Under the pieces are notes generated by a model, which was given only the letters and a program-made list of their open reading frames with translations, had not been told where the DNA came from and did not search any database. Shown piece by piece: positions 1 to 47,861 of a DNA stretch of 47,861 nt. Origin of the DNA: Candidatus Bathyarchaeota archaeon (GTDB lineage: Archaea; Thermoproteota; Bathyarchaeia; 40CM-2-53-6). Numbering within the stretch: position 1 is the first letter of the stretch; each line of letters starts with the position of its first letter. The stretch is from the NCBI GenBank assembly GCA_963833125.1, contig CAWHWX010000015.1, positions 1 through 47,861 on the forward strand, given 5' to 3'. The translations under genes and the position numbers were made by a program.

Positions 1-281
1 CCTAAGCCCAAGGTGAATCGTCCTCCGCTGAATTCGTTAAGGGTCGCAGCCAATAATGCGAGTTGGCTGGGAGTTCTAGTGAAGACGTTAAGGATCGACG
101 TACCGAGCTGAATCGTCTTAGTTGAACTTGCGGCGAACGCTGCTAGTATGGACGCGTCGCGTAGGGTGGTTTCACCGAACCAGAGGCCATCGAACCCGCG
201 CTGTTCTGCTTGTTGACTGATCTCAGGAATGCGTTGGGATGAAAGTTCGCCGTTTCCGCTCAATATTAGGCTAGTCGACAT
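1..281 (-). CDS. LLM-class (luciferase-like) flavin/F420-dependent oxidoreductase, 5' part (runs off window)
   Basis: Manual translation from ATG at 281: MSTSLILSGNGELSSQRIPEISQQAEQRGFDGLWFGETTLRDASILAAFAASSTKTIQLGTSILNVFTRTPSQLALLAATLNEFSGGRFTLGLG. Typical LLM motifs (AE..GFD.LW.GE, LGT.I, SGGRF.LGLG). Confidence 0.85.
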   Translation of the reverse strand, partial: MSTSLILSGNGELSSQRIPEISQQAEQRGFDGLWFGETTLRDASILAAFAASSTKTIQLGTSILNVFTRTPSQLALLAATLNEFSGGRFTLGL

Positions 282-448
282 TGCAACCGCGACGCTCCAC
301 TAGTGCGAATAAAAGGCTAACGAACATTCGTATAGAAAGAACACATCATCCAAGCCAAACTCTTATGTCGCAACAAACCGACTACAACGAGAAGGTACAA
401 AGAGGTCGCTTACAGCGCGGGAACAACACATTCAGTGTTGAATTCAGT

Positions 449-2065
449 TTGTATGAGATTGAGATCAGCGACCTATCATTTACATACGAAAATCGAAATG
501 ACGCCGCTTTAGACAAAATTAATCTTCAGATAGAAAACAAGGATTTCCTACTTCTTGCCGGAGCGAGTGGGTCAGGCAAGTCTACACTCATAAAATGCAT
601 CAACGGTCTCATACCGCACAGGTATGTGGGGGAATATTCAGGAGAAGTTAAGGTCAGAGGCCAGCCAGTACCTGACTCTCGCTTCCTTCAGCTGTCCCTC
701 ACCGTCGGGACTGTGTTGCAAGAGGCAGACAAGCAACTCGTCTCCTCGATCGTAGAGGATGATGTAGCATTCGGCCCCGGCAACCTCGCTTTGCCTCGGC
801 TCGAGATTGATAGACGAGTCAAACAGGGCCTAGCTGCAATGGATATTCTGGCGCTGCGGGAAAGATCCATTTTCGGGATTTCTGGCGGGCAGAGACAGAG
901 GGTCGCTATCTCTGACGTCCTCGCGATGGAACCGGACATCCTACTCTTCGACGAACCCCTTGCCAACCTCGATTCAAATGGGGTCCGCCTGATGCAGAGC
1001 ATTTTCCGAACTCTTCACGAATCAGGCAAGACTGTGATCGTTAGCGAGCACAGAACCGAGGAGGTTCTCCGAGCTGACCCGACTAGAGTGGCTGTGATTG
1101 ATAAGGGGCGGCTAATTGCTGAAAGCGAGGATCCTAAAGTCCTACGCAAGTTCCGAGATGTTCTGAAAGTCCCTGCGGAATATTTCCTGGGAAACGACCT
1201 GGAAACGGCCGTTACCTCAATCAATGTCCCATTCGCCTCATACGTCCCATCGAGTGAAGAACTCATCCGAGCCGAGGACGTTAGCTTCGAGTATTCTGGC
1301 GGCATCAAAGCGCTTCAACACATCAACTTCACAATACACGCTGGAGAAAGAATCGCCCTCCTCGGAAATAATGGAGCAGGAAAATCAACACTAGCCCTCA
1401 GCCTTGTAGGCCTTCTGAAACCAACAGCGGGACACGTAATCGTACATGGGAAAGACACCAAAGACCTATCCACTTCAGAAATTGCGCGTACGCTCTGCCT
1501 AGTGTTTCAGAGCCCATTTTCCATGCTCTTCGCCAAGACCGTGCGGGACGAACTGAGCTTCGGCCCGAAGAACTTAGGATTTGGAACTGAACAGATTTCA
1601 AAGATTGTGCCCGAGACGGCGAGTCGATGCTCAATCGGGCATCTGCTCGACAAATCTCCGTTCGCATCTAGTTTCGGGGAGAAAAAACGAATTTGCGTCG
1701 CTTCTGTGCTGACGATGCAACCCGAATGCATCATCTTAGATGAACCGACCGCCGGACAGGATTATCGGAGCTACTCGAACTTCATGAACTTCATCTGTTC
1801 ACTGAGAGAACACGTGAAATCATTCATCGTAATCACACATGACCCAGACCTTGCAATTGAGTATACGGATAGGGCAATCGTTCTCAATGATGGGAAAATA
1901 ATAGCGGACGGACCCACACACAAGGTTTTGGCGGATCACACTATCCTCAAAGAAGGAGCGATCCGCGAAACATCCCTAATCGAACTCTCCCTAAAGGCAA
2001 CTCAAGGGAAAGAAGTGTTAAGCCTAGAAGAACTGGAAAGAGTTAGCCGTATTGCCAGCTCTTAA
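449..2065 (+). CDS. ECF transporter ATPase, duplicated ABC domains (EcfA-EcfA' fusion)
   Basis: Two Walker A motifs (GASGSGKST, GNNGAGKST), signatures ISGGQRQR and SSFGEKKR, Walker B LLFDEP and IILDEP. Start moved to TTG 449 because the upstream part of the ORF has no ABC similarity. Confidence 0.9.
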   Translation: MYEIEISDLSFTYENRNDAALDKINLQIENKDFLLLAGASGSGKSTLIKCINGLIPHRYVGEYSGEVKVRGQPVPDSRFLQLSLTVGTVLQEADKQLVSSIVEDDVAFGPGNLALPRLEIDRRVKQGLAAMDILALRERSIFGISGGQRQRVAISDVLAMEPDILLFDEPLANLDSNGVRLMQSIFRTLHESGKTVIVSEHRTEEVLRADPTRVAVIDKGRLIAESEDPKVLRKFRDVLKVPAEYFLGNDLETAVTSINVPFASYVPSSEELIRAEDVSFEYSGGIKALQHINFTIHAGERIALLGNNGAGKSTLALSLVGLLKPTAGHVIVHGKDTKDLSTSEIARTLCLVFQSPFSMLFAKTVRDELSFGPKNLGFGTEQISKIVPETASRCSIGHLLDKSPFASSFGEKKRICVASVLTMQPECIILDEPTAGQDYRSYSNFMNFICSLREHVKSFIVITHDPDLAIEYTDRAIVLNDGKIIADGPTHKVLADHTILKEGAIRETSLIELSLKATQGKEVLSLEELERVSRIASS

Positions 2066-2093
2066 ATACTAAGAACCCGCCAACCAGCAAGCA

Positions 2094-2675
2094 GTGAAAA
2101 GTATGAGCAAAAAGGGAATGAAGGAATCCTTCTTCTCAGCAAAACAAATCGTTGCAATGGCAGTCGGAACCGCACTCTACGCAGCTCTCACAATTCCGTT
2201 CAACGTCTTCCAAATACCCGGCGCCGGCGGCCTAATCGCCATTAGACCGACGGTAGCAATTCCGATGCTATTCGGAATCGTTTTCGGACCAATTACAGGA
2301 TTCGTTACGGGGCTACTCGGCAACATAATTTCTGACGGCGTGTCGTTTGGTGGATTCTTCTGGAACTGGGACATCGGTAACGGACTAATTGGCGCAATTC
2401 CAGGAATCGCCTACTTTGTGATCAAGAGAACAGACTGGACCAAAGCGAAGACTCTAGCGATAGCCGCCGGTCTAGCGATAGTCGCTTCAATTGTCGGTAT
2501 TGGATTCGCAGCGATGACAGATTTAGCATTCCAAATCGGCCTCAGCACAATGGACGCAGCATTAGCCGAATTCTATTCGGCAGCAGGAACGGACGCAATT
2601 AACGGTGCTATACTCACGCCGATACTGTTGTATGCATATGCGACTGCAACAGCCGGACGAGCGCGGCGAGTCTAA
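2094..2675 (+). CDS. ECF transporter substrate-binding S component (UPF0397-like)
   Basis: About 190 aa, multi-TM, AxxxA-type first helix (AVGTALYAAL), FGPxxGFxxGxxGN and WNWDIGNG motifs. Lies between the ECF ATPase and the T component. Confidence 0.8.
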   Translation: MKSMSKKGMKESFFSAKQIVAMAVGTALYAALTIPFNVFQIPGAGGLIAIRPTVAIPMLFGIVFGPITGFVTGLLGNIISDGVSFGGFFWNWDIGNGLIGAIPGIAYFVIKRTDWTKAKTLAIAAGLAIVASIVGIGFAAMTDLAFQIGLSTMDAALAEFYSAAGTDAINGAILTPILLYAYATATAGRARRV

Positions 2676-2686
2676 CAAGAGCTTCA

Positions 2687-3497
2687 ATGATTCAAATCAA
2701 ATACTTTCCCGGGAACACCCTACTCCATAGGTTGGACCCGAGAACAAAATTCCTACTCGTTGTTTTATTCATCTTCATCGAAGTATCGTTCCTAGACATC
2801 AGACTACTTCTATTCCCAATCGTAGCTTCACTCCTACTCTACCTCTCCGCAAGGATACCGTTCAAAGAGGTAAAGGGGACATGGAAATTTCTCCTCACAA
2901 TCATAGTCTTCATCTCCTCGGTGAACGCGTTCTTCACCTTTCTCGGGACAAACGTCCCGAACCCCCATATCATCGCCGCAGTTCTGGGTTTTCAAAGTCA
3001 CGACAGAAGGAATATTCTTGGCGGCGGGATCGATGATGAGATTCCTCTCCTTAGCTGTAGTTTCAATGTGTGTGGTCAACACCACCGACCCAGGTCTCTA
3101 CGCCCCAGCCCTCGCGAAACTCAAAGTACCGTACAAGGGGGCTTTTGTGGTCGACCTCGCGATGCGGTACCTTCCCGTGTACGTTGAGGAGTTGGAGACA
3201 ACAATGAACGCACAAATGGCTAGAGGATACAAGGTGAAGGTTAGAGGCGGCCTCTTCGCACGCATACTCAACACCGTACCTCTGATCGTGCCAGTTGCGA
3301 TGAATGCGATGTTGAGCATTTATGACGTGGCTGACGCGATGGAACTGCGCGCGTTCGGGGCAGAGAAGACTAGAACCTGGTATAGGACAGTGGATTTCAA
3401 AAGAAGGGACTACGCCTCCATAGTTCTTCTATTCTGTATGCTCGCTGTCGCGATATTTCTGAGGACCAAATTCACAACATACTGGATTCCAACTTAG
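2687..3497 (+). CDS. ecfT: ECF transporter transmembrane T component (frameshifted)
   Basis: LHRLDPRTK N-terminus. AQMARG and AMELRAF motifs lie in a second frame (3018..3497). One indel near 2990-3020. Confidence 0.85.
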
Positions 3498-3568
3498 AAG
3501 GAAGATCGCCTAACCAAACTTTGGCGATCGATACCGAACCACCATAGTCAGGTGTGACTGACGGCGTA

Positions 3569-4559
3569 TCAGCGGTTCAGAAGCCGCATAGTTGCTTCGG
3601 GATAACGTTCACCGGCAAATATTCCTCGAGGCAAGGCTTCGTTTATGCGACGGACATCATTTGATGTCAGCTTCACTTCTAGCGCACCAACGTTTTCTTC
3701 AAGGTACTTTCTCCGTTTGGTGCCGACGATTGGGACGATATGTTCTCCTTGAGCCAAAACCCATGCTAAAGCAAGCTGCGCGGGCGTGCATCCCTTTCTC
3801 TTCAGCAATCGCTTCGAAAGACCGAAGAGCGTCAAGATTTCTCTGGAGATTCTCGGCTTGAAAACGTGGCGCCGCTTGCCGCCAGTCGCCTTGATGCAGT
3901 TCGGTTAGACTTTTGATTCGGCCCGTCAGGAAACCACGGCCGAGGGGGCTGTAGGCGACGAAACCAATTCCCAGCTCTTTACAGGTGGCAAGCAGCTCGT
4001 CTTCAGGGTCTCGACTCCAAAGTGAGTATTCGGTCTGCAAAGCCGAAATTGGATGTACTGCGTTCGCACGGCGGAGGGTTTGTGGTGAAGCCTCTGAAAG
4101 GCCCAGGTATCTCACCTTACCCTCCTTAACAAGTTGGGCCATCGCCCCAACGGTCTCCTCGATTGGAGTATTCGGATCAACTCGATGTTGATAGTAGAGA
4201 TCGATCGTGTCTACGCCAAGGCGGCGAAGACTTGCTTCGCAACAGGAACGAACATACTCGGGTTTCCCATTTACACCTCGAAGTTTGGGATTCGCGTCGT
4301 TCCTAACGATTCCGAATTTGGTGGCCACGATAACTTCATCGCGCCTGTCACGAATTGCGCGGCCGACGAGCTCTTCATTGATAAACGGTCCGTAAATATC
4401 GGCGGTATCAAGAAAATTCACTCCCAGGTCGAGGGCTCGATGAATAGTGGCGAGAGATTCCTCGTCATCACGTTTCCCATAGAATTCAGACATGCCCATA
4501 CAACCCAAACCAATCGCCGAAACCTTCAGCCCCGTCTTGCCTAACTGTCGCATCATCAT
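3569..4559 (-). CDS. Aldo/keto reductase (frameshifted near C-terminus)
   Basis: [33 protein letters not shown]. The tail continues in ORF 3569..3835 ([16 protein letters not shown]). Confidence 0.92.
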
Positions 4560-4700
4560 ATTCCTACAACACCCTACTGCAATAGTCCATGGCGATCATC
4601 CTTTTGTCTTCTTGCCCACAGCAGGCTTGAGGAAGCGTTTTTATGAGTCGGGCTTCTCTCATCGGTACGTAATCCATACGTAATAAAGGGTGATGGGTAA

Positions 4701-5082
4701 ATGGCCACTGTAATGCAACCTCAGCTAGAGTTCACAGCGAAGGCGCTGGAGAGGGCCAAGTCTCTCCTGCAAAAGACCGAGAATTCTGGGAAGAGCGCTA
4801 CGAGTTTTCGTTTTCGGCGGTGGATGCGCAGGCCTCAATTACGGTATGGCGATGGGCTTCGTCAAGTCCGACGATTACGTGCTTGAAAGCGACGGGTGCA
4901 AGATCGTTGTTGATCCGAAGAGTATGGAGCTCTTGAAGGGCATGAATGTGGATTACTACGAGAGCATCCAATCGTCAGGCTTCAAGTTCAACAACCCGAA
5001 CGCTGTAGCAAGCTGCGGCTGCGGCCTATCCTTCAAGACAGCTCAGAAGACCGAGATGGCGCAGACCAAACCCTGCCACTAA
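4701..5082 (+). CDS. A-type Fe-S cluster carrier, HesB/IscA family (frameshifted)
   Basis: GGCAG motif read in the second frame, and FKFNNPNAVASCGCG.SF. Split between ORFs 4701..4886 and 4846..5082. Confidence 0.88.
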
Positions 5083-5104
5083 AAGGAACGAGTCTACATT
5101 TTCT

Positions 5105-5326
5105 CTACGTTGCTGGCAGTCTCTTGATTGCGAGCTGAATGTCCTGAGCTTTCACGGTTTTCCTGCCCGCATGTCGAGCTAGCCCTGTGGCTTCCTTTCC
5201 GACCTTAACCGCGAACTCTTCCAGTATTTTTCCAAGTTCTTCGACGGCATCGTCGCCGACCCTGTCGGCTCCTGCCATCTCGATCAGTCGTCGGACCGCG
5301 GCTGTAGAAAGCTCATCAGGGGGCAA
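5105..5326 (-). CDS. Archaeal histone (HMf/HMt family)
   Basis: ELS.AAVRRLI..AGA.RV..DA...L...LEE ... A.HAGRKTVKA.DI.LA histone-fold signature. Confidence 0.93.
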   Translation of the reverse strand: MPPDELSTAAVRRLIEMAGADRVGDDAVEELGKILEEFAVKVGKEATGLARHAGRKTVKAQDIQLAIKRLPAT

Positions 5327-5540
5327 GAAAAAGCACCGATTTCTAATCGCGTGCGCTTTGCAGCTATTAAAATTTCCCCAGTCAGCTGAACTGGGCTCGA
5401 TAGAGAGATGTTTTGATTTGTTTAGCTTACATTGGGCGAAGCGAACAGTTTTGTTGCAAAAAACTGCTCGCCCACCTGCTGCAGCAGGCTAGAATGAGCT
5501 ATTACTCACCATAAGGAGGCTGATTTCGCAGGTTCATAGC

Positions 5541-6315
5541 TTGAGTTTTGTCGACGCGCACATCCACCTAGCCGACCCTGGCTATGCTGGGGAAGCTCGA
5601 GGGAGTATTAGAAAACGCAAACAAGCATAACGTTAGCTGCATGCTCTCTAACGCCACAGACTACGAGACATCCCTAGCAACCATAAGCCTCGCTAAGCAG
5701 CACCAAAGCAAGGTTCTTGCGGCTATAGGCGTGCACCCATCTATAGCCACCAAAACTGATTCGTTTCACCTTGACAAGTTCGCCGCTCTCCTCGATGAGA
5801 ATCGAGACTGGGTGACGGCTATCGGTGAGATAGGGCTCGACGGAAAGTACACCCAAGACGAACGGATCAAGAACCGGCAACAAGAGATCTTCCGATTCTT
5901 CCTAAGCATAGCAGAAGAACGAAAACTCCCTGCAGTCGTGCATTCAAGGCAAGCCGTCTCAGAGACACTTGCCACGTTAGCCGACTTCAAAGTCCTGAAG
6001 ATTCTATTCCATTGGTACGACGGGCCTATCGAAAACCTTCATCTCTTCAAGGAACGAGGCTATTGGATTTCCATCGGCCCAGCCGTATTGTACTCTCGCC
6101 GAATCAGCGAAATCGCACGCGCGGCAGACCTCAGCATATTGTTGACCGAGACTGATGGACCGGTGCGCTACCGTGGACTCTTCGGGGACGAGCTTACGCA
6201 ACCATCATTCGTCGTAGCGGTGGTTGAGAAAATAGCTGAGCTCAAAGGATTGAATCCTGAGTTGGTGCGAAATCAAATCCTTGCGAACTTTCAGAAGTTT
6301 ACATTGGCAAAATAA
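5541..6315 (+). CDS. tatD: TatD family metal-dependent nuclease (indel near 5' end)
   Basis: Upstream frame gives MSFVDAHIHL. Main ORF has GVHP, IGEIGLD, HSR, HW and ETDGP motifs. Confidence 0.9.
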
Positions 6316-6394
6316 TCTACTGATTGCTGACTGCAGAACCTTTATCCGACATTCGAAGCGCGATTGTATCTTGAGACCGGTTATCTTGCGCCAG

Positions 6395-7210
6395 ATGAAG
6401 AATGAGGAATCACATCATTATTCACGGGCCTTACGCGAGAACGATCATCATCTTCATCGAACTGTTGCTCTGACGTCAGTTGCAGGACTTATTTTCATTA
6501 TTGTCATGGCGGCGGTTGCAGCTAACTACATTTTCTTGAGCACACGACCGTCTGCACTTGCTTGCGATACTCTGCTCTCAAGTCAAATTGGCGCTCCTGC
6601 GGGGGAGCTTTGCCTTCGGCCGTTGAACATCTCGGTTTCAAACTCGAATTTTGTTCTCTTGGGCGGAGGTAGAGCGGGGATGGTGAACTATGTGCCAGAA
6701 TTTTATGTTCCTGTGTTAGTCATGAAACCGGGTGGATTTGGGACGATTGATATTCTGTACGACTTATCGGCGAGTAGCATAGGCCACGTAGGCCCGCTCC
6801 CAACAGTACCATCGACGCTCGTGCCCTTCGCACTTTCAGTCCCTTCAGCAATCATAAACACGAGCCGGGTTGGATTTTCTGATGGTGTGCCTATCTTTCA
6901 AAACAGCGCTTGGGTCATATACCGGTACACGGTGAATGCATCGGCTGATTCCACAGGCTACTACGCTATCATGCCACCGTATTTCTTCGGAATATATCCT
7001 GCCCTCGACATTGGAGCTGACGCGAATAATCTTAACATGTCTACCCTCAGCATCTGGGGTTACACGGGAGTAATCATGTCTGCTGAGGATTCAGTGCCTT
7101 CTACTATTGTTGGCACGAGCGGGTTTGCAGTTGTGAATGCAACCATTCCCGGACTACCCGATTGCCCCAACCCTGCTTGTAGCCTGATATCCCGCAGCGA
7201 TGGATACTAA
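6395..7210 (+). CDS. Hypothetical membrane-anchored/secreted protein
   Basis: Long ORF with one N-terminal hydrophobic helix (VALTSVAGLIFIIVMAAVAANYIFL), a beta-rich N-x-S/T-rich body, and Cys pairs (CDT...LC, CPNPAC). No family recognised. Confidence 0.55.
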   Translation: MKNEESHHYSRALRENDHHLHRTVALTSVAGLIFIIVMAAVAANYIFLSTRPSALACDTLLSSQIGAPAGELCLRPLNISVSNSNFVLLGGGRAGMVNYVPEFYVPVLVMKPGGFGTIDILYDLSASSIGHVGPLPTVPSTLVPFALSVPSAIINTSRVGFSDGVPIFQNSAWVIYRYTVNASADSTGYYAIMPPYFFGIYPALDIGADANNLNMSTLSIWGYTGVIMSAEDSVPSTIVGTSGFAVVNATIPGLPDCPNPACSLISRSDGY

Positions 7211-7257
7211 CCGATTTAGCTAGAAACTGCTGCAGCTTGACACGATAGTTACAATAG

Positions 7258-7394
7258 CTGAAACGGCTCATGCCTCCATAACCGAAGAAATGGAGAAAGC
7301 ATTAGAGAAGGAACGCAAGAAACGTATGTTCGGAACAACCCCAGAAACCGCTAGGGTCGTTCTGGGTGAATACCTAGCCCGTTCAGAAAATTGA
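7258..7394 (+). CDS. Small ribbon-helix-helix (CopG/Arc-like) protein, probably with a 1-nt indel at the 5' end
   Basis: (LKRLM)-SITEEMEKALEKERKKRMFGTTPETARVVLGEYLARSEN*. Clear paralog of 8172..8315. Not in the ORF track. Confidence 0.6.
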
Positions 7395-7407
7395 GGTTTA
7401 GTCAATA

Positions 7408-7761
7408 ATGATATCGGAAGTTGAAGGTTACTGGTTTGAGATTAAGACGATCAGTCAGAACCATGTAGGGGTGTCCGTTTCCGTCGAGAATCCGCAAAGA
7501 CCGCGCGGAGGTTCGGATACCTCTGATCGATTTATTCTCTTGAGTGCGTGGTTAACCGAGCAATTCATTCCGTTTATCGCTACACGAGGCTATTCGGTTC
7601 CTCCACCGGAGAAGAAATTCGGTCAAGAGAAAATCCTAGCTGAGGGTGCAAGACGTTCTGCGGAGGCAATTAGGTTCGAGATAGTTAAAGTCGGCCTCAC
7701 AGAAGACGAAGTTCAGCAACTAATTCGAGCGAAACCACCAGCAACCAACCCTCTTAGATGA
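7408..7761 (+). CDS. Hypothetical protein
   Basis: 117-aa ATG-started ORF 13 nt after the RHH gene. No family recognised. Confidence 0.45.
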   Translation: MISEVEGYWFEIKTISQNHVGVSVSVENPQRPRGGSDTSDRFILLSAWLTEQFIPFIATRGYSVPPPEKKFGQEKILAEGARRSAEAIRFEIVKVGLTEDEVQQLIRAKPPATNPLR

Positions 7762-7814
7762 ACCGCCACTTAACACCTTCAAAACACCCAACCATTTCTT
7801 GGCTGTTAGCCACC

Positions 7815-7878
7815 AACTTGACAGAACCTTAATTCTGGTCTTGTCAAGTTACGGTGACATTCTTGGTGCTGTCAAGTT
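7815..7878. repeat. Three copies of 9-mer AACTTGACA/TGTCAAGTT (one inverted, two direct), spaced 27-28 bp
   Basis: AACTTGACA 7815-7823, TGTCAAGTT 7842-7850 and 7870-7878. The direct copies extend to ATTCT(T)GGT..TGTCAAGTT. Confidence 0.75.
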
Positions 7879-7889
7879 TCGAGGCAGGA

Positions 7890-8033
7890 TTAGGGCTTCT
7901 TTTTGAACCAGTCGTTGATGGCTTCTTCTATGGCCGCGCTAAGATCACCTTTCTTGCCACCAAGCCTCTTCACAACCTCAATTCGCAGTCGTCGCTCAAC
8001 CTCATCGGAGAGTACAATGTACAGTTTACCCAA
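7890..8033 (-). CDS. Small ribbon-helix-helix protein (47 aa)
   Basis: TTG start: MGKLYIVLSDEVERRLRIEVVKRLGGKKGDLSAAIEEAINDWFKKKP*. Beta strand, then LSDE helix, then S.AIEEAI..W helix, the typical archaeal RHH pattern. Not in the ORF track. Confidence 0.75.
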   Translation of the reverse strand: MGKLYIVLSDEVERRLRIEVVKRLGGKKGDLSAAIEEAINDWFKKKP

Positions 8034-8171
8034 GCGCGTAACACCTCTTAGAACTAAGTGCAGCCTTCTGTACGGATGAATATATGTGTATGTATCTAGT
8101 TTTCGGCGTGGAGTTTTCTTGTTCTTGCTGGCATTCTTCGAATTCAGCCTAATGGCATAGGCGATTTGACT

Positions 8172-8315
8172 ATGGCAATGAAGAAAATGATGCTCTCAGT
8201 ATCGGATGATATGTTGAAAGCATTAGAAGCGGAACGGAAAGCAAGAAAACAAGAAACCGTACCAGAAGCCGTAAGAGCAGTACTAGGAGAATACTTCAAG
8301 TCGAAGGAAGGGTAG
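8172..8315 (+). CDS. Small ribbon-helix-helix protein (47 aa)
   Basis: MAMKKMMLSVSDDMLKALEAERKARKQETVPEAVRAVLGEYFKSKEG*. RHH pattern. Not in the ORF track. Confidence 0.75.
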   Translation: MAMKKMMLSVSDDMLKALEAERKARKQETVPEAVRAVLGEYFKSKEG

Positions 8316-9103
8316 CTGTCAACGGTTAGGCGCGTCAAACCTATCGCATTCATTCTTTTCGTGCTCTCTACCATAGCCGCTCTTGCGTTCCTTGGTGCGG
8401 GAGCGATCACGAATCCGAACCTTGAATCTGCTTTCACTTCCCAGCCAACGCCCATAACGGAATATGGTTCCACCGGCTTTTTTCTACCATTAATTGTCCA
8501 CCCAGGAAACCCCGACCAAGTTAGCATCTTTTGCAACGCAACCGGAAATGCCCCTCTCTCCACGAATAGTCCAACTTGATAAGCGTAAGAGTCATGATTC
8601 TGGAAAATACGAACCAATACCAAATTCTGCAAGTGCTTCTAAGTCCCGATAATGCGTTTGAAGTATCTTCTGAGCACACGACCAGTTCAACACCAATCGC
8701 AAGCACAATTGTCACTTCTCCTTCTAACATTTCCATGAACTTTGAGGGAGTCCCAACGGTAGTTGGGCAGAACTGGGTAGGCAAGTCTTTCGTAGAGTTT
8801 GCGACTTCAGGTATCTTTGGCGCAACACTCGTCATATACATGCTCCCTTCTTTGGAGTTTCGCAATCAAGCATCGGAAGCATCATTTCAAGCGTGGCAAT
8901 ATTTCCACAATGACATTGTGACAATTCAAATTGCATCAAGTGAAGTTGCGCAGACGCAAGTCCTTGAGAACGAGAATCTGAGTTTGACATTTTTCATCCT
9001 ATTCTTTGCATCTTTCGATGTTGCGATGACGCTCTACGACCATAGTTATGAACCAATACAGCGCAAATCCGATGAGGCAAACGAACAGAACCTCGTAAAT
9101 TGA
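8316..9103 (+). CDS. Hypothetical membrane protein, split by an indel near 8577
   Basis: N-terminal TM (IAFILFVLSTIAALAFLGAGAI) in ORF 8361..8579 and C-terminal TM (LTFFILFFASFDVAM) in ORF 8576..9103. Start uncertain. Confidence 0.45.
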
Positions 9104-9404
9104 GAGCACTGTCAAGACGAGTAATCTTCGGCTTGAAACATCAAGCGGAAGAAAGACTATCAAAAGAAGCCCAAGGCCAAGGGTTACAATGCTCAATCCA
9201 ATGATGATGAGCGGCAAAAGAGCCAGAAATTCCGAGCTGAAGCCTAGTCGTCTGAACTGTTCTAAATTTGGCTTCCATGCACCCGACGGGGATTTATAGC
9301 ACCCTGAAAAATCGACTCCCGACGGAGACTTTACAGTGTCTGAATTAGCAAAGTTTATGTTGAATGTGACTTGGTTGTCCATTTCCGCATTAGAGCTGTT
9401 CGGT

Positions 9405-9659
9405 TTGGGTAAAGTTCGAATCGACGTTGTAAAACGGACCTCTCGGGAGTTGCTTAGAAGATACCCTGAGCGTTTTACGGGCGAATTCGAATCGGACAAG
9501 CAAGCTGTGAATGAGCTTGTAGTTACACCATCAAAGAGGTTGCGAAATCGGATCGCGGGCTACGTAACTCGCCTGAAGGTTGTTGAGGCGGAACGTGCGG
9601 CTGCCACGGAAGTATCGGAAGTGGAGCCTGAACCGTCCGATCCTGGGATTGACGAGTAA
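9405..9659 (+). CDS. rps17e: 30S ribosomal protein S17e
   Basis: MGKVRI..VKR.S.EL...YP..FT..FE..K ... SKRLRNRIAGYVT signature. TTG start at 9405. Confidence 0.95.
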   Translation: MGKVRIDVVKRTSRELLRRYPERFTGEFESDKQAVNELVVTPSKRLRNRIAGYVTRLKVVEAERAAATEVSEVEPEPSDPGIDE

Positions 9660-9802
9660 AACCTTCACTCAAACCATTTGTCCATTTGCTAACCACCTAG
9701 CATAGACTTTCAACCGCGTTTCGTTGCGGGAAATGCTAAAAGGTCACGTTGTAGACCACGCCTAAATCGAATTCAAGAATTCCCGCTAAGGGTTGAGACT
9801 CA

Positions 9803-11697
9803 TTGCATATTGTCGTCTGCGTCAAACATGTCCCTGATGCTTCCGACATCCGTTTCGACCCCATTACTCTCAATCTAATCCGCGAAGGCGTTCCGTCGAT
9901 TGTCAACCCCTTCTGCCTAAACGCCATCGAAGAAGCTGTCAAGTTGAAAGAGCAACTAGGGGCAACGATCACAGCCGTCGCCATGGGCCCTCTCCAAGCA
10001 CAAGAGGGCCTTCGAGAAGCACTCGCCATGGGTGTAGACAAGGCGATTATGATTTCTGACAGAGAGATGGCGGGGGCAGATACACTAGCCACATCATACA
10101 CGCTATGGAGAAGCATAGCGACAATCGCCAAAGAGAACCCATTCGACCTGATCCTAACAGGAAAAGTCGCGATCGACGGCGAAACCGGCCAGGTCCCACC
10201 CGGCTTGGCTGTCAGGTTCGACATACCCATAATCTCCAACGTAACGAAAATTGAAAAAATTGATCCACAATCCAAAACAGTAGTTGTGAAGCACCGGTTC
10301 GACGACGGCATCGAGACCGTCCAAGCGAAACTTCCCGCTGTCCTCACTATAACCGAAGAAGCGAACAAACCAAGAAAGTTCACGATAGAGGGCATGCTCA
10401 AGGCGGAGAGAACACAAATTGAAATTTGGAACAAAGACAAAATCCAAGCCGACCCAAACCTTCTCGGCCTAAAGGGCTCTCCAACAATCGTGAAGAAAGT
10501 CTTCCCACCTCCCGGCAGGAAGCAGGGAGAGATGTTTGATGGAACAAACGACCCGCAAGGTGCAGCGAAATGGCTTACTCAGAAATTAATCGGAGTCCAC
10601 ATCCTAGGAAAAGGCCGACAAGATTCCGCTGCGCCAGTACCGCAGGCATCGAACGGCAACAATGTTACTCCCCGAGCGGCTGGTAACGGCAAGTATGGTG
10701 AAGTATGGATCTTCGTAGAGCATTTCCACGGTAAGTCAATTCAAGTTCCTTGGGAACTCTTAGGGGAGGGAAGGCGTCTAGCAAATATCTACGGCACCAA
10801 ATTGGGCGCTTTGGTGATCGGAAATAAGGTTGACCATTTAGCCAAGGAGGCTTTCGTTCATGGTGCGGATAAGGTCTACCTGGTTGAGGATGAGAGGCTT
10901 GAGGATTACCGCACGCAACCCTACGCAATAGCAATGGAGGAGGTGGTTAGGAAGTTCAAGCCCGAAGCTCTTCTGGTGGGGGGTACGGTAAGGGGACGCG
11001 ACCTCGCAGGATCCGCCGCTACCTTTCTCGAAACTGGCCTAATCGCCGATTGTACCGCCTTGGACGTTGACCTTGAAACTGGGACGTTCTTGGGTACAAG
11101 GCCGGACTATGGGGGCAACCTCATGTCGACAATAATTTGTCCCAAACAACGGCCCACTATGGCGAGCGTACGGCCTCGGGTTATGAAGAGCCTACCCGTT
11201 GACGAGGGACGGGACGGCGAAATAGTGAGGTTGAGCCCGAATCTGAAACCTGAGGACTTGAATACTGAGGTGACTGAATTCGTCCCAATCGAACGGTTCG
11301 GAGTCCGCATTGAAGACGCACAGATCATCGTTTCTGGCGGAAGGGGTTTGGGTTCCGCGAAAAACCTTTCCTTAGTCGAAGAACTCGCGAACATTCTCCA
11401 TGCTCAGGTCGGCGCGTCTAGGGCTGCGGTACGTGCGGGTTGGATTGGGCCTGATCACCAGGTGGGACAAACTGGATTCACCGTCAGACCACGCCTATAC
11501 ATTGCGGTTGGAATTTCGGGGGCAATTCAACATATCGTCGGAATCATGAACGCTGACTACATCGTCGCGATCAACCGTGATCCTGAAGCCGCAATCTTCA
11601 AGATGGCAAACTTCGGGGTCGTCGGTGACCTATTCAAGATCGTTCCGCGCTAATTGATGAACTGAAGAAAGCTGGCTTGGCTGAGTCGGCACCATGA
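9803..11697 (+). CDS. fixAB: Fused electron transfer flavoprotein beta+alpha subunits (FixA-FixB fusion)
   Basis: Beta part: IVVCVKHVPD, GADTLATS, DGETGQV, GSPTIV. Alpha part: GGRG.G, GASRAAV, QVGQTG.TV.P.LYIA.GISGAIQH. A terminal indel restores IVPALIDELKKAGLAESAP*, which overlaps the fixC ATG. Confidence 0.9.
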
Positions 11698-12974
11698 CCG
11701 AAAAGTTCGACTCAATAGTAGTCGGGGCCGGACCAGCTGGAATAGCCGCCGCCTACACCATGGCGAAGGGCGGGCTAAATGTCCTCGTTCTTGAGAAGGG
11801 TGAGAAACCCGGCGCTAAGAACATGTTCGGTGGCGTTATCTTCAGACACCACACCGAGAAATTAGCACGTGAATTTTGGAAGACAGCCCCGATCGAAAGG
11901 CACGTCGTCGAATACCAATACTGGTTTCTCTCCAAAGACTCCCACATCCTCGTAAGCCATAGAAACCAGAAATTCAACGGCCAATACAACGCATTTACGG
12001 TTCACCGCACAAAATTCGACCCTTGGTTCGCAAAACTCGCAGAAGACGCAGGCGCCGTGCTCATCAACAGAACCACTGTAGACGACGTCTTGAAGGAGGA
12101 TGGAAGAATCGTCGGGGTCGAAACCGAACGAGGAAACGTTATGGCGGATGTTGTAATCGCCGCGGACGGCGTCAACTCGATGCTTGCAAAACAAGCAGGC
12201 ATTAGAGAAGAAACGCCTGAGAACGCAGTCGTGCTTGCGGTAAAGGAAGTGATCGCTCTTCCTAAACAGAAAATTGAGGAACGCTTCAACCTCGGCCCCG
12301 ACGAGGGCATTGCCGCTTTGCTCGTTGGGTGTGGACCGGGGATGCATGCTGGCTTCATGTACACAAACCGAGACACCATCTCCCTGGGAATCGGCATAAG
12401 CATGCTAGACCTAGACAAGAGTAAGCAACGGCCTAACGACCTGTTCGAACAATTCAAGCACCACCCCTCGATAGCCCCGTTGGTGAAGGATGGGGAACTC
12501 AAGGAGTATTCGGCTCACCTAATCCCCGAGGGTGGGTACGACTATGTCTCCAAGGTTTGTACGGACGGGATGCTGGTAGCTGGGGACGCTGCGATGTTGG
12601 TCAACGCCATAAACTGGGAAGGGACTAACCTTGCGATGACCTCGGGAATCTTGGCTGGCGAAACGGTGATCGAAGCCAAGAAAAGAAATGACTTTTCCAC
12701 AAAAACTCTGTTCAAATATCGCCAGCGATTAGAAGACAGCTTCGTGCTGAGAGATCTGAAGAAATATCGGGATGTTCCAAAGTTCTTCTCTTCGAACCCA
12801 CACTTCTTCACAATGTATCCAGATATGTTGAACGAACTAGCTTACACGTGGCACATCGTTGACGACGAGTTGAAAGAGGACAGGATCAAGCGGATGAAAG
12901 CCATGCTCTTCAAGCGAAGATCGAAGCTTGGCCTTCTTCAAGACGCTTACCACTTGTGGAGGCTCTTCTCATGA
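11694..12974 (+). CDS. fixC: ETF:quinone oxidoreductase flavoprotein FixC
   Basis: VVGAGPAG, GAKNMFGG, IAADGVNS, EYSAHLIPEGG, GDAA, EGTNLAM.SG motifs. Lies between fixAB and fixX. Confidence 0.92.
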   Translation: MTEKFDSIVVGAGPAGIAAAYTMAKGGLNVLVLEKGEKPGAKNMFGGVIFRHHTEKLAREFWKTAPIERHVVEYQYWFLSKDSHILVSHRNQKFNGQYNAFTVHRTKFDPWFAKLAEDAGAVLINRTTVDDVLKEDGRIVGVETERGNVMADVVIAADGVNSMLAKQAGIREETPENAVVLAVKEVIALPKQKIEERFNLGPDEGIAALLVGCGPGMHAGFMYTNRDTISLGIGISMLDLDKSKQRPNDLFEQFKHHPSIAPLVKDGELKEYSAHLIPEGGYDYVSKVCTDGMLVAGDAAMLVNAINWEGTNLAMTSGILAGETVIEAKKRNDFSTKTLFKYRQRLEDSFVLRDLKKYRDVPKFFSSNPHFFTMYPDMLNELAYTWHIVDDELKEDRIKRMKAMLFKRRSKLGLLQDAYHLWRLFS

Positions 12975-13258
12975 GCGCCCAAAAAACAATGACTATCACG
13001 GACAAACTCTATCGGAACAGGTACAAGGTCGACGAAGACTCACACTTGTGGATTAAAGATCCGAAAATGTGCGTAAAATGCCCCTTCGAATTCGCGTGCA
13101 TTCGAGTCTGCCCCACAGACGTCTACAAGTGGGAAGAGAATAAGATCACAATCACTTACGACGCTTGCGTCGAGTGTGGGGCGTGCAGGATTGCGTGTTA
13201 CGATGTGGGTTGGAAGAATCCTAAAGGCGGGTTTGGAATCTCCTACAAGTACGGCTAA
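12971..13258 (+). CDS. fixX: Ferredoxin-like FixX
   Basis: C..C...AC..VCP..VY and CVECGACRI.C...W..P.GGFGI.YKYG. Confidence 0.92.
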   Translation: MSAQKTMTITDKLYRNRYKVDEDSHLWIKDPKMCVKCPFEFACIRVCPTDVYKWEENKITITYDACVECGACRIACYDVGWKNPKGGFGISYKYG

Positions 13259-13263
13259 AAGCG

Positions 13264-14340
13264 CTACAGTCTTGTGGGTTCATATCTTATCCTTAGTCCC
13301 CCGTTCGCACTGCTCCAGTGAAACTCGGGCACGTGTCTTCGGAGTCGTTTGAATCGTTGGCTAAGCCCATGAGCGACGATGGGTAGGGCTATGGTTGCGT
13401 CGGTGAAGCACTGAACCATCCTCGACTGCCGGTTATACTTCCCCCAACTCTGCGCCTCCTCAAAAGTGGAACCGCTCAACCCACCCCATTGGGGAACGTC
13501 GGTGGTGAATTGTATGGCGAAATCGTGCGTATGATCGTGGCGGGTCTGATAGCTCGCAATCACTGCGGTTTGCTGTATGAAGTTCTTAGGAACCCCGCCT
13601 CCAACCACAATCACCGCGGTGTGCCGGGCTTTCTCAGTTATCTTCGAGCTTTCGTCGACATCCCGCATATGATCGACTATGACACGCCGCTTCCTGCGAC
13701 GGTTAGCAAACATTAGGGAAAATCCGAGGCCGCTGTCGCAGAATGCAGGCACGAAGACTGGGACGCCCATTTCATAGGCCGCTACGCAAATTCCATCTCT
13801 ATCTTTCTTCTTCTCGCTGATCCATTTTCCAAATTCATACATTATCTCCCTTGAGGAATATGGTCTGTTGGACTGGAGGCGGTTAGAGAATTCCTTCTCA
13901 ATCATGACGTCCAGATGATAGAATTTATTCTCGTCTGCATACACGTCATAAACGCGGTCTATTCGGTGACGCCGTAACATCACGTTATCAATGACATCGG
14001 TTCCAAGAAAGTGCTTACCTCCGATTGTTTCGTAAGCATCGTGGTAGAGAGTTGCGCCCGTGGTTACAAGAACGTCGACCATCCTTCGCCTAACTAAGTA
14101 TGTGATTATTTCTCGCATGCCGGCTGGAACCATTGCTCCCGCCAAGCCCATCCAGATTACGATCTCACGTTTCTTCAGCATCGCCGTCCAAACATCTGCC
14201 GCCTCGCCAAGCTTCCTCCCTTGAAAGCCAGTAAGCGCCATTTCACTAAGTAATTGACTGATGGTCTTCTCAGGTTGGACTTCAACAGGACGTGTCGGAC
14301 GCCGTAGTACCTGCTCTCTTGTCTGCAATGTCCCCGCCAA
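13264..14340 (-). CDS. dys: Deoxyhypusine synthase
   Basis: GFQGR.L, GAMVPAG, GGGVPKNF, GGLSGSTFEEAQSWGK (catalytic Lys), DATIALP. Confidence 0.92.
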   Translation of the reverse strand: MAGTLQTREQVLRRPTRPVEVQPEKTISQLLSEMALTGFQGRKLGEAADVWTAMLKKREIVIWMGLAGAMVPAGMREIITYLVRRRMVDVLVTTGATLYHDAYETIGGKHFLGTDVIDNVMLRRHRIDRVYDVYADENKFYHLDVMIEKEFSNRLQSNRPYSSREIMYEFGKWISEKKKDRDGICVAAYEMGVPVFVPAFCDSGLGFSLMFANRRRKRRVIVDHMRDVDESSKITEKARHTAVIVVGGGVPKNFIQQTAVIASYQTRHDHTHDFAIQFTTDVPQWGGLSGSTFEEAQSWGKYNRQSRMVQCFTDATIALPIVAHGLSQRFKRLRRHVPEFHWSSANGGLRIRYEPTRL

Positions 14341-14406
14341 ATAGTGTGTTCTCAGCTCAAATAAAACATGCGAAAGGCTGTGTTTTTCAAAGAAAATTGA
14401 GGGTAG

Positions 14407-14613
14407 TTAGGATTTTCCGAGAATTTCTTCAATCAAATTACCTTCAGGCTTGCCCTTGGTTGCTCCGTAATTTTTCCAGTGTTTCTCAAATCGATTAATG
14501 ATGGCCAAGACATCACTTACCGGAACCCAGTTTGAAGTGATCGGATACATTTTTTCAGCGGCAGGGGATTTACCGAGACTCTCAATCTCTTTCTTCAATT
14601 GTTCAACGTTCAT
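14407..14613 (-). CDS. Small hypothetical protein
   Basis: 68-aa ATG ORF filling the gap between tgtA and dys on the same strand. Confidence 0.5.
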   Translation of the reverse strand: MNVEQLKKEIESLGKSPAAEKMYPITSNWVPVSDVLAIINRFEKHWKNYGATKGKPEGNLIEEILGKS

Positions 14614-14687
14614 TATATGAATGCGCCCTAAGCCAAAGTACTGCTATCGAATTAGGATTTAGACTCTTCGAAACGTAATTCACGGTA

Positions 14688-16275
14688 TCATTTCAGCGCT
14701 TTCATAACTATTCTAACCGCTTGAGTATCAAACAAGTCCACTTTCACCACATGAACTTTGACTTTTCCTTTGAATTTTCTCTTGATGGATTTAGCTACCT
14801 GTTCTTGCCAGGATTCATGCACAACGATGATACAGCGTGAGTAGTGGAATCTCTTGAGGTAGTCAGTCATCCCTACGCGTGCATGGTTGATCGCGGCTGG
14901 TGATGCTGTGAGTGCGGTTTCTGTTTGCGATAATGGATATACGTCAAGCAATTCCTGTGGAACGATTGCATAAGTGAGGCCGTACGTACAGGTGTGAATA
15001 TCGGTTCGTCGTTCCAGTCTTTCAATTGGGCCTCCATCCTGTGAGATTTCGCGAAAGGGCCTAAGATGTTCTTCGGGTAGGAGGAGGAGCTTCTTCACAT
15101 TGTGCGGAGGTTGGTATTTTTCGAGCAACCGCTGTTGGTGTCGAATGACCTCGGGTCGGGAGAGTGATTCTTCTGACAAAATGAATGGCCCTTTCCTCTT
15201 TCGAATGGGCGTTTCGAGCTCGAATTTGTCAGAATATGCGAGCATTCGTTGGAACGCTGCCTGGAGGGTTGGGTGATTTCGCGATCTGGTCTCGATGAGT
15301 TCCCACAGCCTTCCATCCAAGATAGATTGTTTGATCGTTTGAAGTTCTTCGTAGCAGGCATACAGGTTGTGGGCTGCAAGGAACCGTTCACGTTCCATGA
15401 GCAATAATCTTCTTACCTTCTCAGGCGTCTTCTTATCGCACGCCGGGCAACTGCATGGGAAATATTCTAGCTCATCGATCTTCGAGGTACCTTGCGAAGT
15501 CATGTACCGGCCGTTTCTTGCAAACAACTGCGTACGAAGCCGAGTCGAATATGTCGCAACCAAGCGCTACCGCGAAAGCAAACATCATCGGATGCCCCGC
15601 CCCAAAGAGATGAAGGGGCTTGTCGGGAGGGAGTTGCAGTTTTGCTGCCATTATCATATCTACAAGCGTTTCGAATCGGTATTGTTGCATGACAGGTGTA
15701 GGGCTTCCGAGGGCGTAAATCGAAAATTTCCGCTTCGCCATTTCTCGGGCGGAATAGGACACTAGGTCGGGGAAGACGCCCCCTTGGACGGGCCCGACCC
15801 AGAGAATGTCCTCCCTGCTAACGAGTTTTAACGATTGATCCGCTCTTCTGAGGGTTTCGTCGACAGTCCATTTTGCTCGTTCTTTCGATCCTTCCTCCCC
15901 TGTTGGTACATCTAGGATTACGGCGATGTCGCTGTTCAGTTGCTCTTGGAACCGAATGATCTCGCTTGGCTGAACCTCCACATCTCCATATTGGAGAATT
16001 TGGTAGGCTCCTGAATCTGTTGCAATGACACCGTTGAACTTTAGCAGTTCATGTATTTTTGGGACTTCCTTGTCTTCGCGATGTTTACGCCATACCAAGT
16101 ATGAGTTCGTGATGATGGCGTTAAAGGAGAATGTGTCACGAATTTGTTGAGGCGGAATCGTCTGTGTGTTAGGGTTGACGACGGGTAACAGTAGAGGAGT
16201 TTCTACCGACCCGCTCTTGGTTCGGAGGTACCCTATCCTTCCTAGAAGGTCTTTGTGACGAACCTCAAACGACAA
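14688..16275 (-). CDS. tgtA: Archaeosine tRNA-guanine(15) transglycosylase (frameshifted near 15530)
   Basis: ETP.LLPV.NP, TDSGAYQ, GPVQGG, HLFGAGHP, GCDIFDSASYA. The second frame has the Zn site CSCPAC...HNL and GRLWEL.E.R...HP. Confidence 0.92.
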
Positions 16276-16330
16276 TTCGCAGTCAAGCTTCGACCAATCG
16301 CGCTCAGAAGCACAGTTCTAAATATCTTCT

Positions 16331-16759
16331 TCAGGGCTGTGCGGCTGCGCGAATGAATTCATCGTAGACTTTCTGAACTCTTTCCGCAGCGGGGCCCGTT
16401 CCTTCCAGCATGCCCTTCTCTGAAACCCGTATCCTGTCCATCACAACGATTACGCCCGCACCTTCACTCACTTTCACCATACGTGGAAAGACCCGTTCAA
16501 GTCTATCCGCTAAGGCTTGGAGGTTGAAGGGTTTCTCGGAACTGGATATTTGCGCAACCCTGCTGCCGCTTATGAAGAGTTTGTGAACAAGGCGTCCGGA
16601 CTCGTCCTTAACTTCTGATAGGCAGACGCTTAGGGAGTGAGAGTCTAAACCGGATAGGACTCCTGTGTAACTCTTCCCGTCAGTGGTCGAGATAGTGATC
16701 ACTTTCTGTAATAGTCCGCTGAGTTCCTCTAGGAATTTACGATCTGGTAGTGAGGACAT
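16331..16759 (-). CDS. Augmented Sm-like archaeal protein (SmAP3-like Lsm RNA-binding protein)
   Basis: N-terminal Sm fold (I.T.DGK.Y.G.L.G.D ... L.I.G..V..I) plus C-terminal domain GVIVVMDRIRVSE.G..EG.GP.AERV..VY. Confidence 0.85.
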   Translation of the reverse strand: MSSLPDRKFLEELSGLLQKVITISTTDGKSYTGVLSGLDSHSLSVCLSEVKDESGRLVHKLFISGSRVAQISSSEKPFNLQALADRLERVFPRMVKVSEGAGVIVVMDRIRVSEKGMLEGTGPAAERVQKVYDEFIRAAAQP

Positions 16760-16810
16760 TTAATTTCGTCCCACCCATGGTTGGTGAGGTTAGTAACATT
16801 ATCGGCTGTT

Positions 16811-17035
16811 TTACGGCTCACTGATTTCTTCTGTTTGATCTTGGGTTTTGGCCTCTTGAAGTACCCGCCTTGCCTCTTTCGGATCTTCAGATCGAGCGAT
16901 AATCTTTGCATCCGCCGCTTTCACACGTTTACCACAGTACGGGCACGTGCGAGTTTCCTTATCTGAAACACCCAGAAGAAAACGACCACAATTCGTGCAA
17001 GCCAATACCAGATACTGTTTCTTAGATCTCTGCAA
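16811..17035 (-). CDS. Zinc-ribbon protein, DUF1922-like
   Basis: YLV.ACTNCG.FL...TCPYCGKR ... EAR..LQ. Confidence 0.75.
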   Translation of the reverse strand: MQRSKKQYLVLACTNCGRFLLGVSDKETRTCPYCGKRVKAADAKIIARSEDPKEARRVLQEAKTQDQTEEISEP

Positions 17036-17040
17036 TCCCG

Positions 17041-17637
17041 TTACTCCAAGTATCTTTCCAAGCCGCGTTCTCGCTTTAGGGTGGTTATCCAATTGATCGT
17101 AACTGCGTCGCTAGCCTGTTGCAGCATAATTTTCTTGGCTAAGGCCACACATTTCTTGACACTACGATTCGAAGTATCTAATTGATAGACCTTCTTCGCC
17201 CCATAATAGCTGAGTGCAACCATGTAACACGCATCAAGTATCTCGGCCAAGACATTCTCGCGCACCTTGTTGGCCGACCAGCCTTTTTTGCGGAGCCTCG
17301 ATTCGAGAACCTTGGGGTGGCACCGTAGCACTATGACTTTTCGAGTACGCTCTCTTGGGATACTATCGGCAACGTGTGTATCAACGATTATCATGTCGCG
17401 TCTTGAGACTAAGTTCCTTAGACTCTTCCTTGTCCTCTCTATGTCTACAATCTTTGAACCTCTTTCCCGATCAATTGCGCTGAAGAGTCCCTTGGCGGTA
17501 ACGAATCGCGTTAGCGATAGGTAGTCCGCATGAATCTCTTTGGCAAGCGCTTTGGAAATCGTCGTCTTCCCTGTTCCAGGAGTTCCAGTGAAGACGATTA
17601 TGTTGCGACGTGTGGAGGACTTGGTTGGAGGTTTCAT
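17041..17637 (-). CDS. Atypical adenylate kinase/ATPase, AK6 (Fap7/hCINAP-like)
   Basis: GTPGTGKTT P-loop, hhhDTH motif, LRC.P..L..RL..KGW...KV.EN..AE. Confidence 0.88.
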   Translation of the reverse strand: MKPPTKSSTRRNIIVFTGTPGTGKTTISKALAKEIHADYLSLTRFVTAKGLFSAIDRERGSKIVDIERTRKSLRNLVSRRDMIIVDTHVADSIPRERTRKVIVLRCHPKVLESRLRKKGWSANKVRENVLAEILDACYMVALSYYGAKKVYQLDTSNRSVKKCVALAKKIMLQQASDAVTINWITTLKRERGLERYLE

Positions 17638-17876
17638 TTCTTGGGCTTTTCCTTCGTTTGGCTTATGTATTCGCGTATTCCTTCTTTGATCAGCTTGTAA
17701 AGTTGTGAATATGGTATGGTTTGTGGATCCTTCGTCTCTTTGCCTTTGACGTAGGTCCGGATGAATTCTTGAAATTTCTTATCGTCGGGATTTATCTTCG
17801 CAGAGTAGAGTTCAAACATTCTGACGACGCGTGCGCTTACTCGATCCAGGTATGGGTCTGACAATGGGACACGCAC
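17634..17876 (-). CDS. Hypothetical protein
   Basis: 80-aa ORF whose stop overlaps the AK6 start (ATGA coupling). Confidence 0.55.
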   Translation of the reverse strand: MRVPLSDPYLDRVSARVVRMFELYSAKINPDDKKFQEFIRTYVKGKETKDPQTIPYSQLYKLIKEGIREYISQTKEKPKK

Positions 17877-17893
17877 GGCGCCGATGTTTTGCG

Positions 17894-18739
17894 TTAGTTG
17901 AAAGCAGCACTAAGTGAATCCTGATCCTCTCTGCTCAGACTCCATCCCGCCGCTCCGGCGTTCTCCCTAACGTGTTCTGGATTTGCGGCCTTGGGTATGG
18001 CAACGACTGAGTCTTTGGCAACTAGCCAGTTCAGTGCAATCTGTGCTCTAGTTTTGGCATATTTCCGAGCGATGTTATCGAGCGTCCGCCACTGCTCGTT
18101 TCGTCCGCCTGAAGCGATGTTTCCCCGCGCAATGGGGCTGTAGGCAATTACGGTAATGTGCTCCTTTGTACAGAATGGAAGCAGGTCTCCTTCAATTGAC
18201 CTCTCGACGAGGCTGTACTCGACTTGGTTGGAGGCTAGGTCTATCTTTGATAGGGCTTCCTGAGCTTCACGGGTCTGTTGCACTGAGAAGTTGCTCACAC
18301 CTACATTCAGCACCTTCCCCTTTGAGACGAGATCCTCCATGGCCTTCATTGTCTCGCCTATTGGGATTCGCGGGTTAGGCCAGTGGATCTGATAGAGATC
18401 GATGTAATTCGTTTTCAAACGCTTGAGGCTCGACTCACAGGCATGCAAAACACCGTCGTGGGATAGGTTCTCGGCTGAAACTTTAGTTGCAATGAAAACT
18501 TTCTCACGTTGCCCCTCTACAGCCTTAGCAACGACTTCTTCCGAATGGCCACGTGCATAGATTTCTGCAGTATCGATGAACCGCATACCCAACTCTAACC
18601 CTAGGCGCAGGGCTTGGACAGCGTCCTCCTCTCCGCCAAGGTGTCTGCTGCTAAATCCGCCGATTCCCCAAGTACCCAAACCGAGCACGGGAATCTCCAC
18701 TTTGCTTCTGCCGAGCTTCTTGAAGTCCATACCCTTCAT
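17894..18739 (-). CDS. Aldo/keto reductase
   Basis: GLGTWG, IDTAEIY, IDLYQIHWP, GVSNF, AYSP, IPKA. Confidence 0.93.
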   Translation of the reverse strand: MKGMDFKKLGRSKVEIPVLGLGTWGIGGFSSRHLGGEEDAVQALRLGLELGMRFIDTAEIYARGHSEEVVAKAVEGQREKVFIATKVSAENLSHDGVLHACESSLKRLKTNYIDLYQIHWPNPRIPIGETMKAMEDLVSKGKVLNVGVSNFSVQQTREAQEALSKIDLASNQVEYSLVERSIEGDLLPFCTKEHITVIAYSPIARGNIASGGRNEQWRTLDNIARKYAKTRAQIALNWLVAKDSVVAIPKAANPEHVRENAGAAGWSLSREDQDSLSAAFN

Positions 18740-18845
18740 CCACCCATTCTCATGGCTCAGTTTAGTAAGTTTTGGCCGACCCTTTCAATCATCTTCTGGG
18801 AAAATTCTCGAAGACCGCTGAGCTCAAGGTGAGCCGCACCCGATT

Positions 18846-19755
18846 TTATTTTCCAGTTCGTACTTTCCTGGTTTCGGCGAGTATTTTTTCGGCGCGTTTG
18901 TTTATCTCGCTTGGGTGAACCGAAATTTGCTGGACCAAAGTCTTCCACTACGAATGATGCTATCGCCGAGCCTACAGCGCAGGACCATAACAGTTCTCCT
19001 GTTCTGATCCATGAAACGAGGAACCCTCCGACTAGCGCGTCGCCGGCACCGGTTGGGTCGCGTATTCGAGTCTTGTAGGCGGGAACTTGGAAAAATCCAT
19101 CTTCCCTAGACCATAGAACTGTTCCTTTGGCTGCTTTTGTTACAAGTATTATTCTTGGGCCAAGTTTCGCAAGATTTCGTTGGTTAATCCGATGCACTCC
19201 CATTGCGCGAAGTTCAGGTTCTGACGCCTTCATGACATCCAGAGTCTTCAGTAGGGAGGCATTGTTCCATTTCCTTTGAGATACGATTCCCGAGCGGTCT
19301 ATGTTGCGTGTATAACCCTGAGCTTCCAAGCTCAGAACCGAGTCTCGCTGGGCTAGGCGTAAGGCGAGGTCTTCCGGGAAATCATCCGAGACAAGACCTA
19401 TGTGAGTAGCCAATGATGCTGGGAAGCCTTCTAGGTCGATGGGACTAAGCGGGTCGCATCTTTGTGCAACCTGCATGGTCCTCCCGGATTTGTGATAGCC
19501 GATCCTGAAACAGGTGGTGGGAGAGGACGATCGTCGAATCTTGTCGGTTGCAATGCCACGCCTTGCGACCCACGCTAACTCTTTTCGTGTGAAGTCTCGG
19601 CCGACCCTGCTCACGACAATAACCGATGCATCAAGAGCTCGTGCGGCGAGGCTGGAATAGATGCATGGTCCACCGAGAGTTGTGGCGTGAGTTCTTCCTC
19701 CCCGAGATATTTGGTCTCGAACGATGTGACCTACTACGGCCAAGTCATATCTCAC
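18846..19755 (-). CDS. PfkB family carbohydrate kinase (indel in last codons)
   Basis: GHI..D, LGG...Y, DPTGAGD anion-hole motif. The true stop is probably TAA at 18846-18848. Confidence 0.85.
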
Positions 19756-19795
19756 AGAGGAATCCTCTGAATAAAATTCACGCCTTGTTCTGAGC

Positions 19796-20845
19796 CTACT
19801 TTCTTTTCCTCATTTCCCTGGCGGCTTTCTCTGTCACGCTTAATGTATAGTCTATGTCGTCATGCTCGATTCCGCGGTGAGTGACCATCCTAACTCGGCC
19901 GGCTTCGAGAGCCCCTGCTTTTACTCCAGACTCATTCAGTTTGGCAATCCACGTCCCTCCGTCAATCCCTAGGCCGGAAACATCGTAGGCGACGATGTTA
20001 GTTTGAACTTGCGTCGGGTCGATGGAAATTCCGTCGATCGACCTTAATCCTTTCGCGAGCATCTGAGCGTTTGCATGGTCATCTTTGAGTCGATCGACCA
20101 TTTTCTCGATTGCAATAATTCCTGCTGCAGCAATTACTCCCGCCTGCCGCATGCCTCCTCCGAGCATCTTCCTGTAACGCCTAGCAGTGTTTACGAAATC
20201 TCGGTCTCCTACCGCGAGGGATCCGATCGGTGCGCTCAAGCATTTGGACAGGCAGAACATCATGCTGTCTACGGACTGAGTCAATTCCTTTACGTCGATA
20301 TTCTGGGCGACGGCAGCGTTGAATATTCTGGCGCCGTCCATGTGAACCTTCAACCCTTTGGCGTGGGCGAAATCGCACACATCCTTGGTTTGAGAAGGTG
20401 TCCATACTGTTCCTCCTGCGCGGTTGTGCGTGTTTTCGATGCATACCAAGGTGGTTTGGGGAAAATGAATGTTCGGTGGCCTTAGGCCGGATTCGATGTC
20501 CTTCGCGGTTAGGATGCCGCGTTGCCCTTTCACTAATCTCGGAATGAGTCCGCCGACAGCTGAGAATGCGCCTACCTCGTAATAGTACATGTGCGCCTCA
20601 GCTTCCAAGATCACTTCCTCGCCTCGCTTTGTTTGACTCAGCGCACTTACGAGATTGGCTTGTGTTCCGCTAGTGGTTAACAGAGCTGCTTCTTTTCCCA
20701 TCTTCGCGGCGGCGAGTTCCTCCAAGCGGTTAACCGTTGGATCCTCGCCGTAAACATCGTCGCCCAGCGGCGCCGTCTTCATCGCTTCGAGCATTTCCGC
20801 GGTGGGAAGAGTTACTGTATCGCTCCTAAGATCGACGATTCGCAA
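19796..20845 (-). CDS. ltaE: Low-specificity L-threonine aldolase
   Basis: DLRSDTVT.P, GDDVYGEDPT, ENTHN, HMDGARIFNA, CLSK.L.AP.GS, GGGMRQAG. Confidence 0.93.
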   Translation of the reverse strand: MRIVDLRSDTVTLPTAEMLEAMKTAPLGDDVYGEDPTVNRLEELAAAKMGKEAALLTTSGTQANLVSALSQTKRGEEVILEAEAHMYYYEVGAFSAVGGLIPRLVKGQRGILTAKDIESGLRPPNIHFPQTTLVCIENTHNRAGGTVWTPSQTKDVCDFAHAKGLKVHMDGARIFNAAVAQNIDVKELTQSVDSMMFCLSKCLSAPIGSLAVGDRDFVNTARRYRKMLGGGMRQAGVIAAAGIIAIEKMVDRLKDDHANAQMLAKGLRSIDGISIDPTQVQTNIVAYDVSGLGIDGGTWIAKLNESGVKAGALEAGRVRMVTHRGIEHDDIDYTLSVTEKAAREMRKRK

Positions 20846-20953
20846 TCAGGGCACCCATCCTGGAGCCAAGATTCAACGGCATATAGGCACTATGGATTGT
20901 GATTTCCGCGAAAGTTCGAGGGACTATTAAATCAAACGACTTCATACTGCTTG

Positions 20954-22875
20954 TTATTTTCCGTGACGCCTCACTAGCGCCAGGACCGCCAAGCCGAGAA
21001 CAAGCCCCGCAATAATGGATTCCCAGGGAAATCCGGGGATTGGAGCCATTGTCAATGGTGTGGAGACCGTCGATATTTGCGTCACTTGAGAAGAGCTTGT
21101 CGTAGATTGTAGTGTTGCTGTGACGGGGAGCAGTTGACGTCGCTGTGGATAGACGTCGACATTATTCCTATTGACGTTGAGGCCGATGCCGCTGAGGTTG
21201 ACGATATTGCTGTTGATGTTGACGACATCGAAGTCGAAGTAACATTCGATGCTTGAGATTGCAAATTCAACTCGATGCTTCCCGGGCCATTAATGGTCAA
21301 CGGCGGTGGGGTTGGCTGTACTTGCGCAAGTCAGCCCGCCGGTACAGGTCCAGCTAAGGACGCTGTATCCAGCCGGTAGGTTGCATGCGGCCATGGTGGT
21401 AGAACCGAATGCGGTTGTGTAGAAGGAGGCTCCGTTTCCTTGGCCAGGGTTCGAGCATGTCCCCAAATTGACGGTTGCGGATGCAGCTGGGTTGATCATG
21501 ACGTTAACCTGGGCTGCGTAGACAGCTATCAAAACTCCTCCCGAATTGTAAGCCGAACAATCAACGGGGTTTGCTGAATCGCTTGAACAAGCCACTCCGC
21601 CCGCCCATGTCCAATGATCGAATTGCCAACCAGTAGAAGGAGCGGGCAAATTGGCCGTGGCTCCAAAGCTCATCCCACAGGTCGCTTCCGAGCGAGAGTT
21701 TGTCAATGTGTTGCCGCAGGCGGTGATTGTGCCGGGCGAAGTTACATTTGCGAAGTCGGAGGGCAAGGACTGGAACGTAACCGACTCGAGCAACGCCGGG
21801 GCGGTAGTAGAGGATGAAGTTTGGGTGACGGATTGAGTCGTCGACTGGACTGAGGTCTGTGTTGTTGAGACCGTCGTCTGAGTCAACAATTGTGAGGTTG
21901 TTTGGGTAGTCGGTTGGAGCGTAGTTTGCGTGTAGGACTGAGAGGTGGTAGTGAGGAGTGTCGAGCCCCTGTGAGGTGAAGTCTAGCTCAATATTGTAGC
22001 CTGTGAGCGTGACTGTTCGTGTGATTGGGCCGAACCCAGCTCCTTGGGCGGTAACCGTGATTGTTCCTGATGTTCCGATCGGGATGGCGTAGCCGCCGGC
22101 TGAGGCTGAGACCGCGTAGTAGTTGCCACTGCTTGGAGTTATGGTGACGCCGGATATGCCTTCGCCGATGTCGTAGAAGTTGTTGCTGTTTGCATCGTTA
22201 TAGACGACTCCGAGCAGGAAAGGCCCGCCGCTTGCGGAAGTACCGAAATCTTCTGTAATGAAGGCATTACCAATACTGTTTGAGGATGAGCCCTCATAGT
22301 AGCCTACTCCTACTTCCTGATAGGAGGGTGGGGGTTCATTGGGGAAAATGTCAAGCAGGTTTACTCGATGGAGGCGTCCCTGGGTGCCCGAATCAACCAT
22401 CATGAAATCCTCCAACTCGGCCGCGGTTATATCCGTGCCAGCAGCCATATTCTCACCCGCGCTAACATAGCTGTAGCCAGCATTGGACATGCGTTCAAAC
22501 GCTGTCGTCCCGTCCGGGTCGGTGTGACTGAAGTAGTTCTGATTGTACATGTTTTCACTATGCGTTGACGCCGTTCCCAGCAGGATCGGATTCATGGCCA
22601 AGGGTGGTCGAGGACCCACGAGCTCAGGTCCATATGGATCCACTAATCCCTCATGAATATCGATGCCTAACCTTTGCCCCTCTGCTACCGGGTTCGCCGC
22701 GCGCCCGGTTAATGGATTCTAATACCAATTGCTCGTCTGGAGTTGGATTACCAGAATCATAGAGTGATAGAGCTCTGGCTTTCGGGGTCAAGGTAAGCAG
22801 AGAAAGCCCAGAGGCCGTGAGAATGAGAAGGATAAAAGCGAAAGACGCCCCCCGTCGAGCTTTCAACCCCTTCAC
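20954..22875 (-). CDS. Secreted CAP (SCP/PR-1) domain surface protein with Ser/Thr linkers, Cys-rich repeats and IPGF-TM sorting tail (several indels)
   Basis: Signal peptide, then GNPT..EQ..LE.INRAR, HS..M....YFSH, GENMAAG, HRVNLL, EVGVG, TEDFG. Then a carboxypeptidase-regulatory-like beta domain and Thr-rich linkers. C-terminus read manually: APIPGFPWESIIAGLVLGLAVLALVRRHGK*. Confidence 0.78.
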
Positions 22876-23080
22876 TCCTATTCTGACTCCGTTTCAAATC
22901 CGGATTTCGCAGCTAATTTCGTTCGTTTCGACGCGAATCGGATAAGGCTTCGTTGGGGGATGACGTGAGTGATGAAAATGGGTTTGGTAGAGAGATGGGT
23001 TAAAATGACATTATTTTGTGGGGTGCTTGGGAGAGAGAATAACATAAAGCTCCGAGGGACGAATTTTCTTCGATGAGACC

Positions 23081-23422
23081 ATGCGAAACGAAGACATCGA
23101 CAAGAATCGATTACCCACAACGCTCCAAGCATTTATCGAGAGATATCCGAAGGTATGGTCCGCTCATGAGAACCTAGGCTTGGAATGCAAACAAGCAGGT
23201 CCGTTGGACGATAAACAGATTCAACTGATCAAAATTGCCGTGACGGGCTCCCTAACCCTCGAAACAGCTTTCAAGACTCACGTGAAGAAATCGGTACAGG
23301 CTGGAGCCTCAAAGGACGAGATAGAACACACTATAATTCAATTGCTCCCAATCGTAGGAATGGGCAGGACGATGATGGCGATGAAGTGGTATCAGGAATC
23401 CCTTCGCCGGAAACCAACTTAA
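23081..23422 (+). CDS. Carboxymuconolactone decarboxylase (CMD/AhpD-like) family protein
   Basis: GPLD.K...LIKIAV ... H.......GAS..EI ... G. Confidence 0.8.
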   Translation: MRNEDIDKNRLPTTLQAFIERYPKVWSAHENLGLECKQAGPLDDKQIQLIKIAVTGSLTLETAFKTHVKKSVQAGASKDEIEHTIIQLLPIVGMGRTMMAMKWYQESLRRKPT

Positions 23423-23449
23423 TATTCTACTCGTGGTCGCCGCTTCGAC

Positions 23450-24337
23450 ATGCATAGAAAAACGCCTGCAACGATTTTCGTACTCGGAACCAGCGGCTCC
23501 GGCAAGACAACTACGATCGAGTACCTAACCGCGCACCTTACCAAGCTAGGCATTCATGTCGGAGTTATCAAACACATTCACGAGGGCGGTCTAAGCTTAG
23601 ACACTAAAGGAAAGGACACATGGCGGCACGCAAGAGCAGGAGCAGAAATTGTTGTCGCTGTAGCACCCAAGGAAGTCATGGCGTTCAAGAAGACAGCAGC
23701 TGAAAATAGGCTTGCTGGGGTAATCAAGAGTTTGCGTGCGGAGCCCATCGATGTCCTCTTCTTGGAAGGCTTCTCAGGAGAATCAACAAAACATTCCTAC
23801 AAGATCGTTACAGCACGCGATGCTGCCGACCTTAGGTACACGCTACGCAAGATCACGCCTCCGATCCTCGCCGTCACTGGGCCCGTGGCTCGAAATTCAA
23901 GCGGGAGGCTGAAAGCAGTTGAACTTCCATCTCAAGGAGCTACGCTGACATCCATTGTCCGGCGATTGATCCGGCCTTCTGAATTGCATCGATTTTTGGT
24001 AGGAGCATCGAAAGACCACGGTGGTAAATGCGTCGGACTGGCAGTGGGGATGCGGGCCAGCTATCTGGCGTCAAACCTTCTCGGAGATCTATCTTCAAGT
24101 GAGGCTACTTTCGGAACTAAACGCTGTATCATTGAGGCGTTTAGATACATGTATCCGAAACTGCGAGTTAAAGTGCAAAACAGAAGGAATGATCTGATCA
24201 CAATTCGGAAGGAAGGTGTGAAGTTGTTGATTCAGCTGGCTCCCAAAAAGGAATACAGCAGACCTGAAGAGGTGTTGAATGTTCCGGATGACGAGCTATT
24301 TGAATCGGTGAAAACGCTTCAATTTCTCACGGGGTAA
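23450..24337 (+). CDS. mobB: MobB (molybdopterin-guanine dinucleotide biosynthesis protein B) fused to an FmdE-like domain
   Basis: GTSGSGKTT, GVIKH.H, D..GKDTWRH..AGA, D.LFLEGF. C-terminal HGGKCVGLAVGMRAS resembles the FmdE HG..C.G...G.R motif. Confidence 0.8.
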   Translation: MHRKTPATIFVLGTSGSGKTTTIEYLTAHLTKLGIHVGVIKHIHEGGLSLDTKGKDTWRHARAGAEIVVAVAPKEVMAFKKTAAENRLAGVIKSLRAEPIDVLFLEGFSGESTKHSYKIVTARDAADLRYTLRKITPPILAVTGPVARNSSGRLKAVELPSQGATLTSIVRRLIRPSELHRFLVGASKDHGGKCVGLAVGMRASYLASNLLGDLSSSEATFGTKRCIIEAFRYMYPKLRVKVQNRRNDLITIRKEGVKLLIQLAPKKEYSRPEEVLNVPDDELFESVKTLQFLTG

Positions 24338-25748
24338 CCTTCGTGGTTGATTGGGTGTTGAAGATCTTCTCATAAATTTCAGCCTGCCTGCACTTCGGAC
24401 AGAGCCTGATCACGCTTTCGTTGCCTTGAATCATGCCTGAAACTTTCTTGAACATTTTCACTGAGATGAATGGAGTCTTACATCTCGTACACTGTAACAT
24501 CTCGTCTTTGTAGACAGTTCTCGTCGATACCATGATTGGCCCGTTCATCTGGGATAGCGTTATCGATCGTTCTGGGCAGATTTTTGCGCAAAGCCCACAA
24601 CCAGTGCATTCTTCGGGAGTGAAATCGAGTTTATCCAGTTGAATTGCGAGGGCATCGTGAGGACAGGAGTCTACGCATGCATAGCAGAGTGTGCATGAGT
24701 CGGCTACGTCCATCGTCGTTAGATTGAGTCCGGCTGCCAGCGCCTGTTGGCTTGATATCGATTTGAGAGATTTCACATAATCCTTCCACGCACTTCCCGT
24801 TTGACTAATTGGCTTGTTACGCATTCGAGCGGAGCTGTGAATCTCTTTCATCTTCGCAGCGTCCAGTTTTCCCTCGACGTAAGCAACGACGGGTCCGTTT
24901 TCATCCATTAATGATGCGATCAGGTTCGCTGCACGTTTTGCATTTTCTTTGGCAGCACACAATCCATCTGCGCAATGAACGAGGACTGTATCGATAGAAG
25001 AATCCGCCGCCAAGGCGAGTTGTCTGACTCCCATGATCCCAATTCCAGGTACCTCTTCTACAACGAGCCATGGTTGCGGTGTGACACTCCGTTCGTTACA
25101 GGTTATTACGAGCGTTTTCGTGGGGGCTAAGGATGATTGTATAGCAGCAAGTAAGCCATGGTAGGCGTCTTCGGAGAATTGCGGGATCTGGATAGCTGCC
25201 ACCGGGCAGACGCCTGCGCATAGTCCACACCTTATGCAGGCCTCGCTCGAAACAGCTACCGAATCGGTTTCAATTTTCAGTGCACCTGGCGCTGGGCATG
25301 CATCAACGCATTTGGAGCATCCGAACTTAGCCTCACACGAATCGTCCAACACGATTGGTGTGTCGTTGGAGCTGATGGAGTTGCGCCGTAATGGTAGTAA
25401 GAGAAGTTCCCGCCTGGAGAAAACTTGCTTGCGCGGGACGTCTTTTCTTGCGTGGAGCATGTCTGACTTCGTGAGTCTGCCAAGTTTTGCATCTACTAAG
25501 AAGAGAGCCTCATCTACCGTAGCCGTCCTCTGTACGACAATTGTTTCCTTTAGCTGCGCTCCTATCTCCGTTGCCGGGAAGTCATCGCTCCTTATCAGAA
25601 GCACGGCTTGTGAGTCAACGTTTGAGGAGAGATTGATGTTGTTGGTTTCGTCGTAGACTACCGTTTCGCTCCAGTGGGAACGAATGTGCGCTGCAATGTT
25701 CTCTCTGAGTACCGGTTCCAAATCAGAACAGTAAACGACCGTCCTCAT
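24327..25748 (-). CDS. Polyferredoxin / multi-4Fe-4S protein
   Basis: C....GCSKCVDACP, CIRCGLCAGVCP, CTLCYACVDSCP, CTGCGLCAKICP, plus C-terminal CTRC...CPKC. Confidence 0.85.
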   Translation of the reverse strand: MRTVVYCSDLEPVLRENIAAHIRSHWSETVVYDETNNINLSSNVDSQAVLLIRSDDFPATEIGAQLKETIVVQRTATVDEALFLVDAKLGRLTKSDMLHARKDVPRKQVFSRRELLLLPLRRNSISSNDTPIVLDDSCEAKFGCSKCVDACPAPGALKIETDSVAVSSEACIRCGLCAGVCPVAAIQIPQFSEDAYHGLLAAIQSSLAPTKTLVITCNERSVTPQPWLVVEEVPGIGIMGVRQLALAADSSIDTVLVHCADGLCAAKENAKRAANLIASLMDENGPVVAYVEGKLDAAKMKEIHSSARMRNKPISQTGSAWKDYVKSLKSISSQQALAAGLNLTTMDVADSCTLCYACVDSCPHDALAIQLDKLDFTPEECTGCGLCAKICPERSITLSQMNGPIMVSTRTVYKDEMLQCTRCKTPFISVKMFKKVSGMIQGNESVIRLCPKCRQAEIYEKIFNTQSTTKVTP

Positions 25749-26398
25749 TCGGAGCTACTTCCTATGAGGTACTCAGATTCATTCTTGACAAACGCTTTCA
25801 ATAATTCTGCTGCCGATCTATAGAAGGATGAGTTTGTCGACTTAAGAACGCAATCTGCAAACCTTTCAACCCATGGTTCAAGGTGTTCCTTAAGAAATTC
25901 TTGTTCCATCTTCTTTCTTCTAGTCGATTCTTCTGAATTGCCTTGCCCAATGTCTTTGAGTTCTTCAGCGCAGAGAAAATGCATGAATTCCATCTCGACG
26001 GCTATGTGGTCTGGCAGGTCAGTAAAATTCTTGGGCATCACTAGGCCTGCTTCTGCGTACCTGTGTCGCACGTCTGCGGTCGATGGACCCATTACGAGTC
26101 CCTTCTCTAATATCGGTCTATCTTGGCGGTGAACGGATTCGTATGGAGGACAGGGAACACGGCCGGGACCAACAAATAATCTGAGATATTCTTTGCTTAA
26201 AGGCGCCACGGACAGGTCTTGGGTGCTATTCTCATTACCTATGGACCTGTCGTTTGCACCTAGTGACTGGTGTGCTTGTAAGATTGCTTCGTATAGTTTT
26301 CCGGATTCCTTTTTTGGTGGAGAGAAGGCGAGGGCGAGGATACCGTATACGTTAGCTCTGAACTCATATTCCTCAGTTACTTTAGAACTCGTCGTCAC
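25745..26398 (-). CDS. TorD/DmsD family redox enzyme maturation chaperone
   Basis: EY.RLFVGP, PPYES, PDHIAVEMEFM, FL.EHL..W. Confidence 0.92.
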   Translation of the reverse strand: MTTSSKVTEEYEFRANVYGILALAFSPPKKESGKLYEAILQAHQSLGANDRSIGNENSTQDLSVAPLSKEYLRLFVGPGRVPCPPYESVHRQDRPILEKGLVMGPSTADVRHRYAEAGLVMPKNFTDLPDHIAVEMEFMHFLCAEELKDIGQGNSEESTRRKKMEQEFLKEHLEPWVERFADCVLKSTNSSFYRSAAELLKAFVKNESEYLIGSSSE

Positions 26399-26435
26399 TC
26401 TTCCCTCCTCTTTCCACGGTGATGTGACCCGTGGG

Positions 26436-26732
26436 TTATGCCAGTATAAGTGAGCCTATGGCAGTTATCACTACGAATACTGCAAGGTAGCCGATTATGA
26501 GCAACGCTAACCATACTATGTAGTTCTTCAGTGACAACGTGTTTGCTAGAGCTGCAGAAAGTAGGATAATTATTCCCAACAACCAGAGAAGTGGGGCCCA
26601 AAGCACGCCTGTGCTTGCGAGTGGAATTGACACCACAAGATCAGTTGAGTCTCCTGTCACCCAAAGTGCAACACCCACAACTACCAAGATTAAACCTACA
26701 AGGCCGACAGCGATAGCTACAATTCTTGCCAT
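26436..26732 (-). CDS. Small integral membrane protein (3 TM) in the Mo-enzyme operon
   Basis: Almost entirely hydrophobic 98-aa ORF that starts 3 nt after the nrfD-like stop. Confidence 0.6.
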   Translation of the reverse strand: MARIVAIAVGLVGLILVVVGVALWVTGDSTDLVVSIPLASTGVLWAPLLWLLGIIILLSAALANTLSLKNYIVWLALLIIGYLAVFVVITAIGSLILA

Positions 26733-26735
26733 TTC

Positions 26736-28055
26736 TTATTCCCTCACAACATCCAATTCGATTATTGGAAACATTTTGATGAACAACAGGTATAGTAGAG
26801 CTGCCATCCAGAATGTACCCAGTATGATGGATGCTTCGGTTACCGTTGGAATGTAGATGCCGGTCTGATACAATGGTGGATTGAGTAGAGAAGGCACCAC
26901 TATTGTGAATCGCTTGATCCAGAAAGCTATGTTCAGAATTATTGATGCGATGAATATCAGCGTAGGGTTGAACATCCGTTTCGAGAAGACCGGCATGAGC
27001 AGAATTAGTGTAGGTATACCGAATCCGATAATTACTAATGGCCAGAAGATCAGTGCGAAGGGGCCACTCCATAAGAAGTCGGAGACCCTCAGTTGGGCCG
27101 ATGGGCCCATGTAGTTTGTGGTGAGTTCTTCCGCAATCCAGAGGTATAGGTATATGATTAGCACATTTCTGAGAGCCCATGAGATTCCTTTGAGGACTTC
27201 ATCGGTGATCAGTGATTGCCATTTGTAGCGCCATCTGAATATCCATGCCAGTGAGTAGACGGCTGCGACGCCGCTGACGATTGCGCCGACTACGAAGTAG
27301 ATTGCGAAGATTGTGGAGTACCACTCGGCTCTAGCTACCATTAGACCGAAGACGAAAGAGACGACGCTGTGTACGGTGACCATTATTGGGATGATGGCTA
27401 TTGCGAGCCACCATAGTGTCTGCGTGTGTCTCGCCTTCTCGGTTTCAGTTCCTTCGTAGTTCATGGCCAGGCGTTTGTAGAACTTTTCCCGTCTTGGTAG
27501 CTTGCGTACTAACTCGTCGATGTCGCCTCGTAAGCTGAGGTAGAGGTAGATGATGGTTGCCATGAAATAGGTTGTAATCGCTGAGAGATCCCATAGCAAA
27601 GGAGCCTGGAATCTACCGAACTGGAGCAGGTTGAACAGTCTATCTGGGCGTCCTACGTCAAACACGATTGACATCGCCGCCATCGGCAACGCCACCAAAG
27701 TTAGAACTTCAGCCATTCGCGCGACGACTTTGTATTTGTAAAGATTCATGAGCCTCACCGAGGCTGAAATCGCAATTCCAGCGTGGCTTATGCCAATCCA
27801 GAAGATGAAAGTGGTAACGTAGATACCCCAAGGAGAACCACCAGCAACTCCATATGCCATGTAGTTGGGTGCGTTGTACACGCTACGCATCCCAGTTACT
27901 ATGAGCCCTTGGCTTAGCTGTGTGTACCAGCAGTACAGGAACCATCCTGTCAAAACCAACAGGGCACCAACGATGACGTAAAATACCGTTCCAGTCTCGA
28001 GAAGCGGCTGTAGAAGCGCGCCTTCATCAACCTTCACGGTAGAGTCCTTCTTCAA
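26736..28055 (-). CDS. NrfD/PsrC family membrane anchor (about 10 TM, DsrP/ActC-like length)
   Basis: PWGIY...F.FWIGI.HAG, D.GRP.R, SP/APL.WD...I..Y, HSVVS..F, KRF.IVVP.L. Confidence 0.9.
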   Translation of the reverse strand: MKKDSTVKVDEGALLQPLLETGTVFYVIVGALLVLTGWFLYCWYTQLSQGLIVTGMRSVYNAPNYMAYGVAGGSPWGIYVTTFIFWIGISHAGIAISASVRLMNLYKYKVVARMAEVLTLVALPMAAMSIVFDVGRPDRLFNLLQFGRFQAPLLWDLSAITTYFMATIIYLYLSLRGDIDELVRKLPRREKFYKRLAMNYEGTETEKARHTQTLWWLAIAIIPIMVTVHSVVSFVFGLMVARAEWYSTIFAIYFVVGAIVSGVAAVYSLAWIFRWRYKWQSLITDEVLKGISWALRNVLIIYLYLWIAEELTTNYMGPSAQLRVSDFLWSGPFALIFWPLVIIGFGIPTLILLMPVFSKRMFNPTLIFIASIILNIAFWIKRFTIVVPSLLNPPLYQTGIYIPTVTEASIILGTFWMAALLYLLFIKMFPIIELDVVRE

Positions 28056-28720
28056 GTCGCGCTCACCTCCTGAGGCCTCGTAGGATTACGAGGTGGCACG
28101 TAATACACTGAAGGTTCTGTTCCTAACTCTTCGCGAAGCCTAACCGTAGGTTTCGTCTCGATTATTTGTGAAACCTGGCTGTTCGGGTCGTCAAGGTCGC
28201 CGAAGAACCGTGCGCCTGCGGGACAAACTTCTATGCATGCGGGCGTGAAGTTCCCCACATCGACTCTGTGGAAGCAGAACGTGCACTTTTCCGCAACACC
28301 AACCGGCCTCACAGGGACCGCCGGTGCTCCTAGCTTGAATTGAGAGCTGTCGGGGACCTGCACAGGCGCACTCCAGTTGAACGCCGGTATACCGTATGGG
28401 CACGCAACTAGGCAATAACGGCAACCGATGCATCTGTCCCAGTCAAGGAAGACGATCCCGTCATCCCGTTTTCGAAGCGCGCCTACCGGGGATACCTTAA
28501 CGCAAGGCGCGTTGTCGCAGTGTTGACAATTAATAGGCATGTAAGTCATTCTTACATCCGGATAAGTGCCCGAAGGCGTGTCCATCTCCTTACCTCCAGT
28601 TGTTAGGATACGGTTCCACCATATTCCGAGGGGCTCGTTGTTCTCTGCTTTACAGCCAAGGGCGCATGTCCAGCAACCTAAACATCTGCTCAGATCAATT
28701 ATCATGGTTAATTTTGTCAA
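28052..28720 (-). CDS. Four-cluster Fe-S electron-transfer subunit (DmsB/NrfC/PsrB family)
   Basis: CLGCWTCALGC, CQHCDNAPCVKV(S)P, CIGCRYCLVACP, KCTFC.HR...PAC...CP, FGDL.DP.S. Confidence 0.92.
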   Translation of the reverse strand: MTKLTMIIDLSRCLGCWTCALGCKAENNEPLGIWWNRILTTGGKEMDTPSGTYPDVRMTYMPINCQHCDNAPCVKVSPVGALRKRDDGIVFLDWDRCIGCRYCLVACPYGIPAFNWSAPVQVPDSSQFKLGAPAVPVRPVGVAEKCTFCFHRVDVGNFTPACIEVCPAGARFFGDLDDPNSQVSQIIETKPTVRLREELGTEPSVYYVPPRNPTRPQEVSAT

Positions 28721-28731
28721 CTCATTTCACC

Positions 28732-31228
28732 CTATGATTTCTTCACTTCAACCAGAGTATCGTAATACGTGGTGTTAGACTGGAACAGGAAGACGACGGA
28801 CTGTGCCGGGTTAATTTTCTGATGCGTGAGCATGTTTACTGTAGCCGTAGGGAATTCCTGCCAATCACCTTGGTATGCGTTGACAACGCCGGGCCGAATG
28901 CCTTCAGTTATCCTGGTCAGAAGTTGAATTGAACCACGATCGTTGAAAACTGTCACCGTATCGCCGTCATTGATCCCTCTAGCTTGAGCGTCGATCGAAT
29001 TTATTTCGAGAAACGATTTGGGAATAATTTCTCGAAGCCATGGCAAGTTGTCCCATTGAGTGTGAGTTCTGAACTTTGTGTGAGATGTGAGGAAGACGAG
29101 TGGATATTTCTGGTACAGTGGATTAGTCGGCGAAGCCTCAATCGGTTCATTGTAGATGGGGAGAGGCATTGAGTAAGGGACAAGGGATTCTGTGTAGAAT
29201 TCTATTCTTCCTGACGGTGTAGGGAAGTGTTGTTGGTAGTATGGGACATAGGGATGTGTGATAGGTTGGAATGCAGCAGTTCCATAATCTTTGTCTGCCA
29301 ATGCGACGACACCCTTCGCTCTTCAGCGTATCCAACGTTAACCCGGATGGTAGACCGCTTAGCAGTAGGCTAAGGTAGTCGTCGGGAGTCTTGTCGAAGT
29401 AGTTTCCCTGCCCCATCTTCTGAGCGACTTCGGCGAACATGTCAAGATCGGACTTGCACTCCCAGAGTGGATCAATTATTTTCGGCATGTACTGGAAGTA
29501 GTAGTTGCCCCCTGGGAGCATGTCCTCTCGCTCGTATTGCGTGGCGCATGGTAGAACTATGTCGGCGTATTGAGCCGTCGGCGACAGAAACATATCTGAG
29601 ACTACAACGAAATCGAGCGCCTTGAGCGCCGCGATTGTGCGGTTCGTATCACCCTGTTGGTTAACGAAATTGTCTACTGGGAACCAAGCGGCCTTCACCG
29701 GGAATGGTTTACCCGTTTCCACGGTGGCGCAGAATGAGAGTGGAGGAAGGTAAGTGTACGCCTTCTTGTCGGGGTTCAACCAGTCGGGAAGATCGAGCGC
29801 GGCGTCCAGCAAAGCGCCGTTGTAAGTTGTGACGCCGCCGCCGTGTACTCCTATGTAGCCGCATATGGCGGAGAGCGTTATCATTGCCCTGTAGGTTAAG
29901 TCGCCGTAGAACCAATGTGAAATTCCACCGAAACCAGCTTTGATCGCCGCGGGGGATCTGAGTGGCGAATTCCTTCGCGAGATTCTCTATAATCGAAGCA
30001 GGAATTCCCGTTATCTTCTCCGCTTCAGAAGTAGGATACTGACTCACCAGATCAACGAGCAATTGAAAGGCGGGTTTACACGTAGTTTTGGCAGCGCTGT
30101 ATGAACCGGTGAGAGAAGGTGCTATGCCGCTTTGATCGTAGGGAACAATTGATTTGCTATTAGAGTCATATACCATGTACTTGGTCGAGGTCCCAGTTGT
30201 TACGTCCTTTTCCCTGAGAAAGAGCTGTGTGTCTTGTCGGACCAAGAAGGGCCCAACGGTGTAGTTTGTTATATAATCTGAATTGTGGAGCTGCTCGTTT
30301 ATGATCACATTGATCATGCTGAGGGCCAGCGCTCCATCGGTTCCGGGGCGAATGGAAATCCACTGGTCGGAGAGAGTTGCGGTAGATGTGTATCTTGGGT
30401 CGATGTTCACTACTTTCGCCGTAGTGCCGTTCGGGTTCAGCTGGGTTACCCCTTCAGAGGTAATGGTGCCTTCTCGTGCGTCGAGCACGAATCGCATGTC
30501 TGGCACGTCAGTTTCAGCCAGGTTGTTGCCCCAAAGGATGATCATACGTGAGTTTCGTAAGTCTGAGAGATCATGACCGTCGAACGATCCAAGGATCTCA
30601 TTTGCGCCACAGGGACTTGCCGAGTCGCCTTCATTATCTCCTTCAAAGTCACCGGCGCTCGCTCCAATTACGCTCGCGAACCTGTATCCTGCGCCGATTA
30701 CCCCGTTTAACGCGGAAAGACTTCCCGTGTAAGGTGCGATGTATACGGCTGTAGGGTCCATACTTTTGGGCGATTTCTGTGAATTTGCTTGCGATGGTGG
30801 TTGTTGCTTCATCCCAGGATATCTGTTCCCATTGTCCACTCCCGCGGGGGCCAGTGCTTTTCATTGGATATTTCAGTCGGTCTGGGTGGTAGACGTATTG
30901 AATGTTAGAGATTCCACGCAAGCACACTCTCGGCGGAAAATTGGGATCGTTGAAGGTCGCGTTACTTATCCTCGTAATGTTACCGTCAATAACGGTAACA
31001 GATAGTCCACACGATCCGTCGCAATTGTTGCAGTGCGCAGTTCTGAATATTTGAGGCAGACTGCTCGCGCTTTGGAAGAGGAATCTTAGAGGATACGCGT
31101 TGTAAAGCGTTCAGGACGGTCCCGTCTGAAGAGACTGCGCCGTATGTAAAAAGCCCGCCCGTGATCGCGGATAATTTGAGAAAATCTCGACGGTCTAGTC
31201 TGACTCCTGTATTCCTAGTTTGAGCCAA
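28732..31228 (-). CDS. Tat-exported Mo/W-bis-PGD oxidoreductase catalytic subunit (DMSO reductase family; at least 4 indels)
   Basis: RRDFLK Tat motif, HCNNCDGSC...CLRG, DRLKYPM, ISWDEA, WGNN.AET, IDPR.T.TA, IRPGTDGAL, D.F...TA.YADIVLP, TPSGRIE, H...RTH, DA..RGI.DGD. Spread over five ORF fragments. Confidence 0.9.
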
Positions 31229-31291
31229 TGCGAATACCTAAACTGGACTCACGCGGAGAACACATTAAGAGGCCTCTGCACGCATTCTACA

Positions 31292-31306
31292 TAGAACTAT
31301 GTTCTA
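31292..31306. promoter_or_regulatory. Palindrome TAGAAC-TAT-GTTCTA upstream of the Mo-enzyme operon
   Basis: Perfect 6-bp inverted repeat about 65-80 nt before the start codon, just beyond a TATA-like TTAATG on the minus strand. Confidence 0.35.
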
Positions 31307-31489
31307 GTATCGATAGTAGCACAACTGTTCGCATTTGGAAATGCGATTTGAGCACTGGGCTCGGGGTACGGTAAGACGATCGCAGCCGAACCTACAACCA
31401 AATCCCTCAAAAGAAACAGAAGAAAAGTTGCGGGCATCTTAAGAATGAACTCTGTGAAATCAAGGTGAGAACACGTTGGAGGCACCGAT

Positions 31490-32089
31490 ATGAGTTCATA
31501 CCAGGAACCGGACGATCAGACTGGGGCAGTAATTCTCGCGGGCGGTAAAGCAACACGACTCCCCGACAAATGTTTCAGAGTATTCGATCGAAAGGAACTT
31601 GTCCTCCACGTTTACGAAAGAGTTTCAATGGCAGTTCCGGAAATTGTGGTAGTCGGAAAAACCGTGCAGGACGTTGGCCGGCTTCAACAAATCCTCCCAA
31701 AAGCTCGCATCGTTCACGAAGGAGTCGCTGACGCAGAGCCCTTTGGTGGGCCTACTCTGTGGACTGAACGCGCTTGAGAACGAGTATGTGTTCGCAGCTG
31801 CGTGCGACATGCCATTCCTAGAACCCAAATCATTTCGCTCGCTTCACGCCCAAGCCACGGGACGAGAGGCTGCTATCCCTTACTCGGACGGTAAACTCGA
31901 ACCACCTATGCGCGGTCTACAAACGAACCAGCGCTGTGAAGGCCGCCTCAAACTGTCTCAAAGTGAAACCGTACAAGCATCCTTGAGATGATTAGAGAGC
32001 TGAAGGAGGTCACACGAGTCAACAAGGAGGAACTTCGAAAAGATGACCCCCTCCTTCTGTCATTCGTCAACGTAAACACAGAACAATGA
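31490..32089 (+). CDS. mobA: Molybdenum cofactor guanylyltransferase (several indels; end approximate)
   Basis: AVILAGG...R..DK, then PL.GL..GL, ACDMPF, EP, and SF.NVNT in successive frames. Confidence 0.85.
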
Positions 32090-32191
32090 GCTAAAGAAGG
32101 CAGAAGAAGCCCATGAGACCTTGATCGAGCTTTGGGCAACGACCAAGAAATCCTATACGTTCCTGATGCGGTTCTGTGGGTTGAAGCTGTA

Positions 32192-32880
32192 ATGTTAGAA
32201 GCAGTTGTCAGCATCACTCCCCCGCATAGTTGGATCAAACGGCTGACTAGTGAATTTCCTGCCGTCATACGCGTATTGGACTGCCGGACCCTTCCCAGGC
32301 GGAAAGGGAGTGCAGGAGCTCTTCGAGTTAACGAGCGCTCTGGAACTTTCGGCGAAGATCGTGGGATCACTTCGAAAAGACAGTTACGTGTATGACGTAG
32401 ATATCGTGAAAGGTGAACGTGGAAGAGTCGTTGGATCTCTCAAGACCCATAAGTGTACGGCGTGTCGAACTTTCGCGGGCGCAAACTGTTTTCTGATCTC
32501 TGCCGCAAGTAAACCCGATGGACAACTCGAGTGGACGGTGCTAGGCAACGATACAGTAGTCAAGTCGCTAATGCATGAACTGGAGAAAGAAAACGTGATT
32601 GGCAAGGTGGTCAAAATTTCGAAGTTGGAAGACGAGAAGGAATTAACGACGAGACAGGAGAATATTTTACAGATTGGACTCGAGAAGGGTTACTTTGAAT
32701 TCCCAAAGAAAATAACACTTCGCCAATTAGCTAAAACTCTTGACATTGCTCCCGCAGACATTAACCGAAATACTCAGGCGAGGACAGAAGCGAGTGTTGC
32801 AGGAACACTTCAAAGGTCGCCCTTCCGTACTGGGGAAGAGAGCCTCTTCGCATCTGCCTGGTTATCAAGGTAGGAAATGA
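32192..32880 (+). CDS. HTH-10 (Bat/DmsR-like) transcriptional activator (indels)
   Basis: C-terminal LT.RQ..IL...LE.GYFE.PK...L..LA..L.I, continuing LTEILRRGQKRVL in another frame. N-terminal sensor region has a KCTAC motif. Confidence 0.85.
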
Positions 32881-33005
32881 CCTAACAGGTTAGGGTACAT
32901 CGCTATTCGAAACCTTTGGCTGCATCCATTCCATGTGAGAAGGATGCGGGCGTGTAGGGTTAGAAAATCGAAGGGGTAACCATACGAAGTTTTCCTAGAG
33001 TCAGC

Positions 33006-34559
33006 TTGATGCTGCTACTCATTACAGCTTCTCTTCTTCTAATCCCATTTTTTACACCCAATGCTTCCGGTGACGCAAAGCGCGCCGGCATATGCACCGA
33101 ACCGCAGCAAGTCACCCACCGATATACCATCGACCCCTTCACCCTCCGACAGAGTTGTGGTAACGCTTGTCACTGAGGAGAAACTAGGGCAACTGGCGAA
33201 TGGTGTCACGTACGATTTCTGGACATTCAACGGCACGGTTCCTGGCCCTCTCATCAGGCTGTGTGTTAGGGCAGATCGTTGAGATGCACCTTATCAACCC
33301 GCTAAACAGCACCATGATGCATTCAATTGACTCTCATGGAATTCTCGGACAAGGAGGAGGCGGCGCTTATTCACAGACTGCACCTGGCAACGAATCCATC
33401 TTCCAATTCACAGCAATGAATCCTGGTCTATTTTTGTACCATTGCGCCACGCCGGACATACCGACCCACATCGCCAACGGAATGTACGGCTTGATGCTCG
33501 TTGAACCCCAAGGAGGGCTTCCGAAGGTCGATGATGAGTTCTACCTAGTGCAAGGCGAGTTCTACACCATGGACCGATACGGACAGCAGGGCTACCAAGC
33601 CTTCAGCTATCAGAAAGCCCAGGCCGAAACCCCAGACTATGTTGTCTTCAATGGCAGAGTCGGCGCTTTGACAGGAAACGGAACTATGAGGGTGAAAGTC
33701 GGCGACAGCGTTCGAGTCTTCTTCGGAAACGCCGGACCGAACCTTGACTCGTCCCTTCACATAATAGGTGGCATAATGGATCGGGTGTACGAAGACGGAT
33801 CCCTAGACTCTCCTCCCCTCTTGGAGGTTCAGACCGTATTGGTTCCTGCGGGTTCAGCAGCCATGGTGGAATTCACGGCGCAAACTCCCGGCATACTTAC
33901 TTTACTTGACCATTCAATATTCAGACTGCATCAAGGCGCAGTGGCAACCTTCACGGTAACAGGCCCAAGCAACCCTGCAATCATCACCTCAATCAAGAAC
34001 GGTACTCGCCCAGCGCCTATCGTCCAGACTGGGAATACGACCGTGCCCACAACGGAGGAAATATCCAACAACACCTCAAGCGCGGGTGCCTCAAATTATA
34101 CCGTATTGATCGTGAACTATGCGTACGCTCCGGCGGACCTAACAGTATCTGTGGGAACGACTGTAACATGGGTGAACCAGGATTCGGTGGGGCATACGGT
34201 TACGAGAGGGCGATCCGAATTCACCCAAGCAAGCGTCTCTTCGTGCCTTTGATTCTTCAGGCGGAAGCTCTAACTGGGAAAGTGGTGTTGATCGGAGCTG
34301 GCGCGAGTTGGAGTTACACATTCACAACTCCAGGCACATACGAATATTACTGCATCGTTCACCCATACATGATAGGACACATTACCGTAAGCCCAGCTTC
34401 CGGGTCGAATAGCTCGCAGAGTCGGGTTACGGTGACTAAACCAACTTCACGATAACATTCACCGGCAGGGACCTCGTAGGCCTAAGCGCAGTAGGAATAG
34501 TTGTGCTTGTGGCCATAATGCTCATCTTCACACGATCAGGCAGGAAGAGGGTATATTGA
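33006..34559 (+). CDS. nirK: Copper-containing nitrite reductase with signal peptide, extra C-terminal cupredoxin domain and TM anchor (several indels; start approximate)
   Basis: WTFNGTVPGP.IR, HSIDSH, YHCATP...HIANGMYG, YLVQGEFY, VVFNG, SLHIIG, DHSIFR. Then V.VGTTVTW.N.D...HTVT ... F..PG.Y.YYCIVHPYM.G. Tail GRDLVGLSAVGIVVLVAIMLIFTRSGRKRVY*. Confidence 0.85.
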
Positions 34560-34627
34560 CATGGCCTTAGTTGCAACCTAGACAAAGCAACGGCTTGCAG
34601 CATCAAAACTCTGACTGCGCAGGTTCT

Positions 34628-35039
34628 ATGAGATCAAGACGCACCTTCCTTCGACGAGCAGCTTGCATCGCAATAGGGGCAAGCATTCTCCTCGTTGGCA
34701 GAGATTTAACCGAAGTTCTTTCTGTTCCCCACAGTGGTCATAATCTATGGATCCTCCTTACCAACCAACGACCAGACGAACACCAGAGCCCGACTTATCA
34801 CGGTAAAAGTCTACTACTCCATGATGGCTCAGTACACCGACTTAACCGAGGAACTCTTCGTCCTTCAGACGCCCGCTGTGCTTCGTGATCTCACGAACAC
34901 TGTCTTGGTTTAGCATCCTTCCATGACTCAAATGATGGGGATGATGTTAACCCTCCTCAACGGAACCCCAGCGAAACCTAACGCCCCATTGAAGGACGAG
35001 GACGTAATTCAATTCATACCGTTATCCGCCGGCGGTTAG
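34628..35039 (+). CDS. Twin-arginine-signal, Met-rich ubiquitin-like (MoaD/ThiS/SAMP beta-grasp) protein ending in GG (one indel and one in-frame TAG)
   Basis: MRSRRTFLRRAACIAIGASILLVG. After a frame change, plausibly at CCCC 34727-34730: ...LITVKVYYSMMAQYTDLTEELFVLQTPAVLRDLTNTVLV*HPSMTQMMGMMLTLLNGTPAKPNAPLKDEDVIQFIPLSAGG*. Confidence 0.7.
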
Positions 35040-35044
35040 GTTCT

Positions 35045-35237
35045 ATGCGACTGCAAAAACATAAGACACGAAAGACTGACAGCAAAGAACACAGCAAGTA
35101 CATGATTGTAATTTCACATGAACACATAGAAGAATTGGGATGGCGAAGAAGGACAAGAACTGGAACCTGAAGTTAAAGGAAAGAAACTTCTCATCTCACC
35201 GAAGGAAATCGGAAGAAGATTGAAAAGGCCGTGCTAG
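35045..35237 (+). CDS. AbrB/MazE/SpoVT-like small DNA-binding protein (indel)
   Basis: MRLQKHKTRKTDSKEHSKYMIVISHEHIEELGW-(shift)-EGQELEPEVKGKKLLISPK. Matches the swapped-hairpin pattern I.I....E.LGW..G..L......L.I.P. Not in the ORF track. Confidence 0.65.
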
Positions 35238-35452
35238 TATTCCTATTGTCATCTGAATCTATTCCCAATTGGGACGCTCAAACCGAAGATGTAAATCGCT
35301 GAAAGACAGCAATACTTGTTCGCATCCGGGAATTCATCGCTACTCTAAATTCACATGTCTGGTGTGTTCGCTTCTGCGAGGCAGAGCGCCGAGGAAGGGC
35401 GCAATGACAAGAAATACCCAACCGTGATCGAGAAGAAGGAGGGAGGCAATGA

Positions 35453-35704
35453 ATGAGCAAAAGCGAGATGACGATGTTGATACCGAGTTTTACTGAGACG
35501 TTCAACACAGGGATTCTACTTCAACTGGCAAGTACGCGACATACTGACGAATGCTCTAACTGTAGAGTTTTCTTAACTAACAGTTGCCAACGATGTTCTC
35601 GATGCGGATCACCCAAGAACTCGCCGTGTCTACACTGTGATTTCGATCTTGGACGCTCGGACGATACTGCGATGCATAAAGTAGTCTCAATGAAAGGCCA
35701 CTAA
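35453..35704 (+). CDS. Small Cys-rich putative zinc-ribbon protein
   Basis: CSNC, CQRCSRC and CLHC motifs. Purine-rich GGAGG upstream. Confidence 0.35.
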   Translation: MSKSEMTMLIPSFTETFNTGILLQLASTRHTDECSNCRVFLTNSCQRCSRCGSPKNSPCLHCDFDLGRSDDTAMHKVVSMKGH

Positions 35705-35844
35705 ACAGGCTAATTGGGACATAGTTAGCCCTCATCGTAGATTCAGGCACACATTTTCCAACATGAACTTCCACCGGAGGCATTATGGAAGGCGCCCCGG
35801 CAGTCACTTGAATTAGAAGGTCTATCAGCGAGGTAGTTGGGCAA

Positions 35845-37044
35845 ATGCCGTTGGATTTTACGTTTACAGATGAGCAGAATCTTTTCCGAAAGGCTGTTCG
35901 CGATTTCATGGCGAGAAATGTTGCTCCGAAGTCGAAGGAGTTGCTTAAGGCGAGGCTCGTTACGCCTGAGATCCATAAAGGATTCACAGATCTCGGCATT
36001 TTCGGATTATTAGTGCCTCAAGAATATGGTGGTTCCGCCGCAGATTTTGTGACATTTCTCATAGCGGTGGAGGAAATGACGAAGGGTGACCCTACCGGTT
36101 TCGCGGGTCTTCCAATCTGGTACGGAGCTTCATGCGCACGCATCGTCGCAGTGTACGGGAATCAAGCGTTGAAGGAGGAGATCCTGCCTAAAGTCACGAA
36201 GGAAGGCTGGATGACACCACTACACTCAACCGAACCTACGTGCGGAACGGATTTCACGTCAATAACCTCGACCGCCAAGAAGATTGGTGACGAGTTTGTG
36301 GTGAACGGGGAGAAGATGTGCCTTAGTTGCGTTCCGGAGGTCATGAAGTATGGAGGAGGATTCGTCACATCAGTGAAAACGAAACCTGAGTTAGGCAGCA
36401 AAGGAATGAGCCTCCTCTACATTCCATCAGACTCTAAGGGCATGAATACTTCAAACTACACTGGGATGGGGATCGATATCGGTGGTGTTCGATACGAGAA
36501 CACGCATGTTCCCGAACGTTATCTAATCGGATCCGAGGGAACTGGATATCAGATGACCTACGAATCTTTCGTTCACGCACGCGTCCCAACGACAATGAGC
36601 ATCGTCGCCGCCGCAGAGGCCGCAATCGAAAGAGGCATCGAATATCTGAAGCAGAGAAGAACATTCGGACGACCCATCGGCGCACACGAAGGCATCCAAT
36701 TTGAACTAGCTGAAAACTACGCGAACGTTCAAGCATCGAAACTGCTCTGCTACCGCGCCGCATGGCTCGTGGACCAATACCACAAAGGGAAAGCCTCATT
36801 CCAAGAAACAATGACCGCTGCCTCCACAGCCAAGCTCGTCGCTTCAGAACTCTGCGTGAAAGCTCTCAGTGACGTTCTAGAATGGTATGGAGGACTTGGA
36901 ACCACGACGGAATACGATATTCAGCAAGTATACAGAACTGTAAGGCAGGCCGTGATAGCTGAAGGAACAAAGAACGCACAGAAGATAGTGATAGCAATGC
37001 AGCTACTAGGCAGAGACTTCGCTTCCTGGAAAGCAAATGAATAA
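35845..37044 (+). CDS. Acyl-CoA dehydrogenase family protein
   Basis: P.EYGG, TEP..G.D, NGEK, QR..FGRPI...GIQF.LA, AK..ASE, GG.G, IAEGT (catalytic Glu position). Confidence 0.92.
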   Translation: MPLDFTFTDEQNLFRKAVRDFMARNVAPKSKELLKARLVTPEIHKGFTDLGIFGLLVPQEYGGSAADFVTFLIAVEEMTKGDPTGFAGLPIWYGASCARIVAVYGNQALKEEILPKVTKEGWMTPLHSTEPTCGTDFTSITSTAKKIGDEFVVNGEKMCLSCVPEVMKYGGGFVTSVKTKPELGSKGMSLLYIPSDSKGMNTSNYTGMGIDIGGVRYENTHVPERYLIGSEGTGYQMTYESFVHARVPTTMSIVAAAEAAIERGIEYLKQRRTFGRPIGAHEGIQFELAENYANVQASKLLCYRAAWLVDQYHKGKASFQETMTAASTAKLVASELCVKALSDVLEWYGGLGTTTEYDIQQVYRTVRQAVIAEGTKNAQKIVIAMQLLGRDFASWKANE

Positions 37045-37098
37045 ACTCTGCTCTGGGTTCGCTACAGAAACACAATCTGACCGCATTTCTCTCTTGGA

Positions 37099-37810
37099 TC
37101 AGTGAGCATCAGCATATGGACCATTCCCGAGCAGAGCCTGCACTATCTGGTCCTTTGTAAGCACAAGTGCGAACCCTGCGCCGGAGCGTCTTCAGCTCGG
37201 CCTCCTGCAGCTGTGGATCGTCGGTTGAGCTAATGTCAGATCCAAAAACCACTTTGTAACCATGGCCATGCGCCTCACGTGCCGTCGTCCCGCAACAATA
37301 GTTCGTCATCGTTCCGCAGATGATCACTGTGTCAACTTTCCGGTTCTTTAGAACGTAGTCGAGTGTGGTTCCGGTGAATGCGCCGTAGCTCGGCTTCGCT
37401 ATCACAACATCCTTTTCGTAGTCTGGCTTGATTGAAGGGTCGACGCTTTCCTTTTGAAACAATGGTGGCCCGTCGTAATCATCAAACTTATCCAACGGTG
37501 TTATGCCGTCCCGGAAGGCAGGGTTCATGTCTACATAGGTTGGGTGGAACACATAACACGTGTAAATCACCTGTACTCCGGTTTTGCGGCATATTTCTAT
37601 GAGGTTCCTAATCTTCGGAAGCTGTTTCGTCGCGTCGGGAATCCAAGATGGAGTCAGGTTTGGCTTAGTAAATTCTTCCAGCATATCGACGACGATCAGG
37701 GCCGATGTCTTCGGGTTAATCTTAATGCTGGCTTGACCCGTCTCATAATCTCTCTTCGCCTTCGAAAGAATGTACTCCTGACTGAACTCACCCGGTTTTC
37801 TCTTCTCCAA
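37099..37810 (-). CDS. Isochorismatase-like cysteine hydrolase (amidase; indel near end)
   Basis: ALIVVDM...F, K.SYGAF.GT.L, G.MTNYCC.TTAR.A (Asp-Lys-Cys triad). Confidence 0.88.
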
Positions 37811-37878
37811 AGTTGCTTCGAACTCGTTACTTCCCTAGAATCTTATATCAGTAACTCCAAGACTAGCGTTGCTGTCTG

Positions 37879-39038
37879 CTACCAAAGCTTCCGTTCGTAT
37901 TCAGTAAGTGAGGTAGTCCCCGTGGCGGTTACTGCCACCGTATCCTCGACAACTGCTGTTCCTAATCCAAGACGGACGATCATCGGTTCATATGCGAATA
38001 CCATGCCGGACTCAAAGACGTCTCTGCTAGTCGGCGAGAACATTGGAATCTCACTGAAACCCGTCCCTAGACCATGCCCCGTTGCCCAAAAGTCCTCACG
38101 CCACCCTTTCGATTCAGCTAACTTCTCGCCCAACTTGGCAATCTCCCCCGCCCCTGTACACCTGGGCGTATTCGATCAAGTAAGTCGGTGTAAATTTCAA
38201 GAATCGAATCCAACGCATTTCTCTGTTTCGCATCTCCCTTGCCCATTAACACTGTTCGAGACATGTCGGACAAGTATCCGTTTGAGATCGCTCCCAAATC
38301 AATGTAAACCATGTCGCCTACTTCGATTTTTCTCTTCGACGGATAATCATGCTTCGTTCCTGCACGTGGCCCTGCTACAACTATGGGTTGAAACGCAAGC
38401 CGGCTAGCCCCTTCTTCATACATCGCCTTGCAAGCCACCGCAACGACATCAGTCTCAGGTACACCTACTCTCGTAGCCTCAACTGCAGCGCGCATACCGG
38501 AACTTGTAATGCGAGAAGCTTCACGCATTACCTTTAGTTCGCTGGCGGTCTTCCGGCTCTTCATTTCAAGGAACGGGCGTTCGACATCAACCACGTTGCC
38601 CCCGAATTGACGTGCTTCAAACGCGTACAAACCAACGGCGCCTATCTTACCCTTAACACGGGAAACGGCGGCCTGCACTTCGGAGAGAAAGGATTGAAGG
38701 GACCAGCCGCAGATCCTCACTTGGTCTATCCAAGTTCTCCAAATCAACGAGTGCATCGGTTCTCCGTGAAACGCGGAATCGGTGACGAGAGTAACAGAGT
38801 CAGAGGTTATGACAACAGCTCCACGACCCATCATTGGCTCGAAATTCGCGAGATAGGTTAGGTAGCCCATATCATTCTGATCTCCAAATGCAACTAGCGC
38901 GTCGAGATTTCGCTCTTCCATTAATCGCCGACTGTTATCGATTCTCTGTTGATATTCAGCGACGGGAAACGGCAATTCAAGGTACTCGCTTCGAGTTTTG
39001 CTGTCGAATGGTACTCTTGGTTTTACGACCGGCATCAT
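37879..39038 (-). CDS. M24B Xaa-Pro aminopeptidase/creatinase-fold hydrolase (frameshifted)
   Basis: Creatinase-N domain (FP..EY..RI). Metal ligands D(LG)...D(MSRT), GHGLG, EP, VED. Confidence 0.88.
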
Positions 39039-39184
39039 CGTCTAAATTCACTTTGAATAGAAGTGGCCACTAATCCAGTTAATACTTTCAGTTTGTGTCA
39101 TAGAGAAGCGGGACTATCTGACATTCTGAAAATTCAGACATTCATTAATATGGTTGTAATACCGCTGTGGGTCGGGTTATTTAA

Positions 39185-40172
39185 TTGAAGCCGAAGTTCG
39201 GGATAGTTCTACCCACCCGTGGAATGCTTATTCGCAAAGACCAGCGCACGGAAGGACATCGTTGAACTCAGCAAACTGGTTGAAGAGTATGGGTATGATG
39301 CCGTTTGGGCTGGAGATAGCATTCTCGCCAAACCACGATTGGACTCGATTAGTGTTCTGTCGGCAGTAGCCGGAGCTACGGAAAGAGTCAAGCTTGGGAC
39401 GGCTTGTTTCGCAAGTTTCCCGCTCCGTAATCCAATCATACTCGCTTACCAATGGGCGACGCTTGATGTTTTGTCGGAAGGGAGAAGCTTGCTCGTCGTA
39501 TGCCAGGGCACACCAACCCAGCATGGTAAGATCTACCGGAACGAGTTCAATGCCATAGGCGTACCACCGAAGGAAAAGGTGAAGCGAAGTGAAGAGGCAT
39601 TGGAGATTCTCAGGAAGCTCTGGGAATCGGATAACGTCAGCTATGACGGAGAGATTTTCAAGTTCAAAGACGTCACAATGTTACCTAAACCTGTGCAGAA
39701 ACCGTGCCCGATCTGGATAGCATCAAACCCACGCTCCACGGGAGAACTAGAAGGGCCGCCGGGTGAGATCGAAAAGAACTTCGACCGAGTCGGCAAATAC
39801 GCGGACGGATGGATGACTACGATGGTTGAACCAGAGGAGTTTAGGGAAGATGCTGAAAAGGTGCGAGAGGCTTTGCGAAAGCACCACCGCGAGAGTAACC
39901 AGTTTGGAATGTGCCTTTACTACAACGTAAACATGAACAACGATAAGCAAACGGCGGCTGCTGAGTCAAGCGACTTTCTCATGAAATACTACCGAGAAGA
40001 CCCGTCGGGAATCCTAGACAAGTGGGTCGCCTTTGGAAATCAGAAAGATTGCATTCAAAAATTGGAAGGATTCGTGAAAGCAGGAGTGGACACTTTCTCG
40101 ATCCGGTTTGTTGCTTGGAACCAGATCGAGCAACTAAAGAGGTTTAGTGAAGAAGTCCTATCGAGCTTCTGA
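39185..40172 (+). CDS. LLM-class flavin-dependent oxidoreductase (indel near 5' end)
   Basis: MKPKFGIVLP start in another frame. E..GYD.VW.GDS, T..V.LGT, LD.LS.GR, PKPVQ.P.PIW, ADGW. Confidence 0.88.
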
Positions 40173-40185
40173 GCACTCTTAGGCA

Positions 40186-40413
40186 TTATCCCAAGGTCCA
40201 CATGAATCCACCTTCACACGGTTTTCTTTTTACACGACCGAGACGGTAGAGCTTCATGGCGGTCTCGTAGACCTCAGACCCACTCTTGCAATCGCGACAA
40301 ATCCTCTCGAACTCTGGGGTCGAAGCAAGCTCAATGATTCGTTTGGTTGACGCTGAGCTTTCCTTGCGGAGAATACTCAGCACGCAGAGTTCACGGTCAT
40401 AAGGATCACTCAT
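40186..40413 (-). CDS. Small hypothetical protein, possibly winged-helix with CxxC
   Basis: 75-aa ORF with CRDC and an L...G.V.R.....F.W.L wing-like end. Confidence 0.45.
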   Translation of the reverse strand: MSDPYDRELCVLSILRKESSASTKRIIELASTPEFERICRDCKSGSEVYETAMKLYRLGRVKRKPCEGGFMWTLG

Positions 40414-40522
40414 CGAACTCGCGCACCATTAGACCTGTAACCTCAATATTATAGAGCGACCAATCCGATGAAAGTTATGGCAATTATACTCTAGCGTCTA
40501 GACATCATACGCTACAGTTGAA

Positions 40523-41663
40523 CTAGTCCCAGAAGACCGGCAGCTTCGTCAGGACTTCAGGCTTCCCTGCTCTTACGATTACTTCGTTCTCTATCGAAGC
40601 GAAATTCCCCTTCCACCGAACGTCAGGTTCGACACAGAGAACCATGTTCTTTCTAATCTTCCCCGAGACACCCGGAAACAGATAGGGGTTCTCGACGATT
40701 TCAAGACCGATACCGTGTCCGAAGGGCGACACCCTGAAGCCGTCCCGGTTAAATCTCTCCAGCGCCAATATTGAGGACCCAACCTCGCTCTGATCGATTA
40801 GTTTCTCGGTCATTGCGTCGGTTGCTTCACCGGCTACCTCAATGAGTCTACGCTGTTGCCTGTTGGGTCGTCCAGCGCATCCGATTCTAAGTATGTCGAA
40901 CCCGTATTTCGCTACCCATCCTACGAAGTCAATTGAAACTAATTCTCCTCGTCGAATCTTCTTGGAGGAGGCGAATGGCCATCTTAATCGACCCATTTCG
41001 GCCTGACTGAACCCTATCTCGCACAACATAATCAGCTCCCGCGTCCATTGCAACTTCTCTAGCGATACTGCCTACTGCACTCTCCGCCATACCCGGCTTA
41101 ATCCTGTCAATCGCGGCACCTAGTGCTTTGTCAGCAATTTTCGAGGCTTGCCTCATAAGGCGAAGCTCGTTTTCGCTTTTGACTAACCTGAGCTCAGTCA
41201 ACAGGCCGTCGTTGTATTCGAATCTGATGTCCGGAAATTCCCGCCTCATCTCGTCGAGGTAGATCGCGGGTATGACGTCTCCACCCGCAACAGCTAATTT
41301 AGAACCATTCAACCCCGTCTCCCTTATCGCGCCCACTAAGTCGTGTGCGAAGTTCGTTCCTGTCCTACTCTTCTCCACACCAACAACAGCATTAGTTTGG
41401 AATCCGAGCGGTGCGATTAGGGTAGCCTGACCTTCCGTAGGAACCAGGAGGGCACTGTACCCTAAGCCCGAGACCTGATCTGTTTTGGGGCTATAGGGGA
41501 ATGCATTCTTATGCCCACATAGATAGCAGACATTTCCATCTCGTTCAGCATAACCTGAGAAAGACAACAATCCACCATAACCACTCTCACGAAGTCGCTG
41601 ACGAGTCTTATCCAGCCTCGTTCGATATTCCCGCTGAGGCAACGAAATAGTTCGACCTGCCAT
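40523..41663 (-). CDS. Second M24B peptidase/creatinase-fold hydrolase (frameshifted)
   Basis: EY..RL...R N-domain, LR.VKS..E...MR.A, D...D, GHGIG, VEP, IENE. Confidence 0.88.
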
Positions 41664-41776
41664 CTTATTTCCCCTTTAGAGGCCTCCATTCGAATCTATT
41701 ATCATTTTGAAACACTCCAGATCCATAGTGTCAATTGTTAAATCAATCGCAGAATCATCTTGCAGGCGTGTCCTAG

Positions 41777-42196
41777 ATGACGAAACTGGAAATTGAAACC
41801 ACGGTTAGATCGATTTACGCTGCTTTTGAAGCGTTAAATGCCGAGAAGCTTGATGAGAATTTCTCGCATACAGACGAGCTTACAGCTTTCGGCACCGACG
41901 ATGATGAATCCTTCTATGGCTGGGATCAGTACAAATCCGTTCATGAAACTCAATTTAAGGCGGTGAAGAGTTTTCGGTTCACGTCAACAGACATGAGAGC
42001 TTTCGAACACGGGGACACAGCATGGTTCTCGGACAGAGCCCACTGGCAAATAGAAACAAAAGCCGGGGAAAAGGTTGACACGACAGTCAGAATCACTGGG
42101 GTCTTGTTAAGGAAGCAAGGTAAGTGGGGAATCGTTCAATGGCACGTCTCGCAAGGGCGCCAAACGGCTGCACGAATACTAGACAGACTTCCATGA
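41777..42196 (+). CDS. NTF2/SnoaL-like fold protein
   Basis: FGT...E...GW, GD.AW, R.T.VL.....W.IV.WH.S. Confidence 0.8.
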   Translation: MTKLEIETTVRSIYAAFEALNAEKLDENFSHTDELTAFGTDDDESFYGWDQYKSVHETQFKAVKSFRFTSTDMRAFEHGDTAWFSDRAHWQIETKAGEKVDTTVRITGVLLRKQGKWGIVQWHVSQGRQTAARILDRLP

Positions 42197-42262
42197 TGAA
42201 GGCAGGTTCTGTGTGGCTCTGAGAAGCCGTAATGGATTCTACGGCCTTGGAATTCGCAGCTG

Positions 42263-43881
42263 TTACTCCGGTGGTATCTGTTTCTGCAATAGGTTTAGGT
42301 CGATTCCCTGGCTGCGGCGTATGCCCCAAACTATTGCGTATATGATCGCTCCGACTGCGAATGTTGGAATTATGCCTGTCAAGAAGACTGACTCGACATT
42401 TCCAATGGCTGGTAGGAGTATTGCGTAGATGGTTACGAGAGACACTACGATACCTAACACGCCGAGGATGGAGATCAGTGGAACCCCTGCGAGTTTCTTC
42501 TGACTCAACGGATGAGCGGATTTGAAGATGTCTTTCCGTATGTAAGGATAGGCAATCGCTGCGAATGATACGATGAGAAACACCATGAACGTCCCAGCGG
42601 TGCCATAGGTGAATAGTGTAGCGAGTAAGCCATATTGGAATATGGCGATGTAAGCAAAGAGCAAACCAATAGCTGTCATTATTCCGATCGCGTACACTGG
42701 GGTCCTTGTTCTAGGATTGATATTCGCAAAGACACTAGGGGCTAAGCGGTCGAACGACCAGGCGAAAAGGTTCCTGCTGAGAGTGAAGAATATTGAGATG
42801 TTCATGACTTCAGCGGTAAGGCCGAAGCTTAATGTGAAAATGGCAATGAGCACTTGATTCTGGGTCCAGAACATCGCCAGCCCAGATGCAAGCGGAGGTG
42901 TTCCCGCAAGGTACGGATAGGCCGAAGAACCAGAGAGCCATAACGCAGCCATCGAGTTCACAAAGGACGGGCCTTCACCAAAATACTCTACCGCTATCAT
43001 CACCGTAATGAAAGCTGCAAATATTATGGTCCCGCCTAGCTGGGCGATGATTTGGGTTTTATGGTTTCGTTTGGTTTCTCCAGCGAAATATGCGGAAGAG
43101 TTGAATCCAAGGTACCCTAACAGTCCAAGAGCTGCAGCATATAGCGAGGCCGATGAGAGCAGAGGTGGCACGCCGTTGTATGCGCCACTTTGTTGCCCTG
43201 CGCTAACGATTTGGTCGTAAGTCATGTTGGAACCTGAAAGCGAGTTGAAGTTTTGCGCAAAACGCCGCTACCCGTTGAAAGCACGGTTGCAACGAAGATT
43301 GCTCCAATGATGATCGACAAGATTGTCCAATACTTCACAGTCCTCGTGGCTAACCGAGTACTCGCGATGACGACGAGGCCTGCGATGATTATGAAGACCG
43401 CGGATATCCAGAACGCTGAAGCAGGAGTTTGGAGCGAGTTGGCTATGTTAAGATAGCCTGGATTCTTGTCGAGAATTCCCAAGTCGTAGTACAGTTGTGC
43501 AATTGACCATTGGCCGATCCAAGGAGCGACTGCTCCAACCACGGATATGCTGAGGATGGTAAACGCAAAATTGGTTATGAAACCTATGCTCGGATGAAAC
43601 ACTCTTCCTACCCAGACGTAGTCACCGCCGCTTCGAGGTATTGCAATTGAGAACAAAACGTACATCCCCGCAATAGGAAGCACCAAGAGTAGCCCGATGA
43701 GAGGTCCCAGCAACGGATTAGCTTGAGGATAGAATGCCTGGGGTAAACCGACAACGTTGAACACGTAAAGTAACCCCATCTGGGTCACGCACATTCCAAG
43801 AGCGTCCATTCCAGAAATCTGCTTGACGAGCCCGGTTGCGTCTCTCACGAAAACGGTCTTGTGAGGTTTCGAATCGGACAT
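42263..43881 (-). CDS. APC family amino acid/amine permease (frameshifted)
   Basis: VF.RDATGLVK, IPRSGGDYVW, Y.AGE.K, SR..FAWSFDR..P...A..N, IPPE end, all typical of archaeal APC permeases. Confidence 0.9.
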
Positions 43882-44046
43882 AGGGTATTCTGTTCGCCAG
43901 AAGATCAAACCATGTTAATATGTCTTAGCAACCGTGACCCTGTAAAACAACCCGTCTCCTAAGGTAGATCAGGTACGTAAGAAACCGGGAGATGACTGCC
44001 AGCTTTTTCTCTACGCAGCAATCTACAGCCGTAGGCAGGTAGTGGC

Positions 44047-45718
44047 GTGTCCTACGACGTACGATTTGAGTTCGGAATAAAACAGGAAATGCGCGATGGC
44101 GTAAAACTCTCTTCAGACCTCTATCGGCCTGACGCTGAAGGAAAGTTTCCCGTTATTATTACCAGATCACCATACATGACCGTGGAAGGATTTCAGAAAC
44201 GCTTCTCCGAGGAGGCAAAATTCTTTGCAAGACATGGTTACGTATTCGTTATACAGGACTGCCGAGGGAAGAACGATTCTGAAGGAAAGTTCCACCCATT
44301 CTTTGATGATCCAGCCGACGGATTCGATACACTGAATTGGTGCGCAAACAAGAGTGGTCCAATGGCGCAATTGGGCACGATCGGAGCTTCCTATCAAGCC
44401 TGGAACCAGTGGGCCACGGCAACCCAAAATCCTCCGAATCTCCGCGCTATGGTTTCGATAGTCGCGTTACCAGATCCGGTCCTGAATGTTCCATTTCAGA
44501 ACGGGGCGTTGGTCTTGTGGATGGCTGAATGGATGGCGATGGTAGATGGAAAGAAGAACACCGATCCATCAATATACGATTCTTTGAAACTGTACAATCA
44601 CTTACCGCTAGAGACAATGGACGAGGAATTTGGAAGAAAGCAATCGCTAATCTGGCAAAATTGGATACGCCATCCCTCAGCAGACGACTACTGGAAAGCC
44701 TCATTCTATCAGGACAAGTTTAGTCAAATTGATGTTCCAGCCTTACATGTTTCGGGCTGGTACGACGACGATGTCATAGGCACACACATCAACTATACCG
44801 GCATGAGAAAATCTGCCAAGTCAGAACACGCTAGAAATAATCAGAAGTTGATAATTGGCCCGTGGCAACACCATGTTAACGTAACGAGACAATTAGGGGC
44901 GATCGATTTTGGGCAGTCAGCACTGATTAGACTTGCGACAGATAGAGCTGGAATGGTTTGACTACTGGCTCAAAGGAATAGAAAACGGGATAATGAAACA
45001 ACCCAAAGTCGATATTTTCACAATGGGCAAGAACGCATGGAGAAAGATGGATTCGTGGCCTCTCGAAAAGACTGAGTACGTGAAATATTTCCTTCATAGC
45101 AACGGTAAGTCGAACACTTCAGCGGGAGACGGGAAACTCTCTACAACTAAACCAACAAAGAGAACCCTATGATTCCTATAATTACGACCCAGCCGACCCG
45201 TGCCCCAACATATTCGACACGTCCACAATGCCCGCCGAAGGCCCCTATGACCAGCGACCCATCGAGAGACGCGATGACGTGCTCGTATACTCCACTTCCA
45301 GTCCTCGATGATGACTTAGATATTACCGGCCCGGTGAGAGTCAAACTATTCGCTTCCACTTCTGCCCGTGATACTGACTTTTGGGCGCAGCTTGTTGACG
45401 TGTTTCCGAATGGATATTCAATGCACTTGACTGAGGGAATAATTAGGGCTAGGTATCGGAACTCGCTCGAAAAACCGGAACTGCTGGAGCCCGATCGAGT
45501 CTATGAATTTGATATCGATTTATGGGTCACAAGCAACATCTTTCAACGAGGCCACAGGGTCAGGCTTGGATGTTTCGAGCAGTTCTTTTCCAAAATATGA
45601 TCGCAATCCAAATACGGGTAATCAATTTGGAATGGACACAACGCTAAAAGTTGCTGAACAAAGAGTGTGCCATGACGAGAGCTACCCCTCTCACATTCTC
45701 CTTCCAGTAATCAAGTAA
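44047..45718 (+). CDS. CocE/NonD family serine hydrolase (S15-like; several indels)
   Basis: MRDGV.L..D.Y.P, QDCRG...SEG, GASY nucleophile elbow, GWYD, GPW.H, then G.V.V.L.AS....DTD and FP.YDRNPNTG. Confidence 0.9.
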
Positions 45719-45762
45719 CGCTATAGGAACAGATGCGACCTCGTTTTGGTTCTCGGGTAGCG

Positions 45763-46748
45763 TTAGGAGAAGATGCACTCACAGTGAGGCGTACAGGTCC
45801 TCGTTAGGTGTTCATGCAGGAGATAGAGGTCAGTACTGAAGTATCTTTCTGCTCTGTCAGGCAGCACCGTTACAGCAACCTTGTCTTGACCGAACTCTTC
45901 GAGGGCCTGAGTAACCCGAGGACGTTTGCCCCTGACGAAATGCCAACCATCAACCCATACTGTTTACACAGCCTCTTCGCCATTTCTACAGCATCATCGC
46001 TTTTCACCTTAGCAACAAGGTCGAGCTCATTCATTTTCACAATTTTCGGTACAAAGCCATCTCCAATACCTGCAATTTTGTGATCATGAAGAATCGTTTC
46101 ACCAGACAATATAGCTGACTCCGCAGGCTCAACAGCAACCAGTTTGACGTTTGGATTTCTCTCGAAGAAGGCTTTAGCAATACCGAACAATGTTCCGCCC
46201 GTTCGCGACTCCTGCCACAATGATATCTATTCTCTCGCTGATGTCCCCGACGATCTCCCGGCCGGTTGCTTCGTAATGAGCTGTAATATTTTCCTCGTTG
46301 CTGAACTGTTTCGTTAGATACACGTTATGGGTCCTTTTTGCAATTTCCTCGGTTCTTCTGACCGTTCCTTCAAATCCCTCCGCTTTTCGTGAGGCAGACG
46401 GACCACGCCGAGACTCTCGATTAATCGGATTCTTTCCTTGCTCATGTGTTCTGGCATAAAGACGACCATTTTGTATCCCTTGGCCGCGGCGACCATCGCA
46501 AGCGCTATCCCTGTGTTGCCGCTGGTTGCTTCCACGATTATTGAGTCGGGTTTCAGAATACGCCGTTTTTCCGCAGATTCGATCATGTACTTTGCAATTC
46601 TGTCCTTTACGCTACCGCTTGGATTCATGAACTCGAGTTTTGTGTAGAATTGATAAATCTGGTCGTTCAGCTGTATTCGTAACTTCATGAGCGGAGTATT
46701 GCCTATGAAACCCAGAATCGAGGAATTAATGGGCTGAACTTGTTGCAA
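45763..46748 (-). CDS. PLP-dependent cysteine synthase family protein (CysK-like; several indels)
   Basis: IGNTPL, KLE..NP.GSVKDR, EATSGNTG, GTGGT-like, H.I.GIG.GF.P, GISSGAN, LPD.AERYFST. Confidence 0.85.
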
Positions 46749-46867
46749 ATCCTAACGAAGATTCGTTCCATTGAGTTTGCATTTCCCACTTCCGCCTCTT
46801 TGTCGTATGTGATAATCAGGTTCTCATGAATCCGGTTACAACGTGCGGTTTGATATAGTCAAGCATC

Positions 46868-47596
46868 ATGGTTTCGGACGTGAACCGTCTTTTGACCCGA
46901 ACGGAAACTAGCGCGAATGCTAGGAAAGAATTTCTCGGTGGGGTGAAAGCCATGTTGCCTATTCTTCTCGGGGCGATCCCGTTTGGGGTAACCTATGGCG
47001 TGTTGGCTTTTGCGGGTGGGTTGGGTATTCTAGCGGCCTTTGGAATGTCTTCGATTGTATTTGCTGGCTCGTCACAGTTCGTGGCCGTACAACTCTTCAC
47101 TGTCGCTGCACCTGCGGCGGTCATTATCCTTACTACGTTTATGGTGAACTTGCGCCATGCCCTGTATAGTGCGTCCCTCTCTCCTCATCTCAAACATCTT
47201 CGCTCATTTTGGAAGTGGCTTCTGAGTTACCTTCTCACCGATGAAGCCTACGCCGTAACCATCACACACTACGACCAAGTTGGTACCTCACCCAATGCAC
47301 ATTGGTTTTTCTTTGGAGCAGGGCTGACTCTGTGGATCGGCGTGGCAAGCGAGCACGGCGGTGGGAATTTTCCTTGGAGAAGTTATCCCGAAGAATCTTC
47401 CCTAGACTTCGCCATCACCTTGACATTCATCGCTCTCCTCGTCCCCATGTTGAAAGACACATTCAGCGTTGCCGTTTGCTTGACCGCAGGGGTGATCGCC
47501 GTCCTTTCTATCGCTCTGCCGCTCAGCTTGAACCTAGTACTAGCGGTGATTATCGCAGTACCAATCGGTCTTGCACTGGAACGAATTAGGCGATGA
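46868..47596 (+). CDS. azlC: AzlC family branched-chain amino acid exporter subunit
   Basis: MS..VFAGSSQF, VNLRH.LYSASL, LTDEAYA. Confidence 0.9.
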   Translation: MVSDVNRLLTRTETSANARKEFLGGVKAMLPILLGAIPFGVTYGVLAFAGGLGILAAFGMSSIVFAGSSQFVAVQLFTVAAPAAVIILTTFMVNLRHALYSASLSPHLKHLRSFWKWLLSYLLTDEAYAVTITHYDQVGTSPNAHWFFFGAGLTLWIGVASEHGGGNFPWRSYPEESSLDFAITLTFIALLVPMLKDTFSVAVCLTAGVIAVLSIALPLSLNLVLAVIIAVPIGLALERIRR

Positions 47597-47603
47597 AGTA
47601 ATC

Positions 47604-47861
47604 TTGCTAAATCCTCAAACGGTTTGGTTAACGATCTTCGCGATGGGCGCGATCACATTCGCGCTAAGATTGTCGTTTATCGTGTTCCTGGGACGAATTA
47701 GTCTTCCCGTCCGTAAGACGCGGGTTGGACTTTGTGCCTCCAGCTGTCTTCGCCGCATTGATCTTTCCCGACCTCCTCCGATCCACCATGATAGCTCCGC
47801 TATCCATTCACATGGATGCCCGCCTCATTGCGGGAATAATTGCAGTAATAGTCGCCTGGCG
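47604..47861 (+). CDS. azlD: AzlD family exporter small subunit (partial, runs off window)
   Basis: MLNPQTVWLTIFAMGAITFALRLSFI ... VPPAVFAALIFPDLL ... RLIAGIIA. Directly follows azlC. Confidence 0.8.
   Translation, partial: MLNPQTVWLTIFAMGAITFALRLSFIVFLGRISLPVRKTRVGLCASSCLRRIDLSRPPPIHHDSSAIHSHGCPPHCGNNCSNSRLA

Follow-up and report, generated by a model that had tools for sequence, protein, structure and literature searches.

The window, here the whole stretch of 47,861 nucleotides of a Bathyarchaeota contig that was analyzed, carries a gene for a ubiquitin-like (Ubl) protein behind a copper nitrite reductase gene, both on the + strand. An HTH_10 (Bat-like) transcription regulator (32192..32856, +, Pfam HTH_10) was located upstream of nirK, an arrangement with synteny in 5 loci. 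The nirK-type gene (32935..34559, +) encodes a Cu nitrite reductase extended C-terminally by a plastocyanin-like domain and a membrane helix (Pfam Cu-oxidase and Copper-bind), and the intact NirK orthologue scored 325 bits against TIGR02376 (cut-off 296.3 bits). Because the N-terminus of NirK was hydrophobic and non-RR, the enzyme is probably metallated outside the cell. The Ubl gene started 68 nt after the TGA of the nirK-type gene (34557-34559), in agreement with an earlier sequence-only reading of this DNA which had placed it directly downstream of nirK. A small Cys-rich ORF of 83 aa (35453..35704, +) followed, and it was also found downstream of the Ubl gene in the related genomes G016 and G019 (fam18); it was 57% identical to the G016 copy and matched DUF2284 weakly (17.1 bits, cut-off 25).

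The Ubl gene is real, but its copy in this contig was broken twice, by an extra base at about 34747/34748 and by an in-frame TAG at 34911-34913. The 5' part (34628..34746, +) started from ATG 34628 and read M-R-S-R-R-T-F-L-R-R (the SRRTFLRR signal), followed by the h-region AACIAIGASILLVG and the start of a linker (...VLSVPHSGHNL). It matched residues 1-40 of P0028, an intact 136-aa protein in the protein collection, at 39 of 40 positions, and codon 2 was R in the window and E in P0028. The 3' part (34749..35039, +) contained the linker GSSLPTNDQTNTRA, the MoaD-fold domain and the C-terminal GG (95/96 against P0028), and the ending read ...IPLSAGG before the stop codon TAG at 35037-35039. In total, 134 of 136 residues of P0028 were identical to the reading of the window, with the signal half and the beta-grasp half in frames one base apart. 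The +1 frame break (34747..34748, +) was located by tblastn with P0028, which switched frame between L40 and G41; after dropping base 34747 or 34748, the reading became ...SGHNL joined to GSSLPTND.... A run X2 metagenome contig, about 90% identical, also read on without the extra base, with a loose end behind 34746. In this way, the earlier claim that one surplus base splits the Tat-like start from the domain was right, but the base did not lie at the CCCC run at 34727-34730 where it had been put. The same reading had described the domain as complete and overlooked the TAG inside it (34911..34913, +, in VLV-stop-HPSM), a position occupied by Arg in P0028 and in all RHP-bearing relatives compared, save one with Glu. 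Recoding of the TAG (pyrrolysine) was rejected, since TAG terminated 447 of 1545 long ORFs genome-wide and Arg stood at the site in orthologues, and a programmed frameshift was rejected as well, for no orthologue had one.

The breaks in the Ubl gene look like assembly noise and not like biology. Even the essential rpoB was split into two frames in this assembly, and out-of-frame long overlaps of same-strand ORFs occurred at 2.2 per 10 kb genome-wide, on nearly every contig, compared with 0.64 per 10 kb in the loci of relatives (78 kb); in addition, just 7 tRNA genes were detected across 3.07 Mb. Compared to the intact G016 orthologues, at least 3 frame changes were counted in nirK (4 tblastn pieces in 3 frames), 2 in the HTH_10 regulator and 4 in the Mo-enzyme. 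Contigs of relatives from sequencing runs differed from the window by one-base indels at 33077, 34204, 34263/4 and 34421, and the base was absent after 34746; these were other strains, mostly below 95% identity, and the sampled words of the window reached at best 0.18 in a run, with no run reaching half. The alternative that the Ubl gene, nirK, the regulator and the Mo-enzyme catalytic subunit became true pseudogenes recently, and that the locus is idle in this organism, draws on the at least 11 lesions in 28.7-35.0 kb, on the absence from the window of a hemerythrin gene that belongs to the conserved cluster, and on the neighbouring Fe-S, NrfD and acyl-CoA dehydrogenase genes, which had no frame changes against G016. 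Because these three genes were unbroken, recent real decay of the cluster keeps a place among the explanations, but a rather unlikely one: apart from the genome-wide defects, the broken pieces were 86-98% identical to G016, the same as the intact neighbours, and the near-identical P0028 was intact, though perhaps from the same sample.

Intact orthologues were detected as single ORFs of 136-155 aa, with SRRxFLR at the start and ...GG at the end, in six genomes of the same genus of Bathyarchaeia (G013, G016, G019, G022, G010 and G005), which confirmed that the Tat-like peptide and the beta-grasp domain belong to one ORF. Their architecture consisted of SRRxFLR, a moderately hydrophobic segment, a variable linker, a MoaD/SAMP-fold domain and an exact C-terminal GG. 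In alignment A2 (38 sequences, down to 39% identity), R4, R5 and L8 were invariant, and S3 and F7 were conserved at 90% or more. The motif [ST]RRxFL was present in 67 of the 82 homologues, the other 15 being N-terminally shorter with later starts, and the RR motif together with the h-region was kept across dozens of 50%-identity clusters. Homologues thus retained the RR signal, and they retained the Met cluster too, an outcome in favour of the sequence-only reading, which had looked to both.

The Ubl protein and its family are predicted Tat substrates. The same SRRxFL style was found on Mo-enzyme and Fe-S Tat substrates of these genomes, and TatC was present in genome G000 (143.6 bits). The hydropathy of the h-region was 1.85-2.0, against 1.15-1.75 for local Tat signals and 2.65-3.11 for NirK membrane helices. 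The Tat-signal model TIGR01409 gave 16.6 bits for the G016 orthologue (cut-off 16.7) and no match at E<=0.01 for three other members, the Pfam scan of family proteins gave no TAT_signal match, and no clear AxA cleavage site was seen on inspection of the sequence. Tat is the route for proteins which are folded or modified in the cytoplasm. The Ubl protein would be expected to fold in the cytoplasm and to pass the Tat translocon by its invariant twin-arginine N-terminus. On the outside of the cytoplasmic membrane, the protein may then remain anchored through its moderately hydrophobic signal, if this is not cleaved, or it may be set free from the signal, and the beta-grasp domain would be carried on a flexible Ser/Thr/Asn-rich linker.

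The fold of the domain was assigned by profile and structure comparison. The window domain matched Pfam ThiS (PF02597) with 23.9 bits (cut-off 22.5), and orthologues and paralogues with 28.4, 35.2 and 31.9 bits. In the AlphaFold2 model, domain 55-131 had a pLDDT of 83-94, and Foldseek matched it to 16 PDB chains at E<=0.001, with MoaD, SAMP1 and Urm1 at the top. The best PDB match was MoaD 6jbz_B (TM 0.87, rmsd 1.7 A), and SAMP1 3po0 and Pyrococcus MoaD 1vjk were also matched, so that the MoaD/SAMP fold proposed earlier was upheld by both Foldseek and Pfam. The four members scored stayed below every NCBIfam MoaD/ThiS cut-off, including TIGR01687 (MoaD; 21.4-31.3 against 49.5 bits), TIGR01682 (16.9 against 66.15 bits) and NF008347 (17.2 against 94 bits). 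The Pfam/NCBIfam scans of the Ubl protein contained no match to the PCuAC, CusF or CopC-type chaperone families, its fold being MoaD-like, and no fused form was found in a weak search among longer proteins.

Given the Moco genes nearby, an ordinary cytoplasmic MoaD was considered, serving MobA, MobB, the NarJ-like protein and the Mo-enzyme, with the N-terminal extension as an ORF-calling artefact. MobB (23450-24337), a MobA-like gene, a NarJ-like chaperone and a DMSO-reductase-family enzyme were indeed located within 11 kb in both the window and G016, MobB came after the Ubl gene in G022, and the public label is molybdopterin converting factor small subunit. Nevertheless, this explanation is already close to refuted and extremely improbable: the RR motif and h-region were conserved in the 38 aligned sequences and beyond, the scores lay far under the MoaD model cut-offs, and canonical loci were present elsewhere in G000, with 9 further ThiS-family loci, none of which had the RR extension, and the sole MoaE match on another contig (C16:310669). 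In addition, no Mo-enzyme family was found in the G013 locus (15 kb) or among the ORFs listed for L032 and L034 within about 3.5 kb on each side.

The predicted exported or membrane-tethered MoaD-fold proteins form a sizeable family, which is so far annotated generically, in collections just as "MoaD/ThiS family protein". A total of 101 representative clusters were obtained at E<=1e-10, many of them full-length with RR and GG. When genomes were sampled evenly across the class (301) and across the phylum (401), full-length matches turned up in this genus only, and the peptide-pattern scan of genome contigs, with narrow patterns, gave 8 loci. Ten cluster look-ups returned three names, namely Nitrososphaerota/Thaumarchaeota, "Terriglobales bacterium" and one JGI function name. 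The protein atlas contained one cluster, of the Ubl protein's own kind, with 71 members from Archaea and ThiS in 93%. The sequence-only reading had known of no described system of this kind, and a full-text literature search for a published description of such an exported Ubl system likewise turned up none.

The genomic neighbourhood of the family mostly contained genes of cupredoxin enzymes. Among the 11 loci with a long linker, a nirK-cupredoxin gene with a membrane-anchored product was directly upstream in 8; in the remaining three, nirK was 1.5 kb away, the contig ended, or nirK was missing. The linker of this NirK-linked subfamily was long and variable in alignment A2. In the short-linker subfamily, the domain followed about 4 residues from the membrane segment, and at all 4 loci the gene bordered a cupredoxin/Fe-S/NrfD operon. 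The association was incomplete in both directions, with no Ubl gene downstream of nirK or by domain query in the NirK-bearing G012 and G017 of the genus, and with one family member (L033) from a genome without a NirK match. Neither E1 nor MoaE genes were present in the conserved neighbourhoods examined.

The methionine content was compared between 123 RR-family sequences and 28 canonical MoaDs. The seven Met and one His noted earlier in the domain, within SMMAQ and HPSMTQMMGMML, were confirmed on the window sequence. Met was present at position 66 in 95% of the RR family and 11% of canonical MoaDs, at position 102 in 98% and 32%, and at position 106 in 98% and 29%, respectively. The overall Met content was 6.8% in the RR family compared with 2.1%, and positions 65, 99 and 103 were further frequent Met sites in the RR family. 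His96 did not hold as a special ligand, since it was conserved in 94% of the RR family and 86% of ordinary MoaDs and is therefore not family-specific. As Met was found at 102 and 106 in about 30% of canonical MoaDs, these two may be core residues. Judged from the fold topology, M66, M102 and M106 would sit close to where the C-terminal GG tail begins, and may be clustered and exposed there.

From the observed architecture, conservation, fold, synteny, Met pattern and TatC presence, the reading that we tentatively prefer, although it falls somewhat short of an even chance, is that the Ubl protein faces outward and assists cupredoxin enzymes as an accessory factor, probably by handling Cu(I): a MoaD-fold protein would be exported by Tat and serve NirK or the cupredoxin/Fe-S/NrfD complex. 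The Met cluster (M66, M102 and M106) would capture Cu(I) and hand it over to the client enzyme. Cu(I) binding by the Ubl domain, with NirK as a putative client, would fit the Met pattern and the gene order; the long-linker protein would serve the co-transcribed, membrane-anchored NirK-cupredoxin enzyme, and the short-linker subfamily would serve the cupredoxin/Fe-S/NrfD complex instead. Complex prediction with the NirK ectodomain (48-500) and the Ubl domain (52-136) gave two scores of 0.00 (mark 0.32), which counts neither way. If correct, this factor would be a candidate answer to the question of where NirK of archaea, and other cupredoxin enzymes that face outward, get their copper; the bacterial chaperone family PCuAC was not found in any of the 25 related genomes searched. 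Since nirK is carried by these Bathyarchaeia of peat and sediment, the turnover of nitrite and NO in soils of this kind may depend in part on the factor.

The same synteny would be expected of a structural or assembly subunit without metal, in which the outward-facing domain binds NirK or the cupredoxin of the NrfD complex by its Met-rich hydrophobic surface, with the GG tail in a pocket as MoaD in MoaE, and tethers, stabilises or regulates the enzyme without copper. MoaD-fold proteins characteristically act by tail insertion, which is established for MoaD-MoaE, and the conserved Met patches are typical of adaptable protein-binding surfaces. The short distance of about 4 residues noted above also suits a fixed subunit, whereas the long variable linker of the NirK-linked subfamily suits a mobile carrier better. 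With binding to NirK or the cupredoxin as a proposal, and the lack of fused longer proteins counting weakly against it, such a subunit was judged unlikely.

The C-terminal GG deserves separate attention. Of the 82 homologues, 80 ended exactly with it, the other 2 being incomplete sequences, and it was kept in nearly all RR-bearing representatives down to about 30-40% identity. To our knowledge, an exact invariant C-terminal GG is required by no known Cu chaperone. The invariant GG points to E1-type chemistry or tail insertion, and counts against a plain Cu-chaperone reading of the family. In textbooks, MoaD, ThiS, Urm1 and SAMP belong to the cytoplasm, since their GG terminus depends on an E1 that uses ATP. 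A large family which keeps the GG and has an invariant export signal breaks this expectation for MoaD-type proteins, and raises the question of what role a ubiquitin-type tail has where ATP is absent.

One answer would be a carrier activated before export: after adenylation of its terminal Gly by a cytoplasmic E1 (ThiF/UbaA-like), the protein would be thiocarboxylated or conjugated, leave the cytoplasm folded through Tat, and supply the outside with sulfur, with a thiocarboxylate as metal ligand or with a covalently bound passenger. This would account for the otherwise unexplained GG conservation, it fits the capacity of Tat for cargo folded or modified beforehand, and strong ThiF-type E1 genes were found in every genome of the genus, 2-3 in each. 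However, no dedicated E1 was evident, and the number of E1 genes did not track the presence of the family: the genomes with three included G007 and G012, which lack the family, while G005, G016, G019 and G022, which have it, contained two. No E1, JAMM, rhodanese or MoaE gene was found in any conserved neighbourhood, NirK does not need sulfide, and the segment after strand 1, which we take to face the E1 in MoaD, was the one remodelled with Met. An activated carrier of this kind is therefore considered improbable. A combination of both ideas is a still longer shot: a shared cytoplasmic E1 would adenylate and thiocarboxylate the GG, and once Tat has exported the folded protein to the outer membrane face, the thiocarboxylate and the Met triad next to it would together form a site, rechargeable and free of Cys, from which Cu(I) (or sulfur) passes to NirK and further cupredoxin enzymes. 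If true, it would be the first extracytoplasmic ubiquitin-like carrier, and ATP-dependent ubiquitin-type chemistry would be coupled to metallation outside the cell.

Possible functional analogues of the proposed accessory factor have been described in bacteria. AccA, a periplasmic Cu(I) chaperone of the PCuAC family, metallates the NirK AniA of Neisseria gonorrhoeae (PMC13006917). The Ubl protein resembles AccA in being small and, by prediction, extracytoplasmic, with a Cu nitrite reductase as proposed client and candidate His/Met-type Cu(I) ligands; its fold and family are unrelated, without the PCuAC motif HXnMX21/22HXM, so that it would be an analogue and not a homologue. In Rhodobacter capsulatus, the multicopper oxidase CutO depends for its activity on CutF, a small protein encoded in the cutFOG operon (PMC8456105). 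CutF and the Ubl protein are alike in being small, encoded beside a multicopper-oxidase-type enzyme and proposed as its copper suppliers; CutF is bacterial and without a GG tail, and no kinship in sequence or fold is expected.

The RR family shares with MoaD/ThiS/SAMP (PF02597) the beta-grasp fold, the RHPxL and L-x-DGD-x-V-x-F/L-x-P motifs and the exact C-terminal GG, and differs from them in the twin-arginine signal, the hydrophobic segment and the linker. Its three near-invariant Met were found where canonical MoaDs have polar residues or Leu/Ile, its tail was P-L/A-x-A-GG instead of PPVxGG, and cupredoxin enzymes adjoined the gene in place of MoaE or E1. SoxY of Sox thiosulfate oxidation is a Tat-exported carrier with an immunoglobulin-like fold and a flexible Gly-rich C-terminal arm, which holds the substrate on the Cys of GGCGG. 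A twin-arginine signal on a carrier would be common to both, if the Ubl protein is one as proposed; differently, the Ubl family was nearly Cys-free (26 Cys in 123 domains) and ended in a bare GG. Bacteroides fragilis secretes a ubiquitin homologue, BfUbb, which is eukaryote-type, antibacterial and without a terminal GG or a link to copper enzymes. It provides a precedent for a ubiquitin-fold protein with an export signal in a prokaryote, while the Ubl family is MoaD-type, has the terminal GG and adjoins copper enzymes.

The gene for the ubiquitin-like (Ubl) protein (34628-35039, +) was found in two overlapping reading frames. One of them, opening with the ATG at 34628, encodes MRSRRTFLRRAACIAIGASILLVGRDLTEVLSVPHSGHNL, followed by unrelated sequence, and the second, offset by one base, reads ...GSSLPTNDQTNTRARLITVKVYYSMMAQYTDLTEELFVLQTPAVLRDLTNTVLV*HPSMTQMMGMMLTLLNGTPAKPNAPLKDEDVIQFIPLSAGG*. 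The signal and the domain lie in frames one base apart, so the gene is broken by a frame change. The sequence-only reading had noticed this and restored a single gene by removing one base, but missed a second break, the in-frame TAG at 34911-34913. When X was put in place of this TAG, the domain scored 23.9 bits against Pfam ThiS (cut-off 22.5). TAG recoding in the window's genome (G000) was ruled out, as TAG terminates 447 of 1545 ORFs of at least 250 aa. The intact 136-aa protein P0028, encoded on a 968-nt contig which may not be independent of the window, shared 39/40 and 95/96 residues with the two frames. Only three differences were found, namely E2 (R in the window), the frame switch at L40/G41 and R94 (TAG in the window). 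Because the P0028 alignment switches frame between L40 and G41, the extra base was placed at 34747 or 34748, and not at the CCCC run (34727-34730) to which the break had been assigned. A metagenome contig (run X2) of a relative about 90% identical stays in frame without this base.

Lesions in the neighbouring genes were counted against the intact orthologues of the relative G016. At least 3 frame changes were present in nirK, 2 in the HTH_10 regulator and 4 in the Mo-enzyme catalytic subunit, compared with none in the Fe-S (28055-28720), NrfD (26739-28055) and acyl-CoA dehydrogenase (35845-37044) genes. The damage was uneven: over 28735-35039, 11 or more lesions, each a stop or a frame change, lie in the catalytic subunit, the regulator, nirK and Ubl. 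Recent genuine decay of the nitrate/nitrite cluster would fit such unevenly spread lesions beside intact neighbours, and also the absence from the window of the hemerythrin gene that belongs to the conserved cluster. However, similar damage was detected elsewhere in G000: rpoB (Rpb2_6 domain) is divided between two overlapping frames (G000:C14:90087-91201), successive same-strand ORFs show long overlaps in different frames on almost all of the 39 contigs, at a rate of 2.2 per 10 kb compared with 0.64 per 10 kb in 78 kb of loci from relatives, and in the 3.07 Mb ARAGORN detected no more than 7 tRNA genes. The breaks are probably assembly noise, and decay is rather unlikely.

Domain search of the whole genomes of 41 relatives gave matches in 13, all of the same genus. 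The best were single ORFs with the complete architecture, in G013 (136 aa, MKSRRTFLRS...PLSAGG) and in G016, G019 and G022 (137 aa); G010 and G005 contained more distant copies. The proposed joining of a Tat-like signal to a ThiS/MoaD domain was thus seen in intact archaeal genes. In a word-indexed search, 82 homologues of 74-238 aa were collected; GG ends 80 of them, and 67 carry [ST]RRxFL within the first 60 residues, the remaining 15 being N-terminally shorter with a later start. Those with names were called "MoaD/ThiS family protein" or "molybdopterin converting factor small subunit" of Candidatus Bathyarchaeia. Alignment of 38 sequences, including paralogues at 39-43% identity, revealed as invariant R4, R5, L8, L22, Y63, E75, F77, L88, M102, L121, D125, P131, G135 and G136; at least 90% conserved were, among others, S3, F7, M66, Q68, Y69, Q80, P82, A83, R95, H96, P97, M106, L109, G112 and F129. 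Profile search of 1.84 billion representatives returned 361 matches at E<=0.001, of which 101 reached E<=1e-10. Full-length proteins, with the RR motif, a 13-35-residue uncharged stretch and the GG end, were numerous among the 50%-identity clusters, and canonical MoaDs (80-90 aa, PPVxGG end, without extension) entered only from about E 1e-10 downward.

The AlphaFold2 model of this alignment contained a confident domain at 55-131 (block pLDDT 83-94), and the N-terminus and linker were of low confidence. As anticipated, the MoaD/SAMP fold was recovered by Foldseek against PDB, where mycobacterial MoaD 6jbz_B ranked on top (TM 0.87, rmsd 1.7 A, 84 columns), followed by Haloferax SAMP1 and Pyrococcus MoaD 1vjk; profile-to-PDB search agreed (1vjk, 34.4 bits). 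Assignment to ordinary MoaD was rejected, since scores for NCBIfam moaD_arch (cut-off 49.5) reached only 21-31 bits, with other MoaD/ThiS models lower, and canonical loci exist elsewhere in G000. Nine other ThiS-family loci were found there, one directly 5' of an E1 and none with the RR extension, and MoaE sits on a different contig from the Ubl gene. No dedicated model for the Ubl family was present in the Pfam and NCBIfam copies searched.

The RR motif fits the Tat consensus, and a similar motif is carried by obvious Tat substrates of these genomes (LDRRDFLK in the Mo-enzyme, SRRKFL/SRRQFL in Fe-S subunits). TatC is encoded in G000. The h-region hydropathy (best 15 residues) was 1.85-2.0, compared with 1.15-1.75 for local Tat signals and 2.65-3.11 for the two membrane helices of NirK. 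Of four members tested against the curated Tat model TIGR01409, one was borderline (16.6 vs 16.7). In agreement with the sequence-only reading, no clear AxA site was seen, so that an uncleaved signal anchor is possible. Since positive charges precede the hydrophobic segment, the domain should face outward.

The methionine pattern was compared between 123 RR-bearing, GG-ending sequences and 28 canonical MoaDs from the same searches, with redundant rows and groups picked by signal and ending. Met occupied position 66 in 95% of the RR family and 11% of canonical MoaDs (mostly Q/R), position 102 in 98% and 32%, and position 106 in 98% and 29%. At positions 65, 99 and 103, Met reached 44-50% against 0-7% (A/G, L and R/K, respectively), and total Met content was 6.8% against 2.1%. 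Of the residues in the suggested Met/His cluster, Met 66, 102 and 106 were conserved in the family and far less common in canonical MoaDs, but His96 was not family-specific (94% vs 86%). Judged by the topology of the beta-grasp fold, strand 1 would end (63-66) and strand 3 begin (106) at the end of the sheet from which the C-terminal tail leaves, which should place the Met positions around the base of this GG tail.

The position directly downstream of nirK was found to be a recurrent one. A NirK-type gene lies directly upstream in 8 of 11 long-linker loci (the window, G013, G016, G019 across a contig end, G022, G010, L032 and L034). Among the other three, NirK is 1.5 kb away and divergent at G005:C2, G005:C106 runs off its contig, and no NirK match was found in the genome of L033. 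The Ubl gene was absent from 2 of 9 NirK-bearing genus genomes (G012 and G017). The order in the window and G016 is a Mo-enzyme cluster (catalytic subunit, Fe-S, NrfD, NarJ-like, MobB), a MobA-like gene, hemerythrin (missing in the window), the HTH_10 regulator, nirK, Ubl and a small Cys-rich ORF, of which hemerythrin, regulator, NirK and Ubl form the recurring core. The Mo-enzyme family was not detected in the 15 kb examined at the G013 locus, and the link to Mo-cofactor genes is not conserved. In seven genus genomes NirK scored 310-325 bits against TIGR02376 (cut-off 296.3), and on sequence grounds it is a true copper nitrite reductase, to which a plastocyanin-like domain and, at the C-terminus, a membrane helix are fused. 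At the N-terminus NirK is hydrophobic without an RR motif, so it should be metallated outside the cell. The short-linker subfamily (117 aa, only about 4 residues between hydrophobic segment and domain) ends its operon in 4/4 loci, together with genes for cupredoxin-like, Tat-signal Fe-S, 645-aa NrfD and Ig-like proteins and one more protein. The cupredoxin-like gene heads this operon at L026 7223-7908 (-), L040 2052-2729 (+), L038 2412-3050 (+) and L039 20-532 (+).

On the best-supported reading, Ubl would face outward and assist cupredoxin enzymes as an accessory protein, with the hand-over of Cu(I) to them as its most plausible role. The PCuAC chaperone AccA is reported to deliver Cu to the NirK AniA via a His/Met site (PMC13006917), a precedent for a NirK needing a copper helper, and the multicopper oxidase CutO is reported to require the small CutF product (PMC8456105). 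PCuAC was found in none of 25 related genomes searched, five of them NirK-bearing. The invariant terminal GG is the strongest fact left without explanation by Cu(I) hand-over, and two rivals are therefore kept alive, both favoured by this ending. Ubl could be activated in the cytoplasm by a shared E1 and then exported through Tat; E1s are encoded, but how many there are shows no relation to the Ubl family. Alternatively, the tail could be inserted into a partner enzyme in a MoaE-like manner. The fold and superfamily of Ubl are known, and public records name it only as MoaD/ThiS family protein; the predicted compartment, the motif set and the genomic partnership are new. Full-text literature searches turned up no MoaD/ThiS, ubiquitin-like or beta-grasp protein described with a Tat or signal peptide or a periplasmic copper role, and the records listed on Bathyarchaeia and nirK were, by their titles and opening lines, only surveys.

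Several minor observations were made. A 72-aa family copy in G011:C1 (L008 1498-1716, -) begins MAQYV... without a signal, adjoins an FmdE-like gene and an NRAMP-like transporter, and may be truncated or frame-broken. The contigs of L030 and L031, with this archaeal nirK-Ubl locus, bear 'Candidatus Acidiferrales bacterium' and 'Candidatus Acidoferrum sp.' as their public labels, and the homologous record P0086 bears 'Terriglobales bacterium'; L030 and L031 match G022 and G010 of the window's genus, and the three labels look like mis-assigned bins. The cupredoxin-like protein of the short-linker operon (Cupredoxin_1 only 19.5 bits) terminates ...YAYVCTTPCGPGMGLAGYM..., with Cys-x3-Cys-x3-Met in place of the type-1 Cys-x-His-x-Met, and may hold an unusual putative copper site. 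A polytopic membrane protein of 160-230 aa (...FYFMQLYGFVAMMIFGLSYLFVPSF...) recurs in three NirK/Ubl loci (L024 3613-4308, +; L025 2723-3325, -; L027 6243-6731, +); it matched no Pfam family, and its sole match, to a model for cbb3 oxidase subunit I/II, was faint (16.3 bits). Upstream of Ubl, 23450-31228 contains a complete-looking respiratory molybdoenzyme cluster (Tat-signal DMSO-reductase-family catalytic subunit, Fe-S, NrfD, NarJ-like chaperone, poly-ferredoxin and MobB-FmdE fusion) beside the MobA-like gene (31490-32083), with DmsA/YnfE and type II DMSO reductases as best partial models. Downstream, the 83-aa Cys-rich ORF (35453-35704, +; ...CSNCRVFLTNSCQRCSRCGSPKNSPCLHC...), kept in G016 and G019, gave only a weak DUF2284 match; its product may be a metal-binding or Fe-S protein.
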